Shown one piece after another: positions 1 to 64,000 of a stretch of DNA of 64,000 bases. Location: positions 9,364,001 through 9,428,000 of the forward strand of contig NC_087251.1 in NCBI RefSeq assembly GCF_037042905.1, given 5' to 3'. Source of the DNA: Lytechinus pictus (Eukaryota). Under the pieces are notes generated by a model that searched no databases, had not been told where the DNA came from, and saw only the letters and a program-made list of their open reading frames with translations. Numbering within the stretch: position 1 is the stretch's first letter; each line of letters begins with the position of its first letter. The position numbers were made by a program, and so were the translations under genes.

Positions 1-333
1 AAAAGGGGACCCCAAAAGTAAGATCGTCTCTTCCAAAATACATGTTTTATTTCGATTTTGAATTAAAGACCAAAAATAGTAGAGGGGCATTTCATAATGT
101 GCCCCCGACTATTTTGGGTGAGGGGGACATGTCCCCCTGGGATTTGCGCCCATGTGGGTGGGGGTGATGCGCCTCTCTTTCGGAATCATTATGGAAGAGT
201 GTAAATACGAGTTCGCTGTGATTTCGATCTCATACCTATAAAAAAAAAATTGAACAGCTACGCCTTGAACACAGGCAAAAATGCCTAACGATTTCTCCGC
301 GGCATTAACAACTCTCGTAAGGGGCGCTCCATT

Positions 334-435
334 TATAAATAAAGTTGCATATGTAGCTGTCTACCGCGACAGGAACAGTCGCAGAATTGAAGCCAGAAGC
401 GTGGGAAATTGCCAGAAAATTCAAGAAAAGAACCG
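334..435 (+). promoter_or_regulatory. Candidate TATA box and non-coding first exon, possibly of the downstream sulfotransferase gene
   Basis: TATAAATA at 334-341; consensus donor CCG|GTGAGT at 435/436; a matching acceptor TTCAG lies before 6490. Linkage to the sulfotransferase is inferred. Confidence 0.3.
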
Positions 436-620
436 GTGAGTACCGATTTAACAGTACTAATTTATTAAGTAACATTTATTGAATCATAAGAAGATTTATT
501 TTTTAGTAAAACAAAGCTTAGTTCTAAGCTAGGGCGGCCCAAATGCGCGTGAGTGGAGTCCCAGTTTATTAGCACGGGTAAGTATTGGGGTGTCGCCTCG
601 AGTGCTTGACTATTAAAGCT

Positions 621-3256
621 TAGACAGCTGGCAGCCGTCTGTTTCGAGGAGTTTTTTAACATTTTTTTTTTTTTAATTTCTCCTCGTACACAGACGGCTC
701 GCTAGCGTGCAGCCACCATTAGGGGACTTGCAATGCAAAATCCCCCCGTCGGGGCTCTTCAATTTTTGTCTTTAATGAATAAAAATTTTGAAAATTAACG
801 CGACCAAAATGCAAATTAATATTCCCTCTTGGCATTAATTGCCAAAAAACGGAGAAAAATCAAGGTAAAAGGAACAAAAACAGTGACTTACCTCGGCTGT
901 CGCGCAAATTCACTTCCCCGTTTTATCCGATCTTAAGTACATAAACATATGGCCATTGAGTCCCCTGTACAGATCGCGCTAGAACTTCGGTCTCTGTATT
1001 TGGTGAGTGAAGCCAACGGAGTTCAGCTGAACAACCAACATAACAGAGACCGAAGCTTTTGGTCTAGACTAAGCTTAGACCAAAAGCTTCGGTCTCTGTT
1101 ATGTTGGTTGTTCAGCTGAACTCCGTTGGCTTCGCTCACCAAATACAGAGACCGAAGTTCTAGCGCGATCTGTACAGGGGACTCAATGGCAATATGTTTA
1201 TTAGACAGGAATAACCGTCGTTTCTGGGGATTTATTCAACAATTTCTGACATTTTACTGTAATCCCCATTTACCGACGGTAGGGTGTACGTGTGGGCTCG
1301 CATGTGTTCTCATTCCCTCCCTTTTGTAAATTCACAGTCCAAAGTTTGATGCAATTTTACACATCGAATTTACAATCTAAGGATGTATAAACAACAAACT
1401 TTTAATTGATGATATTCCAACATTTAAATACTTTAAACGATATAGATGAAAAAGGCATGAAAAATATACTTTACCGATGTTTAATTGGGTTGAACACGAT
1501 AAAAATGGTCAAAATGGCAGCCAAACTATAAAATATTTACAAACGAACGTCAACAATCACGAATGTGATATCGATATTGCTTTCGATATTATACGATCTG
1601 CTCCATATGCGAACGAAACCGAAGATAAACGATACTAGTTATACTAGTACGAGTACTAGTTATAATCGCGATATATCGATTCGAGACATTAAGTTAATAA
1701 CGACAATGACGTCATTCAAGATGGCAACTTGCAAGAAAAACCGTCAGGTCAGGTGAAAATGTCTTAGATGACAGATTTCTCAATCATCCAGAGGATTTTT
1801 TTCAATAACTCCGGCCCAAGGTATGCAATTACTTAAGTTATATATATTTCCCTGATAATGGAAACCATGAAACTTTCAATTTTGCTTAAAAAACAGTTTT
1901 AAATCGCGATCTATAAAACGCTAGTTCACTATACGTTGGCTGTAGGTACGGGGCCCCATCCCCTTCAGTCTATGTATGGTGAGTGGAGCCAACGTAGTTC
2001 AGCGGAACAACCAAAATACAGAGACTGAAGCTTTTGGTCTATATGTTTATGTATGGCAGTGTATCCTATTGCCGGACACCTTTATTTCAGTGCTTTAAAA
2101 ATGACAACTAGAGGAAATACAATCAAGAAAAATTCACACTTGCTATTCCAAATATTCTGAAAATTATGAATATGATAAAATTATTTTATATTTACCAACC
2201 ATTTTCTTTGCATCGCACTTGCCGCATACCCCTCCACGAAAAACAATTATTTTCGTGCGCGACAAATTACATCATGATTCCGGACGCGCGCCGGACGGGT
2301 AAAGATATCCTTGATTATAATGATGTAAGAACAAATTTTTGTGATTTTTTTTTCTTCTTATATCATATCATGAGTAAATTCTAAGTATTATTTGCTTTTT
2401 TATATCGAATCTGAGCAGATGTTGGTAATAAATTCGTGTTTGATAACTTATTTTATTTTGTCTTGTTAGCTGCATGTTCCATGGCACTTTCCAATGATAA
2501 TATGCTCGCGTTCGTATATCGTGACGCTCATCAAGTTCTATCGATGCGCTGCCGATCGACGGCTCTACTCACGGTAAACCTCGCGCACGGGTACCTTGAG
2601 AACTAGCCGTCGACGATCACCCACAATACACCACACCTCATCATTTGATCGATCAAGGAGTGGACGAGATTGAAATTCGGCAAATCAGGCCCATATTTCC
2701 GTTAGAAAATATATCAATTGTTAATACAAAATATGTTATATGATATTTTAAGCATTTTCTGTCATTTTTAGAGATAATTAGGTAAAAGTTGGATTTTTCG
2801 CCTTGTTTTTGCAATCTTGTTCTATGTATTGCTCTGTGAAATTGAATTGCGGAAGTCTTACGGTACGAATTTGTTTTAGAACGCAGTAATATGCGCGTCC
2901 GGAATCATAATAGTGTCCGGTAATACAATACGTGACTATACTTAAGATCGGATAAAACGGGGAAGTGAATTTGCGCGACAGCCGAGGTAAGTCACTGTTT
3001 TTGTTCCTTTTAACTTGATTTTTCTCCGTTTTTTGGCAATTAATGACAAGAGGGAATATCAATTTGCATTTTGGTCGCTTTAATTTTCAAAATTTTTATT
3101 CATTAAAGACAAAAATTGAAGAGCCCCGACGGGGGGATTTTGCATTGCAAGTCCCCTAATGGTGGCTGCACGCTAGCGAGCCGTCTGTGTACGAGGAGAA
3201 ATTAAAAAAAAAAAAAGTTAAAAAACTCCTCGAAACAGACGGCTGCCAGCTGTCTA
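621..3256. mobile_element. Non-autonomous DNA transposon with ~320 bp TIRs and TAG..CTA termini (Academ-like), carrying nested insertions
   Basis: 621-939 (TAGACAGCTGGCAGCCGTCTG...) is a near-perfect reverse complement of 2939-3256 (...CAGACGGCTGCCAGCTGTCTA). No clear TSD and no transposase ORF. Confidence 0.85.
940..2051. mobile_element. Nested composite insertion flanked by TA, containing a 261 bp palindrome and a TAGACCAAAAGC-ended element (1076-2041)
   Basis: Ends CATAAACATA / TATGTTTATG with TA at 938-939 and 2052-2053. Similarity to the host element's right arm resumes after 2053. 1076 TAGACCAAAAGCTTCGGTCTCTGT pairs with ACAGAGACTGAAGCTTTTGGTCTA ending at 2041. Confidence 0.7.
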
Positions 3257-3786
3257 GACGTCTAAGCTAAGCCTACCATATATTGTTGTACTCATTTGTA
3301 GAACCCACACAAACATGAATATGTAGGACCATTATACAGTCAAGGTGAAGCCGCGGGCAGTGAGGGTTTTCCAGCATTTTGCATCAAAATAACAGTAAAA
3401 ATTACCATGGTAATTAGATGAACCACATTTATAAATACAAAAAGTCTCCCAATCGCCAACTTACCCTGATCTTCTGACTGATTGCTTTCCCCATCTCCAT
3501 GATTGATGTCTTTAAAATCAGTATTGTTTTTTATAAAATAGATTATCGTCATCCGATCATCGCTACAATAATTCAGGTACAGAAACAGACAAATTGAAAA
3601 CGAAAAAAATAATTAAAAAAATTGAGAGATTTTTTGACAAGGCAATAATAATGAAGGGGGCAGAGAGAGAGAGAACAAAGAAAGAACAGAAAAATAATCA
3701 CAATAAATAAACAAAAATAAGAAAAAATTAAAATGAAAAGAAGAAGAAGAATTTATTTGTCAATAATTCTTCCCCTCCTTTTCGAA

Positions 3787-4384
3787 CAAGTCCACGTACC
3801 CCAACATAAAGTTGATTTGAATAAAAAGAGTAAAATCCAACAAGCATAACATTGAAATTTCATCAAAATCGGATGTAAAATAAGAATGACTTTTTCAAGT
3901 TTCGCTTAATTTCACAGAACAGTTATATGCACATACTGGTCGGTATGCAAATGAAGAGAGTGATGACGTTATCCACTCACTATTTTTTTTGTATTTATCA
4001 TATGAAATATTCTAATTTTCTCCTTATTGTCCTATGAAACAAAGTTTTATTCCTCCCTGAACATTTGGTATAACCATTGTTTTAACATTTCATGAATCAT
4101 TAAAGTTGGTCCTTAATGTCAAATGTGTAAAGATTGAAATATTGCATAATTCAAAAAAAGAAAGAAATAGTGAGTGATGGACAATTGGACATCATTGACT
4201 CTCTCATTTGCATATCACTGATTTGTGGATATTATAACTGTTTTGTGAAAAATAAGCGAAACTTTAAAAAGTCATAACTTTCTCATTTTACGTCCGATTT
4301 TTATGAAATTTTCAGCGTTGTGCTTTTTGGATTTTTCTCTATTGATTCAAATCAACATTTTTTTGGGGTAGACTTGACCTTTAA
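3787..4384. mobile_element. MITE with long imperfect TIRs and an AGG/CCT end next to TTAA (Kolobok-like)
   Basis: Right end GGGGTAGACTTGACCT|TTAA; arms 3810-3990 and 4170-4370 are inverted copies; a second family member starts TTAA|AGGTCAAGTCCACCCC at 61568. Confidence 0.75.
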
Positions 4385-5471
4385 AAGTCTTCTCTCACAA
4401 GTTTTCTCATTTTATCTTCGCCAATAGGATTTGTTTGCCAATACACAAATTCGAAATAAATTAAATATATACATATACTGGGTACATCTTAATACCAGCG
4501 TGTAGGGAGGCATGCACGTCTCAATCATAGCCAAATCCTAATGACTCTCAGTATGATAATATTATTCACATTCTTATGCACATTCGAACAATTACTAGCC
4601 CAGCGACCTGTCTGACATCACATAGACAATATGTCTTTTTCATCATCATTAAATCGTAAATATAACTCGGTCTTCCAAAGGGGCGGAACAAAATCTTGTA
4701 ATGTGGGTCACGGAAAAGTGATCAATTCTGCTTAGGATTTTTTTAATTGGTCAAAATTTGTCACCCCGAAAATTAAGCACAATAAAAAAGAAGAATAAGG
4801 GACAAATTCCACTCTCACTTCAAATGGGAGGGGGAAGCACATAAAATTGTACACAATGTTAATATTTACTATGTGAACCTTTCAGTAGTTGTTTAACAGT
4901 TCAAACAACCACGTTTAATTTATTGAGGATTATACTACTAAAAATTAAACTTTGTTGTTTTAGATTTTACACATTTTTAAAAACTGTTTTAAAATAACTA
5001 CGGTAAGGTTGATATAGTAAACAGCGTTATATAAAAAAGAATTAAGAGTTTTAGAGCAGTATACAATGTATAGAGTTTTTACTGTGTATTTATATAGAAA
5101 AGGTTAAGACTACCAGACGGCTGCAGTACTACTGCCCTCTCGCATCAGGTACCCAAGTACTGACGGGGAAAAAAATCGTGCCCGCGGCCCCATCGTCTTT
5201 ATTGGATTGGACGCTTTTTTGTCCCACTCGTTCTTGATTTGAAGAAAATAGCTCCACTAGGCCCTTTTCCCCAAATCCAATGTCTGGCAACATAATCATT
5301 ATTTTCTGAAGAAAAAAAAAAGATGAGGAAACCGGGGCAATAATCATGAATAAAGCAGTATACAACGTACTACTGATGTAATGTATTATTTGGGGTGAAA
5401 GATTCTAGGGCGTGTCCCTGCGTCCACGCCAGGTCATCTTGTCAGGCCCGAAAACACATGAATCCGTCAAT

Positions 5472-5537
5472 ATCATCATCATCATCACCTTCACCACCAC
5501 CACCACCACCATCATCATCGTCATCACCATCATCATC
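5472..5537. repeat. (CAT)n/(CAC)n microsatellite
   Basis: Directly visible trinucleotide runs. Confidence 0.9.
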
Positions 5538-6615
5538 GGTCTATGCTTTTCCATTTTAATATGTTATCATTTTTCAACTATTCCTAAACAACACTTGTCA
5601 TAAGAAGTGTAATTATTGACAACAAACACCAATATCGATAGATTGACACACCTGTTGGTACTCAAAATAAACATTAGCTGATTAAACTTTATTATGATTT
5701 ATGTAAATTCTCTCATAGAAATGATGATAGGAGAGAGTGTGAAATGTGAGGCAATAGCATTCCGCCAACTAAAAGATTATGAATCTTAATTGTATAGATT
5801 TTTTTGGAATCCAAGAGAACGTATTTTAATATCAATTTGTTCATTCAGGTATATGACTTTTCACTTCCTTTTTTATCTTACCACTTTTTACAATTTTTTG
5901 TCTTTCATAATATCTAAGCATATCATTTGCAGCAATAGTTTTGAGAATAAAGACAATCACAATTATTTTGCCAGTGGTCATGAAACTTCGGTCAACTTGA
6001 TTTTTCGATATAGTTCAATGACCTGAACTTATTTTTTTTGTAAGGATTTTCTTTTATCAGTGAAAATTTAACATCAGTATCTACATTGTGCAAATAAAAT
6101 GACCTGACTAACATTCCTATATTATACTCCCTCAGACTACTTGTTTGCAAAAGAATCTGTTTAAATTTATTCAAAACCTACAAAATCAGTAATGAAACCG
6201 CTTTCATCTAGAGAGGAGAGGGGCCATACATGGCCTATTAGTTAAACCATATATATTTCAACTTGTAAAAGTGCAAAAGCACATCAAAAATATTCGAGAG
6301 GGCATACTTTTCTCACGATTGTCGAACTCCCTTCTTCCTCCCCACCTTCTTTCCCCAACGGCCGTGTGATAAGAGCGATGAGAAAATCGTTTTGTGTTTG
6401 TTATAAATTGCATGCAGGGGTATACGGGATGATAATATTGAACTAGAACCGTCTCGATTGATATAGATCATCATTTTTTGTTTATTCAGCTGAGGACGCT
6501 TCCCTGTGAATCCATCTGTTGACTCTTATGAGCAGAGAAAGTGAGTGTTCATTAGCAGCTTGATGAAAAAACTATTTAAACATACTTAATTTATAGTTCT
6601 GTGGTGTTGATAATC

Positions 6616-8296
6616 ATGTCTAGGCCCACTATACGGTCGTTATGGTTCGTCTTGGGAATGATGTTATTAGCGACAGTTATCATCTCCTATTTTTACTCAG
6701 GTATGTTCCCCATCTTCCTTCTTTTTATATTTTCATTTCATCATAATACTTGTTTCAATTTGGCGCTGCATGCCTCCAACTTGTAAGCCCCTAGATCGGA
6801 GGAAGTCGGGTACTTTCACCCTCCACCACGAGTACCAATAATATGTTGAAGTCCCACCCCACTATGTTGTCTGCGGAGATTTGGAAAATAATATATCATC
6901 TTTGTATACGATCACTGCCATTTTCACTTTCATGTTTTCTTTTTAAGGATATATACCAAGCGGACGCTTCGCATTATTAAGGACATTGAATCGTGAAACA
7001 AAGCTTAAATTGAACAGACCAGGTATTGGAAGAGAAGAAGCAAGACAGGTAAAATTTTCTTTTTAAAAATGGATTTATAATGCGAAGATAAATGTACAAG
7101 ATGTTGTATATCTCCCATTTAAACTATTATTGAAATCAAAGAATAACCCCCCCCCGGTTTCAATTTGATGACAAATATTTTCATCCGCTCAATGCATATA
7201 AATTCCTGTGATATTTTATGGTGGCAAATTATAATGCAACTTCCACATTTTCGTTGAGAAACACCTCTTGTATTAAGGCCTCATGTATCATGATGATTGC
7301 ATTGAATAAAGTTGCTTTGGAACTAAATGATTGTTTGAGGGGGCATATGCCTGTTATTATAATCACTTGAAGAACAATAAGCATAATTGATAAGCTAAGC
7401 CTAGAATACTTTTTGTCCTCAGGTAAGCTGCATGTTTCTTTTCTTATATATTCTCTTTGATCTGATAGAATAGGAGGAAGCAAGCTCTAACACGCGGATG
7501 TAAAGCCATGAGGATGCCTCCATCATTTCGTTTGTACAACCATCTCAATCCCAAACAAGTGTCCACCCTAGATCATTTTATCGTGATGGAAGAGCTAAAA
7601 TTGTTTTATTGTTGCATACCACACGCTGGCTGCAACACATTGAAGACAATTTGGGGATCGCATGATGGCCGCATGCACCAGGGGCATGATGATGGAGTTG
7701 AGAATCGACGAACACCTCGCCTGTTGAGTCAATATAAAACAGAGAAAGTCAAGTCGATATTACAGGAATATTCATCTTTTATCTTCACGAGGAATCCGTA
7801 TTATAGGCTACTCTCTGCGTTTTTAACAATATTTAAACAAAAAGGGCAATTGTCTGAGGTTGACGAATCAGTCAGAGAGATAGGACGAATATTCACTTCG
7901 AAAATTAAAAAAGAGAAACGTCATTCAGCGAACGATGATCATTCCAACTATTCGGTTACTTTTCCAGATTTTGTAGGTCATGTTTCGAGTTCGACAAACA
8001 GGTTGTTAGGGAAAGGTGAGGACAGATGGAGAGAGATATACCGTCTATGTCATCTCTGTGGAGTTGACTATGAATTCCTTGGAAAGTATGAGACATTTCA
8101 GGAAGATACCAAAATAATCACGAGAAGATATGGTTTGGATATAAACGTCACTGAAGTTCATCTGGATGATTCTCCTCTTGATGTCGATGTCGACGTAATG
8201 AAGAGATACCTCCAAGAGCTCACCCCTTCCCAAATTACTCAGTTCTCAAAACGATATGTCGCAGATACATCCCTCTTTGGTTACACGATTCCGTAA
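6616..8296 (+). CDS. Carbohydrate sulfotransferase-like protein (Sulfotransfer_2 family, CHST8-14/CHST11-like), join(6616..6700,6948..7048,7469..8296), 337 aa
   Basis: GT-AG introns keep the frame (85+101+828 nt). N-terminal signal anchor MSRPTIRSLWFVLGMMLLATVIISYFY; 5'-PSB-like FYCCIPHAGCN; 3'-PB FTRNPYYRLLSAF; family motif LCHLCGVDYEFLGKYETF; C-terminal YVADTSLFGY. Probable 5'UTR exon at 6490-6540. Confidence 0.88.
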
Positions 8297-8322
8297 TCAC
8301 TATAAGAATTAAATACTCATTA

Positions 8323-8554
8323 CCTTCTAAATTCCAAGGATTTCAAGTAAATTCAGATTGACTGTGAATGGTGGCCAGCCAAATTTTGGATTCATTTTCA
8401 ATCTTTAGGATTAGCTTTTAAATCTCAAATGATTTAAATTCAAATCTTTTAGCTTTATGTTTAAATCCTAATGATTTTAATCTTAATCTGATATTCGGCT
8501 GATCACTATTCACAGCCGATCTGGATTTACTTTAAATCCTTGGAATTTAGAGAG
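8323..8554. mobile_element. Palindromic TA-flanked MITE
   Basis: TA|CCTTCTAAATTCCAAGGATTT ... AAATCCTTGGAATTTAGAGAG|TA with ~70 bp imperfect arms. Confidence 0.8.
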
Positions 8555-8559
8555 TAATA

Positions 8560-8802
8560 TACTGCAAAAACTCTGGTGTTGATTTAACACCAGCCCGGGA
8601 TCTATATATGTCCACACCAGAGAAGTGTTAAACAACACCGGTTTTGGTATTAGTCTAACACCAGATAGGTGTTTATACAACACCAATTAGTATTAAAACA
8701 GCATCGGTTTGATTCCAAACTGGTGTTGTTTCGATACTTCTCTGGTGTGAACATATATAGATTCAGGGCTGTTGTTAAATCAACGCCGGAGTTTTTGCAG
8801 TG
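8560..8802. mobile_element. Palindromic TA-flanked MITE
   Basis: TA|TACTGCAAAAACTCTGGTGTTGATTTAACA ... TGTTAAATCAACGCCGGAGTTTTTGCAGTG|TA; arms ~100 bp. Confidence 0.85.
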
Positions 8803-9736
8803 TAGAAACACTTATAACTAGCAGATGTAGTGAAACAATACAAATTATTTTGTATGAAATGGGACCCGGATTTGAACTTTTATAAGCTAAACTTAATCTG
8901 CAGAGAAGAAAATTAAAGTTATTTCAATTAAAGGGAAAGGGAAATGCGAACATAATAGGGTATTTGTGTTGAGAATCATGAGTACAATAGTCCTAATCTA
9001 ACAAGAAAGGGAGCAATTGTGGTTGTGCTATAACGGTGTATTGAAAGTGCATTGGGCTTTAAGAAATGAAAATACATGTATGAGATCATTGAGATGAGTT
9101 ATTATTGAAAGCGCTGAAAGTTTAAAGCTGGACAATGCATATATTACTATGTCTGTATAGGTGATTTTTAATCCATCATGCACTCTTTCCAACTCAGTCA
9201 TGTCAGTCATGTGTGCATTTTGAACGATGAGATGGTTCTCAAAATAATGAAAGAAGAGAAACATATCTTTCTATTCATATACATAATCAAAGCAAATTAT
9301 TTATGATAATGATATAAAAAATACACTGAATTACGGTTTCATTTTTTTCTGTGATGCACTGTATATTGTTCTATTTATTATCATTATATTTATTATGTTC
9401 TGTTATTTCAATGAAAAATAAAAACTTATTTAAAAAAGGAAAAACAAACAAACAAAACAATAACTTGAATGGACCAGCAGGCGAAAGGCTAATTTGTCTT
9501 TTAATTTGATGATGGGGATCAGTCCTGTGACTTTCTCTGCCCCAAAATGACCTTCCTTGGCTGGCTGACTGATTTGTTTTTGTTTGTTGTTTTGTTTCTC
9601 TCTCTCTTATCTTCATCTATTATACGGAACACTTTTACTAGTGTAGCTATGCTTGTTCCAACTCGCTTTCAACTTCCATTTTAATGTCTCAGGAGCTGGC
9701 TTTATGCGATTCATATAATCTTTGTTCTCCATTTCA

Positions 9737-11715
9737 CAGGGGCGGCGGAACATGTTTGAAGAGGGCGGGGCGAAGCAGAAAAGGGGTAGGGCTTAAAACC
9801 ATTTACACAAGAGAAGAGGAGAAAGCCACTGACTTTTTTGTTTTACTTAGAAGGTTGTTTTTTAAGAGGGTCATCCCCCATCCAACATTCCCCTGCCCCT
9901 GCCTTGTCAAATAATGTTTTCAAGCTTTTTTTTTGTTAGAACGAATTCAGACATAACATTAAAGCCAACCACAAAACTAAAAAATGAGCCCCCCCCCCCC
10001 CCCGTTGCACCATTCTTGTTGAAATTATTTTCATACTTTCTTGAAATCGAAAAAATTATGTGGAAGTATTAAAGTGCAGCTAGTTATATCTTTGAATTTA
10101 TTACACTTCAGACTTTATTTTTTTCTTCATTTAGCAATTTTCCAATCCCTTCTTTTATGATATAATATCATTCAATTGTGTAAACGAATTTAGTCTATGA
10201 TCAGGTTGTCATAAAGCAAGAAAGAGATAGAGAGGGAGAATTTAGACATTATAAATATAATTTATTTTTAATGGAACGTTTAAAACAACCTTAAGCGATT
10301 TGTACATGTTTGTTGATGAATATTCGTCGGAAAAGAGAGAAATAAGAAAGTATTCACTGTCTTCATTGCCATAATAGCCTTAGTTTATAATTTGCTTGCT
10401 TTTTTAAGAAACATAATTATTATATCTAATTCATTTAACAAAACCTTCGAAAAGAAGTATTCTTTGGATTTGTGAAAAAAAGTAGACACGTTTCCAAGTC
10501 ATCCAATTATTCTCTAGTTTTATTTTCAGATCTTAAATTCTGACAATCCCTGACAAAATATCTTAGACAAATAATTACTTTACCATTGTGTTGCAGATAG
10601 ACGCAACATTAAAATACTTCGAATGATTCACCATTTAATTTTGATGACTATCAAACTCAATAGTGCATAAAATGTACAAGTGTTTAGAACTGAAACAAGT
10701 TGTCATTATTATTTTCTACGTTCTTTGAATCATTCCAATTTTGTAAATATGTAATTATATTGACTTTTTCAATAACACCTGCACAAAAATGTTTAATTTG
10801 CAATGAATTAAACATTAATGTTTAAAGTGAGTGTTAAACAATTACTCTTAAGTTCATGACGTCATACACAAGCAGATGCCCTTATTGAATTTTGAATAAA
10901 TTTAAATTTTATAATGGTTAATGGTAACTAAAAAAATCGTTTCTTTCTGGAGCGGATGTAAAAAAAAAAATTTCTGTTGATACATTAGGTAAAATAATAA
11001 TAATACAAAAATTTGAGAAAATAAAATTTTAATGATTTTTTCCTCGACGATATATGGGAAGCTGCTCGCATATGACGTCACAGATGAAAAATTAATATTA
11101 TAATAACTTATATTTCAATTATTTGTGGATTTTCCTTAAACCTCCACTTATATTTTCTGTCGTTTTGATACAACACAGATATAGTGCGCCATTGGATAGG
11201 CAACTAGATAATCGGTGCCTACATACAGTGCGTCATGGGGAACTACCCCTTTAACATCTAATGCAGAATTCCTCAACTAATAGTAATGTTTGAGAAATGG
11301 CTGATCTATCTACACTTCTATCTTATCCACACGAATTGTTGGATATAAGTTTTCAGTTAGTGCAATGCACTAATTTAATGCATAATCACAGGTATACTCG
11401 TATGTGAAGAATATAGTTTAGTCATATTATATTGTTTCAAACAAGAGATGGCGCTACACCACTTATTGCATTCTAGCGTTAATTGCATACGTTAGAGCTA
11501 CATTATAATGTATAAAACGAGAGATGGCGCTAGACCACTTTTAGCATACCTACATTGCCTGCATGTGCATAGTCTTTTGTTTTTGGAGCTAGAAATGCAG
11601 GACTCTTAATACTCAAGAACACAATTTGTATCATTCTTGCTCTTAAGAAGGATTATGATGTTTGATAACAATTGTATCATTACTACTAGCAGTAGTAATA
11701 GTAATGATAAGAAAC
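9737..11715 (+). repeat. Left arm of a large diverged inverted duplication (partners ~16590-18080 and 18800-18970)
   Basis: 11440-11670 is the reverse complement of 16678-16920; 9985-10045 of 18018-18075; 9737-9781 of 18928-18970. Confidence 0.85.
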
Positions 11716-12734
11716 TTGAATTCATAGGCCTACATGATGTGTTTTTTTTTTCTACCTTTCTCCCACAGCAGCCAATAGATACTTTGGCTGACTGTGGTAT
11801 TTTCTCAATTGAATTCTGACTTGATAGACCCACGCTGCCAAAACGTCCCCTTCTATAGTTCCATCATTATTCCTTCTTCTTCTTCTTCTTTCTCCTCCTT
11901 CTGTCTAAAAAAAAACAAACTTAGGGGTAGGTGGTCCCCTGTACCCCACTCTGTAGCGCTGCCCCTTTGCAAAGTCTTGGCATAGAAAGGCAGAACTCCG
12001 AACTATAATATTTTCGATCCATTTTCAGAATCCTTATTCATCATATGATTCTTTGAAAAACAACCCCCTACAATAATATGTAGGATTCGTGCGGAAAAAA
12101 AAGCAAGATAAATTATTCATATCAGATTTCGTGAAAAGGTTTTGTAGTTTTAAAACTTAAGTAAAATTATACCCATGATAATGTTATATATTCAAAAAGG
12201 GGTTATATGCTATAAAACCTGGCACCTTATTGCGACAAAGTAGAAAGTACATTGATTTCAACAAAACACACCACTGGCATAAATCAGAGCATCTCTTAAT
12301 ATCAAACATTTTAAACACTATGCTAACAATTTTGAACATTGTTTTTACAATGTATTAATGGGCGAAAAAACGCTAATACAAAAATATGTTCATGAGAATA
12401 ACTTTGTCAAAAATCCTTCGATTCACTCTGATTATATATTATTTATCTCTATCAGAAAGACATCAATTGATAAAAAAAAAAAGAATTAAAACCATGACCC
12501 ATGTTGTCGCACAATTCCCTTAAAATAATGAAACCAACAAATTCATTTTATTATATGTTTAAACCAGGGGCGGATCCAAGATCGGGACGAACATTTTTTT
12601 TTAATTCTCAATTGAGTAATACAATGAAACAACATACTCCTTTTGATACTCTTCACCCCCTTTTCACTCCCACCCCCTCTATTTAGCACTGCCCTTGCTT
12701 TCGGCCATGTTTTTAATGAATAACGGTTCTTAAT

Positions 12735-13147
12735 GGCGACCGCACACCTTACGACTGGTCTGCGACCCGATTTCAGAATAAATGTAGTAGAATTTGATGC
12801 TGATATTGAGACTTTGAATATCTTACTGTGTAATGTTCTAAATCATCGTACGAATACCTATGATCAAATATGTGACTATGCTATCATCCTTCTTAAAATA
12901 AAAGCGAATTTAATATCTAGTCGTAATGACGTCATAGCAGTCGTACGATTGGCTACGATTTGAAACTAATTTGGTCTTTACTCCAAAATAAGGGCTTGCA
13001 ATCTTTCAAAATGGTTATAATAATATTATTTCACTTAATTTTAACCTCAAATAAAATGATATGTTCCATTCACATCTTCAGAAATTGAGCAAAATGTGAT
13101 TTGTTCCAAAATCGGGTCGCAAACCAGTCGTAAGGTGTGCGGTCGCC
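12735..13147. mobile_element. MITE with ~40 bp TIRs and GGC..GCC ends (PIF/Harbinger- or Kolobok-like)
   Basis: GGCGACCGCACACCTTACGACTGGTCTGCGACCCGATTT ... AAATCGGGTCGCAAACCAGTCGTAAGGTGTGCGGTCGCC|TTAA. Confidence 0.85.
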
Positions 13148-13773
13148 TTAAGTTTTATGGGGGTGGCTGAGTTTGGGCTAAGATGACAAAATTTTGATTA
13201 TATAATAAAGATAATAACACTAATAACAAAAATAATGTTAACAATGATAATAACAATACCAAGAACAATAGTATAAATAATGATAATAATAATGATGGCG
13301 ATAAAATAACCTTATATAGCGCTTTTCATAATGATAATAATTGATTTTGTAAAATATTGTTCTAAAAGTCAAATTCAACCCAAAAATATAAAGTAAAAGA
13401 AGGGATAGTTTTAAGGGGCAGTAACTACCACATTACATCAGTGGCTATTCACGTATTTTAAGAATCACACAAAAAAGTACTCAACAGAGTTGTCTCAATT
13501 ATGAGTAAGAGAACTAAAATTAAAATTGAGTGTTGAACCACGGATTGAGCCAACTGAACTTTATATACCTTATAGAGTTCACTGAATGAACACACGGAAA
13601 TGAATGAACCATTCACATAGCCACGAATATAATGTTTAAACCGCAGATGGCGCTACTTCACTTTTTGGAAAAAAATTGCAATGTAATTGAATTTACCTAC
13701 GCCTCGGCTTCACTATAATGTTTCAAACTAAAGATGGCGCTATACAACTTTTGGTGCAGAGGGTTGGTGAAGA

Positions 13774-13833
13774 TGCCGTGGCCGAGTGAAGGCAAATTGC
13801 ACGAAAGCCTGGGATTCGAATCCCGCAATGGCA
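13774..13833 (+). pseudogene. tRNA-derived remnant or isolated SINE head
   Basis: A-box-like GTGGCCGAGTG and B-box-like GGATTCGAATCCC; too short for a full cloverleaf; resembles the SINE head at 56470-56543. Confidence 0.5.
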
Positions 13834-14430
13834 CAAAAAACCAATGAGCTCGGCATTTTACATACTTTGTTTTTTTTAATGTATTACATTAAATAAACAA
13901 AAGTGTTACGTGCATTATTGATATCAAAGCATGTAGTTGCTCACACATCGAAAATGCTGTTCAAAATAAACTTTACAGTAGTTGCAAAGTTGAAAAAAAA
14001 ATTATACACTTGTACGTTTTGTACACTATTGAATTTGTCATGTATCAAGTACTAAGAGTGCTTTAATGTCAGAATTCTCTCTCTCTCTTGCTTTTTATTT
14101 ATGATAACTTTATCGTAGACTCGATTCGTATACACCTTTGAAAGAAATTTATATTACAAAAGAAGTGGTTTGAATTTTTTAAATGAAAAAAACCTAAAGT
14201 CGTAGACTCGTAGACCTAACAATCATTTAAATTAATACTTCCATGTCATTTTTTTTTCGATTCAAATCAAATGAAGTATGAAAATAAGAATGTTGCACGG
14301 GGGGCTCATTCATTTTCAGCAGGGGACGTGCTTGATTAAAGGATTCTTTTTGAACCCCTGATATTTCTCACTGAACGCGAATTTGTATAGAATACCGATT
14401 TCAAAACAAAGCGCTTATCTTCTATTTATA

Positions 14431-16511
14431 CACAACAAAAAAAAGTAAGTCCCCCCTTAAACAAACATCAATAATTTCCGAACCAATGCGAGTTTTTAAT
14501 ATATTTTTACACGAGTGTGTAGGTAATTTTATAAGCCACCTCTGAGTGAATGTTATGGACGTACTTTACGTCATGCTTCATTGCGCACCGTCAGAAGGCA
14601 AAAATGTCACTTTTCAAAAGTCACAAGCCAAATATCATGACTTTGATTCCATTTTATTGGAACTAATTCCACATTCTCATCATGAAAAATAGCCAGAAGG
14701 CTTGTAAAAGGTACTTTCTAAAAGACGATACAACTTTTTAGGTAAATTTCACGGTTGAATAAACACAAGTCCAAATTTGCTATAATTGGATTTTTACAAA
14801 TTTCTATCACTAAATATGATAGAATATGATAACAGTTATTTTTGGGAAGAGTATCTTAAACAATATTCATCGTTTCACGGTTCATTGAACATTCATTGAA
14901 AACCAAAAATACGATTTTCAAATATCATAGGCAAGTATTGTTTCATTTTGGTAACTGAAAATGATCTTTTCTCAACTTTTTCGTTATGTTCATGACCAAT
15001 TAACATGCTTCAATGATTCAAAGGCGTTTAATCAAACATTCACGCTTGAATGAACATGTGGAATGTGATAAGCTCTTTTTTACGTTATTGGAAAAAATGT
15101 TTTTTATAACTATAGATATCTGTCAAAACCTCCTTGCATAGTTCACTTGTTTCGATTTTTATGAAAATCCCGATGTTTAATGCATCAGTGAACACACAAT
15201 ATTAGAAAATTATGCAAATGAGAAGAAAGTTCAAGGCCTTGGCCCCACTCTGTGCTGTATCGAATGGTTATTTTGGTGTGCGCGCCTTTTGGATAGTGTT
15301 ATTCTGACGCCATGTGCGAAGTTTCATGAAATAACTGTTGGCAGAAGTAACAAAAATCGTCCATGAAACAAACCCTTCATTTCATATTTGTTAAAATTTT
15401 GACTTCCTCTCTCATAGACTTGTGTATATTATGGGTGCATATGTTTAGGAATAAGTAACCCCTTATTCAATATGGTGGAACTTTTTTTCAAGGCGGCCTT
15501 TAGCAATATCATTTGGCAGTAATGTTTATCAACCTATGGGCAGAATTCTGTGCAAAAATGAAACCGATTTGTTTATTTATGGATGAGTGAGCACGCATCA
15601 AAGTGGGAAAATTGGTATTTTCAACGTCACAGACTCATTTTAAAGTAATAAAGTGAATATTGGGGGCAAATTCGGTTTCAAATGTGACTTTAATTGCTGT
15701 TGTTTTTATCATCCATCATTTCTATCACCACACACTTTCCAAACTTTAAACATTTTCATGGTTGAGCGAGCACATTCGAAAACATAGGAATGAATACTCT
15801 TTATACTGCATAAATGTATTTTTTCCTAACAATTTCTAATGATCAGTTTAATTTACGGACAAATCAGGGGTGGATCCAGAATCTTAAAATGGGGGAGGGG
15901 CCTACAATTGGGGGAGCCACCAACATTTTCAAACGTTAACAAGTTGTAGAAGATACTACGTAAAACCCTATGATGATACGTCACAATACAGGGGCTGCGG
16001 AATGGTTTTCAAAGGGGCGGGAGGAGGAGGGATTGAGCCAAAAGTGGGGGCCGACCATGCAAAAAATCACAATCGTCTGGTCATTTTTACATTTTTGTAC
16101 ATGCTTTGGGAAATAAAGTGGGGAGGGGGGCTTCAGCCCCCCCCCCCCCGCTTCCGCGGCCCCCGCAATACATTGTGCTCACTCAACCATGAACATACGA
16201 TATCAAAATTGTGTGTGGAGTGGCTAAATGGTGGATAGTAAAACAGCGTAACACCATAAAATTCACTTAAAAACAACTTTTGCCCAACTTTGTATTTGCA
16301 CAATCTGAAAACGACTCTTGTGACTTTCAAAAATGGGCATTTTTAATTCAATCTTTAATTACTCATGCATGACTCAACCGATCAATCTCATTTTTCTCCA
16401 GGAGTTGCCTAATGAGTGTAGAAAACCACCTACGAAATATCATATCTCAAAATATTTCCGTTCAAAAGTTTCAGCGATTTGATTTAGGGGGGACTTACTT
16501 TTTTTGTTGTG
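14431..16511. mobile_element. Non-autonomous TA-target DNA transposon (Tc1/mariner-like), 2.08 kb
   Basis: TA|CACAACAAAAAAAAGTAAGTCCCCCC ... GGGGGGACTTACTTTTTTGTTGTG|TA. Contains small G-tract MITE pieces at ~15865 and 15989-16165. Confidence 0.88.
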
Positions 16512-16514
16512 TAT

Positions 16515-18345
16515 ATATTAATTAGATCACTGCACTTCTACATGCAAACTTTTGGAATGAAGTAGGATCTAAAGCATCATCCCTTTTTATATATTATTAT
16601 TATTATCATCATCATCATTATTATTACAATCATCATTATCATAATCATTATTACTACTATATACTGATGATATGTTTTGTTATCAAGCATCATAATCCTT
16701 CTTAAGAGCCAGAATGCTACAAATTGTGTGCTTGATTATTATGAGTCCTGCATTTACGGCTCCAAAAACCAAAGACTATTATATAATACATGCAGGCAAT
16801 GTAGGTATACCAAAAGTGGTCTAGCGCCATCTCTTGTTTCAAACATTATAATGTAGCTCTAACGTATGCAATTAACACTAGAATGCAATAAGTGATGTAG
16901 CGCCATCTCTTGTTTGGAACATTATAACATAACTATTCTACGCATACCAGTATACTTGCACACCTTGAATAATTGTATGGAATACTGTGTGTGGATGAGA
17001 TAGAACTGTAGGTAGAACAGCCAGTTCTCAAATATTACCATTAATTGAGGCTTCCAAAGAAATCTGCATTATCTGTTAAAGGGGTTCACCTTGACGAAAA
17101 GTTTATTCCAAAATTAGCAGAAAAATAATAATGGAAAATATCAGTGGAGGTTTGAGGAAAATCCATTAATGATCGGAACAATTTTTCGGAACATAATTTA
17201 GTTTTATTTGTAACGTCATATTCCAGCAGCTTCACAATATATCTCCAAAGAAAATTAATAAATGTAATTTTCTGTTTTTAATTTGTCCTTCAGTATCAAC
17301 GGAAATATCATTTCACGTCCGCTCCGAATGGAAACAAATTTTTAGTTCTCATGAAATTTATTATTTTATATTATATAACATATGGGGCACCTGCTCGTAT
17401 ATGACGTCATGAACTTTACAATAGTTTAAGTTACACTTAAAATATGAATTATTCGGAGTGTTTGCGTCTATCTGCAACTCAATGGTAAAGAAAGAAATTT
17501 TGTCAAGAATTGTCAGATTATATAATTAAGAGCCGACAAAAAAATTGTGTGCTTAATTGAAAAGACTTGGACACGTGTTTAGTTTTGTTAAATCTAAAGA
17601 ATGCTTATTTTCAAAGATGTTTTTAAATGAAATAGATATGTATAATACGTTGTGAAAAACAAGCAAACAATGGCAATTAGAAATTGAAAATTTTATTTTA
17701 TCTTTCCTTTTGTTTTTTTTTTCTTTCTTTTCATTTTTCGAAATGCTATTCGTGTTTTTAAGCGTTCCAATTCATTTGTTTGTATTTTATTTTTAAGTCA
17801 AAATTCTCCCTACCTCTCTCCTGCTTTTAATTCATGATAACCTGATCACAGACTTAATTCGTATACACAAATAACATAAATTTATATAATAAAAGAAGTG
17901 GTTGGAAAATCCCGAAATAGAAAAAAATAGTCTGATCTTTGGTAAACTCGGAGACCTAAGTAACTGCCCTTGAATTAATACATCCACATAATTTTTTTCC
18001 TTCAATTTCATTTCAATCCAAGAAAGTATGAAAATAAGTTCAACGAGAAGGGTGCAACGGGGGAGGGGGCTCGTTTATTTTTGAGTCCCTGATTACAATT
18101 CTCATTAAACGCCGATTTGTTTAAAATAATGATATACATAAAGTTGTTTACCATCTATTTCTATAGATCACTGACTGTAATTCTTCTTCCATTATTGTTC
18201 TTATCATTATTATTATTATTATTATTCCTCTTATAAAATATTATTATTATTACTGATGATGTAATAAGTATTAAACATCATATTCTCTACTCAGAACCAG
18301 AATGTTGACTGTTATGAGTCCTGCATTTCTAGTTCCAATCACAAA
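16515..18345 (-). repeat. Right arm of the inverted duplication; also one ~1.65 kb unit of a tandem array (partial units at 14070-14430 and 18170-18345)
   Basis: 14070-14430 matches 17810-18165 directly; 18240-18345 matches 16650-16775 directly; the unit is inverted relative to 9980-11715. Confidence 0.8.
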
Positions 18346-19059
18346 ACGGAATTCAGTGTCATTTTGTGCAATCATAATCATAAATTTGTTTCATAAGATG
18401 TATACGTCAGTGAAGAGATATGCTTCCCCTCTTTCATTTGAAGCCCATCTCAACGTTTATAATCCACGCATGACCGAGTTAGAACAATGAAAAGTGATGC
18501 TAGCAAATTGCAAATTTTAATTTGCACGAGCAAATTACGACTTTGAGTGAGTTTTTATTGGCTTTTATTGCTATCTATTCGGAAAGCAAATTTCATAACT
18601 TGAATATCCAATTTTCACCTTTCATAATTATGAGACCTTGTGCGTAAAATATGTCTGACGCATGGTCGATAAAAAGTTGCATAAAAACATGCTTGATTTC
18701 ATATTGGACGGAACATTGAAAATAAGCATTTCCGACAAAGCGACAATGGACTACCGGTTATGGCAGCGAATGTGATTCTGTCTGTAAAATTTGTATTAAA
18801 AAAAATGCTTGAAATGATTAGACGAGGCAGGGGCAATTGAATGTTGGGTGGGAGGGGGATGACAAAACAACCTTCCGAGCCAAAAATGGCTTTTTCCTCT
18901 ACTCTTGTAAAAAGGGATATACCCATATTTGCTTCGCCTTCGCCCTTTTAAACATGTTCCACTGCCACTGTGACGTAGAATGTAGTGACAAATGAAATGG
19001 CTGAGAGAAGTTTGAGATAAAAATTATTTAACGCGAATTTTTAATATTCTGACCAAAAA

Positions 19060-19460
19060 GGAACCTTTTTTAAGATTGCATTTAGTGAATCATGAATAGG
19101 ATGATATTCCAACCTGATAACTGGACATTCTAAGCATTTCAGTACGAACAGGATGAGTATCTAACTAAACAATTATTGATGCGAGCGCGAAGCGCGAGCT
19201 AGAAAATTGTGATTTTCTCACCGGCTAAAAATTGGATATTCTAAGCACTGTTTGTAACCATGAACATAATGAGTACCTTAATAAACAATAATTGATGCGA
19301 GCGCGAAACACTAGCCAAAAATGTTAAATATTCCAACCTAAAAAATTGACATTATATGCATTTTTGTAACCATAAACAGGAGGAATACCTTATACTAAAC
19401 AATAATTGATGCGAGCGCGAAGCGCGAGCCAAACAAATTTGTGATTTTCTAACCTAAAAT
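19060..19460. repeat. ~115 bp tandem repeat with GATGCGAGCGCGAAGCGCGAGC core
   Basis: Core begins at 19178, 19294 and 19408. Confidence 0.85.
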
Positions 19461-21879
19461 GTATTTTGTTTTACTTCAAAACGGTATTTCATTTTGGAAA
19501 AAGGGCACATTTCATTTTGAAAAAATTGCATTTTCCATTTTGAAGAAAGGGCATTTTCCCTGGTTACAGCCCGATAGACCGCGGGTCCGATAGCCCGCGG
19601 GTCCGATAGCCCGCGGGTCCGATAGACCGCGGGTCCGATAGTCCGCGGGTCCGATAGACCGCGGGTCCGATAGACCGCGGGTCCGATAGACCGCGGGTCC
19701 GATAGACCGCGGGTCCGATAGTCCGCGGGTCCGATAGACCGCGGGTCCGATAGCCCGCGGTGTGTGTAAAATTATGGTCATTGGTCAGGATATAGTGAGA
19801 TCCAATGCCATCAAGAGGTCAAAAGGCCAATGATACGAGTCCATTGGGGTTCTATAACAATGACCCAAAGGACAATCGCCCCCTGACATCTACTTCAAGG
19901 AAAATATTATCCCCATATTTTATCGTCAGGGACTGTTACCCCCCCCCCCCCGGAAATTTACCCTATATATTATGATGGTGCACAAGAACCCCCATTTTCG
20001 ACTCGACTGCAATAATGCAGTCATACATGGTATATGTTTGTGGTTGAAAACTAGGCTGAAAACGTAGCCTATAGACTGCCCAGTGGGCAATCAATCTTTG
20101 CTGAGATCATTCATTTAATAGCAGAGACATAATGAAGATGAAAATATGCTGTTTGATATGATATAATATCATGCAAAATGCAGGAAACATCGATAAAGTG
20201 GGCATATCGTTCTCACACCTCAGCTATATGGTAAAAATAGGCCCAAAACGTACGATTTCTATGTGCGCACGATATTGAAAAGGGGGCTGAAATCACAGTC
20301 TATAATGTCTTTTCCAATTACTGAATATATTTTCTAAAAGTAGAGATATTGATGAAGATAATGGTATTATGCTTGACAGGAAATATATCAAAGAAAGTAC
20401 ACTAAAAAAGAAAATAAAATTCTAAATCTATTTTCGACAATTTTTGATGCAAGAAATCTCTCAAACTAATGAGATGCAAATTTCATGACGTAATTTGCAT
20501 ATGTAAACAATAATTTCTGTTCATGAAATTTTGCATGTCTCTTTTACACTACTTAAACAATATATTCTGAAAGTTTCATACAAAACAAGCATGGTTGGGC
20601 TGACATATTTTCCCTTGACTTTATGCTATGTGTAGAAGGTCAAAAAAATGGTGAAATAGGGCCATTTTGTAGTGACGTCATAGATTGCGTCATTTCGGCG
20701 GGAAGACCACGGATAAAACCCGGCAGCAATGCATTTTTGTAAACTTCAGGGTCCATGCCATCCAGCTATGGGGTCATTTGCTTGTCCGGCTTTCGGTTGA
20801 ATAAATCTCCTGGGCTGCCGGACTACTACTAGAATATTCTGTGAACGGGAGCTGTAGTTTCTGTACTGTTGTGTTAGAATACCCTTCAATAATATTAATG
20901 ATAACCTCTTGGGAATAATGCAATCTCGAAGCAATCGACTAATTCTCCTCTTCAGTGGCGTATTTATTCAGCATGGGTGCACGGGGGGGGGGGGGGGGTG
21001 GGTGGCGAGGGCACCAAGTTAAAAAAATAAATGAAATGGGGGGGGTAGACGTCAAAGAAAATCTGATATTTCATTCTTAAAAACAAATTGAGGTATCTCA
21101 CAAGGCCTAAATAAATAATGAGAACGCGAAGCGCGATCTGATTTTTTTTATAGATTTATCATGTATTATATCCTGAAAGCCTAAGTCAGGGGCGGACCCA
21201 GCTTCCGCCATTAGGGTGAGGGGCCATTTTTTCACCCATATTTTCCCCGATCGGCCGCTCAAAGTTGATTTTTTTGGTTTCTTTTAAGGGGTTGTCCCAG
21301 TGCCGTAATGAGCCAACAATTTCGAGGGGGCTCGATATGGTGTATCGCATAAAATTAATAAGAAGTTGCCAGTGAGCGAAGCGAGCAAGCAAATATGCTG
21401 ACATTTTTATTACAAAAATACAAGGTTGTGATAGATTTTGACATAATATTTGGAAAATAATATTATATTTCATCCTAATCCCTTTTCTTTTCTCTCTATT
21501 TTTTCTTAGTCTTGAATCTCTCTTTTTTTTTTTTGGGGGGGGGGGCAAAACACCCATGTCCTAACAGTCATTTCCTAGCTTTACTTTATAAGCAACATAA
21601 ATGTGTAATAATCTCTTAAGCCCTATGTAATCTAAAAATGAAATTTCATGTATTTTGTCCTGAAAATTGAACATTTTGGGCAATGTTTGTGAACCTGAAC
21701 AGGGTATCTATCTCGCTAAACAGACTTAAAACTCGAAAACATTTTTTTTTTCTGTTATCGTAAAACGGAATATTTTAATTCAGCCGCATTAATTGAAGTT
21801 TTTTGGCAGGACATATATTTCACTATAAACAGGCAATGTTGCGTCCCCGGTCGAAAATGAATTTGCATGAAGCCCTCTA

Positions 21880-22100
21880 AGTTCAAGGTCAATTTGGCAC
21901 CCTCGGTTGAACATAAACTTGGCGCCCCCATGTGAAATATAACTTTGCCCTCCCTCCCCTCTCTGAAACATGTATGTGTCGTATTATGGTCAAAATTCAA
22001 ATTAGCGCTCCCCTAGTTCGAACATCAATTTGGTGCCCCGCTAGATCGAACATCAATTCGGCGCCCCATAGTTCGAACGTCATTTTGGCGCCATCAAATC
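21880..22100. repeat. Degenerate ~30 bp tandem repeat (GTTCGAACATCAATTTGGCGCCCC)
   Basis: Repeated units at ~21880-21930 and 22000-22095. Confidence 0.7.
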
Positions 22101-22116
22101 GACGTCCAGGTCAACA

Positions 22117-22851
22117 TCTCCCTCTTCCGTTTCCCATCTCCTTTTCTTTCTTTTTTCTTTCTTTTATCCACATTCCCCTTCCTTCCTTTCTCTTTCTTTC
22201 TCTCTTTCTTTCCCCCTCTTCTTTCCCCCCCCCCCCCCTTTCTTCTCTTTCCCCCCGTCTTTTCTTTCCCCCTTTTCTTCTCTTTTTGCTGTCTTTTCTT
22301 TCCCTCTTTTCCTCTCTCTTTTCTCGTTTTTCCTCTCTTCCCACTTACTCTCTCTCTTTTTTCTTCTTCTTTTCCCCCTTTTCCTTACTCCGTTCTTTTC
22401 TTTTCTTTCTTTTCCCTCTTCCACTTTTTTTCTCTTTTCCCCTTTACTTCTCCCTTTTTCTTTTTCTTTCCTTCTCCCTTTTTTCTCTTTTAATCTTTTT
22501 TTCTTCTCTCCCTCCCCCTCCTCCCTCTCTCTCTTCTTTTCCCCTCTTCCTCTCTCTCTTTTTTCTTATCTTTCTTCCCATCTTCCTCTCTATTTAAATA
22601 TTCTTCTCTTCCTTCCTCTTTTTTTCTTTTTTTCCTCCTTTTCCTTTCTCCTTTCTTTTCTTCTCTTCATTTTCCCTCCTCTTTTTTCCCTCTTCTTTCC
22701 CCTTTTCTTCTCCCTTTTTTCTTTGTCTTTCCTTTCCCCTTTTTCTTCTCTTCCTTTCTCCTTCTTACTCTATTTTCTATTCTCTTCTTTTCCCATCTTC
22801 CTCTTTCTTTTTTTATTCTCTCCCTTTTCCCCTCTTCCCCCCCTCATTTTT
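22117..22851 (+). repeat. ~730 bp polypyrimidine/polypurine low-complexity tract
   Basis: Almost exclusively C/T on the + strand, followed by a G tract. Confidence 0.95.
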
Positions 22852-23279
22852 GAGCTGGGGGTGGGGGGGGGTGAGGCAGTTCCCCCTCGGCCCTCCATGG
22901 ATCCGCACCTGATAGAACCCCATGGCCTCGTATCATTTGACCTTTGGACCTCTCGATGACATTTGATATATCTGATCATAATTTTACACACACTGCGGAC
23001 TATCGGACCCGCGGTCTATCGGACCCGCGGACTATCGGACCCGCGGTCTATCGGACCCGCGGTCTATCGGACCCGCGGTCTATCGGGATGTCCCCTTTTC
23101 CCTGCCCCCCCCCCCCCCCCCCGGTTCTGCCGCCCCTGGAACGTTGAGATGGGCCTCAAATGAAAGAGGTGAAGCATATCTTATCTTTAATTGATGTATA
23201 TCTCATGAGGTAAATTTATGATTATGATGGCAAAAATTATACCGAATTATGGGTTCCTTTTTTCTGGGACTCACAGTAT

Positions 23280-23390
23280 CATTGGCGGCGGAGCAGATGA
23301 TTATCTTTTGTGTTTGGGGGGGGGGGACGCAACAATAGGCGTCCCCCCCCCCCCAAATACAAAAGATAATCATCTGCTCCGCCGCCAATG
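23280..23390. mobile_element. 111 bp hairpin MITE, hAT-like, 8-bp TSD
   Basis: CACAGTAT|CATTGGCGGCGGAGCAGATG ... CATCTGCTCCGCCGCCAATG|CACAGTAT; near-perfect palindrome. Confidence 0.92.
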
Positions 23391-23875
23391 CACAGTATAA
23401 AACATAATATATATCATTAATGTATAATTTTTATACATGTCTTTATTTCAACAATAAGGAAATTACAACGTATATTCAATCACTTCAATTCTTAATACGA
23501 TTCGTAATGCATCACCTATATGCCTACGTACTGAACCTGAACTAAGTGATAACAATTCAGTGCATGATGGGAAGAAAATTAAAATATATATATATATATT
23601 AATAATACAATGAACAAAATAAAACCAAACCAAATAAAATACAGATAGCCGTCTCCCTCTCTAGCGCCCCTATGCCCCCCCCCCCCTCTTATCTAGGAGA
23701 TCATCTTCCGTTGATCTTCTCATATAGAAAGAGTGGCCGGTGACTCAATTTCTTTCTCAGTTTTTTTTTAATGTTTCTGTGATATGTTCCCTTTTGTTCA
23801 TCTATTTTCCTTTCTTTAATTTCTCTCTTTTTTACTCTTGAGAACCCGGATCGACAATCATGGGGATCGGAGATG

Positions 23876-24089
23876 CATAGGCGGATCCAGGGGGGGCCCG
23901 AGGGGCCCGGGCTAAGGATTATGATATTATATATTTATGTCTATACATAAGAATAAAACTAAGAAGTGACTATTAGGAATACCCCTTCAAAGAAACCAAA
24001 AATCATTTTCGAGGGGCCGATCGGGGAAAATATGGCTGAAAAAATTTCCGGCCCCCCCCCCCTATTGGCGAAGGCTGGATCCGCCCCTG
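23876..24089. mobile_element. G-tract MITE (CA..GGCGGATCC / GGATCCGCCCCTG family)
   Basis: GAGATG|CATAGGCGGATCCAG ... CTGGATCCGCCCCTG|GAGATG, a 6-bp direct repeat. Related ends at 12564, 15864, 21187 and 22910. Confidence 0.8.
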
Positions 24090-24297
24090 GAGATGAGCAC
24101 TACTCATAGAGATATATCATTAGTACCGATATCTCTAATCTATGGCACCACTGCAGTGTAGTGATAACATTTAATTTGTTTTTATTTTGTCTGCTTCGGG
24201 ACACCCCCTGTAACTCATATTACGCAAGTCGGAACTTCTGCAGCTGCTAGACAAATCTCCCCTCATTTACTTTGTGAATCAGTTATAGATCGGCATC

Positions 24298-27200
24298 ATG
24301 GCTGGGATCGACAACGATGACAATCAAAGCGTGAGTGACAAACAATGAAAAGTTACTAAGTATATAAGTAATAACTTTTGCAATGTATCACCGAAGGTTG
24401 TACGCGATTGTATTTATTTTTCGTTCAGTCCCATCAATGTACATTTACGTCAGTAGACTAAGTTGTTCGCGGTGGTGCGTGGAGTCACTGGAGAGCAAAG
24501 AGCAGTGCACAGGAAAGTACAAGGCACAGCACCCGCAAAACTTTAATGGAATTTTTTGTTATTTAGACACTAGATCATACATTGTTAAAATAATGACATC
24601 ACTTTTTTCTAAATTAAAACTGAATTCCCGAACGATATGAAGCCACATTTCGCTCTTCGTCTTTCATTTGTCTTTCTATTACTATTAGTTACTAGTTAAA
24701 AAATTCTATAAAAATGATGATATAAATTATAAGGAGGCTCGATAGCTCAGTCAGTAGAGCGGGGGTTTCGGATTCCGTTGACCCGGGTTCGATTCCTAAA
24801 TGGTGCGCTAGTGCCCTTTGGTAACACCCATGGGTTCATATCATCTCGCGTGCGAAGGAATATCAGTCATATTCACGCGACACATCCAAAATATACTGGG
24901 CTTTTGCCCACATAAAATATCACGCATAATTCTCCTTGAAACCCTAACCCTAACTTCTCCTTGAAGTTTCTTTTTAAAAATATGTATATTTTCTTGATCT
25001 TTAGTGAAGATTTCACGGAGATAAAAATTGGTTAGTTGTTGTTGTTGTTGTTGAATATGATGGCGCTCTTCAATCTCTCCAGATTATACGCGCCAGTCAC
25101 TTTCGTAAGTAGGACGTCGTCGGCAAAGGAGATCCATACGACGTTAGACCATTGGTGACGATTATATGACATATTAATATAGATTAGTCACCCATCCACC
25201 TATTATATTAGTAGGTCCTACAAGATTAAACATCTTCGAGGAATAATACTTCAATACAAATAGAGAAATTAAATATCGCGCGTGCTAAATGATTGTTCGT
25301 GAAAAAGGGCACACCAGCTAACCAATTGGCTACTAGTTATATATTTATAGAATTTCTTAAAATATTCGTCAAATAACAATTCAAATGTGATATCACATAC
25401 AATTACACGTCCTTCTTATTATTTTGTCTTGTCTTTTCTTAGTTTTTTATTAATACAATTTTTAAATCCTTCTTGTGTTTGACTAACTGTAAAAACGGTT
25501 AGTGGCATATATAAAACATAGTAGTTCCCGTGTATAATCGGGATTAATTAACAATTGTTTAAGATTCGGGTCATTCATCTTAAGTTTATTAAACATAATG
25601 CGTCTCTCCTTTACATATTTTGAACAAAATAAAACATAATGTTCAATAGTCTCAAATTTTTTGCACACATCACAGAGGCCGGAAGAGTGCTGTTTAATTT
25701 GAAACATAAAATAGTTTAATTTGCACTTACCTACTGTGATTTGATGAAGGAGGCATTCCTCTTTCCGAGAAAAACCTTTTCTATATGCCTGCTTAAAAAC
25801 ATTATAATGAATAGCATATAAAAATCTACCATTTCTAGACGCATTCCAATCTGCTTGCCAGACACTTTTATAAAATGTCATGCGTGAGCATGTGAGTTCA
25901 TTTATAGTGTTTGGTAAAACGATGTCTAAAAAATTTTTCGCGGCTCCTTTCTTGGCAGCTTTATCGACGATCTCATTGCCGTTAACATCACAATGTGAGG
26001 GAATCCATTCAAAATTAATACAGATATCTTTCATACTGAGTTTATGAATTTTAAATAAAATTTCATTAACAATGGTGCATTTTATGAAATATGAATCAAT
26101 CACATTCAGCGCTGACAAAGAGTCGCAAAAAATTACAACTGAACATGGTTTATCAAAGGATTCTAACCACTCAAGTGCCATTAAAATGGCCAGGAGTTCC
26201 GCTCTCATGATACTTACATTGGATAACCTGAAATACTTTTTTATTTTATATTGAGGAACATAAAATGCTGCCCCCGTTCTAAAATTTTCCTGTTTGGATC
26301 CATCAGTATATATATGTAAATAACCATTCCACACAATTCCAATTCTTTCTAGAACGATAGCTTTCATCTCGGCCGTTAGCATATCCTTTTTTCTAATTAT
26401 ACGATGAGCACAAAACGACACAGGGGAGCGGGACAAACGCCATTCCGGGATTCTTGTTAATAAGTTGTCTTGCTTCTCTACAAGTACCTCATCACTACAG
26501 GCTCGAAGTTTGAAAGGTCTTTCCCCTTCCTTCCATTCGTGTCTGTTCGTATGTTCAATGAAAATTTCTCTACTTGGATGGCATAAAGTGCTAAACAACA
26601 AATAATATCTAAATTTATCATTAAACAGTTTTCTCCGAAGATACAACGGTAATTCACCAGTCAAAACTTGTAAAGACTCTAATGATACATTGTATATCGT
26701 TCCTGTAATGATTTTCAAAGCTCTATATTGTATAGAGTCAAGCTTTTTCTTATGAGATGTACAGGCAGAATCATACATTTCCCTTCCATAGTCTAAAACA
26801 GATAAAATAAGACCTTTGTATATCATCATCAAAATTTCATACCTATTCCCCCAGGACGTACCCGAAACGCAACGTAATAAATTTAATCTTTTCTTACATT
26901 TATCAATAATCGCATTAATGTGGCTAGACCAAGTTAGTTTTGAGTCTAACCACATACCAAGAAATTTGAACTGCTCACAATGAGGCAAAACATGCCCATT
27001 TATTTTCAAAGTAATATCTTTCTTTTGTTTATTGGTAAAAACTAAAACTACAGACTTTGTGTGAGAAATATTTAATTTCCATCTCCAGCACCAGATTTCG
27101 ATTTCATGGAGGGCTTCTTGCAGCTTTTGGCGAACCAGATCTAAGTTTGAGCTAGTAAACCAAATCGCGATATCATCTGCATAACATGATAGCTTTACTC

Positions 27201-30200
27201 CACTTTCTTTAATCTTTAAGTCATTTAACATCAATGTAAAAATGACAGGACTTAATGAGCTCCCTTGCGGGATTCCGTGCTCTAATACATACTTGTCTGA
27301 CATACTATTGTTAACTTTCACGTTACAATATCTATTTCTTAAGAAAGCTCTAATAAAGAAAAATAATTTTCCACTAATATCTAACATTGACAATTTTTTC
27401 AAGAGACCTCCTTTCCATAACGAATCATACGCCTTTTCCAGGTCTAAAAAAACTGCCACGGTATATTTTTTCTCCTTCAATGCTAAATGAACATCTGTTT
27501 CAATCCTGACTAAATGATCTTTGACGCTACGATATTTGCGGAATCCTGATTGAAGTGGGTTTAACTTCTTCTTATTATCTAAAAACCAATTCAGACGGTT
27601 TTTAATCATTTTCTCCATGACTTTAAACAGGGTTGATAATAAAGAAATTGGTCTATAGGACGACACTAAACTAGGATCCTTTCCAGGTTTCAAAATAGGT
27701 ATTTGAACAACTTCATACCACTGACAAGGGAAATGTGAAGTTTTCCATATGTCGTTGTACAGATCTAATATGACATCAAGCGCTATTTGGGGTAAGTTTT
27801 TTAACATAATCGCATGAATATCATCCTTACCTGGCGCTGAGTTTTTCAAATCTTGTAAAACATTCTTCATTTCATTCATGTTAAAATCATCATTAATGCA
27901 GTCATCATTCGACATTTCTTTACATAAATTATCTTCATTTTCACCATCATCATGATCATTATTATAAAAAGATCTGTCAATAGACTTGAAAAAACTTAGC
28001 GTGGATATCAATTTTCTCCTAAAGAGGGCGCGCGATTTATATTCATATCAAAGACACAACAAGGGAAAGACTAGGCACCTACACTATTTTACACGCAAAT
28101 CGACGCAAGGCATTACGCGAAGTCCGTGAAGTGTCCAATCTTTTCATTGTATAGACTTTGGTATACCGTATTATTGACGTTCGTTAAAGCTTGTACTGCT
28201 GGTTTCATTCCAGGCATGTGTATTTTTTTTTTATTAGTCATCGTTTTAAATTAATTGCAAAAAAGTGTCATCATCGCCAATAGTAATCTTGAATTATGTT
28301 TTTGAGGTATTTCATTTATTGGTGCCCATAATTAGTAAATTAATCATAAGAATTGCGCATTCAAAGAATTTAGACACAGTTATAAAATTACCGAGGAGCT
28401 GAATCAAGGTTGTGAAATTTATTAGCGCCACCAACGGGCTTCCTTGTATTTCCGTAGAAGAGACAAAGGAAGTCACTTGCTAGGCCGAGGTAAGCGAAAT
28501 TTGCTCTTTTTATAATGAAGTTATTTCCAAATCATATATGTATAATTTTTTAATGTATTGCTACTTACCGGAAAGAGCCCCGGTGCGTAGCGAGAAGGAG
28601 TTTCGGCAAATATTACTTCAGCAATGAAGCGATGTTTGCCGACTACTTCGAAATCCAGGGTCAAACACGGTCCCTTGTACGAGGTTAGTATACCATATAC
28701 TAACCTCGTATTAGTGTGAGTGCTTTGGTAAGGCATTTATCCTCATTACCAGACACTCACGTATTGCGAGGTTAGTATTAGTATACTAACCTCGCACCGC
28801 ACCATGAACCGCGTTTGGCAGTGGATTTCTAACTAGTGGGTCGCGCGTGCTGGGATCCCATTTCTGGTGTCCACAACACACGACTTCTATGGCTTGATTT
28901 TTCTCTGCGCGGCAGCATGTAATGAACCCTTGGGTGATTACCAGGTCCCTCAGAGAGGATGTTAATCCGTTGGTCCCCTGGTTGCTTGCTCACAGGCATT
29001 TGTGCTTTCTTAGCAGTCAGGTAAAAACCTTGGTATAAAATACTCTTGTCTCGATGCCGAAGAAGGTTGAATCTCACATCCGGACTTTTTGCGTATGATC
29101 TGATATATGTAGAGAGCTGCGAGAGGGCACGTGATATTATTCATACGCTTGCTTGTTTACATTGGAAGCTTCTGTTGCATTCTAGGCACTCAGTATTTTT
29201 TTCCTCTGACTGGGTCTTGTTTTTTCGCTGTCAAAAATTGGCGTACTTCACCTATAAGTTTTTACATTAGATGCGACCCGTTGATTTTTTTGTACAATTT
29301 CCTATTATGCGCTGACGAATTGAATCGAGACTGTAAGATCAGAAAAATTCACATTTCGATTGTTGTTTGATTGAGTTCCACCGCAGTATGAAAGGATCTT
29401 CCGAGGTTCTTGGCCGAGATGTGTAGGTAAGCGTTAAAAAAATCATTTTTAAAAACAATTTTAATATATTTTTATCATAAAGTTATTGAATATCTTAAAA
29501 GTAATGCAGTTTTTGTAAGTATAGAAAGTTTTGGGGCGTTTTATTCCCCCACATTCATGTGATGAAGGAAACATCAAAATCCTTTGTCAAACGACATGCA
29601 TTGTGCGAGGTTAGTATAGCATACATGTACTAACCTCGCATGTGTGTGAGTGGAGCATAATCTTGTTCATTGAATGAGTGGTGGAGAAAGGTGTTTTGCA
29701 CACTAGGCACACGAGCGAGAGACTACCGTATATGTATTCTATTCTCGGGGGGGGGGGGGGGGGGGGGGGGTTACTCACATGAATATCGCATACGGGGATG
29801 TGCTGCTCCAGTGGGTCGTTTTTTCAAAAAAGTCCTTAGACATGGCCATGGGTCTTGCTGTTGCAAGAAATCCATAGCCGTGGGTCCTATTTTTCAACTG
29901 AATAATCCTTAGACATGAGTCCGTTTCTGAAAAACAAAACAGATGCTTATAAGAATCCCCAGGAAAAGCCCCGGAAATGTCTTTGTTAGTGGCCAGTTGG
30001 CCACTGAATATAGCACAAATACAATTTGTAAACTTGCGACTCACTGCTGTAGATCTATATTGCAATATATCTCTTAGTCTTACGATGCCTTCAAAATTTG
30101 CCAGATTATTAAATGGCCTAGGGTTGATTTGGTTTTGTTAGATTTTATGTGCAGATTTTCCTTTGGTGCAATTGTTGCCTGAGCAAATGTCATGGAACCA

Positions 30201-33200
30201 TCGATCACATTCAGATATTCCTGTGATCATGGTGATAAAGTAATTCAAAATGCGACTAATTCAGAAGTTTGGTTTCCTTGTATGAGTGGCAAGCATGGCA
30301 AGTTGTCAAACCCAAATGGGTGATTTTTTTTCTAGTTTCCATAATGCAGAAAACTAGGGACTTAATGCTAAGGCAGCCAACAACTTTGATGTTCACATCC
30401 TATATAGTACCCATTAACACCTACATGTAGATGATAATATCACTTGTCATCCTATCAATTCGAAAACCCTCCTCCCCCATCTTTTTTTTTCCAGGGGGGG
30501 GTTCATTTATTTAAATGTTCATTCCAGTGTATTTCAAAAGGAAAGTTGTATCAGTAATTGTGATACTGTTTACATGGGACCCCTGCATAACAAAAACATA
30601 CAGAGTTATTAACACTTCTTTGAACATATATATGTTGCACTATGAAACATAAGCAAAGTATTGAAAGTAAAACAAACAAAAAAATGTTTGCTTATCAGAA
30701 TCATTCAGAAAATCATATATGAACCATTTGAAAAAATCCTAACGCCATACTAACATAATGTTTTAAAGGGAAAACAACCTGGTCATATAATGTTATGTAA
30801 GAAAGGAGAAATATAAGTATGGCAGAATGATAAAGTTTGAAAGAAATCGGACAAACAACAAGAAAGTTATGACTGTTTTAATATTGAGATCCCTAAGACT
30901 GTAGCTTTCAAATGGGCAACTTGGTAAAAAAAATTAGGATAAGTGGTAGGACCAACTTTCCCATAGGCCATGTACTTAATTATCAGGGATTTGTGGTTTT
31001 CTCCTTCGTACCTATTATCCATACCAGGGGCAGTAATGATCTAACACAGGTAACATATTTTTTTGTCCTTATGAAAGAAAAATATAATCTGAAGTAAAAT
31101 TGTTGAAAACAAAATGGCATTTTAGATATTTTATTTATTGGAGTAAATGGAACAATAGTCCTTTGGCTTTGCAATCACTATGACATCACCATTGTGGCCA
31201 ATTTAAAGTCTTTACAGGTATAGTGATTACAATTTATAACATTCATAACTTCCTTAATATTGTTTGTCTGATATTGTTCACCTTCTGCCTTTCTTATTTT
31301 TTTAAAGCTATTTGTTGTATTTTTATTTAACCTCTAAAAACAACTTTTAATTTGGGTTCGATTCCCCTTCAGTTTCTGAATGATGTCCACTGGAATTTCC
31401 AACCAGCTATAATATCAACTGTTATGTTTGTGTTGTACATGAAAATAACTATGGTATGCAGTAGAGGGCCAAGCTAATTGTAATGATTTTTCCCCCTAGG
31501 AATCTTGGTTGTCTCGTGTAACAGGAGAGATCCATGGAGTACCGTGCATGAGAACAGCATTCCTATATGGCATAGGTGGAGGGTTCAGTGTTGGGCTGGC
31601 TACATTTCTCTTTACAAGTAAGTATTAAGGAAGAGTCTAGGCTGAAAATAGTAACGTGTAAATAAATTAGAGTAAATGAGCAAAAAACTGAAAATCTTGT
31701 CAAAAATTTGATTTGATAAAAATATTAAACAAGGTTAATGTATCTTGAGGATTAGTGCCCTCAAATTTCCTTTTCTTATTTTATTACATGAAATCATAAT
31801 TGTTTCATATCTTCATGCATCCATATTGGAAAGCATGTCTCCCTTGTAACAAAATAATGATGATCTTAGTCAATCCTATATTTACATTCATGGAGGAAAA
31901 AGTTTGGATAATTGTTATTTCATGTAATAAATTTATGGGGATACTACATCATTATCTCGCTCACTGTATATCCATGAAGATAGTCATATAACTGTTCCAT
32001 CAAAACAATTCAAAATGTAATAAACTGTTATATTCCATGATTTTCAAATAAAACTTTCAGTGTTTTTCTACAAGTCTGGTTTTACTCTGTTGAAATCATA
32101 TTATTATTTCAGAGTACCACCGACCCCCCCCCCCCCCCCATTTGAAAGGGGAAAAAGTAGTTTGAGTTAGATTGTCAATCCTGCATGTTGTATACCCACA
32201 CTGATATCAAATTCACTTGGATTAAGTAGAGATAAACCCAAGATAAATCATTACAAAATTCATTAAAAGCCTTTCTAGTAATCATTATTATAGCCTATCA
32301 TTATTTAGACTTTGCATACATGTATAGCCCATGTTAAATTTGTTCATGTCACTGCAAAATTTAAGAACTTCCAACTCACTGTAATCCATAATTTCCTTGT
32401 TAAATTGATATCACACCAAAAATAAATGAAATGGAATGAATGGAAATAAATGTAATGAAAAGAATTAGAAGTTCATGTTTTATATTTATAGATTCAGATT
32501 TTTAAATTCTTTAAATTTGTTAAATTGAATAGATCTGTTTTGCTTGACAATGTACATTTAGCTAAAAATGCAGTAAAAGCTAGAAAATAAACTATTTTTT
32601 AGGAATGGAATTTGTATGTTTTTTTTTTGTTAGAATAGGAACTGCCATTTGAAACTGTTTCGAAAGAAGTGTTCAGTTCTACACTCAGTACACTATCTCT
32701 TCATGGACTTCTGAAGAATTTATATCACCACTTGACTTTATACTTTCACAGATTCTTGGCAAAAATGTCCTATTTGAAGTTTAAACTTTATCCCTCCCAC
32801 CTTATGGTTTTAAAAATATGAATACTTCACATCAAAATAACCTTTTCTATATTATTTTTTACTATAGGCCGTGTGAAGCGCTCAACTGATATGGGTGTCC
32901 TTTCATTTGTTGCAGTCACCTTAAGCTCGTTGTAAGTTATATACTGTGGTGTCTTTGATATTGTAAAAACATGAATTACTTCTATGATAAGTACCATTTT
33001 TAGAAAAGAAAATGTATGTATTTTAAAATCTGTGTAAACAGTCTCGATTAAAAATGATATTAAATATAAAATACATACATTCTCTGGTTGCTATAGGTAG
33101 CAAGTTCAAAATGTCTTGTGAAGAACATGTTGAAGAATATTGAAAACAGAATCTTCTGCATCCATATGCATTGTTTGTAAATTTTGGAGGTAAAATTGAA

Positions 33201-34186
33201 AGCAACATATTAGTCTTCGAAAGTGATTATTAATATTTTTTAACATTTTCTGGAACACAAGGCTTATGATGTGCAGGTACACAGGAGTTGTACTTTAGTT
33301 GAAAAATACACTCAATATGCCAACTATGTAGGTAGGTTTTATTGCGTGTCTCATTTGCTTTAATTCTCTGATATTGGAATATGGTTTTGATTACATGTGA
33401 TTGTACTTCAAAACCTTTATTTTTGTGTGAGGTTATAATTTTTCACAATTTTCAGATGGAAATGATTATTGAAAGTATATATCCGGTTCAAAGTGATGGA
33501 ACCCACAGCTCTAAACTATTTTGAAAAACATTTTTTGTTCCATGTACTGCTTTGGAGCAGCTTTTAATCTATACTTGCATTTCAGTTGTGTGTATAGTTT
33601 TGCCTGACATAGTATCCATACCTGAATAAAAAATTATTCATAATTATTCATAAAAGTAGAGTCAAAATCCAAAAGGACTAGGTTTCCATCCATTTCACCA
33701 CTTAATTCTTTCAAATTTATTTCCTTTGGAAGTAGAAAAAACAAATTCAACACACGAATGCAAATATAATGAGAACTCAGGGTACCGAGAGTCACAATAG
33801 AGCCCCTTTTCAAGGCACACAGATTGAAGTGTTCAGTGCAGTAAATACTCGGCTGGTAAACGGTGGAAATGCATAAAACTTAAATTGTGTTAAAACCTCA
33901 TGAGCTTTCCATCAGGGTATAATTTAACTTTTTCTTCCAACAATATTTGTGTTAAAGAGCAAAGAGAAACACAAAGATAAATATTAGTTTCAGACTTTCA
34001 GTATTTTTATTTTTGTTTGAATTCTTAACAGTCTTCTCCAATGCTATTAAGCCCATCTTGTTTATTTTTTGCAGCACCTACTGCAGATATAACCGTGCAA
34101 AAATGACCATCCAGCAGCGGAGGTTTCGAGAGCTTCAAGGACTTGAACCTAGGGAAGTTTCACATCAATATAAACCAGAGAGATGA
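24298..34186 (+). CDS. COX20: Cytochrome c oxidase assembly factor COX20 (FAM36A), join(24298..24330,31500..31617,32868..32931,34075..34186), 108 aa
   Basis: Spliced translation MAGIDNDDNQS-ESWLSRVTGEIHGVPCMRTAFLYGIGGGFSVGLATFLFTS-RVKRSTDMGVLSFVAVTLSSF-TYCRYNRAKMTIQQRRFRELQGLEPREVSHQYKPER*. The xPCxR..LYG, FLFTS, two TM segments and CRYN motifs match COX20. All introns are GT-AG with compatible phases 0, 1, 2. Exon 1 is the least certain. Confidence 0.92.
24825..28722. mobile_element. Unclassified DNA element with asymmetric CAC..GTG ends and 9-bp TSD, carrying a nested LINE
   Basis: TSD CTTTGGTAA at 24816-24824 and 28723-28731; left end CACCCATGGGTTCAT; right end has a 15-bp hairpin (28678-28710) followed by TTAGTGTGAGTG. 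Confidence 0.8.
25420..28011 (-). mobile_element. 5'-truncated non-LTR retrotransposon (I group: I/Nimb/Ingi-like) with RT + RNase H; ORF 25483..28011, 842 aa
   Basis: RT motifs SAPGKD, YRPISLLS, QSGFR, FLDLEKAYD, GIPQGS, YADD, FLG; RNase H motifs YTDGS, RAELLAI, FCDSLS, WIPSH..GNEIVD; C-terminal CxxC..H..C knuckle. No endonuclease domain. A-rich 3' region on the - strand. Confidence 0.95.
28754..28936. mobile_element. Short (183 bp) member of the same asymmetric-end family, opposite orientation
   Basis: TSD ATTACCAGA / ATTACCAGG (8 of 9). Starts CACTCACGTAT plus hairpin TGCGAGGTTAGTAT..ATACTAACCTCGCA; ends ATGAACCCTTGGGTG. Confidence 0.8.
29310..29652. mobile_element. Third, partial member of the asymmetric-end family (hairpin end only)
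   Basis: Hairpin TGCGAGGTTAGTA..TACTAACCTCGCA at 29604-29640, then TGTGTGTGAGTG; patchy similarity to 28390-28680; left boundary not found. Confidence 0.6.
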
Positions 34187-35531
34187 TATCCACCTATTAA
34201 AAACTGCTGCAATGTACATAATATATGATTTAAAATATTTGTGCGAATCATGATAAGAGGTGATAAGTTTGTAAAGGTAAACTCTTATCCCCTAAAGAGG
34301 TTAACAATAATATGTATGGCATTTGAAAGTATGATAAACCTCAAAGAACTTTGTCTTGTATTCTCCAGGTGTTTTAGGTAGAAACTACCTTAATTTTGAA
34401 GTGCTCTTACTGGTATATCAAGCAGTCTATGCCACTGGTTGATTATAATAAATCTTCACAATAATGATATGAACAGTATAGTTCTCATTGACCCCATCCT
34501 AAGTAAACTTTCTTGAACTGGTTCTTGATCTTACAACTTATGATATCTGAAAATTGTATATTATGCATTGTAGTTTTATAGTATCAGTATACATTGTGAC
34601 TGTGTCATATTTTGATATCCATGCAAAGGACCCTACAAAAGTGACAAATCTGAGTCAACATTTGGAAACAAAATTCTTTCTTGATTTCCTGTCATTTTTT
34701 TTTCAATTTCTCATTTTCAATCACTTGCTCACAACTTGTCACATATTCCTGTACATGTTTGTCTTTAAAATATGGTGATTATTTGGTTCAATTTAAACAC
34801 AGGAAAGATGACATAAAGAAGTAAATTGAAATTAATAAATTCAAAAATATGGTTCAGATCTGCTACATAATATGTAGTTCTGATGCAGAAACTATAATTT
34901 AACTGCTAGTTTATATCATTGATCATTTTCCCTTTCCCTGTATTTCAAGCTTTGAGTATATCACTAGTACTCATTGGTTCAGGGGCTGCGGAACCAGAGG
35001 GTAGCCCCTCTCCCTTCCCATTTTTTCCAAAACCTTGTACAAAAACATTGTAATTTTTTGCATGGAACCCCATGAAAATCAGAGAGTTGTTAGGAAGAAG
35101 CTGTATCTCTTGTAATTTATGCAAAAAGCATTGATGGGTTCTGAAGCGTAACAATGGAATTTGTAACATGCTACTTGGCTTTGATCTTCAACTCAGCACA
35201 CGGTTATACTGTTGTGATTTTTTCGGGATCCTAGTTTTTAGTACCAACTTTGAATTTATTGGTTAAAATGCAATACAAATTATAAAGCTCATCAATAATG
35301 GCAAAAGGACATCATCGGACAAGCTTGTCAGAGTTAGCACTGTGCCAATATTATAATTTGCATACCAGAGTCGATCAAAATTAGCCTTTTTTATAAAAAT
35401 TCAATATTTGATTATGTTCCAATAATTTGCACTCAAGTTAATGTCCTGTCCTTAAATCCATGATTCACAATCTTTGATATAAGGTACTTTGCTTGTGACC
35501 GTTTTTACTTTATTGGGATATTTTTTGCAGT

Positions 35532-36635
35532 TTTTATTTATTTATTTATTTATTTATTTCTGATATTTTGACAGGGTAGCCCATTCACCAATAAGTAGTG
35601 GTCTTCCATGAGGCCCTGAATAACAAACATATTTACAAAATGCATAACGTATGTACAGAATGTTACATCATTAAGATTCACATTAGGATTTGAATGTAAA
35701 ACGAAACATTAACAAACTTAGCAGCAAACAAAACGCAGACGGGCACTCGTTTGACGTATAATAAAATATCAATAAATCAAATTAATTAAGAAGGACATCT
35801 TGAAAATACTGATAATATACACCAAATCATCAAGGTCATGCTAACACAAAATAAGCACAACAGTGGATGTTCCGCAAGTTATTTATAAATTACAAGTTCT
35901 TTTAAACATTCTCTTAAATGAAATGACAGAAGGAGCTGTTCTAATTGAATTATCAAGCTTATTCCATTTAAATATTGAAGATACGATTGGACTACACTTA
36001 TAACAATCAGTGCGAAACTTGGGCACGCGTAAATATCCACTGTCTCTCTGTCTGGTATGATGTTCATGTACATCATTTGGATTGGTTAAGTTTACCTGAA
36101 GGTAAGAAGGTGCTAAATTATGGACACATTTAAATATCATCAAAACGCGACTGAGCTCAAATCGTTTGTCTAGTGTCATCCATTTAAGACTTGTGAACAA
36201 ATCAGCCGACGGTGTGTCGTATGTCTTGTTCAATATAATTCTTGCAGCCCTCTTCTGAATTTTTTGCAGCTTAATTGTATGGGATTGAAATCTATTCGAC
36301 CATACAGCAGAACAGTAATCAAATCTTGGCAACACTAAACTGTTATAAAGCAACTTTAAGGACTGCACAGGCAAAGAACTTTTCGCTCTCTTTATTATGC
36401 CAATGCTTTTCTGAGTAAGTTTACATACATTTTCTATTTGTTTTGACCATTTCAGTTCTTCATCTATCAAAACTCCTAAGCATTTGGTGAATTGAACTCT
36501 ATTTATCAAATCACCGTTTAACAAAATCGTGAAAGAATCTATTTTCCTGAGATTAGCGCGAGAACCTATTATCATGACACAAGTTTTTTCAGTGTTGAGG
36601 ACGAGCTGATTATCTTTAATCCATGCCATGACCTT
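35532..36635 (-). mobile_element. 3' fragment of an L2/CR1-group LINE with (TAAA)n tail; ORF 35883..36629
   Basis: RT C-terminal motifs LNTEKT, KCLGVLID..LKW, LYNSLVLPRFDYCSAVW, LQKIQKRAARII; 3' stem-loop region 35572-35619; (ATTT)n at 35533-35559. Confidence 0.9.
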
Positions 36636-36825
36636 GTTTAATGTAACAAATAGTAAATAGTTGAAAATAGTAAAGAATTACAAAGTTTGTGTTTGTTCAT
36701 GAAATGCAATAACATATTTGACCATTTTGAGGATATCACTAAAAGGGACAGCGAAAGGTTGCTGAGACATGGTGTACTGATTCGAGAGTTTTAAACCCTT
36801 ATTATTCAACCATTCTGTGAAACCA

Positions 36826-36985
36826 GGGGGCTGTTTCATAAAGCTGTTCGTAAGTTAAGAGCGACTGGTGATTCTTTCTTATATACGCGCTAAACCATTG
36901 CCAATGAATCTACCATCAACAAGAAAGGTTCACCAGTCATTCTTAAAGTCGCTCTTAACTTACGTACAGCTTTATGAAACACCCA
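36826..36985. mobile_element. MITE, PIF/Harbinger-like (GGGGGCTGTTTCATAAAG..CTTTATGAAACACCC)
   Basis: ~40 bp TIRs; related elements at 37793-37941 and 55372-55564. Confidence 0.75.
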
Positions 36986-36991
36986 TCCGTA

Positions 36992-37168
36992 CTGACAGCA
37001 CAGAAACGTTGTTAGCGCTAACAGTGCACTAACAGAGGCCCTGTTACAACCGGTTATGTGGCAGCATTGCATAATGTTGTAACAATGCATGACTTAACAA
37101 TCCAAAAGATGTGACTGGGCTTACTGTTAGCGCTCTGGTAGGCTAACAACGTTTCTGTGCGGCCGGTG
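36992..37168. mobile_element. Small MITE
   Basis: GCACAGAAACGTTGTTAGC ... GCTAACAACGTTTCTGTGC inverted ends. Confidence 0.65.
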
Positions 37169-39949
37169 CAGCTGGTTAACAGATGCAGATTAGGGCATAA
37201 CTTATAGGCAGTGTTGAGCATGGGATCAAAGAAACCAGCTTGACCCCGCTCCTTTCATACAACTCCCAGTGTTACATCATCATTATTGAAGCTGTAATAA
37301 GACAAGGGCGAGACTGTTATACAGTTTTTACAATTTTAATGTTCTGAGATCTAATGAAAGACTACAAAATAAAAATGTACTATCAAGAAGGGGTTTCATG
37401 AATGACTTTTCAGATATCTTAATAGCAGACAAAGTTCGTTCAATCCAACAGTTTAATATACTAACAGTCAGATACATGTTATTCTCAGCCAATCGAACTC
37501 AAGGATGATGAATGTTGAATTGCTCCCAGCCTCTACAGAAGGACACTTTTTTCCATTCAATTTTAACTAACTCTTTAGAGTGTGTGCAGTGATTGAGGTT
37601 CATTTAAATGTCTGCCCAATTTCCTTCCTATGCCAATAAGGTTGACTTGACTGCATGAAGGATTTCTCTGCCAAAAATCATGATGAATGTTAGGTAGCCT
37701 ATGCTGCTAGCAGTATAGCATTAAATTCTTTTTAAATTTGGCTTAATAGTTGGGGGCGTTCATATGCACCCCAACGCAGTGAATATTGGCAAGGGGAGCG
37801 TTTCATCAACATTTTTCATGTTGACAGATCTGAAATCTTTTCTCTAGATTTTGATTGGATGAGAAGCACAGTTGCTATGGTTACTATCAAATTACTTGGT
37901 CAAATAAAAACATCCGACAAGACCATTCATGATACACTCCTTCATACAAAACTCATTACAAACATAGTTTGAACATGCTCAATATACATACTATACAGGT
38001 AGCATGTTCTTATTATTAGCTCATTTACAATGTAAATGCTCTAACTCTATGCAATATGATGTTCAGATAGGTAAATTAAATGTGAATGTGTGACATGTCC
38101 AGCATGTATATTGTACAGACAATATGTTTTTATTTTCGTGACAGGTAGCTCATTTCAAAGTAAAATATATTATGACTACCTGTACATGTAGTACAAAGCT
38201 CCTTTCTGAATAGGACTATTTCCAATAAAGTAATTCAGTGTTATGGATGTTTATTTCTTGATGACCCTGTAATGGGGGGGGGGGGTACTCTTTCAACTGG
38301 TTTGTAACAAATAGATTACCAAACTGTACCTAGAATCCATTTTTTGTACAATTAGCAGGCCTCTTTCAGGTCGTTGGGAACTGAGAATTACATGTAACTT
38401 ATATCACAATCAATGTTCAAATCAATTGCAAGTTAAAATGATGGATTAACAGATACAGTCTAACTTCTGACTTGCATTTACAAGCAAGAATTATATTACT
38501 AGCACTTCATTTAAGAACCGAGAGTTTTGCTTAAGGATATATTGACAAAGTCACCTTTACAGAAGTTTGTGCCTTGTCTTTACGCAGGACTCCCTCTTAG
38601 CTTTTTTTCAAAGTGGTTTTGTTTTGTATATGATGGAATGAAATGATTATCAATGAAAAGACACTGAGCAGGATATCTGCTGAAATAGATGGCTCAGAAT
38701 TTTATAGTAAAGGCAGAGTTTATTGTATGTCATATAAACACATGTACAGTACATCTTGACATGAAATCTCCCATTGTATAATTCACTGACAAGATGTATT
38801 GATGACTGCATTTTTGTTTTCTTGGTATGAAATAAAAAGTATACAAAAGGCTAAAAATGTTACATTACATGTAGCTTATACTTCAGTTCTTGTAGCTAAA
38901 CGTCTCATATTAATTAGACAAATTGGTTAGAACAATTTGCTTTCCCGAAAATGGTGAAATATCTAAAGAAGACAAATTTCAAGGTTTGACAAATAGAAGA
39001 AAATTCATGTTTTTTTTTACCATTTTCAGAAACTGGTATCAAAATAATCAATAACTTCAAACAACAGAACCTAAGTCGATTCAAGTTTCTATTCATAAAT
39101 TGATATAACACTTCACCGCATCTCAGTACATTTGCTTCATACTTCATAGAAAATTCAATAAACTTCTTTTTTTCTCAAGATCAGTTTTGGGGGTAAATAT
39201 ATTGTTTGTCCACCCTTCGTTTGACCTACGCTACCTGTACCAATTGAAATACACATTTTAAAATGCTGTAAACTATAAAATTGATGTTATATTAAGTCGA
39301 ACATCATACATTTCAATTTTCTTTAGCAGTATAATCACAAATCAAAATTTGAACTTACTATGAAATATATTCTGCAATACATCATCAGGCAATATGATGG
39401 TATTGGTAAACAGTTTGCACGGCCTCTGGCTAAAAATTCTGAAGATTTCCGGTTGTACTCAGGCATACAATCAGTGTATAACACAGCTAAATGATCAGGC
39501 AAATTGGTTCAACAAGTATCAAAGAAGCAATTTATGCAATAATACAGTATCCCATACTTAACAAAAGATGTGATGTTGATTGTTTCATTTTATTTATTGA
39601 CGATTTTGGCAGAATTTAGTTAGACATGGGAAATTATTGCTTATTATCCCGAAATTAGACCCCAAAACAGCCAATCTGGAATAAATTCATTGGAAATGGT
39701 TTTTGAGTAAGTATGGGTGTCGACATTTACCAAAAAAAATTTGGGAGGAATACGGGTGGGGAAAGTGGTTTTTTTTTCAAGGTCAAAGGTCAATGACCTT
39801 TTCTTATATACTGTATAATGGTATTTCTGAGATAAAAAGGTGCAGGTTGATGATCATGGTGTCAAAATGTCTAGAATTTGATAACCGTGATGTATTATTT
39901 GGTCAGAAACTTGGCTAAACACCTCTGTGAGTAGTAGTGAGATTTTCCT

Positions 39950-40720
39950 AGATAACTATAATGTTATCATAAAGACAGAGACCCAAACAGCAAAGGACAG
40001 GCACACGCCAGTGTATTGATTGCTGTCAAAGACCAGAAAATGAAAGTGTATAGATAGAAATTGAAATACATGGTGCCAAACCAGTTCTTGTTGGCAATTT
40101 TTAGAAACCCTCTAACACCGATAAAGATTACCTGCCTACTCTCAAGAACTCATTAGATAAGTTGAATGTAGATCAGTACAGCAATGTCTAGCTAGGTGGC
40201 GACTTAACCTAGGTGACATCGTTTGTGATTCACAAACCGTAAAGTCAGGATCGCAAAAGGCGTCAATGTGTCGAGACCTTCTCGATATAGCTAACGATAA
40301 TGGCCTTGAGCAAATAGTTACGGAACCCACTCGTAGGGATAACATTCTTGATTTATTTTTCATTAAGAATCCCTCTCTAGTTATCAGATTGTACCAGGAC
40401 TTAGTGATCATGATGGTGTTCCTATTATTCTTGTTAACACTAAGCCCCTGAAAAGTAGGCAAAAACCAAGGAAAGTCTTTCTGTACAATAAGGCAGATAC
40501 AGACAAGTTAAAGGAGGCAGTGAGTAGTATAAGCCATGACATACAGGTTCAAATACAGAGTACAGGTTCAGTTGACGAAGTATGGAGCAACTTCAAAGAT
40601 AAATTGAGTAAAGTGGTAGATGAGACTGTCCCATCTAGAATGGTAGGCAAAAAGAATATCATCCCCTGGATAAACCAGTCCATCAACAGATTACACAATC
40701 GTAAACAAAGGGTACACTGG
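39950..40720 (+). mobile_element. Degenerate LINE ORF2 endonuclease/linker fragment (CR1-like)
   Basis: Frameshifted motifs GDxN, LEQIVTEPTRRDNILDLF, VWSNFKDKL..VPS, PWIN. Confidence 0.75.
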
Positions 40721-41069
40721 ACCTTGTAGAAACAAATAATCAGACTCAGCCCGTCATCCTGGTGCTTGGCGAAACCCAAAGTCCTGAGCAGGCTTTTGCT
40801 CTAGTAGAAAAGAGTGCAATCCCTGTCTGTTACATGCCTTGGACATCTGTTTCTTTTAAGTTTATATACATTCTAGATGTAGATTACCCATGGCAATCTA
40901 TAAACACATGGGACTTAAGCAGAAGTTTCTGTTTGGTCTGGGGGATGACAGACGTTCTCAGTCTGTTCCATAAGTAGCGCTTTTGACAAATTATTTGCAC
41001 AAAAAAAAAGTAAAGTTAATCACTAATTATTGGTCAATCCATATCAAATTACCTCATTTTCAGAGAATT

Positions 41070-41615
41070 GTTAAACTGACCAAAGCACAGTCAATATTTG
41101 GGAGCATGTATGCTGTCTGGAAAGTGAAGAACATCCGAATACAAACCAAAGTGAGGGTGTATGAAGCCACCATCTTATCAATCCTCCTTTATGCCAGTGA
41201 AACATGGGAAATGACGGTAAAAGACAGGCAAAGGCTAAGATGCTTTCCATCACAAATGCTTACGAAGGATCTTAAATATCTCATGGAGGGAACATATAAC
41301 AAATGAAGATGTAAGGAACCAAACAAACCATAAGTTACTCAGCCAAATGATTGCAAAACGAAAGCTGAAATGGCTTGGTCATGTCCTAAGATGCCAGAAA
41401 GCAGCATATAGTCAGGACGGCTGTAACATGGAAATCAGAAGGAGGGAAAAGGAAAAGAGGGAGACCACATCAAACATGGTGGAGAATAATTAAAAGAGAC
41501 CTTACTGATCGGGACACAACGAAGTAGTTCTCATCGCAAAGGATTGATCCCAGTGGCAGACCCTTGCTGATCAATGTCCACATGTGGATGGAATGAGCTA
41601 AGGTCTAAGGTAAGG
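41070..41615 (+). mobile_element. Degenerate RTE-clade LINE 3' end
   Basis: TKVRVYEATILSILLYASETW, LKWLGHV, KRKRGRP..TW; short tail CTAAGGTCTAAGGTAAGG. Confidence 0.8.
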
Positions 41616-43619
41616 TTAACCTGACCCCCTTTGAATTTTCCCTCAAGTGTGTCACAGAGAAATTGAACAAATAAAATTTACTGTTTGTTACAGTGTACTG
41701 GAGTGATGACAAGCATTTTGTTGAATAAGTCAAATTATGTATATCGAATCAATGTGTTAAGTCATTAACTATGAGCCAGCTTTACTTGGCACAGAGTTTT
41801 ATGAGAAAAATATGGCAAAACAAAAGACTATTACAGGTCAAAAGGGCAAGAAATTTGACACATTTGTAAGTACTGACATCATTTGTGCATGAATTGTCCA
41901 GTTAAAAAAAAGACTGCACAGAGATAGGCCTCTTTCCGAGTAAGAACGATAAACATAATTGAGCTATACATGTAATTAATGCTCATTATAAATGGAATCT
42001 AAATAAAGGGTATATCAAATTGGATATATTTTGTTACTTAGCTTGGGTGTGTCAGTGCTAAGACATCAACTGATGATGATGATTATAATGCATCAAGCTT
42101 TCGTTTTAGCTGATAGACAAATGGTATTTTGGAAATATGTTAGGCGAGCATTTATTATTGGATAATTTCTTGTATTGATTTATGCAAGATTACTTATTGT
42201 TGTTTCACTGTTATTAAAATTTAGGTTAAACCTTGTGCCTTACATGCATGGTGTCACAGCTCTGCTTTTTGTATACAGAGTTCTACAACATAGAGGGACA
42301 TTAACGTTGTGCACCTTACGCTCGCCGCAAATGACAAGACTGGTCTGCAACCCCATTTGGGAGCAATTAGAATTTTGCATATTTTCTTAAGTACAGTATA
42401 AACAAGTAAAATATTCTTATCCGAGGTTCAAAATGAGTATGGGAATACTAAAATGTAAATTTTGGTTAACTACAGTAATTTAAGGACAACTCATTCTCTC
42501 AACAAAAAGAACCAACTGAAACTGATGGGCTACACAATGTTAATTTGGCAGCTTTAAACGTTACCATTTTTTAGGTTGACACCATAAGTGCTCGCTTTGG
42601 CCATGTTTGAATATTTTTCCACCCAAAGGAAACAGAGAGTGGTCCGGTTAAGCTAGTGGAGGTAGGACCTAATGGTATGTAACTAACAATGATAGTTATT
42701 CTCTAACTCATTATTTTTTTGGCATGGGGCTTCTAAATGGAAAAAAGGTCAAAAGTGGACCCTATCTGTAAGCAGGACCGGAAATAATAAATAAGTCAAT
42801 TTTGCATGTCTGTCGGAAACTAAGACGGATAATAAAGACACGAAGCGCATACCACTAGGATATACAAAGCCTTTCTCAAATTCAAGTAGCATTGATTATT
42901 GTCTTATCTCCAGTGACTCATTTCATATTGTAAATGACTTTGAGGTTGACCCTTTTGATGGAACATTGTCTAATAAACACTGTTGTCATAAGATTATAAT
43001 TTAGATTGTGGCAATAAAAATTCATTTGAAACCAAAGAAAAATGCATAGAAACTGGAAATTTGGATATGCATGACAAGACCTATGATAAAAGAATTAAAT
43101 GGAATAAGTTACTGGCTACCAAATTTATGAATGGCCTTGATTAAGATAAGATTAATGAAATTTTGTGTAAAATTGACTTGATATAGAATAAACCAAGTCA
43201 AGATGTAATAAATAAGCTATCTGATTCAGTAAAAGAGGTTTTATATTGATACTGCTTCTAAAATCAAATATGGTGAAGACAAGTAATCTTACAAATTTGA
43301 AACAGTATTCACAAAGAACCACTAAAGAAAAACCATGGTTCAAAGAAGATTGTAATAAGCTACAATCAGTGTTTCTGAAGTTGAGGAGAAAATGTAAATG
43401 AAGAAATAATAGTTATTCAAATGAGCTAAAAAGAGTAAAACTATTACATAAAAAGGCTAAAAAAGATGCATAGAATGCCTTTTTGTAGAGACACGCATTT
43501 TATTATTTGTACTATAAAGACAAAAGATCTGAAAGAATATTGGATTCTAAATCTAAAAAAAAAGATACTTCTTCGGTCGACATTGCTTTATTCTAGAGAA
43601 CGCCAGGTGTTCTCTGTGT

Positions 43620-43830
43620 CAGAGCATGGAGGTAGAAAGAGAGAGACCCCAAGCTTGGTTCACTAAGTTTTTTGAAGGATTTGAATCTCGTCTCAAGAAG
43701 CACATTGAAACTCTCACAATAGCCAAGTTTAGTGAACTTTCTGCTTATATTTCTGACCAAGATGAGAAGATTGTAGCTTGTAATATCCAGATATCCAATT
43801 TGGAAGGGGGAATATCAATTGTATACTATG
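43620..43830 (+). mobile_element. Probable LINE ORF1 (coiled-coil) remnant
   Basis: Peptide PQAWFTKFFEGFESRL..DEKIVAC resembles the decayed frame at 47720-47900, which continues into an ORF1-type motif. Confidence 0.4.
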
Positions 43831-44202
43831 ACAAAGAAGTAATTTTCCCATAAACTTTAAGTAAATGTCATAAAATAAAATCTAAAGATGTCCCCAGAGC
43901 AAAAGTGATATTTCTCCAAGACCATGTAGATATTGACATGGTTGTTGTTTCAGTGTCGCCATTGACCAATGTGTTTCTAAATAAATCTTGTCACTGATGA
44001 CTGAATAACTATAGTATACCTTGTAACCCCACACCATAACTGGGTAAGTTTATTGGGGGCTGTTAGAAATAAATCATTCATCCACTACAAAGTCACAATC
44101 CCCAGAAGAAAATCTCTATCTCTATTTTCTCGATCAAGCAAAGGCATAACAAACTTGTCTACACTTGTACAGAAGTGTGGTAACGGGGTTGAAAAGGAAT
44201 AG

Positions 44203-46866
44203 TAGTCAGGTCCAGAATTGAATAAATGTGCTCAGAAAAAGTGCTTTAGGCATTTTGTGTTAATGCTGATTTATCAATTGTTTTAAGGTAATTCAGGGGT
44301 GCTGAATCCAAAAATGCTGTTTGCCAAACTTGATTCCAACGTTTTCATCCTCAAATCGGCAAAAAACAAAATGGCGGCATTTTTAATGTAGTTTCCCATA
44401 TTAAACGATTTTTATGGGTGATTATATTTCAGAAATTGGGATCTATGCGTTATTTTTTATACCCAGGGTTGCAAACATAATGTGTCCGACTGATTCGTCA
44501 GCCATCTTTAACTGGAAATCCAACATAGCGTCCACAACGGCAGTCGTTGTACCGTCAACTCAAAAAATAAAGTAAATCCTCAAAATCAAAATCAAAATCA
44601 TCAAAAACTTTCAAGGCAAATAATGAAACAGGATATGTTTTTTACAAGATGGTCAGTGAGTGTGTCAGAGAATCCAAGATGACCATCCAAAATGGCGTCT
44701 ATAATGGACGTTGCAACTTTGAAATGGTCCAAATGCATAGAATATCCACCTGGTATAAATAAATTTGGGGTCTACCGAGAATAAAATAAAACATATAAAA
44801 GATCATGGTTCCAAAGAGAAAAATTACATTGGAAAAATTTCAAGGTTTATCAGTGGTGCAGTTTGCAAAAAAAAAATGATGATGGCTTAAAAAATAGTTG
44901 CTATTTCTGAAAAATCTGGCTGCAAAGTTCATATACTATCTACCTAGAAACATTTTTGTGTCTTTCTCATGATTTCAAGGGTCGAATGATATAGGTGAAG
45001 ACGAATTACAGGGATACAATGTTGTCCATCTTGTAAAAAAAATGAAGAACGCTCCAAAAATTGCATTCAAGTTGGCCACCATTGTTACAAAAATGACAAT
45101 ACTTCATATCCCATCTAGTGCCACTATTTTGGTGTCTCTGTTTCTAAGACTCATGAAAATATGTTTTACAAGAATTAGTGACATAATTAGACGGTGGTGC
45201 AACAATAGGTAAACATAAAAAAAACTAACTTTAAAAAAGTAAGGTACACTTTCACCTAAATTTTTTCCATAATTCACTGATAAGTATTTCAAGACACGTC
45301 ATTTTTGTGCTTAGGACTATCCTATGGTTTTATGATTAGGGGACAGTAGTCATTTTTACGCAATTTTAGAAGTCACTTTGGACTTTTTACGACGAAAAGG
45401 AAACTGACCATCCTTTTTATTTGTCCCGATTTATTATTTTAGCCTTCAAACCACAATAGTGTAGATTTTGTTCACCTAATTATGACTATGTTAAGGTGAT
45501 GGAAGTCTTTTTAGACTCACTTTGAAAGCCATCTTTAAATAATAGGCAAAATGGACAGCTTCATACCATTGTAACTAATCCAAAAGTATTATTTAACCCT
45601 TGAAACCGTAGTGTAGACACCAACATCATATATCCCAGATGGATTTTAAATAGATTATGTCAATTTTTAAGTACCAGCAACCATTTAAGAGTCCTTAATT
45701 GGAATCCATCTTGGATTTTTAGACATACAGGACCATTGATTGCCCTTGTAACTTATCCTAATGTATTACTTGACCATTTAAACCAAGGGTTAGACAACAT
45801 AATCATATACCCCAGGCTGATATTAAACAAACTGTCAGTTTTTCGGTAAGAACGGCTTATATAGACTCCATTTTTGGAAGCCATTATGGATTTTTGTACA
45901 TACTGGAACCACTAACTGTCCTTGTAACTTGTCTCAATCTAATACTTGACCATTTAAACCATGCGTTATACTAAAAAATCATATTCTCCTGGCGGTTATT
46001 AAACAAACTGTGTCGGTTTGTAATTAACGACAGACATTTTATACTCCATTTTTGCAGCCATCTTGGATTTTTGGACATGGAGGACCATAGACTGTCTTTG
46101 TTACTTGTCCCAACGTATTTCTTGACCCATTAAACCATTGGTTAGACACCAACATCATATCCTCAAGGCAAATATTAAACAAACTATGTCGGGTTTGGGG
46201 TTTTTTAGATAACAACAGCTATTTTAGACTCCAATTTTGAAAGCCATCTTGGATTTTTGGACATAGTGGACCGTTCACTGTCCTTGTAACTTGTTCCGGT
46301 TTACTTCTTGACCCTTGAAATCACCAATGAATAAAACCGAAATAAAATACGTAATAGATGAATTATGAATTTTTAGGCCATTACAGCCATTTTTGCGCAA
46401 TCTTGGACTTTCAGGTACCCTGGAGTGCTTATGTTCACTCTTTCCTTTTATGCTCTCCACCATTGAATACATGTATGCACCGAAAAAGGTGTCTAGGGTA
46501 GAAAAAGTGCCGGTTATATTAATTTTCAGTTAATGGCTGTCATCTTAGACGCCATCTTGAAAATAACCACTTTCCCGGATACGGATTTTGGTGGATTTTT
46601 AGTATGTTATTTCTGAGATCAAATAGTACCAAAAACCGTTGACAAACATTTTTGTTACAAGATTTGGGGGTCAGAATAGAGTAAAAATGGGTGTAGAATG
46701 GCGGCCATATCGTTTTTGCCAATTTGAGGATTTTAACATCAAAATCAAGGTTGGCAAACAGCAAATTTGGACTCAGCGCCCTCAAATTATGTTAAAACAC
46801 TTCTCAATTCAGCATTAACACGATTTGCCTAAGGCAGTCTACTTTTCTCAAATCTGGACCTGTCTA
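44203..46866. mobile_element. Non-autonomous Academ-like DNA transposon, 2.66 kb, with internal ~180 bp tandem repeats
   Basis: TAG|TAGTCAGGTCCAGAATTGA ... TCAAATCTGGACCTGTCTA|TAG (3-bp TSD); imperfect TIRs >130 bp; tandem units containing GCCATCTTGGATTTTT at ~45520-46320. Confidence 0.82.
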
Positions 46867-47699
46867 TAGGAGTGATCTTCAGACACATAAACAAGAAATT
46901 TTGTGCTATTTAGGTTAGTGAAAATGTAGACACACCATCAAACAAGGGAATGTGTATCACAAGAGAACAGGATGATTCTGTGATGGAGGTAAAATTATGG
47001 GGAAGGGCTGCAGTTGAGAGCCAAAAAATGAACAGAAGAATGAATGGGTCCATTATGATTATGGCTGACGTTAATGTTGAGAAGAATGTGGTATTTTTTG
47101 TGTAATTAGTCATTGGGTTATATGAAACAACATGTTCTTTGTTTTCTTTTATAATAATAACAATTTCTCTAATTGAAATGAAAAACAAAGTAATGGAAAA
47201 GAACCATATATTCCAGTGTGTAACTATATAACCATACTTCCAAAGCCTAACATAGGGCCTTATAGGATTAAATCAAGTAACTTCCAATCACAAACATATG
47301 TTGGTGCTGCAAAATGTAAAGAGGGGCTGGTAGCAAATTTCAAATAGGAGTCACTAAATGCACACTACTTCCAGTGTGCGAGTCACATTTTAAAGTAAGT
47401 CATAACAGAGCCATCAAAAGTTCAAGAGATAAATAACATGCACATTAATTACTCTGCATGCAGTTAGCCTTTTCTTCAGGGATTCTCCTTAAAGACAGAG
47501 ATGTCTAGAGAAAGAAATAACTGATATAAATTTGAACAGACAGGACAAATTACAAGCAATCATGATAACAAAAGTTTGGAGGGTGCCTAATCTGAAATAA
47601 AGTGAAAGCATGCCTTCATTATAATCTCTGCATTTCACCATTCTTGACTAGTAACGGTGGTAAGCAACTACGATGATGTGTTGAATCATGATCTCATGT

Positions 47700-48130
47700 T
47701 CTCAGGATTTGATTGAAATTGAGGGACAGCCACCCAAGAGGTTCATCACTTTCTCACAGAAGTTGGATGAACGCTTCTCTCATTAAGGAGAACGAATGGA
47801 ACATTAATTTGTTAAGAGGCTAGATGAGTTTGAGTTGAAGATTGATAAGAATGCGGAAAAAATCATTGCATGCTAGCTGCACCTGGATGATGTGGTGGAG
47901 TTGAAAAGGGTGATGTAGGAGATGTGGAGAAATGAGACAACTTGGAAAACCAGAGCATACAAAATAATCTGGTGCTCCATAGAGTTCCAGAGGCCCCAGA
48001 TGAGAAGTGTCAGGAGATGGTTAAATCCAGCGCAGACTCAACCAGACCTTTAAAGGGTATAAAACCAAGGATGATTCATGTTGCATTTCAAAATTCAAGA
48101 ACAGTAAGTTCAAGGGTGACCAGATTTATT
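47700..48130 (+). mobile_element. Degenerate LINE ORF1 fragment
   Basis: LENQSIQNNLVLHRVPEA..E resembles the ORF1p LENRSRRNNLxxxGxPE motif; KPRMIHVAF follows; in-frame stops are present. Confidence 0.55.
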
Positions 48131-48639
48131 CATCGGAAGATTTTTTGAGGCGTGTGCTGGAAAAGCAGAATAAGTTAGACCATCTCAAGTATTTTATAGA
48201 TGAAGGAAAAAGCTTTCTTCCTTTACCGGACAGACTTGCATACCAGAATTCAGAAGGAAAACTGTTCATAGATATTTGGGTGGGTTTGTATGGGGGGGTG
48301 GAAGTGTTCATGTAAGAGCGTGTGTGCAAGAGGGAGTGAGAGAAAGTGAGGAAGCAGGGGGCGGGGGTTCTCTCGTACGGCATGTTCTTTTTTCTTGAAG
48401 GTTTGTCTCTTTTTCCCTGTCTCAGAGATTCCCTCTTAAAAACTTTTTCTTGTTACTTATATAATTTGCCTTTTATTTCTATTTCATTCTTTTCATGTTC
48501 CATGAATTTATGTTTTTAATCATGTAAATCCTTTGAAAATATTGTGATTTTTATGATTTATATCAATAAATACCTAAATATTTAAAAAAATAATAAAAAA
48601 ATGTTTGCAAAGGTTTCTCTGTGAAACCAGGTAGGTTGA

Positions 48640-49520
48640 AAGGCAACAGGTCTATGAAGAATTCCATATCATGCATGAAACTGTTTCAAGTACCTTGGAT
48701 AAGATTAAGTCAGAAGAGGAATAGGTCTGAGACACTGTCACCCAGGCAAGTGGATTAGCTAGAAGTATATCAGATATGTTTCTGTGTTCATTGCAGCTAT
48801 CCAGATATGTCACTTCATATTTGGGTTACCAAATGTCTCAGTTGTCTATTTTAAAGATGCAACATAGACATCCTAGAAGCATACACGGATGTGAAGCTAG
48901 TCCAGGATGAGCTTTCCGAGATAAGGACAAATAGTAAGACAAAGTTTGACAGGAATGTGTACCCAGACATGAAGCACATGAGTCGATTGGCTGGGGGAGA
49001 AATGAGGATACCACATAGGTGCTTCTCTCAGACAAGGAGGAATCTCTCCACTAATAATACTGCCGACAGCTATAGAATTGAGATTTTCAGTCAGTGTTTG
49101 GATGGTTTCAATTCGAACATGGATACACATTTCATTGACTTAGCCAATCAAGCAGTAGGTAACAATGAGGTACATAACACAGAATGTATACAACATTGCT
49201 TGAATTCTAAGGCCCTGACCTACCATCATCAGGTACATATCGGCAATGACTGAGACAACACCTTAGAAGAGAAATGCAAGAATGCCATCAGGTTTGCTGG
49301 AAACTCTTCAGCATTGCAACATTCTGCACTTCCAAAAAGTTCACAAATCCTATATGTGTTCATGCTGATGCCTGTGACCAGATGTGGAGTGGAAAGGGCA
49401 CATTGTCAAAGATTTATTAAATTTCTCTTCAGAAGTATGCCTACTATTGGTAGTAAATGTATGTTAATTGCCTTAATGCTGTTCTTTGTTCATAGAGACA
49501 TTTAAATTGATTATTAAGTG
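48640..49520 (+). pseudogene. Decayed hAT transposase C-terminal half (THAP12/ZMYM1-related type)
   Basis: DILEAY..VKLV...L..IR, RIP.R...QT.R.N...YRIEIF...LD, and dimerisation-domain-like MPVTRCGVER..LIALMLFFVHRDI, with frameshifts. Confidence 0.7.
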
Positions 49521-50694
49521 ATTTATTTATTCAAATCCAGACACTCTCGCACTTTTTTTTTCACTAATCTTCTTTCAGAGTAACCAGCCTTTGTATGTCC
49601 ACGAGCATTTTCACATTACGTACGGGGAAATTTTCTTGTATATTGAGTAAGTTTAGACAATTTGCTTGTTTGTAAATTGTGTTCCTTGAGCACAATATTT
49701 GGCAACATATTTGTGACATGTAGAATTGAGAGACATTTGGTATCATTTTAATATATATTAAATCAGACTATCTGCAATACATCAGTAGGCTGCTGTGAAT
49801 CAGAACATTAGGCCAAAAAACAAAAATGTTGTATTGGTGTAACCCATAAAAATATCCCTGATCCTACCTTTTTTTTCTATTGCTATTGATATACGGCATC
49901 ATGCTGACTTCATCTAATTTGAATATGCTATGTTGAAAACCCGGAAGTGTTGCGGACAGAATAGCTATTTTTCCAAGGTAAAATATTTGTTTCAAGCGGC
50001 TTTGGCGAGAGTATTCTTTGTGAGCACCATAGAGATGTATTTAGTATTCGTGAGCTCGCCCAATACCACTTAATATTGGGACGATAACTACGCCCGAATA
50101 CGGGTCAATTTGCCCTCAAGACAGGTCACTCTAGGACAGGTCAAAGGAGGTTTATGGAAGAATTGTTTGTGGTATCAAATTGAATCCTTGGTCATGTATG
50201 CAATATTCAGAATGATCCGAAAAGTTTTGGTAGCAAAAATTTTCCTGCCAGAGGCCTCAAAGATGTTATTTCAATAAAGACTCAATTCTATTGCCCATTA
50301 ATTAATGATGGGTGCATACAGTTGAAATATTGCAGATTTTTCTTTTCACATTAAGTATGAATTTCAATTCATAACTCATCAACTGTACGTAACTCAAAAA
50401 AAATATATGAGTACATGTATTAATAATCTTCAGAATTTTATCAACATAGTTAATTACCTTTGCCTTATCTGGAGCTCCAGACTGAACTCAGGGGGTCAAT
50501 TGTAACAGAAGCAACATGTTTTTGACACTAAGTAATGCATTAATACTAGGCAGTGGCATTTCCAATATAGATTATTGGCTTTCAGTCATCAAGTGTTCCA
50601 GGTTGTAAAGTTCAGTAATGACAGAAGATGTGAGCTGTCACTGATCCAGAGCTGAAATATTAAATAAGGTTTGATGGCTTCTCTCCATTTGGTG

Positions 50695-58632
<7,938 letters not shown>

Positions 58633-59233
58633 CTGTAATGTAATGAAGCAAACAGGTAAATCTAAAGTAGAAAATGACAACATATATATATTTCTGCTTT
58701 AACTGCCACATAATATCCACCCCCCCCCCCCCATTCCTCCAACAAAAGGCCTGGGCCAGTATTCAGTTGAACGTATTTAGAAAGATTTTACTTGGCTAAG
58801 CAAATTGCTGAAACTCAAATCCAGATCACATATAAGTATTTTATAAAACCAAATTCAAGAAAAATACTTACTAAAACCCATTGTACTAAAGTTTAAGCCA
58901 AAAAATGTGCAGTGTATGTATCCATCTGTGTGCTGTATGTAAGAATGCACGTTTGTAAACTGCTAGCAAGCTACATGTAGAATTTAATCAATTAGATGGC
59001 CGACTGCTTTGTACATGATTGCTTGCACACCCTTCCCCTGCTTCGTGCATGACTGCGCACATACGGCATAATGCTGATTGTTTACGCCGATTGCATTGAA
59101 TTAATTGTGTATCGCACGCACACTGAAATAGTTTTTATTGTACGGCACACGAATCAAGCTATCAGAATATTGCTCTAATAACTATGACTTACATTTGACT
59201 TTTTCGAGTTTTTGCAGGATTTTATGAGCATCA

Positions 59234-59535
59234 TGGCTCCATTACCAAAGAAGGGGCAGAGACTTTATGACCCAGATGAAGTCAGAGCGATAGTATTGAG
59301 GATTTGAGGGATGCACAGCCCCAGGCAGATTCGGACTCCGAGGAATCTCTGGCAGAGAGCGTGTCTGAGAGCACAGACGATGACTACGTCCCACGCATTG
59401 AGATTCGTGTCAAGAAGAAGACGGTACTGATAACTATCAAAACGACTCTGATAGTGAAAATCCCTCTGCCAGATTATACAGTGCAATAAATTTTGGACAT
59501 GAAGAAGAATCCCATATGAAAAGCTAAGACCTGGT
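59234..59535 (+). pseudogene. Possible decayed N-terminal acidic region of a piggyBac-like transposase
   Basis: MAPLPKKGQRLYDPDEVRAIVL, then after frameshifts DSDSEESLAESVSESTDDDYVP; acceptor TTTGCAG upstream and donor GTAAAA downstream. No catalytic core or TIRs seen. Confidence 0.3.
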
Positions 59536-61571
59536 AAAATTTTGTATTATCTTATCTGCTAGCTGCTTAGTTGTGACAGTGATGCCAGTGCAGCGCCAGG
59601 GTTATACATTACATTTACAATACGCATTATGTTATCATGTGACTTTATTGCAATATAGTCTTATAGAGATTTCAGAGTACTATCTACCTAACGTTATGCT
59701 ATATTTTTATTTTCTTGATTGCGTGATTTCATTGCAATCTAACTGTGTCATGTTACCCATCGTATTTTTTAATGCCATATCATATGGCATAACTTGCAAA
59801 TTCGTATTGACTAATGCAAATAATTGATATACCGTGTAAGATTTAAAAAAAAATCAGTTGCAAGCATGTTACCAGGGTTGTTCTGATTGTACTATCATAT
59901 TTATTTTCTTGATTATTTCATAGCACACTACATAGAGCACTTTCAAATCCAATATTTTTTCCTTCATTTTTATTTCATTGTGGTACATTGTGGTACATAC
60001 AACATTGTCAGGTCAATATGTAAATTTTAATATTGCAATATTTACTAAAATTCTTGTTTGCATTTTGAATTCTTTCAATAAATAGCTGTAAACCAAATAG
60101 ATATACAGTACAGTACATGTTTATGCAGTTAGGCTGGCATGTTAGAGTATGCTGTGCCATATGAAAAAAAAGTGATATTGGAAAGGAGTCATATGCATAG
60201 CTAAACCAGTAAATGGGAGATTTCAGGTTACAGATGAAAGAGAGATGAAGGGGGATGTAAAATGAGCAAGCAATATGAAAGTGTAAGTGTTTTGATGGCA
60301 AAATTATGACTGCACTTGATTGAGAGTGAGAGTTTATAAATAATTTGGAGAAACATATGCGTACTTATATACTCAAACTTCAAAGTGATATAAATAGAAT
60401 AGAGACAAACTGATTTCATCAAAAAAAAATATTCAAAATAGATTCACTCAAATTCAGAAAATTTTACATTTATCAATATGAACTGGATATAAGACTAGAT
60501 TAAAAAAAAAACCTATAGCAAAAGAGTGCATGTGACAGATGAGGGGTAGGAAGGAGGGAGATAAAGAGAAAAAAATACCATAACCAAGTATTGAGTTACT
60601 ATACATGCTTGGAAAAAGGGGGGGGGGGTTGGTTATGTATTACATCCCTGACAAACTATGAATCGCATACCTATTATAATTATATGTACACATCAAATAC
60701 TAAAGTATTTAGGAACGAATCATATAAAACACTAAAAGAAACTAAAACAATAAGTATTATTAGGCTGCATGGTTACACAAATAAGATAGGATGATTTTTT
60801 TTTCATAGATATGAAACTTATTTCAAAATTGTTTACAAGTCAGGTCTAGTTTCGAATTCTTTCCCTTCTAGACAATCTTTCAAGTAAAGCATGTAGTACA
60901 CAGATGTGATAATTGTAATACAGGGATTGTAAATATAGATAGGTAATGCAGGAATTACAAAGAACGAGAGCCACTTGTGAACATAAAGAGTAATCAGGCG
61001 CTATGTATACATGTAACACAGAAAACCATTTTTTTTTAAATCAATACTTTGTTGTTAGTGAAATTAGGACATAATCCACTCATTTTGGGGGGTCAATGGA
61101 ACAAAACCCAGGAAGAGATAAAAGAGTCTCAGTCAGGGGATTAGAGGAGACAACTTTCTTTCCTATCAAAAATTTATGGTCAGGTATAAACAAAAAAGAG
61201 AGAAAAAAGCTGAGAAAAAAATCAATAAAACCACCATTTCATTACTACATGCATGTAGTGTACAGTACAGGACTGTATATGCTAGGATTGCACATAGACA
61301 CAACACACTAAAAACAGCGCACGCAAACAAGCTGGGGACTACACATGAACATTGCGAATTTACAGAAGTAAAGAGCTTAGAAAATCATCAGAAAATATGG
61401 GCATCAATGGAGAGATTATGAAATTCCCAACAACTTTCATGTACAACATTTTTTCATATAACCTACGAATGAAAAGTGAGTGTCTCAAATATAGTCAATA
61501 TTAGAAAATCACTCTCTTGAGCATTACCCAAAATAAACTTGGCAAAGGGGGGATTAGTGGCTGGCACTTAA

Positions 61572-61933
61572 AGGTCAAGTCCACCCCAGAAAAATGTTGA
61601 TTTGAATAAATAGAGAAAAATCAAACTAGCATAACGCTGAAAATTTCATCAAAATCGGATGTGAAATAAGAAAGTTATGACATTTTAAAGTTTCACTTAT
61701 TTTTCACAAAACAGTGATATGCACAACTCAGTGACATACAAATGAGACGGTCAATGATGTCCATCACTCACTATTTCTTTTGTTTTTTATTGTTTGAATT
61801 ATACAATATTTCATTTTTTACAGATTTGACAATAGGGACCAACTCGACTGAATCATATAGTTTTTAGCAATGCTAGTTCCAACTGTTCATGGAGGAATTA
61901 GCGTTGTTTCACTTGACAATGAGGAGAAAATTA
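61572..61933. mobile_element. Left part of a Kolobok-like MITE (same family as 3787-4384)
   Basis: TTAA|AGGTCAAGTCCACCCCAGAAAAATGTTGATTTGAAT...; truncated where the next element begins. Confidence 0.8.
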
Positions 61934-61943
61934 TGTAATAGAA

Positions 61944-62357
61944 TAGTTATACTAGTTATACTAGTACTAGTACTAGTTATAATCGCGATATATCGATTCA
62001 AGACATTAAGTTAATACGATAATGACGTCATTCAAGATGGCAACTTGCAAGAAAAACCGTCAGGTCAGGTGAAAATGTCTTAGATGACAGATTTCTCAAT
62101 CATCCAGAGGATTTTTTTCAATAACTCCGGCCCAAGGTATGCAATTACTTAAGTTATTTATATTTCCCTGATAATGGAAACCATGAAACTTTCAATTTTG
62201 CTTTAAAAAAAGTTTTAAATCGCGATCTATAAAACGCTAGTTCACTATACGTTGGCTGTAGGTACGGGGCCCCATCCCCTTCAGTCTATGTATGGTGAGT
62301 GGAGCCAACGTAGTTCAGCGGAACAACCAAAATACAGAGACTGAAGCTTTTGGTCTA
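61944..62357 (+). mobile_element. Near-identical copy of the right ~410 bp (1633-2041) of the TAGACC..GGTCTA element
   Basis: Direct match from TACTAGTTATAATCGCGATATATCG through GAAGCTTTTGGTCTA with few differences. Confidence 0.92.
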
Positions 62358-63215
62358 GTTTGTGCCCAACTCCGCATTAGAATTCATGAATGGAAAATTA
62401 TGTCATCAATCGCACATGCACAATGTACTTCTTTATCTCGGAGACGTATAGTCTTTGCTGGTCGACATTACCAATATTTTCAGTATTGCCATAGAATGTT
62501 ATCAAATTGTAATAATTTACATCCAATAATAATTCATATAAATTTAGAGCTCAATTTGAGACATTCGTATTTATTTCAATCGAGTCAGTGCTCTGCAATT
62601 ATTCTGTGTCTAAAAATGGATTATCAAAAATATCATTATCAGGATTAATTCTCGAACATCGTCATAACTCATATTCCACAAACCTTTCTCAACTTTTTAC
62701 TTTTTCGATGCATCAAAATTTGAAGGCGGGAATTAATATCAAGTCAATTATTTTGCTCCGTCATGACCGCGCTGAAATGCACTGAGGGCCGGGGTAAGCT
62801 TTGCAAAAGTAGCTGGATGCAGAGCAATAAAGATCGTTTGTATTTTCCATGATCACAAAACAACAAAAAAAAGTACCCAAGCAGAATTCTTCCCAAAATA
62901 TCTAAAACAATGATATTTGCAGATGAAATATACGCCGTTAATAAAATAATATGGAAGACAGAATCACGCTGAGTCGATCTAAACAATTCTCGGTTAATTC
63001 ACAGTCACAGTCCAGACTCGCACACAGACAATGTACAGCCCCTCACTCTCCCAAAACGACAGGTGTGCTTGACGCCCAACAAGTGCTATACTAGCAGAGA
63101 CCAACTTGCCTGAGATATAGTTGGATCCAAAATGAGCTCCAAATTGATGGGAATAACTATCATACATAATTTTTTCAGGATGGTCATTTGAATTGGTATT
63201 CTATGCTGATATAAG

Positions 63216-63303
63216 GGCGGCAGTAATGCGCCCATGGGTGTGAATTGAGCTGCGATTTTCACGCATGCACAGTTTGCGCACCCATGGGTGCATTACTGCC
63301 GCC
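63216..63303. repeat. Small inverted repeat/MITE
   Basis: GGCGGCAGTAATGCGCCCATGGGTG ... CACCCATGGGTGCATTACTGCCGCC. Confidence 0.75.
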
Positions 63304-64000
63304 GTGCACAGGATAACCACTGGCACGGCACATGCACCACTTTCAGGGGAATTTTTTTTTAATTAGTAATAGACAAGAGATTTTAAATCAGATAAGCTTT
63401 TGATATGAAACTTACAATAATATATGAAGCCATTTTCTTGCCTGCTTGCCCGGGGCATGTGAAATTGACGTGCGGGCAAGCATTTTTCAAAGTCAATTGC
63501 CCAATCGGGCAAGTGGTTGTTTTGAAAATGAAAAAGATAAATTGACAGTAAAGTTTAATAATTTTTTGATAAATTGTAATTATCGGCCAATTATCTCTCA
63601 TACAATGTCATACCAGTCAAAAAACAGTGGAAACATGTCAAATCAGCGCCAATTTACCGACAATTTATCGCCAGCGGTCCCGTTCGTGGGGGGCTGCCAT
63701 CTTACTTTCTAAACTACACTGTGCGCATGCGCTACTAACCGACGAAGGAGCTAGCTGGGGAAACCCCTCTCTCGCCCTCTGAGCGCATGCTCTAATACAT
63801 CGGCGCTACTTGTACAGTGCATGTACGGACGTACACGAGCGATCGCGAGCCAGTCGACTCTCGAGCTAGATCGCGCTGAATGCATGCAAGCTTCGGACTG
63901 ACTCGGCCAGGACCAGGGTGACCAGACCTCTCGTATTTTATTCATTTCTAAAAAGTTTTTTTTTTTTTTGAAAAATATATTTTAAAAAAACACCAAATAT

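Follow-up and report, generated by a model that had tools for sequence, protein, structure and literature searches.

Related non-coding elements with unlike ends and a one-ended palindrome in Lytechinus pictus, probable non-autonomous DNA elements without TIRs

Three related, non-coding element copies whose two ends (A and B) are unlike were found in the window, i.e. the whole stretch of 64,000 nucleotides of Lytechinus pictus DNA that was analysed (assembly GCF_037042905.1, contig NC_087251.1, positions 9,364,001 to 9,428,000). The elements were inserted with a target-site duplication (TSD) of 8-9 bp, display fixed CAC termini and unlike ends, are repeated and have no coding capacity. They are very probably non-autonomous DDE cut-and-paste elements devoid of TIRs. 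The full explanation is offered more tentatively: the copies may represent three related families that depend for their movement on a DDE transposase acting in trans, perhaps of the KDZ (Kyakuja-like) type. An earlier sequence-only reading had placed three elements at 24825-28722, at 28754-28936 and, as a partial copy, up to 29652, and these coordinates were recovered. The features are as follows.

24733..24824, plus strand: tRNA-derived SINE, 5' part, up to and including the left TSD of copy 1; A and B boxes recognised by eye
24816..24824, plus strand: left TSD of copy 1, CTTTGGTAA; in 3 of 4 runs, 9 letters are common to both sides of the joint 24815-28723
24825..28722, plus strand: copy 1 from end A through end B, about 934 bp once the nested LINE is subtracted
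24825..24839, plus strand: 15-bp end-A motif of copy 1, with a 10-bp palindrome at its positions 2-11
25036..27995, minus strand: nested LINE, 5'-truncated, with RT and RNase H and a (CAA)n tail
28678..28710, no strand: end-B palindrome of copy 1, 15-bp stem, 3-nt loop, 11-bp core arms 7 nt apart
28716..28722, minus strand: end B terminus of copy 1, CACTCAC
28723..28731, plus strand: right TSD of copy 1, 9/9 identical to the left TSD CTTTGGTAA
28732..28744, plus strand: middle piece of the SINE, 13 bp, between both insertions; the same 13 letters stand between the joints in 2672 RNA reads
28745..28753, plus strand: left TSD of copy 2, ATTACCAGA, matching the right TSD at 8/9
28754..28936, minus strand: copy 2, complete, 183 bp, orientation opposite to copy 1
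28765..28796, no strand: end-B palindrome of copy 2, 14-bp stem, 4-nt loop
28937..29042, plus strand: 3' part of the SINE, preceded by the right TSD of copy 2 (28937-28945); loose ends at 29026-29042
29044..29652, plus strand: copy 3, end B and an interior of uncertain extent, depth patchy
29604..29640, no strand: end-B palindrome of copy 3, 13-bp stem, 11-nt loop

Target sites of the two complete copies

Copies 1 and 2 both lie inside one tRNA-derived SINE, 22 bp apart. The 5' border of this SINE is marked by contig ends at 24733 and 24741 and by 473 RNA molecule ends at 24740, and its RNA depth is strand-biased. ARAGORN and Rfam gave no tRNA call for the 5' part. Rfam returned a single match, at E 0.07, which is under its cut-off. 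Reads originating from empty SINE copies display 9 and 8 letters common to both sides at the two joints. Since other SINE copies thus show the empty sites, insertion of copies 1 and 2 with target duplication is proven. Within the SINE, each insertion occupies one arm of a single inverted repeat, the two being in mirror orientation.

A TSD of 9 bp had been attributed to both complete copies. This was upheld for copy 1 (9/9) but not for copy 2, where ATTACCAGA on the left and ATTACCAGG on the right agree at 8/9 and the mismatched base adjoins end B. The TSD length, as judged from the two complete copies only, is 8 or 9 bp: both copies are compatible either with a TSD of 9 bp that has since undergone one mutation or with one of 8 bp plus an extra variable base outside the CAC of end B. 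The possibility of an 8-bp TSD reopens KDZ, hAT and P as candidates. In the case of copy 3, an end A with a matching TSD was sought upstream within the window and none was found.

Copy 1 is interrupted by 2.96 kb of LINE sequence, which had been overlooked in the earlier reading. The LINE is flanked on both sides by TTAG (25032-25035 and 27996-27999), contains an open frame of 854 aa (25483-28047) with RT and RNase H, and has a depth profile of its own that falls toward its 5' end; one public contig (X1) departs from the window sequence at the LINE border, 27995. The open RT frame could suggest that copy 1 is a unit driven by its own RT. This candidate was rejected, as the LINE is a nested insertion with a flanking repeat, a tail and a depth profile of its own, and as copy 2 lacks an RT.

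Unlike ends and the end-B palindrome

End A is nearly invariant between copies 1 and 2 (14/15 bases identical). Over their first 6 bases, ends A and B agree at 5; over 11 and 30 bases, they agree at only 5-7 and 6-11, respectively. As the match is confined to the terminal 6 bases or so, the elements lack a TIR, in agreement with the original statement that the ends share only CAC(C/T)CA.

The perfect end-B stems of 13-15 bp described from the sequence, with loops of 3, 4 and 11 nt, were all recovered 11-12 nt from the terminus (12 nt in copy 1, 11 nt in copy 2 and 12 nt in copy 3). Perfect stems of at least 13 bp with a loop of up to 11 nt occur 5 times in the window, 3 of them being these, and were absent from each of 8 dinucleotide shuffles. 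Chance does not account for the three elements, their unlike ends and their perfect stems, which are real. The interiors of copies 1 and 3 are weakly similar when the last 80 bp are left aside (6 and 12 of 300 shuffles reach this similarity). Copy 2 carries two tandem duplications at the level of the copy, one of 6 bp in the centre of the palindrome and one of 5 bp behind it, and 5 letters are missing at position 28793 in 61 of 96 RNA reads.

A compensatory change in the stem had also been proposed. An A-T to G-C double change is indeed present, at one of 18 predicted pairs, and amounts to a single event among three sequences; MAFFT misaligned the left arm of copy 2 at this pair. Template switching can homogenise palindromes without selection.

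The stems consist purely of Watson-Crick pairs, and their predicted folds on the two strands are equivalent (-13.5/-13.6, -14.7/-15.2 and -13.2/-13.3 kcal/mol for the three stems). Low-depth RNA reads cover both strands of the elements, and neither their starts nor their ends peak within them. These properties make a DNA signal likelier than an RNA hairpin. An RNA hairpin or small RNA was rejected in the absence of strand bias and wobble pairs. The GGTT core of end B is set 8-9 bp further inward than that of end A.

Repetition in public data and coding content

The elements were found repeated under three organism labels in public data. In the family of copy 2, the end-A boundary at 28936 is displayed by 2 X5 contigs, X5 record 15 covers the stretch 28758-28936 within a contig of 858 nt, and one X5 contig contains a whole relative in a different flank. 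Copy 2 differs from a relative at 10 of 168 letters. One relative of copy 2 in an X5 contig has a broken palindrome (loose end at 28798). In the family of copy 1, the spacer of the palindrome is 7 nt under two labels and 5 nt shorter under the third, so that the palindrome spacing is not fixed. The shorter form was observed in X9 (8 contigs), where 5 letters at 28691-28696 are missing in 25,651 plus 13,890 of a depth of 41,872, these depths being summed over contigs and not equal to copy numbers. The omission at 28691 occurs neither in X5 nor in X1, nor in any of 38 reads of X23.

A metagenome scan for the palindrome returned 7 loci, none of which had the tip of end B, an end A or any resemblance to the window. 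The strict end-B pattern had no match in the viral and prokaryote scans (0 and 0); looser patterns produced 19 viral and 28 prokaryote matches, one of the 47 with a short hairpin. End A was matched by 86 stretches of viral contigs, and the 93 loci compared gave just AT-rich matches of 18 nt and 40 nt, none with end B, which were attributed to chance.

The original remark that no transposase is present was confirmed for the element bodies: six-frame reading revealed no ORF, and a Pfam transposase scan of the bodies and of 10 distinct ORFs gave no match. A relative with an ORF between these ends was not found in the viral, prokaryote and metagenome collections scanned.

Candidate transposases and significance

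In the proposed explanation, a DDE transposase from outside the window would mobilise the elements in trans. This enzyme would cut at the CAC tips, with a target cut staggered by 8-9 nt, and would tell the ends apart through internal sites without using a TIR. The putative recognition site of end A is a single GGTT-core site 9 bp inside; at end B, recognition would involve the palindrome 11-12 bp inside, made up of a pair of GGTT-core sites in inverted orientation. The enzyme probably recognises the palindrome as a pair of independent half-sites, or in the form of an extruded hairpin, rather than through one rigid dimer, since spacer length varies by 5 nt, or half a helical turn, among amplified subfamilies.

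The likeliest owner of the elements is a KDZ transposase of the Kyakuja type, although this assignment is an educated guess. Kyakuja elements have CA..TG termini, no TIRs and 7-bp TSDs, Zisupton and Dileera have 8-bp TSDs (PMC12730594), and the TSDs of KDZ2/3 measure 4-8 bp. The present elements resemble Kyakuja in their CA..TG termini without TIRs, and in a TSD of similar size. Among 20 fungal Kyakuja consensus starts compared from the available text of PMC12730594, 11 begin with CAC, several with CACCCC, and CCCAT occupies positions 4-8 in 10; in end A of copy 1, CCCAT is found at positions 3-7. The present elements differ from Kyakuja, which is described there from fungi, in having a TSD of 8 or 9 bp instead of 7. 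When compared by eye with these 20 starts (fungal, 5' starts only), end A failed against all of them the Repbase rule of 11 terminal bases with at most one mismatch to a known family. The 8-bp TSD of Zisupton and Dileera agrees with one of the two readings here (9/9 in copy 1, 8/9 in copy 2); as described in the same source, however, Zisupton has TIRs, where the present ends match at 5-7 of the first 11 bases, and the fungal Zisupton and Dileera starts are GGGGC and GACCT, not CAC. A 9-bp TSD would match none of the KDZ values compared (4-8 bp). CAC starts are typical of EnSpm/Transib too.

A second, somewhat unlikely explanation would derive these non-autonomous elements from a Mutator (MULE) lineage without TIRs, moved by cut-and-paste with a 9-bp TSD, the mismatch of copy 2 being a later mutation. 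With a 9-bp TSD both ends begin symmetrically at CAC, and one TSD mutation is plausible in view of the divergence of copy 2 from a relative (10/168). MULE termini are usually G-rich, which counts against this explanation, as does the lack of a MULE ORF in the elements. The TSDs of MULEs measure 8-11 bp, a range that includes 8-9 bp, and animal MULEs without TIRs exist, namely Curupira (9-bp TSD) and MuDR-6_HM, VANDAL being another TIR-less Mutator (PMC6446971). Most MULEs, however, have long TIRs, none of which is seen here, and the description of the TIR-less Mutators in the available text of PMC6446971 includes neither CAC tips nor a one-ended palindrome.

The elements are unlikely to derive from one of the usual TIR superfamilies (hAT or P, 8-bp TSD; AcademH, 9-10 bp), in which case the TIR would now be reduced to 6 bp and the two ends would carry different subterminal sites. 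The ends of hAT and P elements are functionally asymmetric, which speaks for such a derivation. TSDs are usually 8 bp in hAT (PMC12730594) and 9-10 bp in AcademH (PMC10045372). Against it, the ends match at just 5-7 of the first 11 bases, and an 8-bp hAT or P duplication would require an extra variable base outside the CAC at end B only.

It is doubtful that the elements belong to an undescribed animal DDE lineage, e.g. a CAC-ended one of CMC/Transib type with an 8-9 bp cut, that would have dropped its TIRs and would employ a RAG 12/23-like pairing of ends, an extruded hairpin at end B and insertion beside older copies at core-like palindromic targets. The CAC..GTG tips, common to Transib/EnSpm (CMCT), the deeper GGTT core of end B and the spacer tolerance of the copy-1 family favor this reading. 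This end structure is not described in the literature searched, in which six end motifs were absent as text, and the available parts of PMC5718144, PMC12477816, 10.1101/2024.04.05.588311, PMC9587614 and PMC10379824 hold nothing on such ends, a weak negative as it covers the text of papers alone. On the other hand, the RAG-like phase argument depends on a 4-base core, and the CMCT clade has TIRs and TSDs of 2-5 bp (PMC12730594), in contrast to no TIR and 8-9 bp here.

Rolling-circle elements (Helitron2/Helentron), or the RT-driven unit considered above, are largely refuted and very improbable: Helitron2 is marked, as the present elements are, by subterminal hairpins with compensatory changes, and some derived families have 7-19 bp TSDs, but according to the available text of PMC3627910 a Helitron2 must have a 5' T, T-rich targets and ends related by asymmetric inverted repeats, features that were not observed here, and such TSDs go together with truncated copies, whereas these copies combine fixed ends with TSDs.

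Dada elements also lack TIRs and insert into a Pol III-type repeat. According to the available text of PMC3706591, they insert at one fixed site of a small RNA gene with TSDs of 6-7 bp, and both their ends and the target have short subterminal inverted repeats in common, in contrast to the 8-9 bp TSDs, the two SINE-body sites and the palindrome at one end observed here. A Dada-type repeat shared with the target was sought and not found.

The poor fit to Transib and Helitron noted in the sequence-only reading was borne out on the features tested (TSD size, end repeats and 5' T). That the elements fit no group cleanly was overstated, as TIR-less Kyakuja (7-bp TSD) and Curupira (9-bp TSD) have been published (PMC12730594, PMC6446971). 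Since TSDs of 7-9 bp have been recorded before in elements with TIR-less ends, the present ones are a variant rather than a demonstrated new kind. They are a well-defined repeat whose superfamily is a guess pending its enzyme.

Models of eukaryotic cut-and-paste transposition nearly all presuppose two inverted ends. The families described here keep only CAC tips and a one-ended, spacer-tolerant palindrome, signals compact enough to fit in a smallest element of 183 bp. Such compact ends provide a handle for finding the transposase and for testing end pairing in TIR-less elements. Should a KDZ enzyme prove to be the owner, the ends of a TIR-less KDZ family in animals would be defined; if no known superfamily fits, the elements would represent a new lineage.

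Structure of the elements and their ends

The sequence-only reading had described three related elements lacking a real TIR, and their coordinates were confirmed on the window sequence:

Copy 1: 24825-28722, + strand, from end A to end B
Copy 2: 28754-28936, - strand, from end A to end B
Copy 3: end B finishing at 29652, the third end B of the window

Both kinds of termini carry CAC tips. Between copies 1 and 2, 14 of the 15 end-A bases are identical. The two kinds of end agree at five of their first six bases but at just 5-7 of the first 11, so that no TIR is present, as had been claimed. The subterminal palindromes of end B likewise proved as described, with perfect stems of 15, 14 and 13 bp and loops of 3, 4 and 11 nt in the three elements, respectively, and with a compensatory double change that alters a single base pair on both sides. 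The window contains five perfect stems that reach 13 bp or more and enclose a loop of at most 11 nt; three of these are the end-B palindromes, and no such stem occurred in any of 8 shuffles. Neither an end A nor a matching target-site duplication (TSD) was found upstream of copy 3 within the window.

Most of copy 1 consists of a nested LINE. Its 854-aa open frame matches RT (E 1e-39) and RNase H (E 8e-14), it has a (CAA)n tail, and TTAG stands on either side of it; copy 1 without the LINE measures about 934 bp. The RNase H presumably suggests the I group. This LINE (25036-27995) is young and 5'-truncated, and a contig of X1, one of the public sequencing runs, differs from it at 18 of 2513 letters and runs on into the missing 5' part. 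Two telomere-type CCCTAA units lie at 24933-24949 inside copy 1, and the palindrome arms and end A are also similar to the telomere repeat core. Copy 1 has facing GGTAAG and CTTACC motifs at 28489-28570, and copy 3 has them as well at 29426; they may serve as binding sites or be what is left of splice donors. An 88-bp inverted repeat (63215-63303) has 25-bp arms whose inner side begins with an end-A-like motif (13-14 of 15 bases), the likeness to end A of copy 2 extending beyond it. Neither a TSD nor an end B was found for either arm; the repeat may be a pair of relatives set back to back or a small element of its own.

Elsewhere, a 132-aa frame (48855-49253) looks, by eye, like the C-terminal region of a degenerate hAT-type transposase; it has no Pfam match, lies 20 kb from the elements and shows no link to them. 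Two ends of a repeat, in inverted orientation, make up a perfect 125-bp palindrome (1009-1133); the repeat is also present as two 410-bp copies (1632-2041 and 61949-62357, 98% alike). A sulfotransferase exon of 275 aa lies at 7469-8296 (Pfam Sulfotransfer_2, E 4e-28).

Insertion in a SINE and repetition in public runs

The comparison covered four of 24 listed runs under three organism labels (contigs in X9, X5 and X1, RNA reads in X23), at a likeness of 85, and counts are among the matches listed. Copies 1 and 2 both interrupt a single SINE, about 210 bp long, which is abundant and whose transcription is strand-specific. The outer parts of 24733-29042 are this tRNA-derived SINE, over which X23 transcription is strong and strand-specific and RNA ends sharply at 24740; RNA reads across the element bodies are sparse, on both strands, and no start or end peak was found over these bodies.

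Because other SINE copies show empty sites, insertion of copies 1 and 2 with target duplication is proven. Among the matches listed, the joint 24815 to 28723, with 9 shared letters, was found in 2 X9 contigs, 1 X1 contig and 249 X23 reads, and the joint 28744 to 28937, with 8 shared letters, in 2 X9 contigs and 297 X23 reads, these sites being paralogous SINE copies and not an allele of the window locus. A 9-bp TSD had been proposed for both complete copies; it holds for copy 1 (9/9) and falls one base short in copy 2 (8/9), where the mismatched base adjoins end B. The base outside CAC at end B is G, A and C in the three copies, and SINE copies without insert display G after the 8 shared letters. 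Two readings fit both copies about equally well: a TSD of 9 bp in which one base has mutated, or a TSD of 8 bp plus a variable base just outside the CAC of end B.

Summed depth in X9, which does not equal copy number, was 38,000-158,000 in the non-LINE bins of copy 1, 236-3,683 over the LINE, declining toward its 5' end, and 12-37 for single long contigs. The copy-2 family was deeper than the copy-1 family in X5 and X1. Both families are clearly repeated and differently amplified between labels. Among the matches listed, two X5 contigs diverge from the window exactly at 28936, and one X5 contig contains 28758-28936 inside different flanks, an independent pairing of ends A and B. The spacer between the palindrome arms of copy 1 lacks 5 letters in 39,541 of 41,872 of X9 depth; this shortening was found neither at 28691 in X5 and X1 nor in any of 38 X23 reads. 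Strict conservation of the palindrome is contradicted by one X5 contig where it is broken. In the X5 contig that contains 28758-28936, the 11 gap letters would fit a loss of the two small duplications that copy 2 carries, leaving a perfect palindrome. A single X9 contig joins the end-B palindrome to a point just short of end A (28692 to 24821), which would represent either two elements arranged head to tail or the junction of a circle.

Proposed mechanism and clustering

Fixed tips with a near-constant duplication speak for DDE cut-and-paste, the elements having probably been moved in trans by such an enzyme. The end-B stems consist of Watson-Crick pairs throughout, without wobble, and their folding is equally stable on either strand, which makes a role as DNA signal the likelier one. 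A GGTT core occurs at positions 9-12 in end A and 17-21 in end B, and the palindrome holds it twice in inverted orientation; these putative binding sites may stand in for a TIR. In the bodies outside the stems, GGT(T/A)AG was observed 5 times for 0.7-0.8 expected (P 0.001-0.002, the motif having been picked after looking). One rigid dimer is disfavoured since spacers half a turn apart are both amplified; the palindrome would be read as independent half-sites or as a hairpin.

The three end Bs all lie inside 1 kb of the 64 kb. The two TSDs sit on opposite arms of the SINE inverted repeat TGGTAA..TTACCA, in mirror orientation and one base out of register, and the hexamer is present in 8 of the 408 9-mers of the SINE. 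This pattern, seen post hoc in a window chosen as striking, hints at a preferred target or at insertion being drawn to a copy already in place.

Relation to known transposons

Excerpts of the cited papers describe Kyakuja (KDZ) with CA..TG ends, a 7-bp TSD and no TIRs, Zisupton and Dileera with an 8-bp TSD (PMC12730594), flatworm non-TIR Mutators with a 9-bp TSD (PMC6446971), AcademH with a TSD of 9-10 bp (PMC10045372) and Cryptococcus KDZ elements with TIRs and a TSD of 4-8 bp (10.1101/2025.05.19.654958). The 20 Kyakuja starts in part of Table S1 (PMC12730594) begin with CAC (11), GAG (5), GAC (3) or CAG (1), and in 10 of them CCCAT occupies positions 4-8, one base further in than in end A of copy 1. 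No match of the kind set by the Repbase terminal rule, which covers 11 bases (PMC4455052), was found between end A and these 20 starts. This likeness, seen between 5' starts, is a lead.

As far as excerpts of the sources define them, Dada (PMC3706591), Helitron2 (PMC3627910) and CMCT (PMC12730594) each have a defining feature absent from the elements. The earlier statement that the elements fit no group cleanly goes too far in view of known TIR-less elements with similar TSDs; the elements are placed in no superfamily. A literature search exclusive of supplements returned no account of ends like these that carry a palindrome on one side, and six end motifs gave no match in paper text. Since Repbase, Dfam and a number of primary papers lay outside the comparison, the family may have been catalogued before. 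An undescribed lineage is improbable. The elements are real and moderately unusual, a group of non-autonomous DNA transposons without TIRs, of a kind whose combination of missing TIRs and such TSDs is already known from Kyakuja and non-TIR Mutators.
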